This document shows, one piece after another, positions 1 through 24,222 of a DNA stretch of 24,222 bases (positions are counted from its first letter, which is position 1; every line of letters starts with the position of its first letter). The position numbers were made by a program, and so were the translations under genes. Source of the DNA: a virus (lineage: Duplodnaviria; Caudoviricetes). The notes beneath the pieces were generated by a model, which saw nothing but the letters and a program-made list of their open reading frames with translations, searched no databases and had not been told where the DNA came from. Location of the stretch: positions 1 to 24,222 of the IMG/VR virus record IMGVR_UViG_3300027798_000222; one strand, given 5' to 3'.

Positions 1-38
1 TACGTGGTGACGTGCGAGGCGCAAGACAACTGACCGTA

Positions 39-48
39 TTTTGACACC
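39..48 (+). promoter_or_regulatory. TTTGACACC motif upstream of a structural gene (copy 1; also 478-486 and 4481-4489)
   Basis: Same 9-mer in three intergenic gaps; TTGACA ends 13-16 nt before an ATG. Confidence 0.55.
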
Positions 49-59
49 GCTGCCTTGGC

Positions 60-476
60 ATGGCAGCAATCGCAATCACAGCCGGAAGCGTTATTCCGTC
101 GAGTTCAGCCGTCATCAAATACGGCGTGGCCGGCGAAACGATCACCGCAGGGCAGGTGCTTTACGTCGAGGCAGTGACGCTGCTCCTCAAGCTCTGTGAC
201 GCCAATTCCACGGCGTCAATCGCCACGGCTGCGGGCATCGCCACGAACGGCGCGAGCGTCAATCAGCGTGTCTATTACTGCACCGAGGACACGGGCGGAT
301 TCGCCATCGGAGCGACCATCCTTTCCGGCGACACCCTTTGGACGAGCGGCACGGCTGGCGGCATCACGAAGACCGCAGCGGACAACGTGAACCCGGTTTA
401 TGCGACGGTGCTCGGCGTGATGACTTCAACCACTCTCGCGAAAATCAAAATCATCGGCGGCGGACTCATCGCCTAA
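60..476 (+). CDS. Virion structural protein (capsid decoration/cement-like)
   Basis: 138 aa A/G/T-rich ORF, AGETITAGQVLY motif, in structural module. Confidence 0.55.
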   Translation: MAAIAITAGSVIPSSSAVIKYGVAGETITAGQVLYVEAVTLLLKLCDANSTASIATAAGIATNGASVNQRVYYCTEDTGGFAIGATILSGDTLWTSGTAGGITKTAADNVNPVYATVLGVMTSTTLAKIKIIGGGLIA

Positions 477-500
477 ATTTGACACCACACACCCTATAAC

Positions 501-863
501 ATGGCTGCAAAAACTCACGGCACCGCATTCTACTTTGGCATCGACGGCGCATACCTCGGTGCGAGCGCGCAGATTATGTCCATATCACTCTCGAAATCGG
601 ACAAGATCAACGAGTTCGTTTCCAACAACTCCGGCCAAGTCGCATCGTCAATTCACGACGACCAGACCGACACGCTGGAGGTGACGTTCACTTTTGCCAG
701 CGGCTACACCCGCCCGGTCATCGCCGCCAAGATGACCCTTTCGGCAACCGCGCAGTTCGACGGCGATTATCGCGTCGAGAATTTCACGGAAACCAAGGCA
801 TCGAAATCCTTCGTCGAGGGCAAGGCTTCTCTCGTTAAGGACGAATACCTCACGCTGACTTAA
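501..863 (+). CDS. Putative tail tube protein
   Basis: 120 aa, beta-rich pattern, upstream of chaperone-like and tape-measure-like genes (synteny). Confidence 0.5.
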   Translation: MAAKTHGTAFYFGIDGAYLGASAQIMSISLSKSDKINEFVSNNSGQVASSIHDDQTDTLEVTFTFASGYTRPVIAAKMTLSATAQFDGDYRVENFTETKASKSFVEGKASLVKDEYLTLT

Positions 864-867
864 CGAT

Positions 868-1545
868 GTGGCCGAGGAACGCTTATACCATTCAATCGTC
901 GCCGACGCAGCCTGCGCAGCGGGCCGTCACGTAGTTTGCGGCAGGACGCTAAAGCCGTTCTGCCTTCTCCATTCGTTCCAACTTTCGCAGTTGGAGAACA
1001 AGCTCTGGACTGGCGAGGAGCCGGAGCCGCACGAACTGAGCATCGCCGCGCAAATCTGCGCATCGGACGAGCCGGTGCTGGAGTTTGCGGATGACGCCGA
1101 GCATTTCGACATGGAGACGGAGCTTGCCAAGTGGCGAGCCTACACGCGCCTTTGCGCGGCATCGCCGATGATGAAGGAACGCATCACCGCGACTGTGACA
1201 CTCAACGACTACGGCGCGCCCGTGGAGCTATGGTGCGCGGCATTTCTAATGACGAAGCTACGCATTGACGAGCGCCGGGCATGGCGGATGCCCTACGGCC
1301 TTGCATGGTGGTACGTGCAGGCCGCGCACGAACAGGAGACCGGCGAGACCTACATTCTCACCGAAGAAGAACTTGCGCACATGGACGAGCAGAGCACGCC
1401 CGAAGCCCTCGCCGCGCGTGAGGAGTTCGACGGCAACGCTCGCTGGATTGTCGAGAACGTGAAAGACCCGGCGGCGCGCGCGGCTATGCTGAAACAACTC
1501 TCGGAAGGCACACTCGCTGGCGACTGGAGGGCTGAATATGTCTGA
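868..1545 (+). CDS. Putative tail assembly chaperone
   Basis: 225 aa, GTG start, between tail tube and tape measure; acidic helical C-terminus. Confidence 0.45.
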   Translation: MAEERLYHSIVADAACAAGRHVVCGRTLKPFCLLHSFQLSQLENKLWTGEEPEPHELSIAAQICASDEPVLEFADDAEHFDMETELAKWRAYTRLCAASPMMKERITATVTLNDYGAPVELWCAAFLMTKLRIDERRAWRMPYGLAWWYVQAAHEQETGETYILTEEELAHMDEQSTPEALAAREEFDGNARWIVENVKDPAARAAMLKQLSEGTLAGDWRAEYV

Positions 1546-3019
1546 CGTTACGGTTACACTAGGCGCGGAATCAAAGCTGCTTCTGAGTGAGTTTCAGAAG
1601 GTCATAGCCGAAACAAACCGGCTAAAGAAAAAAGTCGGCGATGTGGGCGGGGTGCTCGAAGGAGATCGCCGTGTCGAAAACAAGATGACGTCATTTGTGG
1701 AGGGGTTCAAGAGCGCGCAGAACGGCGCGGACTTGCTCGCCAACACGATGGGCAACCTCGGCGACGTGTTCAAGAGCAGCCTCGCCGTCGGCGTCGGGCT
1801 GAACGTGGGCGCAGCGTTGGTGGGGATGTTGGGCAGCGCAATCGCGAAGGCGGATGAGGAATGGAAAAACTTCCAAAAGGACGGAGTGAATGCAATGGCA
1901 AGCATCAATCAGGCGATGGCTGGCGGCGAGGCTGAAAAGGCGCTCGAAGAAATCGCGAAAAGGCTGGAGCAAATAAGTGCGCAGCGCGAGAAGATGAGCG
2001 GATTCTTGGGCACTATGCCAAAAGACTTGAAGAGTTGGGCTGGCGCTCTATCAGGTGGAATGGGCGGCGCCATTTTGCAAAAAAATGAGACTGCATCTAA
2101 TAATGCGGAAATTGCCAAGGAACAGGCAAAGCTTGAAAAAGACCGCGTTAACAGCGCTGAAATTTTGCTTGGAAAAAAGGAGCAGGAAGCGGAGATTGCA
2201 ACCCTGATAGCGAATGGAGAGACAGAGGCGGCAAAGCAAATCGAAGCGCAGAACACGTTAGTTGCTGAACTGAACAAGATCAAATCGCTGAACCTGAACA
2301 ATACGAAAGAGGAGCTTGCGCTTCAGGAAAAAATCATTGCGGCAATCGGTCAAAAAGGCGGAGCTAAAGCAATTAGCGAATCAGAACGCGTTAAAAGTGA
2401 GGAATTAGCGAAAACTCAGGAAGCGAAAAAGAAGGCGATGGACATCGCCGAAAAGTTAAGGTTGGGTTTCATCAACAAAATCACCGAAGCGGAAATCGCC
2501 GCGATGCGGAAGCAAGCTGAAGACGAAGCCAAAGCCCTAAAGGCTGGCATGGATGCGTTTGGGCGACATGAGGCCGAAAAAACACGCATCGCCGATGAAG
2601 AGGAAAAAAAACGACTCAAAGCAATCGAAGACGCAGACAAGCTCGCGCTCGAAGGAAAAAAGAAAGCTCTGAATGAGCAGCAGGACATTGTTAAAAAAGG
2701 CGAGCAGGAACAGAAGCAGCGCGATGATAGGGCTGTGAAGGGGCTGCTAGGTGGCGAGACGATGCAGGCGCAGCGCGTAAACGATAGGGCGGTAGAAATG
2801 GCGCGTGAAAAGGCGGCGGGTATTGCGGCGCGCGACGAAGTGCGACGTAAAGCTAATGGCGACGCACTCAAGATGTCGGATAAGGACATCGCCGCTACGA
2901 AGGCTCGGATACTCGGAGAAAAGCAGTTAGACAAAAAGAAAATCGAGGATGCGATTGCGGGCATTCCGAAAATTGAGAAGGAAATCGCGAAACTTGTGGC
3001 TAAACTAGGAGTCAAATGA
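1538..3019 (+). CDS. Tape-measure-like protein (short)
   Basis: 493 aa, N-terminal SDVTVTLGAES, hydrophobic G/A-rich segment, long K/E/A coiled coil. Confidence 0.6.
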   Translation: MSDVTVTLGAESKLLLSEFQKVIAETNRLKKKVGDVGGVLEGDRRVENKMTSFVEGFKSAQNGADLLANTMGNLGDVFKSSLAVGVGLNVGAALVGMLGSAIAKADEEWKNFQKDGVNAMASINQAMAGGEAEKALEEIAKRLEQISAQREKMSGFLGTMPKDLKSWAGALSGGMGGAILQKNETASNNAEIAKEQAKLEKDRVNSAEILLGKKEQEAEIATLIANGETEAAKQIEAQNTLVAELNKIKSLNLNNTKEELALQEKIIAAIGQKGGAKAISESERVKSEELAKTQEAKKKAMDIAEKLRLGFINKITEAEIAAMRKQAEDEAKALKAGMDAFGRHEAEKTRIADEEEKKRLKAIEDADKLALEGKKKALNEQQDIVKKGEQEQKQRDDRAVKGLLGGETMQAQRVNDRAVEMAREKAAGIAARDEVRRKANGDALKMSDKDIAATKARILGEKQLDKKKIEDAIAGIPKIEKEIAKLVAKLGVK

Positions 3020-3630
3020 GCGCAACAATTCACGGCGGTTCCGAGCTATATTCGTTGGTCGAGCAGCCCGGCTCATCGTTTAGCACGACGCGCGGAGGAT
3101 TCGACACTGGGCGGCGGACGTTCAAGTGCTGGCAGTCCGTCGTCGTCGCGCTGGAGCCGTTGCGCGGTTCCGCGGATTCCACCTATTTCGGCATGAAGGT
3201 GGACACCGTGGAAGTTACGTTCGACAAGGCGGGCGTCGCAACGATGCAAGTCTCATATCTGGGGAGTAAAAACGAGAGCCAGATAAAGGAAGACGAGTTC
3301 TCATATTCGGTCACGGATGATACGGGGAAGATTTACGCGCCGACTTTCGACTGGGAAGCATCAATCCCGAAACCGCAAGTCACGCGCACATACATGACGC
3401 GCACGCTTCCGACCACCAAGGTCGGAAGATTTGATGTGCCATTGAAGTATGCTGACCAAGTGCCCGGCGATACAGTTTTCTACGAAGAAGTCCCGGCTCT
3501 TTGGACTTATACTTTTTGGTTCAAGGCGTGGAGGCTGATCGGAAGAACGATCAAAACTGCAGGCGATTTACACGAGATCACGGAGACGCATCAGTGGGAC
3601 TTTGAAGTTAGATACATCACGCGCACATGA
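3016..3630 (+). CDS. Tail/baseplate protein (distal-tail position)
   Basis: 204 aa, ATGA-coupled to tape measure gene. Confidence 0.45.
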   Translation: MSATIHGGSELYSLVEQPGSSFSTTRGGFDTGRRTFKCWQSVVVALEPLRGSADSTYFGMKVDTVEVTFDKAGVATMQVSYLGSKNESQIKEDEFSYSVTDDTGKIYAPTFDWEASIPKPQVTRTYMTRTLPTTKVGRFDVPLKYADQVPGDTVFYEEVPALWTYTFWFKAWRLIGRTIKTAGDLHEITETHQWDFEVRYITRT

Positions 3631-4463
3631 ATCCACAGCTAAAGCAACTCATCAACAACGCAGACGATGGAGTATCTGACGCGCTCACGCTTGCGCCGAA
3701 AACCTTAAAGGCGATATTGCAGGAGGCTGAGAAGATGTGTCATTCGTCTGACTCAATCCTTTGCGAGCCTGTTGCGGGCGGGCCGGGCTTTAAGATTAGC
3801 GCAAAGAACGCCGGGCGTTTTTTGCGCGAGTTTCGCGAGTTTCACATCGAGCCATCGGGTGCCTCCACCGTCGCGATTTACAACGGCACTCTGTTCGGAA
3901 GCCTACCCACCGGATTCTCGGTGAATGACGACCCGATTGCGACACTGGCGGTTGCTAACGGGAATAAGATTTACGCCAAGGTTACTTGGAACAGAACACT
4001 AAGCAACACGGGCGACATCGTGAGCACTATTACCGCCCGCACAATCGAAGCGGCTGCGGCGGTGCCAACAAACAACAACCTCACGGCCACGCGCCACTAC
4101 GAACTCGCCACCGTCGCGGTCACGGACGCGGGGACAGTGAGCGTGAGCCAAAGCCGATGGGGACCGATTGGCGACCTGCCGGGGACGGCAAGCGGTAACT
4201 ACATTATGCCGCCCGATTACGGCGTCACCACAGCCCTGACAGATTACTGGGACTTGGTTGCCACCGGCAAAGGCAAGGACACGTCGGCAGTTGATCTAGC
4301 GCCAACTTACGACTCCATTCAGACGAACGGCACCGGATTCGTCCGCATCAAGAAAAACGGAAACAATCTGATGATTTTCATACGCGAAGTCACGATCAAC
4401 TCCGTCGGACAGATCACATACATTGGCGCGGAAGAACTCTTTTTTGACGAAACCGTGATTTAA
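3627..4463 (+). CDS. Tail-associated structural protein
   Basis: 278 aa, ATGA overlap with previous gene, T/V-rich beta character. Confidence 0.45.
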   Translation: MNPQLKQLINNADDGVSDALTLAPKTLKAILQEAEKMCHSSDSILCEPVAGGPGFKISAKNAGRFLREFREFHIEPSGASTVAIYNGTLFGSLPTGFSVNDDPIATLAVANGNKIYAKVTWNRTLSNTGDIVSTITARTIEAAAAVPTNNNLTATRHYELATVAVTDAGTVSVSQSRWGPIGDLPGTASGNYIMPPDYGVTTALTDYWDLVATGKGKDTSAVDLAPTYDSIQTNGTGFVRIKKNGNNLMIFIREVTINSVGQITYIGAEELFFDETVI

Positions 4464-4500
4464 CCCGCGACGCATCCAAATTTGACACCGCACTAAAATC

Positions 4501-7170
4501 ATGGCGACGCTCCGAAAAATCACGCTCAACTGGGAAATCCGCACGGGCGCAATCACCTGCGACACCGGCTACATAAAGCGGCAGGAGCTTTGCGACGTTG
4601 ACCTATACGTGACGGTGGACGGCACAGCCTACGCGCTCGACACGTCATGGGCGCTGAACCTTTCCGTCAAGCCCGCGCTGCTCGGCGACAACGCCGCACT
4701 GGTCGCAGTGACGACATGGACAGCATCGGCTACCACCGGGCTTTACCAAGCGACCGCGCAGACGATAGGCGGAACCGCGCTCGACACCTACCTTGCGGCG
4801 AACAACTCCGACACCACAGACGACGAGGGCAACAAGCTCGTTGACCTCGACGTGTATTACACCGTCAGCATGGCGATGAAGGCTAAGTCCGACACCGTGA
4901 CGGTGATTTGCAAGCCGGACGTGGGGCGGACGGATGACACCGTGCCGGCCACCATCGTCGCTCGCAACGATTTCCTCGTCAGCAACGGCACCGGCCTGCT
5001 CGTCAACGTCGCAGCGGGCTACGCAGCCAACGGCGCATTCGTGGCAGCGCAGGCTTCGCTGGCAATCACCAACGCGACGAACTACATCGAGATTACAGCG
5101 GCAGGCGTGGCATCGGTGAACACCACGGCATTCACGGCTGGCAGCTACCCGCTGGCAACGGTGGTGGCGAGCGCCGGCGCAATCACGGCCAACACCGACT
5201 TGCGCGCGTGGATTACGCCGAAGCCTGCAACAGGAGGCGGCACCGTCACCAGCGTCGCGCAGAGCTTCACAGGCGGGCTAATCAGCGTCGCAGGCTCGCC
5301 CATCACGGCATCCGGCACGCTCGCGCTAACCGTCGCAGGGACAAGCGGCGGCATCCCCTACTTTTCCAGCGGCACGACATGGGCGACCTCGGCGGCACTT
5401 GCGGCGAGCGCCTTGGTTGTCGGCGGCGGGGCAGGGGCGGCGCCGGCCAGCGTGACGACCGGCGCGAACGTGCTCACCGCACTCGGCGTCGCAGTGGGCA
5501 CAGACGGTGCATTCATTACGCGCGGCGGCAATGCGGGCACGCCGTCCGCAATCGTCCTCACGAACGCCAGCGGCACCGCATCCATCAACATCAACGGCAC
5601 GGTGGGCGCGACGACGCCAAGCACGGTTGCGGGCACGACGGGGACGTTTAGCGGCGCACTCGAAGGAGCCTCTGTGTCTGCGACCGGAGGATTGAATTTG
5701 GTTGGCAACATCACGCCATCGGCTTCATTTCCGTTTTTGTCTGGATATGGATTATTTGGTGGCGTCGGCACCGGCGTGAAATTTATCAGTGACAGCGTTT
5801 ATACCGGAGTCGGCAACAAAGTGACCGGGGCCGGGGAGGTGTCGCTGCTCCTTTTCTCCAATAATACGGCGCAGGTAGAGCTAACCCATGCGGGCGTTCT
5901 GGCGTGCGGTGCGGTGACAGCCACCACGCTGACGGCAAGCGCGACCACCAGCCTCCTCCTCGGCACCGCAGGCAGCGCCGTGGGCAACGTGGGCTTTCGC
6001 AACGCCACCTCGGGCACCACGACGCTTGCGCCTGCGACTGGCGCGCTCGGCACGCAGACCGTGACGCTGCCGCTAACTGGCACGCTGGCAATCAGCAGCG
6101 GCGCGCAGACCTTTACCGGCGTGCAAAGCATGACCTCGCCGGACATCACCACCAGCATCACCACGCCGAGCACGACGTTTGCGCTGGTGAATGCGACGGC
6201 GACCACGGTGAACTTCGCGGGCGCGGCTACGACTATCGCAATGGGCGCAGCGACCGGCACCACGACGCTCGGAAACAATCTAGCTCTGACCACTGCCGGA
6301 GTGGCAAGTAACTCGGCAGTGCTGGCATCCGGTGCGCTCTACACGGGCGGCACCGGCACCACGACATTCCCTGCCATCCTCCACCAGCCGACCGGAGCTA
6401 CGGCGGCGACAGCATGGAGCAGCGGTGCAAATAGTGGCACGGCTTTCGGCTGCAATGAGGCGACGGGCTTTTTGGGTAACTTCGCGGACTATCGCATCGC
6501 GGGAGTCAGGCACTTCGCGCTAGGCACGGACGGCAGCGGAAACTCGCGCCTTTATTGGGGCTCTGGTGGCCAATACATCCAAATTGTATCCTCTACCTTC
6601 TCCTGTTCTGGAGGCTTTTCGGTAGGCGGCGGGACGCTCGCGACTACCGGTGGCAACGGCATTACTTCATCCGGCACCCTCGCCGTGACCGGAGCCACGT
6701 CACTCGGCGGCGCAGCGGCAGCGGCAACAACCGCCACACGGCTCACCAAGCTAACCAGCAGCATCGCGGACAACACAGCAACGGCTTGCCTCACCGTCAC
6801 CATCCCGAACGCCGCGCACGCTGCTTCGCTCCGCGTCCGTTTGCTCGGAAGACTCGGCGCGGGCGGGGCAATCGGAGCGGATGAAGCAACCGGCGCAGTC
6901 ACCTATGACTTCGCCATCGCCCGCACTGCTGGCGTGAACGCTGTCGTCAACGCATCCCCGGCCTTTGGCAGCGCGGCCTCCAGCGTGGCGGGTGCGACTA
7001 CCGCAACGGTTACGGCAGCAGCATCCGCCATCAGCGGTGCGGTCGGTGCGAGCAATACTTTCACCGTCAACGTCACCATCGCCAAGGGTGGCGGCAGCAG
7101 CGCAAACCACACCTGCACTATTGTCGCCGAAGTGCTCAACGCCAACGTCACCGGAATCTCAATCGCCTAA
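4501..7170 (+). CDS. Tail fibre / receptor-binding protein
   Basis: 889 aa G/A/T/S-rich, GGGTVTSV...SPITASGTL fibre-type motifs. Confidence 0.7.
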   Translation: MATLRKITLNWEIRTGAITCDTGYIKRQELCDVDLYVTVDGTAYALDTSWALNLSVKPALLGDNAALVAVTTWTASATTGLYQATAQTIGGTALDTYLAANNSDTTDDEGNKLVDLDVYYTVSMAMKAKSDTVTVICKPDVGRTDDTVPATIVARNDFLVSNGTGLLVNVAAGYAANGAFVAAQASLAITNATNYIEITAAGVASVNTTAFTAGSYPLATVVASAGAITANTDLRAWITPKPATGGGTVTSVAQSFTGGLISVAGSPITASGTLALTVAGTSGGIPYFSSGTTWATSAALAASALVVGGGAGAAPASVTTGANVLTALGVAVGTDGAFITRGGNAGTPSAIVLTNASGTASININGTVGATTPSTVAGTTGTFSGALEGASVSATGGLNLVGNITPSASFPFLSGYGLFGGVGTGVKFISDSVYTGVGNKVTGAGEVSLLLFSNNTAQVELTHAGVLACGAVTATTLTASATTSLLLGTAGSAVGNVGFRNATSGTTTLAPATGALGTQTVTLPLTGTLAISSGAQTFTGVQSMTSPDITTSITTPSTTFALVNATATTVNFAGAATTIAMGAATGTTTLGNNLALTTAGVASNSAVLASGALYTGGTGTTTFPAILHQPTGATAATAWSSGANSGTAFGCNEATGFLGNFADYRIAGVRHFALGTDGSGNSRLYWGSGGQYIQIVSSTFSCSGGFSVGGGTLATTGGNGITSSGTLAVTGATSLGGAAAAATTATRLTKLTSSIADNTATACLTVTIPNAAHAASLRVRLLGRLGAGGAIGADEATGAVTYDFAIARTAGVNAVVNASPAFGSAASSVAGATTATVTAAASAISGAVGASNTFTVNVTIAKGGGSSANHTCTIVAEVLNANVTGISIA

Positions 7171-7919
7171 TGAAAACCGTCGCCGGAGTCCTCACCCTCG
7201 AAACCGCAGAGATAACCGCAGTGGCGAACGCCTCACGCTACTACGGTTCCTACCTCGACACGACCACGCAGACCAATCTCGCGTTGGCGACTGGCATCAA
7301 CATCGCCAAGCTCAACACCACAATCGGGCAAAGTGGCTTCACGCTGGTCATCGGCACCATCCCGTTCACGAGCGGCGGCACCACGGCGATTTCAGCGGGC
7401 AACACCGTCACGGGCGGCACCAGTGGCGCGACGGCGACGGTCAACGTGGTTGGAGAATTATTTTCCGGTTCATGGGCTGGCGGCGATGCCGTGGGCGTGT
7501 TGTTCGTCACAGTCGTATCGGGAGTGTTTCAAGCCGCCGAAGCATTGCTCGTCAGCGCAGTTGACCGTGGCACCATCGGCATCATCCCGAAACTCGACAC
7601 GATTGTTATCGGGAACACTGGCGTCTATAACTTACAGTATTCAGCACAAGTCGCCAAGACCGATGCAGGCGTGGATGACATTGACACCTGGCTGATGATT
7701 GACGGACTTAATGTTGCGGCCTCGCTAGGCAGGGAGTCTCTCGGCGGACCTTCGGAGGAAGCTATTTTCACAACAATTTTTACTCAGTCCTTCACGGCTA
7801 ATCAGCGTGTGTGCCTAGCGTGGAATAGCACCGATGTTGACTTGAGCCTGACGGCCTTTGCAGCAGGCACGACGCCCACCACTCCCGTATCGCCGTCCAT
7901 CATTGTGTCTATCTTTTAA
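7170..7919 (+). CDS. Virion protein with C1q/BclA-C-like jelly-roll domain
   Basis: YGSYLDTTTQT...GVYNLQYSAQV...WLMIDG pattern; TAATG coupling to fibre gene. Confidence 0.5.
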   Translation: MKTVAGVLTLETAEITAVANASRYYGSYLDTTTQTNLALATGINIAKLNTTIGQSGFTLVIGTIPFTSGGTTAISAGNTVTGGTSGATATVNVVGELFSGSWAGGDAVGVLFVTVVSGVFQAAEALLVSAVDRGTIGIIPKLDTIVIGNTGVYNLQYSAQVAKTDAGVDDIDTWLMIDGLNVAASLGRESLGGPSEEAIFTTIFTQSFTANQRVCLAWNSTDVDLSLTAFAAGTTPTTPVSPSIIVSIF

Positions 7920-7936
7920 CCTCAACCCACAAAACC

Positions 7937-8512
7937 ATGACAGCCAACGAACTCGAAACCCGCACCCTCGCCGCAGAAAAAGATGCCGCGCTCATCCGGC
8001 AACTCATCACGGACTTCAAAGCCCACAAGGACTCGCAACTCTCCGACCTCACAGGACAGGTGAACACGGCGAACGCAGCCGTGACAACAGCCGCAGCCGC
8101 GCAGAAGAAAGCGAAGGACGAAGCAACTGCCGCACAAGCCGCCGCTGACAAAGCAACCGCTGACGCCGCAACAGCGAAAGCCGCGAGTGACGCAGCCATC
8201 GCCACGGCCAACGCAGCGAGCGACAAGGCCGTTGCCGAACTCGCCGCGATGACCGCGCAAGACCAGCAGCACGCCACGGCATTGCTCGCCGCGCTGGACT
8301 GGACGGCGATTGACGCGGAGTATGCTGACCTACAAGCCAAGCTCGCAGCCAACAGCGCGAAGTATGACGCCGCACGCGCGTCGCTGGCAACGCTCGCCGC
8401 AGCCATCAACGCGCCGTTTGCCGATCGCGAAGCCGCCGCCAAAGCCGCGCGTGTGAAGGAACTCGAAGCGCAACTCGCCGCTGCGGTGGAGAAAGTTGAG
8501 GCTAAGAAGTGA
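7937..8512 (+). CDS. Ala-rich coiled-coil hypothetical protein
   Basis: 191 aa, very Ala/Lys/Asp-rich. Confidence 0.6.
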   Translation: MTANELETRTLAAEKDAALIRQLITDFKAHKDSQLSDLTGQVNTANAAVTTAAAAQKKAKDEATAAQAAADKATADAATAKAASDAAIATANAASDKAVAELAAMTAQDQQHATALLAALDWTAIDAEYADLQAKLAANSAKYDAARASLATLAAAINAPFADREAAAKAARVKELEAQLAAAVEKVEAKK

Positions 8513-8790
8513 GCGAACTAGACGACCGAACGGAACTTGAAAAATTGCGCGACGAATCCCGGCACCGTGTAGCGATGGACACCGCGACGACGCGCGAGGC
8601 CGTCGTGCGGGTGGAGCGGCACATCTCCGCCATCCAGCTTCAGATGGCGCAATTCGAGCAACTGCGGGGACTGCCTGAACGTGTTGCGAAACTGGAGTTG
8701 TCAGGCGCGAAACTGTGGGGCGGAATCATCACGGCTCAGGTTATCGTCGGGGCCATTTTCACAGTCATTGCGACACTCATCAAACACTGA
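8509..8790 (+). CDS. Coiled-coil protein with C-terminal TM helix (lysis module, holin/XhlA-like)
   Basis: GTGA overlap; ERVAKLE followed by hydrophobic C-terminus. Confidence 0.5.
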   Translation: MSELDDRTELEKLRDESRHRVAMDTATTREAVVRVERHISAIQLQMAQFEQLRGLPERVAKLELSGAKLWGGIITAQVIVGAIFTVIATLIKH

Positions 8791-9011
8791 TGAACAAACG
8801 ACTCCTCGACCTACTTTCCGCCATTACTGGCGTGCTCACCATCATCGCGGGCATGAGCTACGACAAGGACATCCTCCAACTGCTTCCGCCGAAGTGGACG
8901 CCTTACATCACCTACTCATCGGCAATCGCGACCGTGTTGCTGAAAATCCTCGCATACTTCGCACCGCCGACGCCATCGCCGACGCCTGACTCAACCAACA
9001 AACCCCAATGA
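8790..9011 (+). CDS. Putative holin (2 TM)
   Basis: Start MNKRLLDLL at TGATG overlap; two hydrophobic segments; upstream of endolysin. Confidence 0.55.
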   Translation: MNKRLLDLLSAITGVLTIIAGMSYDKDILQLLPPKWTPYITYSSAIATVLLKILAYFAPPTPSPTPDSTNKPQ

Positions 9012-9388
9012 AAAAGCAACTCATCATCCTCGCCATCGTCGCCACGCTCATCAACTCTCTCGCCGGATGCGCGGGCACCAACTGGCCCGCCGTGCGCCGG
9101 GACGCCGGGGCCATCCTCGGCAAGATAGCCGTGGCACAGCTTCGCACGCTCGTCGCGGGCAACCTCGGCAGTGACTACGGGCACGCCGCAGCCGCCGCCG
9201 CATGGGGCGCGGTGGACGTGGCCGACATTGGCCAGCTTGTGCGCAGCGCAACTGGGCATCCCGTGGCCGCACGCGCCGTCGAGACCGTCGCGGCGGAGGC
9301 GCTGGCGAAAGGCAGCGTGAGCAAGGGCACCGTGATTAACGCGGTGGCGACGGCACTCAGCGAGGCGGCGTTTGCCGGTGGGAAGTGA
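9008..9388 (+). CDS. Lipoprotein (spanin-like position)
   Basis: Signal peptide MKKQLIILAIVATLINS followed by lipobox LAGC. Confidence 0.55.
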   Translation: MKKQLIILAIVATLINSLAGCAGTNWPAVRRDAGAILGKIAVAQLRTLVAGNLGSDYGHAAAAAAWGAVDVADIGQLVRSATGHPVAARAVETVAAEALAKGSVSKGTVINAVATALSEAAFAGGK

Positions 9389-10026
9389 ACCTCGACGCTG
9401 ACAAGGTGCGGCAGTTCCAGCGCGCCGTGGGAGCAAATCCCGACGGCATTTTCGGCCTTGCGACGCTCAACCTTGGGCTGGCGTGGATCGCCGCGCACGG
9501 CGGGACGGAAGCGCCAGTGCCTGCCACGCCAGCACAGCCGCCCGCGGGCCTCGCAGACCCGCGCAGCGAGGCGACGATTGCGACGCTCCATACGCAGGTG
9601 CAGCAGCCTTTCCGCGACCTGCTACGTTCCATCAACGCCGCCGTCGCGCCGAGCGTGGGCAGGTGGATATCCGGCTACCGTGGTGAAAAGGAGCAAAACG
9701 CGCTGTATGCCAAGGGCCGCACGGCACCGGGGCCGCGCGTCACGTCCGCGCGCTGGCCTACATCGTCGCACAATGGCGGCGGCGGCACGACCGGCTTCGC
9801 GTGCGACATCGGCTTTTTCACCACGGGCGGCACCTACATTGACGAGGGGCCGCAATACGACATCGCCGGGAAGCTCGCGCGCGCCGCTGGCTTCAACTGG
9901 GGTGCCGACTTCGGTGACCGCCCGCACATCTGCCTGCGTCCACCAACCCTGCGCGCGGTGGGCGAGACGGCTTTCATCAACGCGCTGATTTACAGGGTGA
10001 ACAACGGGCTTGCCGTTTGGCCGTGA
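9385..10026 (+). CDS. Endolysin, M15 family (L-Ala-D-Glu peptidase-like) with N-terminal peptidoglycan-binding motif
   Basis: FQRAVGANPDGIFG motif; SGYR..EQNALYAKGRT, SSH, ACDI, WGADF.DRPH metallopeptidase motifs. Confidence 0.85.
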   Translation: MNLDADKVRQFQRAVGANPDGIFGLATLNLGLAWIAAHGGTEAPVPATPAQPPAGLADPRSEATIATLHTQVQQPFRDLLRSINAAVAPSVGRWISGYRGEKEQNALYAKGRTAPGPRVTSARWPTSSHNGGGGTTGFACDIGFFTTGGTYIDEGPQYDIAGKLARAAGFNWGADFGDRPHICLRPPTLRAVGETAFINALIYRVNNGLAVWP

Positions 10027-10393
10027 ACGCATTAAGAATGCCGTCGTTTTCTGCCAGTGGCAGCAAAACCTACAAAGGCCCACGCAGAGCCAGCCTCGTC
10101 AAATCTGCGTTGCTTTCCCCGGTATGAACTTCGCAGGAGCAATGGGCATCCTTGTCGTGTTCATCCTCGCCGGCATCGTCGTGATTTGCGCGGGCATCGG
10201 CGGGAAGCGGTAATCGTTTCCGCCGTAAGGCTGCGGCCTGTAAGCGTTTTTCCAGCGCGGTAATTGAATTTCCGCCGAGCAGGAAGTGAGCGGCAAAGGA
10301 TAGCCAAAAGAAAGCAAGGAAAGAATGGGAAAAGCAAAAGCCCCCCCGAAAAGTTGAACCGCTACCGCGCGGAAAAGTGCAAGAAAGGAAGAA

Positions 10394-10552
10394 AGAAAAC
10401 CGCAGCGCTCTCGATTCAGTAGGCTGGGCGCTATTCCAGCTGCGTGGTTTCACATAGGCCGGACTCGCCGGTTCACGAGGCAAGGCATTGCTGCCAGCCT
10501 GCGGCAGTGCTTGTCGCCGTCTCTACTGAATCGAAAACGCTGTTCGTTTTCT
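10394..10552 (-). ncRNA. Long structured element (candidate ncRNA)
   Basis: TCGATTCAGTAG 10411-10422 pairs with CTACTGAATCGA 10523-10534; flanking pairs are G-U only on the minus strand. Confidence 0.4.
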
Positions 10553-10638
10553 GTCTTTTGCTGAGCCGGTAGGTTGGGCGTTCCCTGCGTGCTCCCGTAA
10601 CGAAGTTCGGCGCGAAGCCTGCCCGTTTTTCGCTGAGT

Positions 10639-10811
10639 ATCGGGGCAAAGAAAAACCCGCTCAAAGGTTGCACTCGGCGGGTTCGTCTCTCCTTTTGCTC
10701 GAAAGGTAAGCGTTCAGCGGTGCCTTGCGGCGTGCTAAATTATGAAAGTCGTCTCGCTCGCGTGCAACTGCGAACGTGTGGAGCATCGGCCAAGCGCGGG
10801 CACTTGGCAAG
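10639..10811 (-). promoter_or_regulatory. Promoter-leader-terminator unit, copy A
   Basis: Minus strand: TTGCCA-N17-GATGCT, leader, hairpin AACCCGC..GCGGGTT plus U tract; shares 22- and 23-nt blocks with copy B. Confidence 0.55.
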
Positions 10812-10888
10812 AACTTTCTGCGCTCTCAATTCAGCGGGCGGTCTGCGCAGCTTGTCTTGCCTGAGCACGGGCCGGGCATTGTTCGGAG

Positions 10889-11038
10889 GATGTTCTCTGA
10901 ATTGTGCGCGGCAGGACTCGAACCTGCAAGCCCGCCATGAGATGCAAACCCATTGGGCAGCACGTTTCGCATGGTTGCATACCAGCTACTATGCACCGCG
11001 TTTGCCAATTTCGCCACACGCACAATTCAAAGAACATC
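10889..11038 (-). ncRNA. tRNA-Leu-like RNA (core 10903-11023) with extended acceptor helix and aberrant anticodon and variable arms
   Basis: Acceptor GTGCGTG/CGCGCAC, D arm TGGCGAAATTGGCAAACGC, T arm GCAGGTTCGAGTCCTGC, no CCA. Confidence 0.7.
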
Positions 11039-11156
11039 AACCCCGGCGCGTGTCTTTGAAACCCTCGCCGGAACTGCTTCGCTGCCGAGCCGGAGCAATA
11101 CCGGATGAGCAGCGGGACGGTTCGCTGCCAGTCAAGCTCGTTGCCGTTGCCGAAGC

Positions 11157-11276
11157 ATCGGGGCAAAGAAAAACCCGCAGGCGCGGCAACGCACTGCGGG
11201 CTTCCCTGTGGAAAGTTTTGCATCGCATTGCCGTGCGAACGCGAGCAGTAAAAGCCAAGCGCGAGCACTTGGCAAG
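11157..11276 (-). promoter_or_regulatory. Promoter-leader-terminator unit, copy B
   Basis: Minus strand: TTGCCA-N17-TTTACT, leader, hairpin CCCGCAG..CTGCGGG plus TTTTTCTTT. Confidence 0.55.
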
Positions 11277-11281
11277 CGAAA

Positions 11282-11497
11282 TTATTCCGGCGCGTGGCCT
11301 GCCTTACGCCATTGATGCGGCGACACGGGCCGCACAGCGCGCGAGCATGTGCGGCATTTCTTCGTCCGCTTGTCAGGCACGCCAGTCGCGCCGTGGGCTG
11401 CGTAGCCGCATGGGATGATGAGCATGGGGCCGCTCATGCCCGTCACGACGTGTGCCTTTTCTCCCGCTCGAAATCGTAGCCAGTTTGGTGTGCTCAT
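11282..11497 (-). CDS. Small hypothetical protein with CxxC
   Basis: MSTPNWLRFR... 71 aa, divergent from the array. Confidence 0.4.
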   Translation of the reverse strand: MSTPNWLRFRAGEKAHVVTGMSGPMLIIPCGYAAHGATGVPDKRTKKCRTCSRAVRPVSPHQWRKAGHAPE

Positions 11498-11557
11498 GGG
11501 CCGAGCACGTTGCCGCGCATCGCCCGCGATGGCAAGGCAAAAAAGTTTTAGATTTAT

Positions 11558-11590
11558 TTTGACACGGGGCGGAGTTGCGTTTATCGGTGC
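11558..11590 (+). promoter_or_regulatory. Candidate promoter driving the cassette array
   Basis: TTGACA at 11559-11564 after an AT-rich tract; -10 is weak. Confidence 0.4.
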
Positions 11591-11608
11591 GTAGGAAAAA
11601 CCCACAAA

Positions 11609-11941
11609 ATGATAACATGCCCCTGCTGTAATGCCCGATTGGATGTAGATCTACCGCCCGACCGAGAACAGGCAAATAACCTCGTGCCAGAAACGGCGCA
11701 ACCGGCAGAGTCCGGTTCGCTGTGCAGCGACTGGGTAGCGGAACTGGGAGCCGTGCAAACTCAACTCGAAGACGCATGGACCGCGCTCTGCAAGCAGGAC
11801 TGGGGCGCGGCCACGCAGAATGTCTTCGATGTCAGGGCGAGCGTGACGAAGCTCGTGGAATCAGTGCGGGGCCATTCCGCTACCGCGGGCGATGAGCGAC
11901 AGCCTCCGCGCCCTGTGCGCCAAATTGGAGGACAGCCATGA
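11609..11941 (+). CDS. Cassette 1 hypothetical protein
   Basis: 110 aa, CPCC N-terminus; cassette inverted repeat GGTAGCGGAA 11734-11743 / TTCCGCTACC 11875-11884. Confidence 0.65.
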   Translation: MITCPCCNARLDVDLPPDREQANNLVPETAQPAESGSLCSDWVAELGAVQTQLEDAWTALCKQDWGAATQNVFDVRASVTKLVESVRGHSATAGDERQPPRPVRQIGGQP

Positions 11942-11975
11942 ACGCGGAGGATGTTCGCTCCATGCCATGTTCTGC
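11878..11975 (-). repeat. attC site (cassette 2), 98 bp
   Basis: Minus: GCAGAAC ATGGC ATGGAGCG AACATCCTCCGCG...CGCGGAGGCTGT CGCTCAT CGCCCGC GGTAGCG. Confidence 0.8.
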
Positions 11976-12171
11976 GTCGGCGCCGAACCGGAAGTGTATT
12001 TATTGTAAAGGGAAATATGAGCGAATCCAGCGGTGCCTCGTCTGCATGATCCACTTCGGCACTGGAGTCTGGACTCCGGCCACAAAGAGGACGCGCAAGA
12101 AACGCCAGCCGACGCAGAACGGGGAAGTCTCCGACACCGCCCAAAGCGGCGCATCCAATACGAGCCGATGA
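11938..12171 (+). CDS. Cassette 2 hypothetical Zn-finger-like protein
   Basis: CIYC...CLVC; ATGA coupling; inverted repeat 11969-11981 / 12108-12120 (13 bp). Confidence 0.6.
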   Translation: MNAEDVRSMPCSASAPNRKCIYCKGKYERIQRCLVCMIHFGTGVWTPATKRTRKKRQPTQNGEVSDTAQSGASNTSR

Positions 12172-12296
12172 GCCTACACTGCACACAATGCGATCGGAAC
12201 ACGGACTGCGGCATCTGCCCGCGCTGCGCAAGTAACCTCGCGCCCGAACCCGCGCGTCCAGACAAGGCGGTGTTCGCGAGCACTGACTGGGTAGGT
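12114..12296 (-). repeat. attC site (cassette 3), 183 bp
   Basis: Minus: ACCTACC CAGTC AGTGCTCG CGAACACCGCC...GGCGGTGTCGGAGACT TCCCC GTTCTGC. Confidence 0.7.
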
Positions 12297-12470
12297 GCGC
12301 TGGCGACACGCTGGGAGCGGAGACTGGCTGAGAGCAGCGGGACAACACGCGACGCTCTTGACTGTGGGCGAATACTCCAACTCAGAGAGTGCTGCGATGA
12401 ACTCCGCGCGGAGATGGAAAGCGCACCTACCGATGAAGCTCACCCGCTGACGGGGGACAAAACACAATGA
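12168..12470 (+). CDS. Cassette 3 hypothetical protein
   Basis: Start MSLHCTQC..CPRC at ATGA overlap; inverted repeat 12290-12301 / 12420-12431 (12 bp). Confidence 0.65.
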   Translation: MSLHCTQCDRNTDCGICPRCASNLAPEPARPDKAVFASTDWVGALATRWERRLAESSGTTRDALDCGRILQLRECCDELRAEMESAPTDEAHPLTGDKTQ

Positions 12471-12551
12471 ACACGCCCGCACTTCCAAATCAAAGCGGTG
12501 CTCACGCTGACAGCCATGACCGGCAGTTAGTGGTGCAGCGCCTTGTTCGGC
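12425..12551 (-). repeat. attC site (cassette 4), 127 bp
   Basis: Minus: GCCGAAC AAGGC GCTGCACC...GGTGAGC TTCATC GGTAGGT. Confidence 0.8.
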
Positions 12552-12721
12552 TATTGACTCTTGTGGAGCGGACATTCGTGGGCGACAAAGCAATCTCCGC
12601 GTGGGATAAGAATGAGCGTGCGATGCGGAAGAAATACGGCGTGCTGGCGTGGGGCACTTATGTCCCGATGCCAGCGGGGGAGCACCACTGGACAATGACC
12701 GTGGAGCGGACACTGAATTAG
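12467..12721 (+). CDS. Cassette 4 hypothetical protein
   Basis: 84 aa, ATGA coupling; inverted repeat 12545-12553 / 12719-12727. Confidence 0.6.
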   Translation: MNTPALPNQSGAHADSHDRQLVVQRLVRLLTLVERTFVGDKAISAWDKNERAMRKKYGVLAWGTYVPMPAGEHHWTMTVERTLN

Positions 12722-12825
12722 CCGAACGTCGTCTTCAGCGACGGCGCGAACGTAAAAAAACCGTGAATATGGAACAACCTATCGAACAACCGAAACCCGC
12801 CGTTCGCTCCAGTAAGCTGGTAGAT
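12721..12825 (-). repeat. attC site (cassette 5), 105 bp
   Basis: Minus: ATCTACC AGCTT ACTGGAGC GAACGGCG...CGCCGTC GCTGAAG ACGAC GTTCGGC. Confidence 0.7.
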
Positions 12826-13014
12826 GACTGGGAGCGGCGCTACGAAATAGCACACAGGGCCGAGATAAAGCTCCGCGATGACATAACCGCACTGAGGCGC
12901 GAACTGACCATCGTGAGCAGAGAGCGGGCGAGACTGTATCGCGAATACAGAGCCGCAAAGTCATCTACCGATGAAGCTCATGGACTGGCTGACAAAAACC
13001 TCTCGAAACCCTGA
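12763..13014 (+). CDS. Cassette 5 coiled-coil hypothetical protein
   Basis: GTG 12763 or ATG 12769 start; inverted repeat 12819-12829 / 12959-12969 (11 bp). Confidence 0.6.
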   Translation: MNMEQPIEQPKPAVRSSKLVDDWERRYEIAHRAEIKLRDDITALRRELTIVSRERARLYREYRAAKSSTDEAHGLADKNLSKP

Positions 13015-13082
13015 AACCCCTATGACAATCCCAACCGTAGAAAACACACATGAAGCCAGTTCCATGCAGCGCCTGGTTAGAG
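12963..13082 (-). repeat. attC site (cassette 6), 120 bp
   Basis: Minus: CTCTAAC CAGGC GCTGCATG GAACTGGCT...AGCCAGTC CATGAGC TTCATC GGTAGAT; two extrahelical bases. Confidence 0.9.
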
Positions 13083-13471
13083 GCTTCGTTCGTAGAATCT
13101 TTCGGTGGGTAGATGTTGCCATCCGTGAGCGCGACCAACTCGCCCAATACGCTCGTGAGCTAGAGTCCTTGCGGCGGCGGCGGGCGAGAGCGGCGCACCT
13201 CGCAGCACAGGCTGAGAAGGCAGCGGCCAACATCCGAAAGCGTGGACGCTCAGGATACATGGACCTCGAAAGCCGAAGCTACAAACGCTGGCGCAAATGC
13301 CGCGACAATTCCGAAGACGCAATCCGGCGGTGGCGGGAGGCGGGTAACGCGGCGAGCGAAGAACTCGCGCGCAAATTGGAAAGCGCCAAAGCCTCTAACG
13401 CAGAAGTGAGCGACCGCCGCGCTCACGCTCCAGAAAACAAAACAGGCGCGAACGGCGGTTCGCTCTACTGA
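13022..13471 (+). CDS. Cassette 6 basic helical hypothetical protein
   Basis: Likely start MTIPTVEN; inverted repeat 13076-13086 / 13389-13399 (11 bp). Confidence 0.6.
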   Translation: MTIPTVENTHEASSMQRLVRGFVRRIFRWVDVAIRERDQLAQYARELESLRRRRARAAHLAAQAEKAAANIRKRGRSGYMDLESRSYKRWRKCRDNSEDAIRRWREAGNAASEELARKLESAKASNAEVSDRRAHAPENKTGANGGSLY

Positions 13472-13481
13472 CTGGTTAGCC
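13393..13481 (-). repeat. attC site (cassette 7), 89 bp
   Basis: Minus: GGCTAAC CAGTC AGTAGAGC GAACCGCCG...CGGCGGTC GCTCACT TCTGC GTTAGAG. Confidence 0.85.
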
Positions 13482-13484
13482 ATT

Positions 13485-13706
13485 ATGAACACCGAAAGAG
13501 ACAACTGGAAGGACGTGACGGCGGAGGATGCGACCGATTCGGAACTGCGCCTCGTCCACAAAATCAGCGGCCCAAAGCCCGACTGGATGGACGCCGCGAA
13601 CTGGCGCAACAACATGAGGGCGTGCGCGAAGGACATCCGCCAGCACGTCGCGCTAATGGCTAACGATGGAACTCACGGACAGACCACTCACAACCCGACC
13701 ACATGA
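13485..13706 (+). CDS. Cassette 7 hypothetical protein
   Basis: 73 aa; inverted repeat 13475-13485 / 13654-13664 (11 bp). Confidence 0.6.
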   Translation: MNTERDNWKDVTAEDATDSELRLVHKISGPKPDWMDAANWRNNMRACAKDIRQHVALMANDGTHGQTTHNPTT

Positions 13707-13843
13707 GCACACCACTACGACACGGCTGCGCAGATCATATCTCAAATCCACAAGAGGACTGCGAATACTGCAAGGCAAGTAACCGCGTGCTTGAAGCGGC
13801 GCGTTCGAGTGAGGGGGCTGTTACGTGCAGTGACTTGGCAGCG
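13658..13843 (-). repeat. attC site (cassette 8), 186 bp, R'' core degenerate (GCC)
   Basis: Minus: CGCTGCC AAGTC ACTGCACG TAACAG...CTGTC CGTGAGT TCCATC GTTAGCC. Confidence 0.75.
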
Positions 13844-13987
13844 GAACTGGAAGCCGCGCTAGTGCGGCTGGGAGAGCTGAGACAAGGCACGTCCGAAGTA
13901 TGGGGGTGGGATGAAGAATGGACGTGTGTGCAAACTGCGCTGAGTAACGCGCTGGATCGGGAACGGAGCCGTTCCGCTACCGACTAA
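13703..13987 (+). CDS. Cassette 8 hypothetical protein (related to cassette 1)
   Basis: 94 aa, ATGA coupling; inverted repeat 13837-13847 / 13971-13981 (10 of 11 match). Confidence 0.6.
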   Translation: MSTPLRHGCADHISNPQEDCEYCKASNRVLEAARSSEGAVTCSDLAAELEAALVRLGELRQGTSEVWGWDEEWTCVQTALSNALDRERSRSATD

Positions 13988-14100
13988 GCTCACCTACCCG
14001 CTCCGGCGGAAACGGTGGAGCGCACGAAAACCAATCTATGAAAACAAACACATCGAACGCAGAACAACAGGAGCGGGTTAGGTGCAGCGCCTGGTTAGGG
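13975..14100 (-). repeat. attC site (cassette 9), 126 bp
   Basis: Minus: CCCTAAC CAGGC GCTGCACC TAACCCGCTCC...GGAGCGGGTA GGTGAGC TTAGTC GGTAGCG; textbook 5/6-nt spacers and two extrahelical bases. Confidence 0.92.
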
Positions 14101-14238
14101 CGCTTCGTCCGCACTCACGCATGGGCATTTGCACTTGGAGCGTCACTCGGAGTAATCGGGGTGAATTGCTACGAGTGGCGATACTGGGCCGTCTTCGTGC
14201 CGACACTAATCGGCGTGCTCCTGCGCCCTAACAAGTAA
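14038..14238 (+). CDS. Cassette 9 small membrane protein (2 hydrophobic segments)
   Basis: 66 aa; inverted repeat 14094-14103 / 14223-14232 (10 bp). Confidence 0.6.
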   Translation: MKTNTSNAEQQERVRCSAWLGRFVRTHAWAFALGASLGVIGVNCYEWRYWAVFVPTLIGVLLRPNK

Positions 14239-14244
14239 TTATAC
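14226..14244 (-). other. attI-like recombination site
   Basis: Minus: GTATAAT TACTT GTTAGGG, an L(7)-N5-R(7) simple site with no attC arm, at the end of the array. Confidence 0.55.
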
Positions 14245-14265
14245 GACTCAACTCAATACCGAAAA

Positions 14266-14517
14266 ATGAGCAAGTGGAGCACAATCAAAAACATACGCCG
14301 CGCGAGTCTAAAAGCTAGAGAGCGCGTGAACATCCGATGGAACCGCGTGCGCGCGGAGCAGGCAAAGATGGACGCAGCGCCGATGCCGTCACGCCGCATC
14401 GTGGAGCGGCACGTCGTCATCCGCGATGAGTGCCGCGTGCTCGAGGCTGTGTTTTACGCGGACGACCGGCCATGCGATATTCGCCGGAAGCTACGGACGC
14501 TGAAAGGCGTTTGGTAG
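14266..14517 (+). CDS. Basic hypothetical protein
   Basis: 83 aa, Arg-rich, directly after the array. Confidence 0.55.
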   Translation: MSKWSTIKNIRRASLKARERVNIRWNRVRAEQAKMDAAPMPSRRIVERHVVIRDECRVLEAVFYADDRPCDIRRKLRTLKGVW

Positions 14518-14519
14518 AG

Positions 14520-15011
14520 TCAATCGAGAAACGTAATCGTCACGCCGGGCGCTGCCTTGTCATAGCTGCGCGAGGACTGCACGGGCCACAGTAGCGTATC
14601 GTCCGCTACTACGCCAGCCCGTTCAAGCGCGTGCCATAGCGCATCGCAAATTGCCGAGAAGTCGCGCCGCCGTCTGTCCTCGGCAACGTAGTCAATCCGC
14701 ACGTTGCACGGTACCGCGATTGGCTCGCCGTGGAACTGCGTCTTGATTTGCCGGATGGCCTCCGCGCGCCAGTCGGCGAATGCTTTCTTCGGGAAGCTCT
14801 TACCCGTCTTAGTTCGCCCCATGTTATTCTTGCCGCCTCGCACCTGCCCTGTCAGCCGCAATACAAGCCTCGGCACGTCCGCACCGCGCGGCGCAACCGA
14901 AGCCGCTGGCGGGGCGGTGGCGAGCGCAGGCGGGCACTTCGGGCACGCGCGGCCAATGTAGTGTTCGCCGCAGCGATGGCACAGGCGGGCGTTGGCAGGC
15001 AGGGTAGTCAT
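14520..15011 (-). CDS. rusA: RusA-like Holliday junction resolvase with N-terminal Zn finger
   Basis: KNN...DRRRRDFSAICDALWHALERAGVVADD motif; start MTTLPAN at ATGA overlap. Confidence 0.75.
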   Translation of the reverse strand: MTTLPANARLCHRCGEHYIGRACPKCPPALATAPPAASVAPRGADVPRLVLRLTGQVRGGKNNMGRTKTGKSFPKKAFADWRAEAIRQIKTQFHGEPIAVPCNVRIDYVAEDRRRRDFSAICDALWHALERAGVVADDTLLWPVQSSRSYDKAAPGVTITFLD

Positions 15012-15163
15012 TTCGCACCGCCTTTCTTTTTCGGCGCTGATTTCCGCAGGTGAAATTCGCACCTGCCGGGCACGCTCCATCCAAGCGCAGCGAGGAGCGC
15101 GAACGCTGCGTGTGCGCGGTTCATCTCAGTTTTCACTACGACGGTGAAGCGGTGTTTTTTCAT
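15008..15163 (-). CDS. Small hypothetical protein
   Basis: MKKHRFTVVVK..., stop overlaps the rusA-like start. Confidence 0.5.
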   Translation of the reverse strand: MKKHRFTVVVKTEMNRAHAAFALLAALGWSVPGRCEFHLRKSAPKKKGGAK

Positions 15164-15170
15164 GCCAGTC

Positions 15171-15199
15171 TTGACAAGAGCACATCGGCGAAATAAAGT
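15171..15199 (+). promoter_or_regulatory. Sigma70-type promoter, probably giving a leaderless transcript
   Basis: TTGACA-N17-TAAAGT, ending 6 nt before ATG 15206. Confidence 0.65.
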
Positions 15200-15205
15200 C
15201 AAAAG

Positions 15206-15520
15206 ATGAATTGGAAAAAATACATCACCGACCCACTCACGTCACGACCCAAGCGCGGAGCAATCAGCCGCATCGCCGCGCTACTCGGCGTGCACTACGG
15301 CTGCGTGAAGCGCATGTTCGACGGCATCTGGACGCCTACGGACGAGGAGGCGAATGGACTGCGCGCAATCGTGGCATCGCGGACGAATCTCGCGCCGAAA
15401 AAGCGCAGCGACGCGGGCAAAAAGCGCGGCGAATACCGGAAAAGAGCGGTGGCGAAATCCTGCGCAGTTCCCCCGCAACTCAAGGGTTTACGAAGTGCTG
15501 GAAAAGCTGCACGAAAATAA
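15206..15520 (+). CDS. HTH DNA-binding regulator (Cro/CI-like)
   Basis: GAISRIAALLGVHYGCVKRMFDG..TP HTH pattern; basic KKRSDAGKKRG tail. Confidence 0.6.
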   Translation: MNWKKYITDPLTSRPKRGAISRIAALLGVHYGCVKRMFDGIWTPTDEEANGLRAIVASRTNLAPKKRSDAGKKRGEYRKRAVAKSCAVPPQLKGLRSAGKAARK

Positions 15521-15615
15521 TTGAAAATAATTCTTGCGCGATTCGGCGGCGTGCGCTTTAGTGATTTCAAGCAAGGCAACCAGCCGAGCGAAACCAAACC
15601 AAATCATCCGACAAA

Positions 15616-15807
15616 ATGAACACACTCAACTCGAAACAGACCGCTCCGAAAAACATCAAAGGCTACTGCAACTGCGGCAACACACGCCAGCACACTCGCG
15701 CATTTTACCGCGCGGTCGGCTGGCTCTACGAGTGCCCATCCTGCGGCACATTCGCGACCGCAGCGCAAATCGCAGACCGCACACGCCGCGTCGCCGTCCT
15801 AGCCTAA
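15616..15807 (+). CDS. Small Zn-ribbon protein
   Basis: YCNCG...ECPSCG. Confidence 0.6.
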   Translation: MNTLNSKQTAPKNIKGYCNCGNTRQHTRAFYRAVGWLYECPSCGTFATAAQIADRTRRVAVLA

Positions 15808-15871
15808 CTCTCCTTGTCGGGTGACGCTCGCCTCGGCAACGGGGCGGGCGATACCCGGCGAGACTTTTACC

Positions 15872-16012
15872 ATGCCATACACACCCTCGCCCTGCAACTG
15901 CGCGGAATGCCGCGCCAACCGCCGCCGCAATGCGCGGCTCACCATGCGCCTCGCGCCGCTGCTCGTCGCCACTGCCGCCCTTGTGGGCTGGCTCATCCTT
16001 CGCTGCAAATAA
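15872..16012 (+). CDS. Small Cys-rich membrane peptide
   Basis: MPYTPSPCNCAEC plus hydrophobic C-terminus. Confidence 0.4.
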   Translation: MPYTPSPCNCAECRANRRRNARLTMRLAPLLVATAALVGWLILRCK

Positions 16013-16031
16013 CTGCCAAGCTCACCGACAA

Positions 16032-16304
16032 ATGACTATGAGAAACATGACCGCCGAGGAAGCGAAAATGTTCGCGGAGTTCGTGCGCTCCGAAATGGCA
16101 ACAGGCGAGTCGCTCAATATGCACCCTGGCATAAGCCTGCGCGACTGGTTCGCGGGGCAGGCTGACGTGGCAATTTATGAGCCTCTGCAAACGCTCAAAG
16201 CGAAGCTCTCTCGACAGCCGACAATCAGCGAATTGGCCACTTACGTCGCGGAAATTAGGACGATTGAGGCCGACGCCATGCTCGCCGCAAGGGAGGCCAA
16301 GTGA
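16032..16304 (+). CDS. Phage hypothetical protein (GxSLRDWFAGQA motif family)
   Basis: HPGISLRDWFAGQA...ADAMLAARE. Confidence 0.65.
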   Translation: MTMRNMTAEEAKMFAEFVRSEMATGESLNMHPGISLRDWFAGQADVAIYEPLQTLKAKLSRQPTISELATYVAEIRTIEADAMLAAREAK

Positions 16305-16492
16305 GCGCCATTCGCATCAACTCCCGCGCCATCCAGTGTCGCGCAGACGCCGAGGGCGCGACGGAATACGCCATCCGCTACGGCGGTCGCGACTTCATCG
16401 TGACCGCGCACAGCCGACTAGAGGCTGGCATTGCGGCGGAGTATTACCGGCCTGATGAACCGGACGCCGCGCAGCCGGAATTACTGCCGTAA
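16301..16492 (+). CDS. Hypothetical protein
   Basis: 63 aa, GTGA coupling. Confidence 0.5.
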   Translation: MSAIRINSRAIQCRADAEGATEYAIRYGGRDFIVTAHSRLEAGIAAEYYRPDEPDAAQPELLP

Positions 16493-16568
16493 ATTTCAGC
16501 CGGCAGAACCGGCACACAACAAACCCGCCTAAGCTCTTTGAGCATACAGGCACAAGAAAAAACAAACC

Positions 16569-16967
16569 ATGAAACTAAGTGAAGCATATCCGTCCAGCTT
16601 TTTGAAAGCGGACGACCTCCAAGGGCGAGACGTGATCGCCACAATCAGCAGCGTCGAACTCGAATCAATCGGGCAAGGCGCAGACAAGGAACAGAAGCTC
16701 GTCATTGGCTTCAAGGGTAAGGAAAAAAAACTGGTCTGCAATAAAACCAACGCTGGCACCATCGGCCAGCTTTACGGGGACGAGACGGACGACTGGATTG
16801 GCAAGCAAATCATCCTGACCGCTCGCGACGTGGAGTATCAGGGAAAGACCACGCTCGCCATCCGTGTCAGCCTTAAAAAGCCCACCACGGCACCGACAGG
16901 CGCTGCAAAGCCCGCGCCTGCCGCTCCGGTGGACGACATTGACATGGGCGGCCCCGCGCCGTTCTAA
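16569..16967 (+). CDS. Putative single-stranded DNA-binding protein
   Basis: PSSFLKADDL...LVCNKTNA...DDWIGKQI; P/A linker and acidic tail ending in PF. Confidence 0.6.
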   Translation: MKLSEAYPSSFLKADDLQGRDVIATISSVELESIGQGADKEQKLVIGFKGKEKKLVCNKTNAGTIGQLYGDETDDWIGKQIILTARDVEYQGKTTLAIRVSLKKPTTAPTGAAKPAPAAPVDDIDMGGPAPF

Positions 16968-17178
16968 CCAACACACCGCAACTCCGTCGCGTCTCGGCAC
17001 TTTGGCCGGGGCGCGGCGGACGCGGACGGCACACCATGACCGAACCATCGCAAGAACCAACCAACCCGCACACCGTGCGCCCCGCGCCTATCCTTACAGG
17101 TGGGCAGCAGGAGCCGGAATCGCCGTTTGCAGGCGCAGCGCAGGTGCCGCCGTGGGAACTCTAAGCCAAACCAACACC

Positions 17179-17568
17179 ATGGAACCACTGACCAAAGAAC
17201 AACTCCGCGACAACGCAGCCGCAATGCTCGCATTTGCGGACGGCAAGCCGATCCAGTTTATTGCGAGTCTCAATGATACATGGCAGGACTACCTCCATAC
17301 TGACATGATGCCAGACTTGACGAATCTGCCTTTCCGCCCCAAGCCGCAGCCAGTCGCGCGACCGTGGAGCAAGCCCGAGGACGTTCCGCTGAATTGCTGG
17401 CTGCGACATAAGGACGGAGGCAGAGGCAACATGTATCTCATCACGCATTTATCTGGAGATGGGACATGGGGGCACACGCTTGGCTGTATTGTGTGGAGCG
17501 AAATGGTGGACCGCTACGAATACTCCACCGACCGCAAGACGTGGAAGCCCTGCACCGTGGAGGAATAG
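17179..17568 (+). CDS. Hypothetical protein
   Basis: MEPLTKEQ...AFADGKPIQF...WKPC; A/C-rich leader. Confidence 0.6.
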   Translation: MEPLTKEQLRDNAAAMLAFADGKPIQFIASLNDTWQDYLHTDMMPDLTNLPFRPKPQPVARPWSKPEDVPLNCWLRHKDGGRGNMYLITHLSGDGTWGHTLGCIVWSEMVDRYEYSTDRKTWKPCTVEE

Positions 17569-17570
17569 CC

Positions 17571-17912
17571 ATGCCCGACTTTCGCAACAGCATCAGCGAC
17601 CGTGATTTTAACGTGACCGCCTCGCAGCTACGCGCCGACGCTAACGACGCACGCGAGGCGACGCGCGGCGAGGTGACGTTTGAGGAGATCGACCGACGCT
17701 ACGCAGACCCGTTCAGCCGCGAGGAACTGACCGCGCTGCTACCGTTCATCATCGCATTTTGCGCGGACATCACAGTGTGGGAATACGAGCTAAAAGAACG
17801 CTACGGCAGGCCGCTTGCCACGTGGGCGCCTATCACTGAATGGGACGCGCACTTCAAGCCGCAATGCCTCTCGTTGACATACCGCACCGACAATCCTTTT
17901 GCTACTGAGTAG
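17571..17912 (+). CDS. Hypothetical protein
   Basis: Start MPDFRNS, 2 nt after previous stop. Confidence 0.5.
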   Translation: MPDFRNSISDRDFNVTASQLRADANDAREATRGEVTFEEIDRRYADPFSREELTALLPFIIAFCADITVWEYELKERYGRPLATWAPITEWDAHFKPQCLSLTYRTDNPFATE

Positions 17913-18043
17913 CCAACAACTTTCCCGTGCCATGCACGCGATTCGATGAAATCACTGGTAAGAATGGAACTCAAACCGATGACGGAGAATTGCGCGGGCT
18001 GCACTTACGCAAGCCGGGGAAAACACTTTTACACACTGACACC

Positions 18044-18310
18044 ATGAGCACAAAAATTGACGAACTATTCGCAACCCTGCGCGGCCTTGTCAGCGACCAA
18101 ACCCGCGACCTCGCGCTTGCAATGGCCGAGCTTCGCGCCGCCAAAGCCGAGCGCGACACCGCCCGCCAAAGCCTGCGCGCAGCCGAGCAGGATGTCGCCG
18201 AGACGGAGAGCGTCAACAGCGACCTGCGCACCGTCAACGCGCGGCTGGTGGCAGACCTCGCAGCCGCGACGGAGCGCCTGAACCATGCCGAAAGCATCAT
18301 CATGCAATGA
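18044..18310 (+). CDS. Coiled-coil hypothetical protein
   Basis: Start MSTKIDELF. Confidence 0.55.
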   Translation: MSTKIDELFATLRGLVSDQTRDLALAMAELRAAKAERDTARQSLRAAEQDVAETESVNSDLRTVNARLVADLAAATERLNHAESIIMQ

Positions 18311-18597
18311 GCACGGCCCTCGCTATATTCAAGCGCGAGCACGGCGTCGCCACGCATCGCAAGGCCGGCACGGGGCATTGCTACCCGTGGATGGCGTTTT
18401 TCGCGACTATCATGTGTAGCGATGGCCGTCGCCGGCCATTCACCGAACTTGCGCATGATTATTCAATGGCCTCGCTAATGCGACGCAACAAAGTAGCGGA
18501 CGGCGAAACCGAGCTCGAAGCCTGCCAATTTTTGGCCGAGCGCAGCGGCATTCCGTGGCCGGCCGACGAACCCAAGAAACGCAAAACAAAACCATGA
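18307..18597 (+). CDS. Hypothetical protein
   Basis: 96 aa, ATGA coupling on both sides. Confidence 0.55.
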   Translation: MSTALAIFKREHGVATHRKAGTGHCYPWMAFFATIMCSDGRRRPFTELAHDYSMASLMRRNKVADGETELEACQFLAERSGIPWPADEPKKRKTKP

Positions 18598-18809
18598 ACA
18601 CACCCACCGTTGACGAAATCATCGCCGACCTCGAATCGCGCGGACTAGGCTGGAGCCTCGACAACACCGGGCGGCTCATCGAGGCCCGCGTGTGGGACTG
18701 GCCTCACGTCATTGGCCGCTACCGACCGCACACGACGGAGCCGCTGGCGAAGATGCTCGCCACAGCCTGCTTTGAAGTGGACTGGACGGCATACCCGGTG
18801 AAGGCATGA
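18594..18809 (+). CDS. Hypothetical protein
   Basis: Start MNTPTVDE at ATGA overlap. Confidence 0.55.
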   Translation: MNTPTVDEIIADLESRGLGWSLDNTGRLIEARVWDWPHVIGRYRPHTTEPLAKMLATACFEVDWTAYPVKA

Positions 18810-18875
18810 CCACGGATGCGGAGACCAAGGAACAGCTACTCGCCCGCGTGCGGGCTATCTTGCAGGAGTAACTTT

Positions 18876-20300
18876 ATGAATCAAACCTACGAACAGTTCT
18901 TAGACGCGAAATCTCAACTCGGAGGCGAGTTTGGATTTGAACCTACATTCATGCCGGATTTCCTTTTCCCATTCCAGCGCGCACTTATCGAATGGGCCTG
19001 CCGTAAAGGGCGCTCCGCAATCTTCGCGGACTGCGGACTCGGTAAGACGCTCATGCAGCTTGTGTGGTGCCAAAACATAGTGGAGAAAACCAACGGCAAC
19101 GTGCTCATTCTCACGCCGCTGGCAGTCGGCGGACAGACGATCAAAGAGGCTGCGCGCTTTGGCATAGCTGCGGGCCGCTCACGCGACGGAAAGCCAGCCG
19201 GGAAAATCACGATTTCCAATTACGAAAAGCTTCACCTTTTCAACGCCTCTGATTTCGTGGCCGTCGCGTGCGATGAAAGCAGCATCATCAAACACGCCAC
19301 AGGAGCGACACAGAAGGCCGTCACGCGCTTTATGTGCAAGCTGCCTTACCGCTCACTTTGGACGGCAACAGCGGCACCGAATGACTTCACCGAACTCGGA
19401 ACGTCATCCGAGGCGCTAGGTGACCTGAACAACTCAGACATGCTTTCGCGATTCTTTAAGCAAATGGATCAAAAGACGACCGACCAATATGAGAAGAAAA
19501 TCAACAACCTCGAAAAGCAGGCAAACCATTTCGGGAAAATCTCATTTCGCGTCTCGCAGGCAATTAACGGCTGGCGATTGAAGGGCCACGCGCACGACCA
19601 TTTTTGGAAATGGGTTTGCTCATGGGCGCGAGCGTGCCGCAAGCCGTCTGACATCGGGTTTGCCGATGATGGCTACGAACTACCGGCGCTGAATGAGCGC
19701 GAGCATATCGTAAAGCCGACAACGCCACCGGACGGAATGCTTTTCACAATGCCTGCCTTCGGGCTTGCCGAGGAAAGGGATGAGCGCAAGCGCACGCTGA
19801 AAGAGCGGTGCGAAATGGTTGCACAGCTTGTCTCTCACGACCGTCCCGCCGTGGCATGGTGCCACACGAACGCCGAGGGCGAGGCGCTGGAAGCCATGAT
19901 TCCCAACAGCGTGCAAGTGAAGGGGCCGATGAGTGACGACGAAAAAGAGGCCGCTTATGATGCGTTCTTGAATCAAGAAAAGCGCGTGCTTGTTATCAAG
20001 CCGAAAATCGGCGCTTGGGGACTCAACTGGCAATTCTGCAATCACGTTGTCACGTTCGCCTCGCACTCTTACGAGCAATACTATCAGTCAATCCGCCGAT
20101 GCTGGCGCTTTGGCCAGAAAAACCCCGTAACCGTGGACATCATCGCCAGCGAAGGCGAACAGCGCGTGCGCGATAATATGAGCCGCAAGGCCGCGCAAGC
20201 TGAGAAGATGTTTGAGGAGCTTGTGAAGCACATGAATGACGCAATCAAATCTGAAAGAAAAACACACACCATAACCCCGACACTGCCAAGCTGGATTTAA
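18876..20300 (+). CDS. SF2 (SNF2-like) helicase
   Basis: FADCGLGKT (Walker A), CDESS (Walker B), TATAAPN, GLNWQ, QSIRRCWRFGQ. Confidence 0.9.
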   Translation: MNQTYEQFLDAKSQLGGEFGFEPTFMPDFLFPFQRALIEWACRKGRSAIFADCGLGKTLMQLVWCQNIVEKTNGNVLILTPLAVGGQTIKEAARFGIAAGRSRDGKPAGKITISNYEKLHLFNASDFVAVACDESSIIKHATGATQKAVTRFMCKLPYRSLWTATAAPNDFTELGTSSEALGDLNNSDMLSRFFKQMDQKTTDQYEKKINNLEKQANHFGKISFRVSQAINGWRLKGHAHDHFWKWVCSWARACRKPSDIGFADDGYELPALNEREHIVKPTTPPDGMLFTMPAFGLAEERDERKRTLKERCEMVAQLVSHDRPAVAWCHTNAEGEALEAMIPNSVQVKGPMSDDEKEAAYDAFLNQEKRVLVIKPKIGAWGLNWQFCNHVVTFASHSYEQYYQSIRRCWRFGQKNPVTVDIIASEGEQRVRDNMSRKAAQAEKMFEELVKHMNDAIKSERKTHTITPTLPSWI

Positions 20301-20304
20301 TAAC

Positions 20305-21261
20305 ATGAACACTACACCGAAAGAACTACTGACCAAGAAATATGCACTCTACCACGGCGACTGCGTGGAGGTGATGAAGCAACTCCCGGCGAGCATCGTT
20401 GATCTCTCGCTTTACTCGCCGCCATTCGCGGGACTCTACCAATACAGCAGCGACGAACAGGATTTGTCCAACTGCATTTCTAAGGATGAGTTTTACAGGC
20501 ATTACGAGTTTGTGATTCAAGAACTCCACCGCCTCACAAAGCCCGGCAGGATGAGCGCCGTGCATTGCATGGACATCCCAACCGGCAACTCAGGCAATGA
20601 CGCGCTCACTGACTTTCCCGGCGACGTTATCCGCCTGCACGAAAAGAACGGTTTCCGTTTCACTCATCGGTATTTCATCTGGAAGGAGCCGCTAACGGTT
20701 CGCAACCGCACGATGATGAAATCTCTGGCACATCGGCAAATGTGTGAGGACTCATCGCGGTGCTCTATGGCAAACGCTGACCAGCTTCTCATCTTCCGCC
20801 GTAGCGGTGAAAACGCGGTGCCTGTCTCTCACCCTACCGGACTGCACCGCTACGCTGGCGAGGAGCAAATGCCCGCCGACATCCGGCACCTCAAGGGCAT
20901 GGATGGCGACCAAAAGAAAAACCGCTTCTCTCACTGGATTTGGCGGCGCTACGCGGACGCCTTCTGGGACGACATCCGCATTGACGAGGTGTTGAAGCAT
21001 CGGGAGGCCAAAGAGAATGACGATGAGCGGCATTGTCATCCGCTTCAACTTGACGTTATCGAGCGCGCTTGCGTGCTTTGGAGCAACCCCGGCGAAGTCG
21101 TATTCACGCCATTTATGGGCGTTGGCAGCGAAGTCTTCGGTGCCGTATTGAACGGACGAAAAGGAATGGGATGCGAACTCAAAGAATCGTATTTCAAACA
21201 GGCCATTGCCAACCTCGCGGACGTTGAAAACCACGTGGAGCAAGAGCTTATCCCGGTATGA
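20305..21261 (+). CDS. DNA methyltransferase, N4-C/N6-A family (beta-type motif order)
   Basis: GDCVE, YSPPF catalytic motif, HCHPLQLDVI, VFTPFMGVGS SAM-binding motif. Confidence 0.9.
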   Translation: MNTTPKELLTKKYALYHGDCVEVMKQLPASIVDLSLYSPPFAGLYQYSSDEQDLSNCISKDEFYRHYEFVIQELHRLTKPGRMSAVHCMDIPTGNSGNDALTDFPGDVIRLHEKNGFRFTHRYFIWKEPLTVRNRTMMKSLAHRQMCEDSSRCSMANADQLLIFRRSGENAVPVSHPTGLHRYAGEEQMPADIRHLKGMDGDQKKNRFSHWIWRRYADAFWDDIRIDEVLKHREAKENDDERHCHPLQLDVIERACVLWSNPGEVVFTPFMGVGSEVFGAVLNGRKGMGCELKESYFKQAIANLADVENHVEQELIPV

Positions 21262-21311
21262 CCACGACCCAGAACCACCCCGCCCCGCCACGCCCGCGCA
21301 TGAGCACGCGC

Positions 21312-21470
21312 TTGCAACGGGCGCGGGGATGCGGTAGAGAGAAGGTGCCGATTGAACCCCGGCAAGAAAGACGAACAGATGCAGACCAAACCCACATTTT
21401 CAATTCTCCACGTTGCCGACGCAGTTCGTCGCGGGTTCACGGTGGCGTGGAGAATTGAGGAGGTAGAAAA
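21312..21470 (+). promoter_or_regulatory. Promoter and structured leader upstream of the replication initiator
   Basis: TTGCAA-N17-TAGAGA; 13-bp perfect stem 21400-21412 / 21446-21458 abutting GAGGAGG. Confidence 0.55.
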
Positions 21471-22190
21471 ATGAAGCGATTCACTGACACCGATAAATGG
21501 CGCGACCCTTGGTTTAGAAAGCTATCCGCAGGCGCAAAGCTGGCGTTCCTGTTCATCGTGGACAACTGCGACAACGCGGGCGTATGGGATGCCGACATGG
21601 AGCTTGCCAACTTTTCCATCGGCATGGAAATTCCGTGGGAGAAAGTGCGCGAGTCACTTGGGGAAAGGATGGAAGTCTTGAAGTCTGGAAAATGGCACCT
21701 TAAAAAGTTCGTGAACTTCCAATGCGGGGAGTTGAGCGAGGAATGCAAACCTCACGCTGCGGTGATCCGGCTGCTGAATAAGCACGGAATTCAAAGAGTA
21801 TCCAAAGGGTATCCAAAGGGTATCCATACCCTCAAGGAAAAGGATCAAGACAAGGAAAAGGACGAAGATCAAGAGGGGGATGCAAGGGGGAAAGAAAAGA
21901 AAGCCGGATATGCAATCCCCGAATGCTTCGCGGGAGTGGACGGCTTCACCGATGCGCTGCAAGGCTGGATTGACAGCCGTAAGCAACTCCGCAAGCCAGC
22001 GACCGACCACGCCGTGCAACTCATGCTCGGCAAGCTCTCGCAGAAACCAGGCAGGGCCATCGCCGCACTCAACAAGTGCATCCTCTCAGGCTGGCAGGGC
22101 TTCGAGTGGGCATGGATGGACGGCGACAGAAACAACGGGGCAACGCTCTCGCCATTCGACACCCAAGGCGGCAAACGCTTAATGCAATGA
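21471..22190 (+). CDS. Phage replication initiator (replisome organizer-like)
   Basis: MKRFTDTDKWRDPWFRKLS N-terminus, KEKDQDKEK linker, upstream of DnaB. Confidence 0.75.
   Translation: MKRFTDTDKWRDPWFRKLSAGAKLAFLFIVDNCDNAGVWDADMELANFSIGMEIPWEKVRESLGERMEVLKSGKWHLKKFVNFQCGELSEECKPHAAVIRLLNKHGIQRVSKGYPKGIHTLKEKDQDKEKDEDQEGDARGKEKKAGYAIPECFAGVDGFTDALQGWIDSRKQLRKPATDHAVQLMLGKLSQKPGRAIAALNKCILSGWQGFEWAWMDGDRNNGATLSPFDTQGGKRLMQ
21792..21824. repeat. Three 11-bp tandem repeats CAAAGRGTATC (putative origin iterons)
   Basis: Repeat unit is not a multiple of 3, lies inside the initiator gene and is followed by an A-rich tract. Confidence 0.6.
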
Positions 22191-23476
22191 CACTTGAAGA
22201 AACCGCAATACTTGGCTGCGCTTTGCAGTGGCCGGACGAATCGCTCCCGTTCTTGACGGAAGCGGGAATCAGGGCCGACACGTTCAGCCACGAAATCCCC
22301 TCGACTATATTCACCGCCATCGCGACGGCGTGGCTCGCCAAGGCACCGGGAGGCTTCGTGGGCATCGCTACTGCCCTCGGAGACCGTCTCGACGCCGTAG
22401 GGGGCGCTGCGACGCTGCAAACGGCCATCGAAGGAGCCGCGCAACCCGTCACGCTCCCGCACTACGCCGAGATCGTGAAGGAAGGCCATGCCAAACGCCG
22501 TTTGGCCGGCGCGCTCAAGGCCGCATACAAGCAACTGACCACGGAACCGACCGGCACCGTGCTCGCCGCCATCGAAGCTGAGATTTCCAGCATCGCTGCA
22601 GGGCGGGACAAGGCCAGAATTCAAACCACGCGGGAAATCGTGATGAACGTGCTCGGAAACCTCAACAGCCGCACCGATGGCTCGAAAATGGCCGGCTTGT
22701 CCACGGGCATCGTGCGACTGGACGAGGAAACAGGCGGCATCCGCAAGGGCGGCTACTGGGTGATTGCAGGCCCGACCAAGGGCGGCAAATCAGCCCTTGT
22801 GCGCTACATCGTCCGCGCGGTCGCGCTCGACCAAGCGAAGCCGGTGCTCGTCTTCGGGCTTGAAATGAGCAGCGATGACACGGTGGAGGCGATGCTTGCC
22901 ACCGAGGGCAAGGTGAGCGCGAGCCGGATGCGGGATGGAACGATGCAGGAAATGGACTTTCCCAAGCTGCAAGCCGCTGCAAACAACCTCGCGCTCGCGC
23001 CGATATTTTTCCGCGATGACGTGTATGACCTCGCGGGCATTCGCTCCTACGTGCGGCAGGTGAAGGCCGTCCAGCCCGACCTCGCCGTGGTTGTCGTGGA
23101 CTACCTCCAACTGACCGAGGGCGCGGGAAGCGCAGACCGGCGTGAGCAGGAAATCGCCATCGTCTCAAAGGCGCTGCGACGCATGGCTAAGGACGAGAAT
23201 CTGGCCGTCATTGCCTTGGCGCAACTGAACGATGACGGGGAGCTTCGCGAGTGCCGCGCCATCGGCATGGATGCCACCGTGCAGGTGACCATCGAGATGT
23301 GCGAGGATGAACCCGGCGCGCGGCTGCTACGGCTGCGACAGCGGCAGGGCAAGACTGGCGTCGTGGTGCCGGTGTCATTCAGTGGCGAAACATTCGAGTG
23401 GCATCCGTTGGCGCATGAGCCGGAGCCAGCCAGCGGGAAATCTTTCAACAGCAACCCAAAACGAAAACACAAATGA
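22187..23476 (+). CDS. dnaB: DnaB-like replicative helicase
   Basis: GLSTGIVRLD, GPTKGGKS, LEMS, VVVDYLQL, ALAQLN, LRECRAIGMDA; ATGA coupling. Confidence 0.9.
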   Translation: MTLEETAILGCALQWPDESLPFLTEAGIRADTFSHEIPSTIFTAIATAWLAKAPGGFVGIATALGDRLDAVGGAATLQTAIEGAAQPVTLPHYAEIVKEGHAKRRLAGALKAAYKQLTTEPTGTVLAAIEAEISSIAAGRDKARIQTTREIVMNVLGNLNSRTDGSKMAGLSTGIVRLDEETGGIRKGGYWVIAGPTKGGKSALVRYIVRAVALDQAKPVLVFGLEMSSDDTVEAMLATEGKVSASRMRDGTMQEMDFPKLQAAANNLALAPIFFRDDVYDLAGIRSYVRQVKAVQPDLAVVVVDYLQLTEGAGSADRREQEIAIVSKALRRMAKDENLAVIALAQLNDDGELRECRAIGMDATVQVTIEMCEDEPGARLLRLRQRQGKTGVVVPVSFSGETFEWHPLAHEPEPASGKSFNSNPKRKHK

Positions 23477-23892
23477 CCAACGAACCCACACCCGAAACAG
23501 ACGCAATGCTCGCCATCGGCCCGCCAAGCGACTGGCCAGCCTTCGCCCGCGCGATGGAGATGCAGCGCAACGCAGCCCGCGCCGAGCGGGATGAACTCAA
23601 TAGGCAACTTTCTGTCGCGCTCAAAGGCAAGCGCCCTTACTCGTCCGCAAATGCCGACGAGACAATCGCATCGCAGGTCAAGCGTATCGTGGAGCTCGAA
23701 GAAAAGCTGAATGGCTGGTTTTCCGAGCGGGACGCAGCCCGCGCCGACGTTGCGCGCCTCCGCGCAGCGCTGGAAAAAATGCTCGTCGCTGAAATGGAGG
23801 TGCGGCAAATGGATGGATTCGCCGCCGACGAGGTCGAGGCCGAGCCGCACTGGATGGCAGCCCGCGCCAAACTCGCCACACCCGCGAAATGA
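23473..23892 (+). CDS. Coiled-coil hypothetical protein
   Basis: TPETDA N-terminal motif; ATGA coupling. Confidence 0.6.
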   Translation: MTNEPTPETDAMLAIGPPSDWPAFARAMEMQRNAARAERDELNRQLSVALKGKRPYSSANADETIASQVKRIVELEEKLNGWFSERDAARADVARLRAALEKMLVAEMEVRQMDGFAADEVEAEPHWMAARAKLATPAK

Positions 23893-24017
23893 GCACGCTC
23901 GAAATGTTCCCTGACCTCCCGCGCCGACTCACGCACGACGAAATCCTCGCCGGGTTTGCCGAGCTTTTGCGCGCGGTCGAGGCGATGCAGTTCTGGAAAC
24001 CCTACCCGTAACCCACT

Positions 24018-24221
24018 ATGAGAACCCACTCCGCCCACACCCACAACTCCACCCGCAACAGGCACCGCGTCCGCGATGCCGTCTCGAGCAAACGCCACGG
24101 CGAGACCTGCGATGACATCCGCATCGCCTGCCACCTATGGCTGCTACGTCGCTGCCCCGGCTATGCCGAGGAGCACGCCGGGCACGTCGAGCAATACGCG
24201 CGCAGCCTTGGCCGTGCTTGA
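24018..24221 (+). CDS. Hypothetical protein (runs off window)
   Basis: Open to the end of the window. Confidence 0.35.
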   Translation: MRTHSAHTHNSTRNRHRVRDAVSSKRHGETCDDIRIACHLWLLRRCPGYAEEHAGHVEQYARSLGRA

Positions 24222-24222
24222 C

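Follow-up and report, generated by a model that had tools for sequence, protein, structure and literature searches.

An integron-type cassette array with an attI-like end site, antisense genes and no detected integrase in a phage contig

The window analysed here, a stretch of 24,222 nt from the freshwater phage contig IMGVR_UViG_3300027798_000222, contains nine consecutive small ORFs on the plus strand and, between them, eight imperfect palindromes of 98, 183, 127, 105, 120, 89, 186 and 126 bp which on the minus strand read as complete attC sites (C1 to C8; 89-186 bp), together with one half-site (C0) and an attI-like site at 14226-14244. The first unit carries ORF1 (11609..11941, 110 aa, no family) and has only the right half of its own attC, C0 (11721..11740, minus strand; R'', spacer and L'' only); it is probably immobile, and in the near-identical contig L381 a different unit stands in place of ORF1. 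ORF2 (11938..12171, 77 aa) starts in the C1 loop and overlaps ORF1 in an ATGA; ORF3 (12168..12470, 100 aa) is the gene of cassette 3, which belongs to the 11 bp inverted-repeat class and has a GGT core; ORF4 (12467..12721, 84 aa) stops 6 nt short of the crossover in the common frame. ORF5 (12769..13014, 81 aa) and ORF6 (13022..13471, 149 aa) start in the loops of C4 and C5, respectively, the latter running through most of C6, while ORF7 (13485..13706, 73 aa) is the sole ORF that starts just past its attC. ORF8 (13703..13987, 94 aa) is followed by ORF9 (14038..14238, 66 aa, hydrophobic), whose cassette adjoins the attI-like site and takes its stop codon from the TAA of that site. The module is closed by a conserved plus-strand gene of no known family (14266..14517, 83 aa), which is not a cassette. 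Neither the nine ORFs nor this anchor gene could be assigned to a family in PHROGs or Pfam. The cassettes of ORF1 and ORF8 (cassettes 1 and 8) are paralogous and have almost identical ends; the cassette limits in the window were set by hand. A second, independent assembly differs from the window array at only 1 of 2780 bases, and an assembly artefact as the source of the array was therefore ruled out. Rfam gave no attC match on the window and only a weak tRNA-like match outside the array, and ARAGORN found no tRNA.

The succession of nine small ORFs with palindromes of 89-186 bp between them had been noted in a first-pass annotation made from the sequence alone, and ORF calls and site anatomy agree with it, except that the complete sites number eight and not nine, ORF1 having only the right half-site. 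That annotation, in describing an array without an integrase, undersold the platform, which also comprises the attI-like site closing the array, a promoter-like element at its other end and genes of reversed polarity; that the ORFs are antisense to the attC sites and overlap them was likewise absent from the first reading.

On the minus strand each site reads R'', spacer, L'' with an extra base at position 4, arm, loop, L', spacer and R'. Per-site parsing thereby bears out the proposed architecture of R'', a 5-nt spacer, L'' with an extra base, a second extra A, loop, L' and R', and the example site quoted for it corresponds exactly to C8 (13975-14100). The extra base at L'' position 4 is present in 8/8 sites and a further extra A is evident at position 11 in six of them (C1 and C4-C8), with further bulges in C2 and C3; attC aadA7 has its extra bases at the same positions, 4 and 11 (Qi et al. 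2023, Table S3, PMC9892861). The first spacer measures 4 nt in C1 and 5 nt in the remaining seven sites, the second 5-6 nt, and the L box matches at 7/7 positions in five sites, at 6/7 in two and at only 4/7 in C4. Individually, the sites are C1 (11878..11975, crossover C at 11884), C2 (12114..12296, three extra bases, crossover C at 12120), C3 (12425..12551, bulged stem, crossover C at 12431), C4 (12721..12825, crossover C at 12727), C5 (12963..13082, crossover C at 12969), C6 (13393..13481, crossover C at 13399), C7 (13658..13843, R'' core decayed to GCC, crossover C at 13664) and C8 (crossover C at 13981); C1, C3, C5 and C8 have GGT as R' core. The minimum-energy structure of C3 is not the attC stem.

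A strict scanner found five of the eight sites in the region, compared with a mean of 0.1 and a maximum of 1 in 60 dinucleotide shuffles, and gave two matches outside the array. A covariance model of bacterial attC sites, a check of the kind that the first-pass annotation had proposed, matched 6/8 window sites at their exact ends on the minus strand, four at E <= 4e-5 (C8 2e-8, C6 3e-6, C5 5e-6, C3 4e-5) and two weakly (C4 0.039, C1 0.29), the model being not fully independent in that its 16 bacterial seed sites were found with motifs from C3, C5 and C8. C6 is the fairer match, as the seed motifs came from the other three sites. C2 and C7 were missed by the model; C2 recurs as the same site on the same cassette in the relative L208, and sites homologous to C7 occur in L011, L407 and L409. 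Early pattern scans for attC returned mostly chance matches (an attC call over the motif at 6/146 loci, one of them doubtful, and at 5/120 in another scan), and one further pattern search, near background, was discarded.

The ends of each cassette body form an inverted repeat of 10-13 nt if one mismatch is allowed; the repeat is exact over 9-13 nt in 8/9 cassettes, cassette 8 having a mismatch in the core. The earlier claim that each end repeat matches itself and not its neighbour holds in so far as a body end in the window pairs over only 1-5 nt with the core of its neighbour, and fails for the paralogues 1 and 8. The strict AAC/GTT core is departed from by four of the nine window cassettes, which end in ACC (GGT). 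From 79 units kept in the window and its relatives we obtained 63 distinct cassette bodies, after setting aside the window array in its three copies, the initial unit of L404, all units scoring <13 for L plus arm, and lone ends whose repeats were <10 nt. Their cores are GTT/AAC in 42, GGT/ACC in 13, GAT/ATC in 6 and mismatched in 2, where the matching of cores in relatives is partly built in by a parser that needed an inverted repeat of >= 8 nt and cores AAC, ACC, ATC or TAC. In these cassettes the G is fixed, position 2 free and position 3 nearly fixed, the pattern measured for the core tolerance of IntI1, which accepts variants at position 2 (PMC2811028). Since the non-GTT cores are variants that IntI1 tolerates, they lower membership in the strict consensus but not the likely function. 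Twenty GGT calls among 208 bacterial sites included register shifts and were discarded.

The predicted attI-like site (14226..14244, minus strand) consists of a 7-nt L box (GTATAAT), a 5-nt spacer and a G↓TT core with the crossover C at 14232, is not a palindrome, and has the form of a simple attI site, with a degenerate L box, a 5-nt spacer, G↓TT and cassettes attached. It is present in 47/56 loci, where 28 distinct cassette ends are joined to it at one C, and it supplies an in-frame TAA in 47/47. Its closest likeness in a host is a single Verrucomicrobiota site, L616, of the same form and with TAAT before G↓TT; three others differ.

All nine ORFs are antisense to their attC sites, that is, they lie on the bottom strand, and 8/9 start upstream of or inside the right arm of their own site. 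The canonical integron layout, with a top-strand ORF upstream of attC read from Pc at the attI side, is not what is found here. When the core triplet is read as a codon, the resulting crossover frame is open in 53/63 bodies; the other two plus frames are open in 16 and 5, the three minus frames in 25, 17 and 15. In bacterial arrays the longest ORF lies on the top strand in 85/98 cassettes and the same crossover frame is open in only 7/98. Tails in the crossover frame stop within the arm or loop in 51/52 cases and as ATGA overlapping the next start in 40/52, against one and six in the other two frames; these 52 tails are not independent, 16 coming from one attC family. Either the incoming attC arm or the attI-like site provides the stop codon. 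Top-strand (inverting) recombination was ruled out as an explanation of the reversed genes because all attC sites face one way and the junctions lie at R'; the gene is therefore inverted relative to its own site. An earlier orientation test at the level of sites was noisy (81 bacterial sites: 33 top, 7 bottom, 41 unclear; 13 viral sites mixed) and was superseded by the cassette-level test.

Opposite the attI-like site, at the other end of the array, lies a promoter-like element (11539..11590, plus strand) with an A-tract, TTGACA at 11559-11564 and, after 17 nt, a weak -10 hexamer. It is kept among the relatives in 14 distinct versions. A consensus promoter scan did not call this element and gave no promoter matches in the array; terminators in the array number 5, against a shuffled mean of 4.4, and thus show no excess. 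The RNA run X19 covered only 7/30 bins, too few to read expression from. Among the cassette proteins of the relatives, 14/49 are methyltransferases.

That no tyrosine recombinase is encoded in the window, as the first-pass annotation had stated, was borne out: PF00589 is missing from the 24-kb window and from nine related records, including a 41-kb relative that spans terminase to DnaB, although all of these are incomplete (the window at 44%, the relatives at 10-76%). A tblastn search with an IntI gave no match at E <= 1 in 69 related loci and the window. With eight sites in 2.2 kb and no intI in the 24-kb contig, the array falls under the definition of a CALIN, a cluster of at least two attC sites lacking an integrase nearby, and the place beside attI where an integron has intI is held by the 83-aa gene. 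With respect to the source of the sites, an attC pattern derived from the relatives fell in Verrucomicrobiota in 66/80 among the matches listed (by record title), and 4/5 Verrucomicrobiota genomes encode a TIGR02249 protein above cut-off. By its sequence pattern, the attC type is Verrucomicrobiota-like, and the host is probably a bacterium of this phylum. A host search by the helicase gene returned MAGs of mixed taxa, and a DnaB atlas search returned viral clusters only, naming no host. IntI relatives occur at 43 viral loci, and the tested ones pass TIGR02249 (6/6); the cassettes next to them that could be scored are all inverted (11/11), only 4/11 have the fixed frame open, and the attI sites of these phages have their TAAT one base nearer to the core than the attI-like site described here.

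Since no record spans the region between the point where the replication genes end and the terminase, the phage might encode an IntI or a different tyrosine recombinase of its own within the unassembled part of its genome, which would make the same cassette system a complete, if split, phage integron, and the phages in which IntI adjoins inverted cassettes provide a precedent. In those phages, however, intI directly adjoins attI, whereas at 47 loci of the present lineage the 83-aa gene takes that place. Given also that PF00589 is missing from the ten incomplete records and that IntI gave no tblastn match in the 69 loci and the window, and given the lack of the whole module in 4/8 relatives, we consider a split integron unlikely.

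Comparison of related contigs demonstrated that the same genomic slot is filled with other cassettes in the relatives (56 loci), whose arrays differ in which cassettes they carry and in what order, the breakpoints falling on the crossover base, as the first-pass annotation had predicted for a shufflable platform; that reading is supported. Cassette 3 is the seventh from the attI-like site in the window and the second in L208, with similarity beginning and ending at the crossover C on both sides, and it is found again with other neighbours in L208, L414 and L415. Cassette 7 has another downstream neighbour in L378 and in run X6, and a homologue of cassette 8 in L011 stands among other neighbours and carries GAT/ATC cores. 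Thus, cassettes 3, 7 and 8 move as units among varied neighbours, as expected of gene cassettes, and change them at the crossover C, with only 1-2 bases in common past the junction. A blastn search of the module against 50,697 GenBank phage records gave no match.

It might be argued that the array is a relic, captured by an IntI long ago and now fixed and decaying, the differences between relatives being inherited from old events. The half-site C0, the degenerate C4 and C3 and the changed core of C7 would fit such a history, as would cassettes 2-9, which are unchanged in two other assemblies, and the assembled contigs of four runs, in which no circle junctions were found, rare forms being dropped by assemblies. 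Against this stand bodies that are 98-100% identical next to different neighbours (the L414/L415 copy of cassette 3 at 97.9%, the L378 end of cassette 7 at 100% over 88 nt), the presence of cassette 7 with two downstream neighbours within one run, and a 99.9% identical contig whose first unit is new and attached at a secondary AAC↓G, so that a relic appears quite improbable. Very improbable is that the palindromes are look-alike linkers which swap genes by homologous recombination without an integrase, like the PeSLs of T4-type phages for which shuffling and mini-circles are described in the available text of PMC2839356: the first unit does seem to switch within a common loop motif and not at the core (L391, L415), but cassettes 3, 7 and 8 and the 28 end-site joins change at one C with 1-2 bases in common, the sites differ in sequence while keeping the extra-base geometry, the end site is non-palindromic, and the repeated promoter and terminator of a PeSL are not found here.

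We therefore consider it highly probable that the locus is an integron array with an attI-like site, no detected integrase and antisense genes, on which IntI likely acts in trans from the host or a co-infecting phage. In the proposed mechanism, IntI would act on the bottom strand in its folded form, which here is the coding strand, and cut it at the conserved C, and cassettes would be excised and inserted by the enzyme so supplied, the excised circles re-entering mainly at the attI-like site. A single promoter at the opposite end may transcribe the array, and because of its position the newest cassette would be the last in the operon, while the stop-start overlap might allow translation of any cassette behind any other. 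A quick turnover of accessory early genes, including DNA methyltransferases that may protect the phage from host restriction, is the likely purpose. Somewhat better than evenly balanced, in our estimate, is the broader proposal that phages run their own mirror-image branch of integrons, an integrase-free attI platform that parasitises the IntI of a host or helper phage and carries self-coupling cassettes. If true, each attC would terminate the upstream gene in one frame and restart translation on its own gene, any shuffle would yield an expressed operon with new protein tails, and phages would hold a cassette pool separate from the bacterial one as well as a natural, population-wide case of recombination sites written into coding sequence.

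Integrons are regarded as bacterial devices. The array described here provides direct genomic evidence that site-specific shuffling feeds the mosaicism of phage accessory genes, including anti-restriction methyltransferases, one phage lineage maintaining a dedicated slot whose content varies actively, with an attI-like site of its own and a repertoire of no fewer than 63 different cassettes. With its reversed polarity the array departs from the rule that cassettes are oriented for expression from Pc, and ideas on the origin of cassettes are constrained by a transcript that contains the recombinogenic strand and by a start codon within attC. The widespread non-GTT cores agree with biochemical data published earlier, and they suggest that such arrays are undercounted by tools relying on a consensus.

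Our literature search found no paper on an inverted, self-coupling cassette layout; several known systems share single features with it. The PeSLs of T4-type phages (Arbiol et al. 2010, PMC2839356, in its accessible part) similarly form a hyperplastic region in which small accessory genes are swapped at repeated elements, with modular shuffling through circular intermediates; PeSLs, however, are promoter-terminator repeats that recombine with each other, whereas here the exchange occurs at a single base in attC- and attI-type sites. According to the portion of Nivina et al. 2020 at hand (PMC7439510), synthetic attC sites embedded in coding sequence keep IntI1 activity and likewise lay an attC structure over an open reading frame, but these were engineered, while the present array is natural, has both arms coding and alters C-terminal tails by shuffling. 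In class 1 integrons, ORF-11 at attI1 is a short frame within a recombination site that passes ribosomes to a cassette gene (PMC8876359, as far as its consulted sections go), comparable to the coupling that we propose from the sequence; ORF-11 serves only the first cassette from attI1, whereas here a stop-start junction lies in each attC arm and the coupling therefore travels with the cassette.

Phage CALINs have been published by Qi et al. 2023 (PMC9892861), the available text of which reports 17 in 10,705 genomes and the recombination with IntI1 of five out of six phage attC sites tested; the published phage cases are few and were interpreted as captured fragments. Like the present array they are made of cassettes bounded by attC sites, lie in phage genomes that lack intI and include methyltransferase cargo, but in the available tables they have 2-4 sites instead of eight plus an attI-like site, and the tested CALIN phage TJE1 has the usual polarity, unlike the array here. 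On our re-reading, the CALIN phage ctTUS972 (MW202573) is inverted and has two CDS that share the frame in which they end, on which the available text of that paper makes no remark; nor does that text include cassette exchange among relatives, an attI without intI in a lytic-type phage or a frame rule. The sedentary chromosomal integrons of Verrucomicrobiota and related phyla (IntI TIGR02249) share with the array the attC type and geometry, the extended inverted repeats at the cassette ends and, in L616, the simple attI with TAAT before its core. Bacterial integrons have their genes on the top strand before attC and the promoter at the attI side, whereas in the phage array bottom-strand genes start inside attC, the promoter-like element lies at the far end, no intI was found, the loops reach up to about 130 nt and are protein-coding, and 21/63 cassettes do without a GTT/AAC core pair.

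Nine consecutive ORFs of 66-149 aa, all on the plus strand, occupy positions 11609-14238. The first-pass annotation regarded them as separated by attC-like palindromes throughout; the ORFs are confirmed, and the palindromes amount to eight complete sites on the minus strand, C1 (11878-11975), C2 (12114-12296), C3 (12425-12551), C4 (12721-12825), C5 (12963-13082), C6 (13393-13481), C7 (13658-13843) and C8 (13975-14100), together with a half-site, C0 (11721-11740). Read on the minus strand, each site consists of R'', a spacer, an 8-nt L'', a loop, L', a spacer and R'. An extra base is present at position 4 of L'' in every site and another, an A, at position 11 in most, the same positions as in the attC of aadA7 listed in Table S3 of Qi et al. 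2023 (PMC9892861). A strict scanner found five of the eight sites; in 60 shuffled sequences it averaged 0.1 hits and never exceeded one. A covariance model built from 16 bacterial attC sites matched six sites with exact ends (C8, C6, C5 and C3 at E 2e-8 to 4e-5, C4 at E 0.039 and C1 at E 0.29) and missed the two longest, C2 and C7. As the members of this model had been retrieved with motifs taken from C3, C5 and C8, C6 represents the fairest match. Minimum-energy folding of the bottom strand recovered the L stem in most of the sites but failed to do so in C3. The proposed pairing of each cassette body with its own end was also borne out, as the inverted repeats measure 10-13 nt with the own end and 1-5 nt with that of the neighbour. 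A second, independent assembly differed at a single position in 2780 bases. Two further scanner matches, at 5001-5166 (plus strand) and 21273-21339 (minus strand), reside in or between ordinary genes; the covariance model gave no match with the ends of either, and both are probably due to chance.

All nine genes are encoded on the bottom strand of their attC, a point absent from the earlier annotation. The start codons of seven ORFs lie within the loop of one of the complete sites, that of ORF1 upstream of C0 and that of ORF7 just past C6. The two ends of the array were likewise missing from that annotation. At its left end the array has only half a site, located behind a promoter-like element that is kept in 14 versions among the relatives and was not called by a consensus promoter scanner. 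The right end is formed by a short non-attC, attI-like site at 14226-14244, which reads GTATAAT-5 nt-G|TT on the minus strand and adjoins an 83-aa gene without family assignment. This anchor gene (14266-14517) occupies the usual position of intI; every relative with an array has it, in one of two sequence types, and its product could be a cofactor of the cassette system. The longest attC loops (11609-11740, 12168-12296 and 13703-13843) encode N-terminal CxxC motifs common to many cassettes of the family; thus, a leader that is likely zinc-binding appears to move with the attC onto unrelated bodies.

Eight related loci were retrieved with the RusA gene as query. Four of them lack promoter and anchor gene, two of these joining 11497 straight to 14529, and the other four retain the right-hand frame of the slot with different cassettes inside. 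The anchor gene as query yielded 56 metagenome loci, including the window contig itself, and 47 of these possess the end site, which is joined at one C by 28 distinct 15-nt cassette ends (AAC in 19, ACC in five, ATC in three and TAC in one). Among the remaining nine loci, one has A in place of this C, contig ends truncate the site in two, and the sequence at this position differs in six. As the first-pass annotation had anticipated, relatives differ in cassette content and order, with breakpoints at the crossover C. Cassette 3, seventh from the end site in the window, is second in locus L208, where it aligns over all 311 nt (85%) and ends at the crossover on both sides; its body recurs at 97.9% in L414/L415 with a third downstream neighbour. 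Cassette 7 is followed by a different attC in L378 and in sequencing run X6, and L011 contains a cassette 8 homologue that lies between different neighbours and is bounded at either end by GAT/ATC cores. L381 is 99.9% identical across cassettes 2-9 and carries a different first unit; at 150-520 of this locus, the new unit is joined within the C1 loop, at a secondary AAC|G, and the ORF2 start codon is lost, which looks like an off-target IntI event. Four loci (L386, L387, L389 and L390) have a TAC-core cassette end at the attI-like site, for which the parser found no upstream inverted repeat. In L426, two successive cassettes share both attC family and end sequence, which suggests that related cassettes were inserted repeatedly. 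No circle junction was found in the assembled contigs of four runs. Five loci (L160, L162, L164, L166 and L459) share the early region and slot with the window and differ in their head and tail modules; therefore, the slot has spread over mosaic genomes.

The window comprises about 44% of a genome and is carried wholly or partly by 20 of the 21 runs listed (at least half of it by 18), nearly all from freshwater and five possibly from the source sample. Besides the array it encodes tail and lysis genes, including an endolysin (9385-10026). A RusA-like resolvase gene is located on the minus strand, and a replication module includes genes for a helicase, a DNA methyltransferase and DnaB. The promoter-like element, array, attI-like site and anchor gene constitute an optional island (11497-14529) between two minus-strand genes; in L009, L010 and run X6 the island is absent and its flanks are joined with only two letters between them. 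A weak Rfam tRNA match at 10903-11023 on the minus strand (38 bits, 121 nt against a 71-position model), where ARAGORN called no tRNA, is possibly an interrupted or decayed tRNA.

The genes also obey a frame rule. The 79 parsed units were reduced to 63 distinct bodies sharing less than 80% identity, of which the window contributes nine. In 53 of the 63, no stop codon interrupts the plus frame that reads the core triplet as a codon; the other two plus frames are open in 16 and 5, and the three minus frames in 25, 17 and 15. The core-triplet frame is used by 53 of 54 ORFs reading through the crossover and by all nine ORFs of the window. Among 52 cassettes with a full site, which are not independent because 16 share one attC family, the left arm or loop closes this frame with a stop codon in 51, and the stop is part of ATGA in 40, versus 1 and 6 for the other frames. 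The end site supplies an in-frame TAA in 47/47 loci. In control arrays, mostly from Verrucomicrobiota, the longest ORF is on the top strand in 85 of 98 cassettes and this bottom-strand frame is free of stops in seven; three more bacterial arrays concur in 9/9 intervals between clear sites.

In agreement with the earlier annotation, the window contains no tyrosine recombinase: the PF00589 profile is absent from it and from nine related records (10-76% complete, one spanning 41 kb from terminase to DnaB). Similarly, tblastn with an IntI returned nothing at E <= 1 from the window and 69 related loci, the gap before the terminase being unbridged. The cores of the 63 bodies, partly shaped by the parser, are GTT/AAC (42), GGT/ACC (13), GAT/ATC (6) or mismatched (2), so that G is fixed and position 2 varies; according to Frumerie et al. 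(PMC2811028), a match is required at the first base only, and position 2 tolerates change best. An attC pattern derived from the relatives was found at 134 loci; of the 80 listed, 66 belong to Verrucomicrobiota, and four of five such genomes encode an IntI above the TIGR02249 cut-off. One Verrucomicrobiota attI (L616) has the form of the window end site, TAAT-5 nt-G|TT, and three others from this phylum differ; the Shewanella attI quoted by Qi (PMC9892861) shares the form. IntI relatives are also encoded in 43 viral loci, and six of six tested pass the TIGR02249 cut-off. Ten of these loci have at least two attC sites. The viral contigs L623, L631, L635, L637, L642, L645, L651, L656, L658 and L662, with IntI relatives and attC arrays, are complete phage integrons with reversed genes. 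All 11 scorable cassettes beside viral IntI are inverted, but only four keep the fixed frame, and TAAT is one base nearer to the core in their attI than in the window end site. Core tolerance, the Verrucomicrobiota attC and IntI and the viral IntI loci thus make an IntI from the host or a helper phage plausible, and we consider it quite probable that such an enzyme acts on the array in trans.

Site anatomy, single-base exchange, polarity and frame are established by these data. By inference, IntI would fold and cleave the bottom strand, which is the coding strand in this array, and circles would be inserted either at the attI-like site or at another attC. The far promoter would transcribe the array, leaving the newest cassette last before the anchor gene, and the stop-start overlap would keep every arrangement translated. 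The first unit, having lost half its site, seems to change by recombination inside a common loop motif. Among 49 cargo proteins of at least 75 aa in relatives are 14 methyltransferases (nine N6/N4, four MT-A70 and one C5) and one GNAT; judged by established function, the methyltransferases may protect from restriction. PHROGs and Pfam gave no family for the nine cassette proteins of the window.

Shuffling in phages has been published for PeSL (PMC2839356), secondary attG sites are the subject of a preprint (10.1101/2022.09.11.507474), and IntegronFinder is described in PMC4889954. Cassette orientation is considered essential for expression from Pc (PMC5027507), translational coupling is described for ORF-11 at attI1 (PMC8876359), and coding attC sites are reported only as synthetic designs (PMC7439510). 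In literature that largely excluded subscription journals, we found nothing on inverted, frame-fixed phage cassettes or on a phage attI platform without intI. The array of the window is a real cassette array and, by definition, a CALIN; it is not a canonical integron, as the gene polarity is reversed and no intI adjoins the attI-like site. Qi et al. 2023 (PMC9892861) found 17 CALINs among 10,705 phage genomes, and five of the six sites that they assayed were active with IntI1. Of their arrays, ctTUS972, on whose orientation the text of that paper makes no remark, is by our reading inverted like that of the window, whereas TJE1 has the usual polarity.

Follow-up and report, generated by a model that had tools for sequence, protein, structure and literature searches.

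A freshwater phage (Caudoviricetes, IMGVR_UViG_3300027798_000222) carries nine small plus-strand genes set amid recombination hairpins of the bacterial integron type. Very probably this is a phage-borne array of the integron type, in which the genes lie on the bottom strand of their attC sites and share one frame at the crossover triplet. An integron integrase (IntI) cutting at AA|C is the likely mover of the cassettes, and a putative promoter at 11559 likely drives the whole as one early operon with coupled translation. Since reversed, frame-locked genes are found together with related phages whose differing cassettes are joined at the same base, the phage likely shuffles its early genes by means of such an integrase while translation stays unbroken. 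The window refers throughout to the whole 24,222-nt stretch analysed, and the parent record is estimated to be 44% complete.

Organization of the array

Nine cassette bodies span 11734-14232, each with its own 9-13 bp inverted ends (9/9), and the longest chain of bodies in 200 dinucleotide shuffles was two versus the nine observed, so the array stands far above chance. ORF1 (110 aa, 11609..11941, plus) is a Cys-containing leader read through attC half-site 1 (11676..11740, minus), which consists of the right arm (L''/R'') alone with the cognate left arm absent, then through body 1 (11734..11884, a relative of body 8 with 10-bp inverted ends GGT...ACC) and on into the left arm of attC2, and its stop overlaps the ORF2 start (ATGA). 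attC2 (11878..11975, top strand minus, 7-nt left spacer) contains the start at 11938 of ORF2 (77 aa, 11938..12171, plus; body 2, 11969-12120, 13-bp inverted ends). ORF3 (100 aa, 12168..12470, plus; body 3, 12290-12431) takes an N-terminus with CxxC...CxxC from the loop of attC3 (183 nt, 12114..12296, minus), and ORF4 (84 aa, 12467..12721, plus; body 4, 12545-12727) begins within attC4 (12425..12551, minus) and stops one codon ahead of the crossover triplet.

The start of ORF5 (81 aa, 12769..13014, plus; body 5, 12819-12969) lies at 12763/12769 inside attC5 (12721..12825, minus, degenerate left L box), and that of ORF6 (149 aa, 13022..13471, plus; body 6, 13076-13399) inside attC6 (12963..13082, minus). 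The ORF6 tail covers almost the whole of attC7 (89 nt, 13393..13481, minus), which has no internal start codon; ORF7 (73 aa, 13485..13706, plus) starts within body 7 (13475-13664), just past that site. attC8 (186 nt, 13658..13843, minus), whose R'' box is GGC, encodes in its loop the Cys-rich N-terminus of ORF8 (94 aa, 13703..13987, plus; body 8, 13837-13981), and attC9 (13975..14100, minus) contains the start of ORF9 (66 aa, 14038..14238, plus; body 9, 14094-14232), a hydrophobic protein whose stop comes from the attI-like platform. With at least two attC sites and no neighbouring intI the locus is a CALIN, nevertheless one that has kept an attI-like site. It does not consist of promoterless cassettes with a top-strand ORF ending ahead of a non-coding attC, as 9/9 ORFs are on the bottom strand and eight enter the next site.

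attC sites and strand polarity

The hairpins between the bodies have ordinary attC arms that match bacterial ones in bottom-strand view, the bottom strand being plus. In them the AAC/GTT triplet lies in inverted R boxes, L boxes pair across 5-6 nt spacers, an extrahelical base sits in the L'' arm and the R''/R' ends are complementary in 9/9 bodies. In 6/9 sites (11878, 12425, 12963, 13393, 13658 and 13975) the L box pairs 7/7 with one base looped out, and this base sits on the 3' arm of plus, which is the bottom-strand geometry given in PMC5027507. attC3 has the same pairing geometry as judged by eye, the left L box of attC5 pairs at 4/7 positions only, and site 1 combines a good right arm with a left arm lacking a match. 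The crossover triplet is ACC rather than AAC in 4/9 sites; IntI1 is described in the accessible part of PMC2811028 as tolerating a second-position change of the triplet, as in ACC/GGT. attC3 and attC8 are longer than the 57-141 bp range stated in the PMC5027507 excerpt, and for several sites minimum-energy folds give no clean hairpin.

In a strand control with one detector, 30/32 bacterial cassettes were assigned to the top strand and 28/32 viral cassettes to the bottom strand, with 4/32 viral cassettes scored top-strand; as a check, a Verrucomicrobiota chromosomal integron was canonical at 6/6 sites. An earlier sequence-only reading had placed the attC top strand on minus and all nine ORFs on plus, which is borne out by both the geometry and this control. 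Its further claim that the ORFs start in attC loops stands for seven of the nine, the ones that it listed, with starts present at 11938, 12168, 12467, 12763/12769, 13022, 13703 and 14038, and fails for ORF1, which begins ahead of the half-site, and for ORF7, so its title overstated the loop starts. The peptides CSDWV, VQRLVR, MQRLVR and CSAWLG that it quoted are found in the translations, the attC arms are predicted to be translated, and the idea of the loop as the cassette's own start and N-terminus held against controls and relatives. The loops are not tied to one body, as the same right arm joins other loops or bodies in related cassettes.

Inverted insertion via top-strand recombination, a route given in the available portion of PMC5027507, was rejected as the cause of the flip because gene and attC would flip together. 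An exact 16-mer of the left arm was found at 10 loci in viral contigs, with no array of this kind among them by the detector.

Frame lock at the crossover

The key rule, absent from the sequence-only reading, is that every ORF is in frame 0 at the crossover triplet: this applies to all nine window ORFs and to 24/24 crossing ORFs in the wider set. As a consequence, the next attC supplies the C-terminal tail and the stop, the latter often overlapping the next start, and each attC left arm encodes, in the locked frame, the tail and stop of whichever gene precedes it. In-site starts overlap a frame-0 stop in 21/29 cases versus 2/30 canonical attC sites. True ATGA overlaps are limited to 4/8 junctions in the window; three other junctions have gaps of 7, 13 and 50 nt, and ORF4 terminates ahead of site 5.

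The ORF3 family (23 proteins) has a core common up to T/N (22/23, with S in one), followed by 17 different tails. In body 3, substitutions are biased towards third codon positions when read in the plus frame, and in the ORF1 leader compared with that of the related phage L174, 15/23 differing positions are third codon positions.

Cassette exchange between relatives and within the population

The related phage L181 holds the unit 12120-12432, exactly an attC with its downstream body, between other neighbours, and also shares the platform, starting with the AAC at 14230, with three cassettes versus nine. The shared unit begins with the C that ends the upstream triplet. In the population, a 302-nt contig from run X11 follows 14203-14232, continues with ~234 new letters and returns to 14222-14259, and its new left arm also follows 14232 in runs X17 and X8. 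The platform is joined at 14229-14232 by three different sequences, and other bodies join the attC8 left arm at 13661-13665. On comparative evidence (L181, L176 and population contigs), cassettes are mobile as units with the crossover at G|TT (AA|C).

Breakpoints of another kind fall immediately past the right-arm R'' box (12295, 12552 and 13838) and within loops, and bottom-strand excision alone does not explain them. Breakpoints at these positions speak for an IntI-born array whose present reshuffling is due mainly to homologous recombination by the phage across shared attC arms, with the integrase dispensable, as do the RusA-like gene near the array, the failure to find intI in the 44%-complete record, and half-site 1, which lacks a left arm, yet is followed by four different bodies in relatives. 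This explanation is nonetheless improbable, since the R box is all that the platform has in common with the extra cassette at 14232 and with the three bodies that join it, too little for homologous exchange, different left arms begin exactly at the triplet C, and the complementary body ends are kept even in the GGT/ACC variant. Loops, arms and bodies occur in many combinations within one lake population.

The attI-like end and the integrase

The reading of an array moved by an integron integrase is consistent with its 3' end, where an attI-like simple site (14226..14244, minus) has its crossover AA|C at 14232, a 5-nt spacer and a degenerate L box, and where the constant platform starts. By sequence this is a putative attI site at the growing end, resembling the junctions of intI-bearing phages, and population contigs carry an extra cassette at 14232; the earlier expectation that the attI end is promoter-distal held against controls and relatives. 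A conserved platform gene (83 aa, 14266..14517, plus) occupies the place taken by intI in other phages: intI lies beside attI in L039-L042 and is truncated in L044. A search of the 44%-complete record found no tyrosine recombinase (PF00589), nor did five other viral records with such arrays (32-81% complete) yield one above cut-off.

Such an array lies directly upstream of intI on the same strand in 5/6 phage IntI loci. In L015 the partial intI is on the opposite side of the array. The L023/L039 protein scores 347 bits against TIGR02249 (cut-off 265). In a tree with Verrucomicrobiota IntIs, the four phage IntIs group on one branch (100/100); the phage sequences were gathered by likeness to one of them and Verrucomicrobiota were the only phylum included, so that a separate lineage is not claimed from this tree. 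IntI above cut-off is present in 116/401 Verrucomicrobiota genomes, and these enzymes are a possible source in trans, nothing more. In the host search, a tail-region protein matched 1/401 Verrucomicrobiota genomes at 33%, and DnaB matched cultured phages at <30%.

The placement of intI on the bottom (plus) strand at the 3' end of the array in five phage loci, as in canonical integrons, also weighs against a mirror-image reading, in which the recombinase would use the minus strand and cut plus-strand G|TT, leaving conventional gene-then-attC cassettes with only the hairpin asymmetry reversed. The breakpoints right behind the plus-strand R'' box would suit it, but frames at this box (right-arm G(G/T)T) are mixed among the window ORFs and divide 15/7/15 at GTT in the wider set, versus one fixed frame at AAC; the L181-shared unit starts at the upstream triplet's C and the constant platform at AA|C. 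The looped-out plus-strand base is mostly C, not the G named as usual in PMC5027507, yet canonical bacterial sites of the same family also loop out C most often (19/30). Such a mirror image is accordingly very unlikely. That the plus ORFs are chance antisense frames of host-captured ordinary or ORF-less cassettes, under a minus-strand Pc or silent, is hardly credible, for although the ORFs are short and without family match and some bodies have a stop-free minus frame too, the frame lock and stop/start overlaps, the conservation and third-position bias of the protein families, the stop that L178 has in its mirror frame and recognisable genes such as DNA methyltransferases in the same orientation in other phages all oppose it.

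Promoter, expression and encoded proteins

A putative early promoter (11559..11587, plus) combines the TTGACA noted earlier at 11559, a perfect -35 after an A/T tract, with a weak -10 TATCGG. The element is conserved in three relatives (L174, L176 and L181) and did not pass a consensus promoter scan; transcription probably starts from it. A Pc search from attI into the array returned a sole 9/12 minus-strand match at 14855, which is at chance level, and the genes face the opposite way. The single RNA run X19 yielded three low-depth, unstranded contigs, which carry no information on strand or expression.

The nine ORFs had no family match above cut-off in PHROGs and Pfam. Atlas leads for ORF3 were all below 0.9, one being a zinc ribbon; no relatives were found for ORF6 in viral contigs or for ORF4 beyond its own cluster. 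Rfam gave a lone weak tRNA match (10903-11023) that ARAGORN did not call. L179 and L180 (30% hits) were dropped from the relatives as unrelated.

Proposed mechanism and implications

On the plus strand, a cassette is composed of left arm, loop, right arm and body, with the C of A(A/C)C marking its limits. In the sequence, the loop usually carries the start codon and N-terminus, the gene continues along the right arm and body, and the triplet that it crosses next is an in-frame codon for Asn or Thr; the tail and stop come from the left arm of the next cassette, the stop often overlapping the next start (ATGA). Comparison shows that cassettes vary between related phages and inside one population with junctions at the crossover base. 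Any cassette order could then give intact, coupled genes, and new cassettes would enter at the promoter-distal end. The integrase may be supplied in trans by the host, another phage or an unassembled part of the same genome, and homologous exchange between shared arms may act as a further route, by which loops and bodies are swapped.

This grammar of in-frame Asn/Thr at the crossover, next-site tail and stop, and loop start would keep any order translatable and give phages a site-specific route to mosaic early genes. The many combinations of loops, arms and bodies offer a handle on how cassettes are made, and tools assuming genes between non-coding attC sites will misannotate such arrays. A broader proposal, for which we see the case as evenly poised, is that phages run an integron lineage of their own, with a separate IntI branch, attI and pool of cassettes. 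The site would there serve as start, linker, tail and stop, the integrase would assemble proteins from loop, body and tail modules and build early operons with coupled genes, and the strand flip would keep the pool apart from Pc-driven host cassettes although the chemistry is the same.

Comparison with known integron systems

In the typical integron cassette the ORF lies on the attC top strand with a non-coding attC after it, and by the integron dogma bottom-strand selectivity serves to put genes top-strand under Pc, newest first. The phage arrays share with canonical integrons, whether class 1 mobile or sedentary chromosomal (e.g., Verrucomicrobiota G250:C29), the attC arm family, the extrahelical base, the complementary R''/R' ends, the AA|C crossover, a simple attI-like site and, in related phages, a bottom-strand intI beside attI. 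They differ in that the array genes are bottom-strand, start in and are read through attC with the frame locked at the crossover, that the predicted promoter is at the far end, leaving the attI-proximal cassette last, and that the intI of related phages points the same way as the cassette genes and lies downstream of them. The same integron chemistry appears to serve a layout opposite to the Pc-driven, newest-first order. No description of an inverted, frame-locked cassette design was found in the literature searched.

The phage CALINs of Qi et al. 2023 (PMC9892861) are likewise attC clusters in phages without an adjacent intI, and the available text reports phage attC sites shown to be IntI1 substrates. 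Tetrasphaera phage TJE1, the CALIN from that paper scored by the detector, is in contrast canonical, three sites having the bottom strand on minus and the annotated genes on plus. The accessible part of PMC9892861 notes divergent attCs in P12002L and mentions no inverted, frame-locked design.

In the Treponema-type inverted-integrase integrons, as presented in the PMC4889954 excerpt, intI also points in the direction of the cassette genes, but there the flip relative to attC concerns intI while the genes stay top-strand; in the phage arrays it concerns the genes, and intI has its normal place, bottom-strand in five loci. The phage arrays are therefore not of the Treponema type. ORF-11 at attI1, according to the portion of PMC8876359 available, similarly couples translation across a recombination site to the next gene, but serves the first cassette only, while the phage array codes through its junctions throughout. 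The synthetic protein-coding attC sites of PMC7439510, as far as the available text describes them, double as peptide linkers in the same way; those are engineered, and the phage array provides natural protein-coding attC sites where previously only engineered ones were at hand.

Strand Polarity of the attC Sites

Nine segments within 11734-14232 each open with G(G/T)T, or GGC in one case, and close with a reverse-complement copy of the 9-13 bases at their start; this chain of nine compares with a maximum of two in 200 dinucleotide shuffles. The stretches separating these cassette bodies are hairpin sites, six of which pair the L box 7/7 after looping out one base from the 3' arm of plus; the fit of site 3 was judged by eye, a degenerate form is seen at site 5, and only the right arm is present at site 1 (11676..11740). 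Because the extrahelical base and the recombining AAC sit on opposite arms, an arrangement that marks the bottom strand according to the available text of PMC5027507, plus is the bottom strand of attC. The sequence-only reading had likewise placed the attC top strand on minus and all nine ORFs on plus, where 9/9 were found.

The polarity was controlled by searching a 17-base arm motif in viral contigs (28 loci) and bacterial genomes (9/64 parts; 127 loci, 80 with flanks). One detector applied to all sets, with the coding strand called by a crude amino-acid score, yielded 67 distinct site-plus-body units. By this score, coding was on the top strand in 30/32 bacterial units from the motif loci, and on the bottom strand in 28/32 viral and 3/3 window units. 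Viewed on the bottom strand, the bacterial arms belonged to the same family as the window arms, with C as the commonest looped-out base in both. In a Verrucomicrobiota chromosomal integron, intI was on the bottom strand and the genes at 6/6 sites were on the top strand, and the published TJE1 array was assigned the canonical layout by the detector. The gene inversion thus belongs to these phages themselves and does not stem from a misreading of attC. Three viral loci (L018, L020, L038) carry canonical top-strand cassettes; viral contigs thus hold both layouts.

The crossover triplet is ACC in 4/9 window cassettes versus 1/35 viral and 0/30 bacterial ones, and second-position changes are tolerated by IntI1 in the accessible part of PMC2811028. 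GGT...ACC replaces GTT...AAC at both ends of bodies 11734-11884, 12290-12431, 12819-12969 and 13837-13981, and the in-frame crossover codon becomes Thr in these cassettes.

Reading-Frame Lock at the Crossover

The body-terminal A(A/C)C was met in frame 0 by 9/9 window ORFs, 8/9 of which read through the triplet and end in the next site, whereas the G(G/T)T of the right arm was met in mixed frames. When 16 array-bearing sources were scripted, 13 gave 40 cassettes (39 scorable), in which 24/39 ORFs crossed the triplet, 24/24 in frame 0, and the other 15 stopped before or at it; the frames at GTT were 15/7/15. In this set, 29 starts lay within attC, 21 with a four-base overlap with the frame-0 stop, an overlap present at only 2/30 canonical sites. 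Four of the window junctions are ATGA overlaps; at three others the genes are separated by 7, 13 and 50 bases, and the stop of ORF4 lies one codon ahead of site 5. Frame 0 at the triplet together with the stop/start overlaps argues that the attC left arm is the predicted tail and stop of whatever gene precedes, and the loop the predicted start of the following gene. The earlier proposal that the ORFs start inside the attC loops, with the loop as the cassette's translation start, fits the predicted starts of seven of the nine and not those of the remaining two; the left arm's supply of the preceding tail and stop extends it.

Cassette Variation among Relatives and within the Population

ORF3 has 13 homologues, and in 22/23 proteins (these homologues plus cluster members) the core was kept up to Thr or Asn, followed by 17 different tails; one ORF3-family tail type was found after Thr-ending and Asn-ending bodies alike. 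The phage locus L181, with the same upstream region and downstream gene as the window, has three cassettes, and its likeness to the window extends from the C at 12120 to the ACC at 12431-12432 (attC3 and the following body) and restarts at the AAC at 14230. Another relative, L176, has two cassettes, and the first cassette of L174 is unlike that of the window.

Contigs assembled from public runs joined attC8 to other sequences at 13661-13665, and the platform, the constant sequence from the attI-like site, to three different sequences at 14229-14232. A 302-base contig from run X11 consists of 14203-14232, ~234 new bases beginning with a resemblance to an attC left arm, and 14222-14259; this new left arm also follows 14232 in runs X17 and X8, with direct-junction contigs found beside it. 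The variants at 14232 fit the gain (or loss) of a 3'-end cassette, the direction being beyond the contigs' reach, and the junction itself is similar to those of intI-bearing phages. As judged from sequence, the window array is real and actively varying: a phage-borne variant of the integron in which the genes are reversed and locked in frame.

Breakpoints were additionally located just past the right-arm R'' boxes and within loops, and the bodies that follow the armless first site differ between relatives. The arms are shared over 50-60 bases, which allows homologous exchange. The AAC inside a loop at which L174 joins agrees with the GWT secondary-site consensus in the available text of 10.1101/2022.09.11.507474, and all of these are read as secondary routes.

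Long loops contain internal in-frame AACs at 11677, 12233, 13780 and 11941, then a common linker of the N-L-x-P-E-P-A-R-P type, preceded by Cys-rich interchangeable modules; L174 meets the window precisely at 11941. These AACs are possible secondary crossover points. At 16008-16035, an isolated left arm resembling that of attC (TAAC, 6 nt, GCTCACC) lies ahead of gene 16035 in the second early operon, and the N-terminal peptide of this gene, MRNMT.EE.KM, occurs within an attC loop in the phage locus L177 and with another C-terminus in L181. attC loops may acquire 5' ends of ordinary phage genes.

Genome Setting and Integrase

The record (24,222 bases, estimated completeness 44%) carries tail-like and lysis genes in its left part and helicase, methyltransferase and DnaB genes in its right part, and the array opens the early region. 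In 18 public runs, nearly all freshwater metagenomes, at least half of the array words were present. The putative array promoter has a perfect, conserved -35 and a weak -10. The stretch 10330-11500, conserved in part in L176, is mostly non-coding; segments of 25 and 43 bases are duplicated there, two inverted repeats pair over long range, and Rfam gave a weak tRNA match with an insert (10903-11023, minus), where ARAGORN made no call. The sequence TTTGACACC at 41, 479 and 4482, shortly upstream of the structural-region gene starts 60, 501 and 4501, is a possible late-promoter motif.

No IntI was found in this 44% complete record, nor above the cut-off in five other array-bearing records. One viral locus encodes a full IntI directly behind the array on the same strand, the intI start overlapping the stop of the last tail. 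Five of the six viral loci found with it share the array-then-intI layout, although intI is truncated in one of them, and the sixth locus is interrupted by the end of its contig; another locus, L015, is an exception, with a partial intI on the array's other side. In L044, the array and attI-like junction are present and all that is left of intI is an ORF of 86 residues (7989-8249), which probably represents a stage in integrase loss. The window phage looks like a member with attI kept and intI lost or never present, for which integrase would be supplied in trans.

Comparison with Known Systems

Bottom-strand, frame-locked cassettes had no description in the full-text literature searched, which covers few subscription journals, and further phage CALINs listed in the supplements of PMC9892861 could include such arrays unremarked. 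In other phages (L019, L035, L037, L041), DNA methyltransferase-like genes, named from motifs, are frequent as inverted cassettes. The components of the window array are, by their features, integron parts, but its layout departs from the canonical cassette definition and differs from the Treponema-type inversion in the available text of PMC4889954. The nearest described systems, as far as the accessible parts of these sources go, are phage CALINs (PMC9892861), ORF-11 coupling (PMC8876359) and engineered coding attC sites (PMC7439510).

Follow-up and report, generated by a model that had tools for sequence, protein, structure and literature searches.

The DNA analysed here, a 24,222-nt window from the freshwater phage record IMGVR_UViG_3300027798_000222 (44% complete), contains an array of nine small genes in integron-type cassettes. 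The array comprises eight attC sites and an attI-like site at 14230, in a phage record without an integrase, and its genes occupy the bottom strand of attC, the reverse of the arrangement in bacterial cassettes. Its exit cores are at 11882, 12118, 12429, 12725, 12967, 13397, 13662, 13979 and 14230. Searches of Pfam and PHROGs left ORFs 1–10 unnamed, save for one weak PIG-P match on ORF9 far below cut-off; Rfam gave no family matching the array, the GenBank phages searched gave no match, and a promoter scan upstream of the array found no sigma-70 site. Homologue searches with ORF4 and ORF5 returned their own clusters only. Two RNA-labelled runs contain 12% and 6% of words.

Cassettes of the array

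All ORFs are on the + strand, with predicted start codons, and all recombination sites on the − strand. ORF1 (11609..11941; 110 amino acids) has an entry core at 11734 and an exit core at 11882. An upstream attC left arm was sought and not found, so ORF1 appears to be an anchored or decayed first cassette; the sister genome L222 carries another first cassette after the same leader. The attC of cassette 2 (11878..11975) is degenerate, with a 4-nt right spacer, and falls below the detector cut-off; it contains the ORF1 stop and the ORF2 start, overlapping as ATGA at 11938. ORF2 (11938..12171; 77 amino acids) belongs to unit 11884–12119. The next two sites, the attC of cassette 3 (12114..12296; ATGA at 12168) and that of cassette 4 (12425..12551; ATGA at 12467), pass the detector. 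ORF3 (12168..12470; 100 amino acids) lies in unit 12120–12430, which is present in another phage between other neighbours (L361; see also P0024). ORF4 (12467..12721; 84 amino acids; unit 12431–12726) stops one codon ahead of its core, at a position where relatives P0008–P0010 carry Trp and read through.

The attC of cassette 5 (12721..12825) has a mismatched L box, a GTGA at 12763 and a score below the detector cut-off. It precedes ORF5 (12763..13014; 83 amino acids; alternative ATG at 12769; unit 12727–12968), whose stop at 13012–13014 lies within the attC of cassette 6 (12963..13082; passes the detector), 7 nt ahead of the ATG at 13022. Gene callers place the start of ORF6 (13022..13471; 149 amino acids; unit 12969–13398) at 12971 or 12980. 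The frame-0 peptide of the attC of cassette 7 (13393..13481) is also the end of four unrelated database proteins (P0003–P0006). ORF7 (13485..13706; 73 amino acids; unit 13399–13663) consists of a domain of about 56 residues, of no known family, and a donated tail.

The attC of cassette 8 (13658..13843) has an ATGA at 13703 and a natural crossover between 13663 and 13664; ORF8 (13703..13987; 94 amino acids; unit 13664–13980) sits in a body whose ends resemble those of cassette 1. The best-formed site is the attC of cassette 9 (13975..14100), where T and C are extrahelical in the + strand's 3′ arm; here the stop falls two codons past the core and there is no coupling. ORF9 (14038..14238; 66 amino acids, hydrophobic; unit 13981–14231) ends in NK on the attI-like site, and its relative P0021 bears a longer tail. 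The attI-like site (14226..14246; crossover between 14231 and 14232) is the fixed end of the array and supplies a stop two codons past the core. Beyond it, ORF10 (14266..14517; 83 amino acids) occupies the position of IntI in other phage arrays; it has seven relatives, no family match and no Atlas match.

attC anatomy and the mobile unit

The sites form R″-L″...L′-R′ imperfect inverted repeats whose extrahelical bases are in the + strand's 3′ arm, the arm described for attC bottom strands (PMC5027507). Six of the eight attC sites pass the detector and two are degenerate. The rest of the window and 20 chance loci yielded no further cassette; the latter, matches of a first pattern scan, none in a cassette, served as the chance control. 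Of 21 loci returned by a scan with the attC6 pattern, 3 held real sites. Sites of the T-N6-C type are reported to be excised (PMC3053210).

In all nine bodies R″ is complementary to the cassette's own first bases, with own-cassette inverted repeats of 9–10 out of 10 nt; off-diagonal scores are 2–7, save for the paralogous pair 1/8. Four of the nine exit triplets are ACC, with matching GGT/GGC entries, and a broad viral set has AAC in 117/117; the second core position is described as tolerant for IntI1 (PMC2811028). The mobile unit starts at the C of an exit core and ends after bases one and two of the core that follows. Its own attC comes first, and the left arm of that site is a mini-frame lacking a start; the stop of this mini-frame falls on or close to the start codon that the unit carries in the hairpin loop. 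Because the incoming gene gives AA or AC and the next unit gives C, the join is always Asn or Thr, after which a short hydrophilic tail follows.

Canonical cassettes have the same attC anatomy, own-cassette core complementarity and A/C crossover in AAC (PMC4889954, PMC5027507). Unlike the canonical gene, which lies on the top strand between the core and R″, the phage genes are on the opposite, bottom strand, start inside an attC and cross R′. The ratio of inverted to canonical gene strand was 23:3 on the viral and 2:8 on the bacterial side; since the detector is suited to phage-type spacing, the bacterial control is a small one of 16 cassettes (8 of 132 loci). With two or more attC sites and no neighbouring intI, the array is of the phage CALIN type, although, unlike the usual case, it has kept an attI.

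Exchange between sister genomes

Comparison with sister genomes, from which the window's own record (L221) was left out, supports the exit cores as the crossover points. Natural junctions lie between 12119 and 12120, between 13663 and 13664 and in the core 14230–14232, in each case between A and C in the R′ triplet, so that cassettes are swapped exactly between AA and C (13664, 14232, 12120). L223 and L226 match the window up to 13665, carry other cassettes and match again from 14230, and L361 has cassette 3 in common with the window, beginning at the C (12120), the preceding two bases being different. These three genomes rule out crossover at the entry core as the main mode. Contigs end at 13664–13665 or 14229–14232 in 3/4 runs. 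The natural variants are insertions and replacements, with no true reordering seen among them.

In other instances (L067/L071, L108/L156, L099/L128) the exchange lies at the entry core or within the right arm, so the arrays are reshaped by other recombination too. It is very improbable that the array is a decayed integron remnant, varied without IntI by homologous or micro-homologous phage recombination between similar arms. The lack of a detected integrase, the degeneracy of 2/8 attC sites, the L067/L071 deletion crossing within the right arm and the hybrid first site of L222 would suit such an origin, but the breakpoints in sister genomes are mostly at the core triplet, without flanking homology, and coexisting variants differ at the attI end.

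Reading frame at the cores

A sequence-only reading of this DNA held that the AAC/ACC triplet is in the ORF's frame at all nine exits, and 9/9 contexts were found as it gave them; ORF4 matches in frame despite its early stop. Its companion claim, that entry cores use all three frames, holds as well: the eight inside ORFs are in frames 2, 1, 2, 0, 2, 0, 2 and 2, and the ninth (13475) sits upstream of the ORF7 start. In 13 ordinary window genes A[AC]C is already a codon at 269/462 places, and against that baseline nine in-frame exits out of nine give P of about 0.008. A null of one-third per frame (3^-8) was dropped in favour of the measured in-frame rate of 55–58%.

The main weight of the frame rule comes from homologous arrays, not from the window's own nine exits. 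Among 117 cassettes of other viral contigs, 58/59 crossing ORFs are in frame 0, as against a baseline of 133/242 (P about 2e-14), and the rule is kept in 35/36 loci. A second allowed class, 13/74 cassettes of other viral contigs, stops on the core's own TAA. Entry frames in the viral set are even (26/27/21). Random exit frames, the outcome named beforehand as contrary to a fixed frame, are not seen in the homologous arrays.

Stop–start overlap and coupling

The four ATGA overlaps and the GTGA at 12763 are all present. The wider statement that the neighbour's arm supplies a stop overlapping the next start applies at five of eight sites; the other three junctions have gaps of 7 nt (13014 to 13022), 13 nt (13471 to 13485) and 50 nt (13987 to 14038). 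In the frame used at attI, the stop is 27 nt short of the ORF10 start, which the unused frame 1 would overlap. The overlap at 12763, though one of the five, receives no incoming ribosome in this genome, the early ORF4 stop uncoupling whatever comes next. No frame-0 reading in the window overruns the next start (0/8), compared with five and three in the other frames. The frame-0 tail stop in cassettes of relatives falls within the next attC in 70/74 and overlaps the next start in 39/74, as opposed to 6 and 4 for the remaining frames (Fisher 3e-9).

When cassettes were permuted in silico, the upstream ORF stayed intact in 73/73 joins. The claim that any order preserves coupling fails: strict overlap persisted in only 36/64 permuted joins, and the start lay within −1..+20 nt in 50/64. 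A folding proxy gave similar occlusion for coupled and uncoupled starts (0.47 vs 0.49, n = 38 and 30, p = 0.78) and so lends no support to a dependence of downstream translation on the upstream ribosome. A further accessibility test, in which the left arm was forced open, was set aside as circular where starts are overlapped.

The frame may only provide a near stop, inherited as new cassettes are built from old ones, with re-initiation incidental; this we consider unlikely. Strict overlap is absent in 35/74 cassettes, coupled and uncoupled starts do not differ in occlusion, AAC is in frame at 55% of places in ordinary genes already, ATGA overlaps are common among the phage's ordinary genes, and several sister cassettes have both ends in common and different middles. 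The concentration of overlaps in the used frame, 39/74 vs 6 and 4, argues for more than a near stop, and 3′ ends are common to only 4/123 bodies of the broad set, so descent from a single template fails to explain the frame.

A close parallel in design is provided by ORF-11 and ORF-18 of attI1 and by short ORFs in attC, which likewise take their stop from the inserted cassette and show coupled translation (PMC8876359). In the phage arrays, the stop contributed from beyond the crossover overlaps the following start at 5/8 window sites and in 39/74 cassettes of relatives. ORF-11/ORF-18, however, is a leader peptide at one site, whereas in the phage a cargo gene is involved, at nearly every junction and on the other strand.

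Donated C-terminal tails

The expectation that the same protein would bear different neighbour-donated tails is borne out, divergence starting right after the Asn or Thr. Seven tails are known for ORF7, and at least two for each of ORFs 3, 4, 6 and 9; invariant C-termini, named beforehand as contrary evidence, were not seen. The description of these ends as combinatorial C-termini stands for sequence, while there is no sign of function. Tails have a median length of 12 amino acids, are rich in A, P, R, D, E and T, and contain few aromatics.

Inversion by the shufflon's own recombinase swaps folded, functional C-terminal domains of pilV. As in pilV, site-specific recombination within a gene alters the C-terminus in frame; unlike pilV, the phage sites serve insertion and excision, and the variable ends are short, apparently dispensable and sometimes lost or reduced to two residues, rather than being a conserved functional domain. 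Functional variable C-termini, which the sequence-only reading implied, are a highly unlikely interpretation; they would act as degrons or as localisation or binding tags. Neighbour-dependent tail variation (seven tails in ORF7 and three in a family from other phages) and the recurrence of one tail on five unrelated proteins would fit such a role. Against it, the tails are poor in aromatics and shrink to NK, NQ or TK at attI, ORF4 has lost its tail, and the ORF7 domain is complete ahead of the crossover and is found with unrelated ends or free-standing (L225). The tails thus look dispensable rather than functionally combinatorial.

The attI-like site and a proposed mechanism

The attI-like end is conserved behind different cassettes in 9/9 related loci aligned, and as a fixed insertion end it is a putative attI by position and conservation. 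IntI follows this end, on the gene strand, in 5/7 viral loci checked, the remaining two having no IntI match in the DNA searched; attI next to intI is also the canonical integron arrangement (PMC4889954, PMC5027507). The phage record has no PF00589 match, and thus no intI was found beside its attI-like site. No integrase was found in the five closest relatives (45–79% complete), and 8/10 near-complete array-bearing records lack an IntI match. Since neither the window nor these relatives contain an integrase, the involvement of IntI is one that we infer.

The reading that we favour, with a probability of about 0.68, is an integron-type array of bottom-strand genes with one fixed crossing frame, served by IntI in trans at the attI-like site, the frame giving clean gene ends and ribosome handover. 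An integron integrase, probably supplied by the host or a co-infecting phage, would insert cassettes at 14230 and catalyse the swaps. The fixed frame would end each gene cleanly and pass the ribosome to the next start; termination and re-initiation at ATGA/GTGA would keep the transcript translated through its hairpins. A common frame convention would guarantee termination, and often re-initiation. Frequency-dependent selection may maintain it, since genes that crossed in some other frame would in many cases run past the start that follows. The donated tails would be tolerated by-products.

A more tentative extension, possible but doubtful, is a mirror-image phage cassette pool that uses the host integron integrase, with a universal frame rule, a polarity firewall and ongoing cassette genesis. 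Under this frame rule a phage cassette of any kind would fit every phage attI and undergo immediate translation. Cassettes of the host, anti-phage ones among them, would be silent at a phage attI, as would phage cassettes in a host integron. Cassette genesis under way would be visible in the occurrence of one attC on different bodies, where small indels adjust the entry frame.

Relation to known systems

An integron cassette is usually viewed as holding its gene inside, facing away from intI. The phage genes read toward attI and intI, which places the newest cassette promoter-distal; translation-dependent polarity (PMC11511950) offers a companion comparison. No integrase was found near the array, and dozens of viral contigs share the frame rule under which this phage population swaps cassettes, at single-base precision, within coding sequence. 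This points to phage use of the bacterial gene-capture system, misannotated or missed by attC finders, and accounts for recurring short tails on hypothetical phage proteins. Such arrays are natural material for two questions, the origin of cassettes and the control of array expression by translation.

Synthetic protein-coding attC sites (Nivina et al. 2020, PMC7439510) are also both recombinogenic and translated; as described there they are designed and have neither a shared frame convention nor coupling, whereas the phage sites are natural. A literature search did not find the same design in print. Phage CALINs are likewise attC clusters without an integrase in phages; they carry methyltransferase cargo, and the attC sites tested recombine with IntI1 (Qi et al. 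2023, PMC9892861). In the text of that article there is no mention of inverted genes, a frame rule, coupling or use of a phage attI. Of its arrays, TJE1 is canonical, and MW202573 appears to have the present design, unremarked there. By eye, in a record where the detector called no sites, four annotated ORFs of MW202573 end just past an in-frame AAC and one ends on the core TAA.

Cassette architecture and the putative attI site

The array (ORF1–ORF9, 11609..14238, + strand) is a real feature and a variant form of integron cassette arrays, for which the analysis establishes where units begin and end, the base at which crossover occurs, the frame rule, the placement of stops and the exchange of tails. 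A terminal inverted repeat (9–10 of 10 nt) pairs each cassette body with its own exit core, whereas complementarity across different cassettes reaches only 2–7, except in the paralogous pair 1/8. The attC occupies the stretch from an exit core to the following entry core, with a left spacer of 5–6 nt and a right spacer of 5 nt; its extra bases are on the + strand's 3′ arm. Published attC geometry defines the recombinogenic bottom strand (PMC5027507); on that basis the + strand is the bottom strand, so the genes lie opposite to those of canonical cassettes and the exit core corresponds to R′. An attC detector passed 6/8 window sites, the other two being degenerate; beyond the array it called no cassette in the window, nor any in 20 chance loci.

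After the last exit (14230) there is no hairpin; instead, a site follows that is kept behind different cassettes in 9/9 related loci. An integron-integrase-like gene begins just past such an end site, on the gene strand, in five of seven viral loci checked, while the DNA retrieved for the remaining two gave no match; with the TIGR02249 profile, locus L165 scored above cut-off and L146 just below. Window 14226–14246 is read as a putative attI. Beyond it, ORF10 (14266–14517; Arg-rich, 83 aa, without family) occupies intI's place in other phage arrays, and ORF10 and the attI site are conserved together in seven relatives. Full-length IntI matches occur in 6/35 array-bearing records (any match in 2/10 near-complete ones) and none in the window's five closest relatives.

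ACC stands at four of the nine window cores (11882, 12429, 12967 and 13979), with matching GGT/GGC entries, and also occurs in the relative L361, whereas the broad viral set has AAC at 117/117 exits. ACC is probably a lineage-specific core variant. One contig of run X17 joins the attI site at 14232 with AT preceding the C, which suggests an ATC core variant.

Reading frame at the exit cores

All nine exit triplets (11882, 12118, 12429, 12725, 12967, 13397, 13662, 13979 and 14230) are codons in their own ORF's frame, and entry cores within ORFs use frames 0, 1 and 2, both as the sequence-only reading had claimed. The chance of 9/9 is about 0.008, because AAC/ACC is already a codon at 269/462 places in 13 ordinary genes.

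The rule was tabulated in homologous arrays. Four pattern scans collected 198 viral loci, in which 158 high-confidence cassettes were called from DNA features alone; dropping the window and duplicates left 117 distinct bodies in 43 loci. A further 43 were set aside (16 without an open frame, 27 with several). Among the 74 counted, 58 cross the exit in frame 0, one in frame 2 and none in frame 1; two have a frame-0 stop just ahead of the core, and 13 stop at a TAA overlapping it. Frame 0 is thus used by 58/59 crossing genes (P = 2e-14), and the rule is unbroken in 35/36 loci, which may be related to each other. Entry frames divide 26/27/21.

Long ORFs present on just one strand are inverted in 23/26 viral cases and canonical in 8/10 bacterial cases, a small control (P = 2e-4). 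In L053, L124, L156 and L185, a few cassettes are open across the entire body on the canonical strand, and no inverted-strand frame reaches the core; these are possibly host-type cassettes.

Natural cassette exchange

The match of the relatives L223 and L226 to the window ends at 13665 and resumes at 14230, with three cassettes and one cassette, respectively, that the window lacks. L361 holds window cassette 3 (12120 to 12432); its upstream gene gives AC where the window gives AA. The cut must therefore precede the C, in agreement with the position published for IntI (PMC7439510). In four runs, none flagged as a possible source, loose contig ends lie at 13665, at 14229, at 14230 in two runs and on both sides at 14232; three runs have a contig joint at 13664. 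The longer ORF9 tail known from P0021, a database relative, is encoded at one of these loose ends, which places a further cassette after cassette 9 and ahead of attI. Exchanges among sister genomes and these runs comprise insertion and replacement, with no pure reordering.

Not every exchange maps to the exit core: in L067/L071, L108/L156, L099/L128 and L222 it lies within the right arm or at the entry core. Near-identical attC sites precede unrelated bodies in L108 198–314 and L156 3314–3431 (96%) and in L099 2895–3017 and L128 3002–3124 (93%); in the former pair, an indel past the common start retunes the entry frame. Compound cassettes (L223 907–1692, L226 86–1089, L360 3869–4965, L362 4236–4965) share ~60-nt segments with one another at each end of the body but differ in their middles, two of which encode MT-A70 methyltransferases; a short 3′-end frame-0 ORF still goes through the core. 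The shared ends may represent a second type of site nested in the cassette, or a template from which cassettes are built.

Coupling and permutation

Read in frame 0, a body's own attC supplies a stop in 70/74 cases (median 12 aa). This stop overlaps the cassette's own start in 39/74 and lies within −1 to +20 nt of a start in 58/74; the counts fall to 6 overlaps and 14 near starts in frame 1, and to 4 and 21 in frame 2. Preserved coupling had been proposed for any cassette order. Five window junctions carry ATGA or GTGA, but three, absent from that reading, have gaps of 7, 13 and 50 nt. In silico permutation left the upstream ORF whole in 73/73 joins; in the 64 joins to another cassette, however, the next start was overlapped in only 36 and lay within 20 nt in 50. 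Shuffling is frame-proof and only partly coupling-proof. Coupled starts were not more buried than uncoupled ones, and at attI the frame that would overlap ORF10 is the unused one. At 12971, an in-frame ORF6 ATG four bases past core 5 overlaps a frame-2 TGA, and might serve as an additional docking point for incoming frame-2 genes.

Donated tails

The proposal that neighbours donate C-terminal tails held up. ORF7 has seven tails in all after Asn/Thr, counting L223/L226 and five other cluster members known as protein only, some from short contigs. Relatives with other tails exist for ORF3, ORF4, ORF6 and ORF9, and the ORF6 tail also terminates four unrelated proteins. That such C-termini are functional and combinatorial finds no such support: tails are hydrophilic without a common end, and two residues long at attI; ORF4 stops where relatives have Trp and cross the core; and the ORF7 domain (about 56 residues) occurs with unrelated ends or free-standing. 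The frame rule and donated tails stand, but neither coupling in every order nor a functional role for combinatorial tails is upheld.

Proposed mechanism and published arrays

IntI would act in trans on the cassettes, transcription would proceed toward attI, and ribosomes would terminate and then re-initiate at junctions. Selection may favour one common frame, since other frames run past the next start (5/8 and 3/8, versus 0/8). Published parallels make this plausible by analogy: ORF-11 of attI1 ends at a stop that the incoming cassette provides, small reading frames within attC counteract its hairpin (PMC8876359), and when a cassette is poorly translated the mRNA downstream of it becomes less stable (PMC11511950).

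Searches of an open-access library returned no account of phage cassettes that are inverted and fixed in frame. Qi et al. reported phage CALINs in 2023 and tested some attC sites; their text mentions neither translation nor inverted genes (PMC9892861). Their TJE1 array is canonical. Their MW202573, judged by eye, appears to share the window's design; P12002L attC1 is on the gene strand, but intergenic. In TJE1 (L367 77–280 and 318–1046), two annotated genes cross R″ with AAC in frame, and both stop within their own attC.

Genomic context

The record is linear (24,222 bases, estimated 44% complete), and its gene products include an endolysin, a RusA-like resolvase, helicases and a methylase; no tyrosine recombinase was matched in this partial record. 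The array region's words are 76–99% present in 18 DNA runs; freshwater or lake metagenomes account for 16, and six carry a flag as possible sources. The right-arm motif also recurs in numerous bacterial genomes, with Verrucomicrobia and Planctomycetes prominent among the 80 listed.

A tRNA-like match at 10903–11023 (− strand; RF00005, 38 bits, E = 1e-5) is interrupted by some 50 extra nt, and ARAGORN made no call there. It sits within a 20-nt inverted repeat (10889–11038); a similar hairpin lies at 10403–10542, and a 25-nt repeat has copies at 10636 and 11154.
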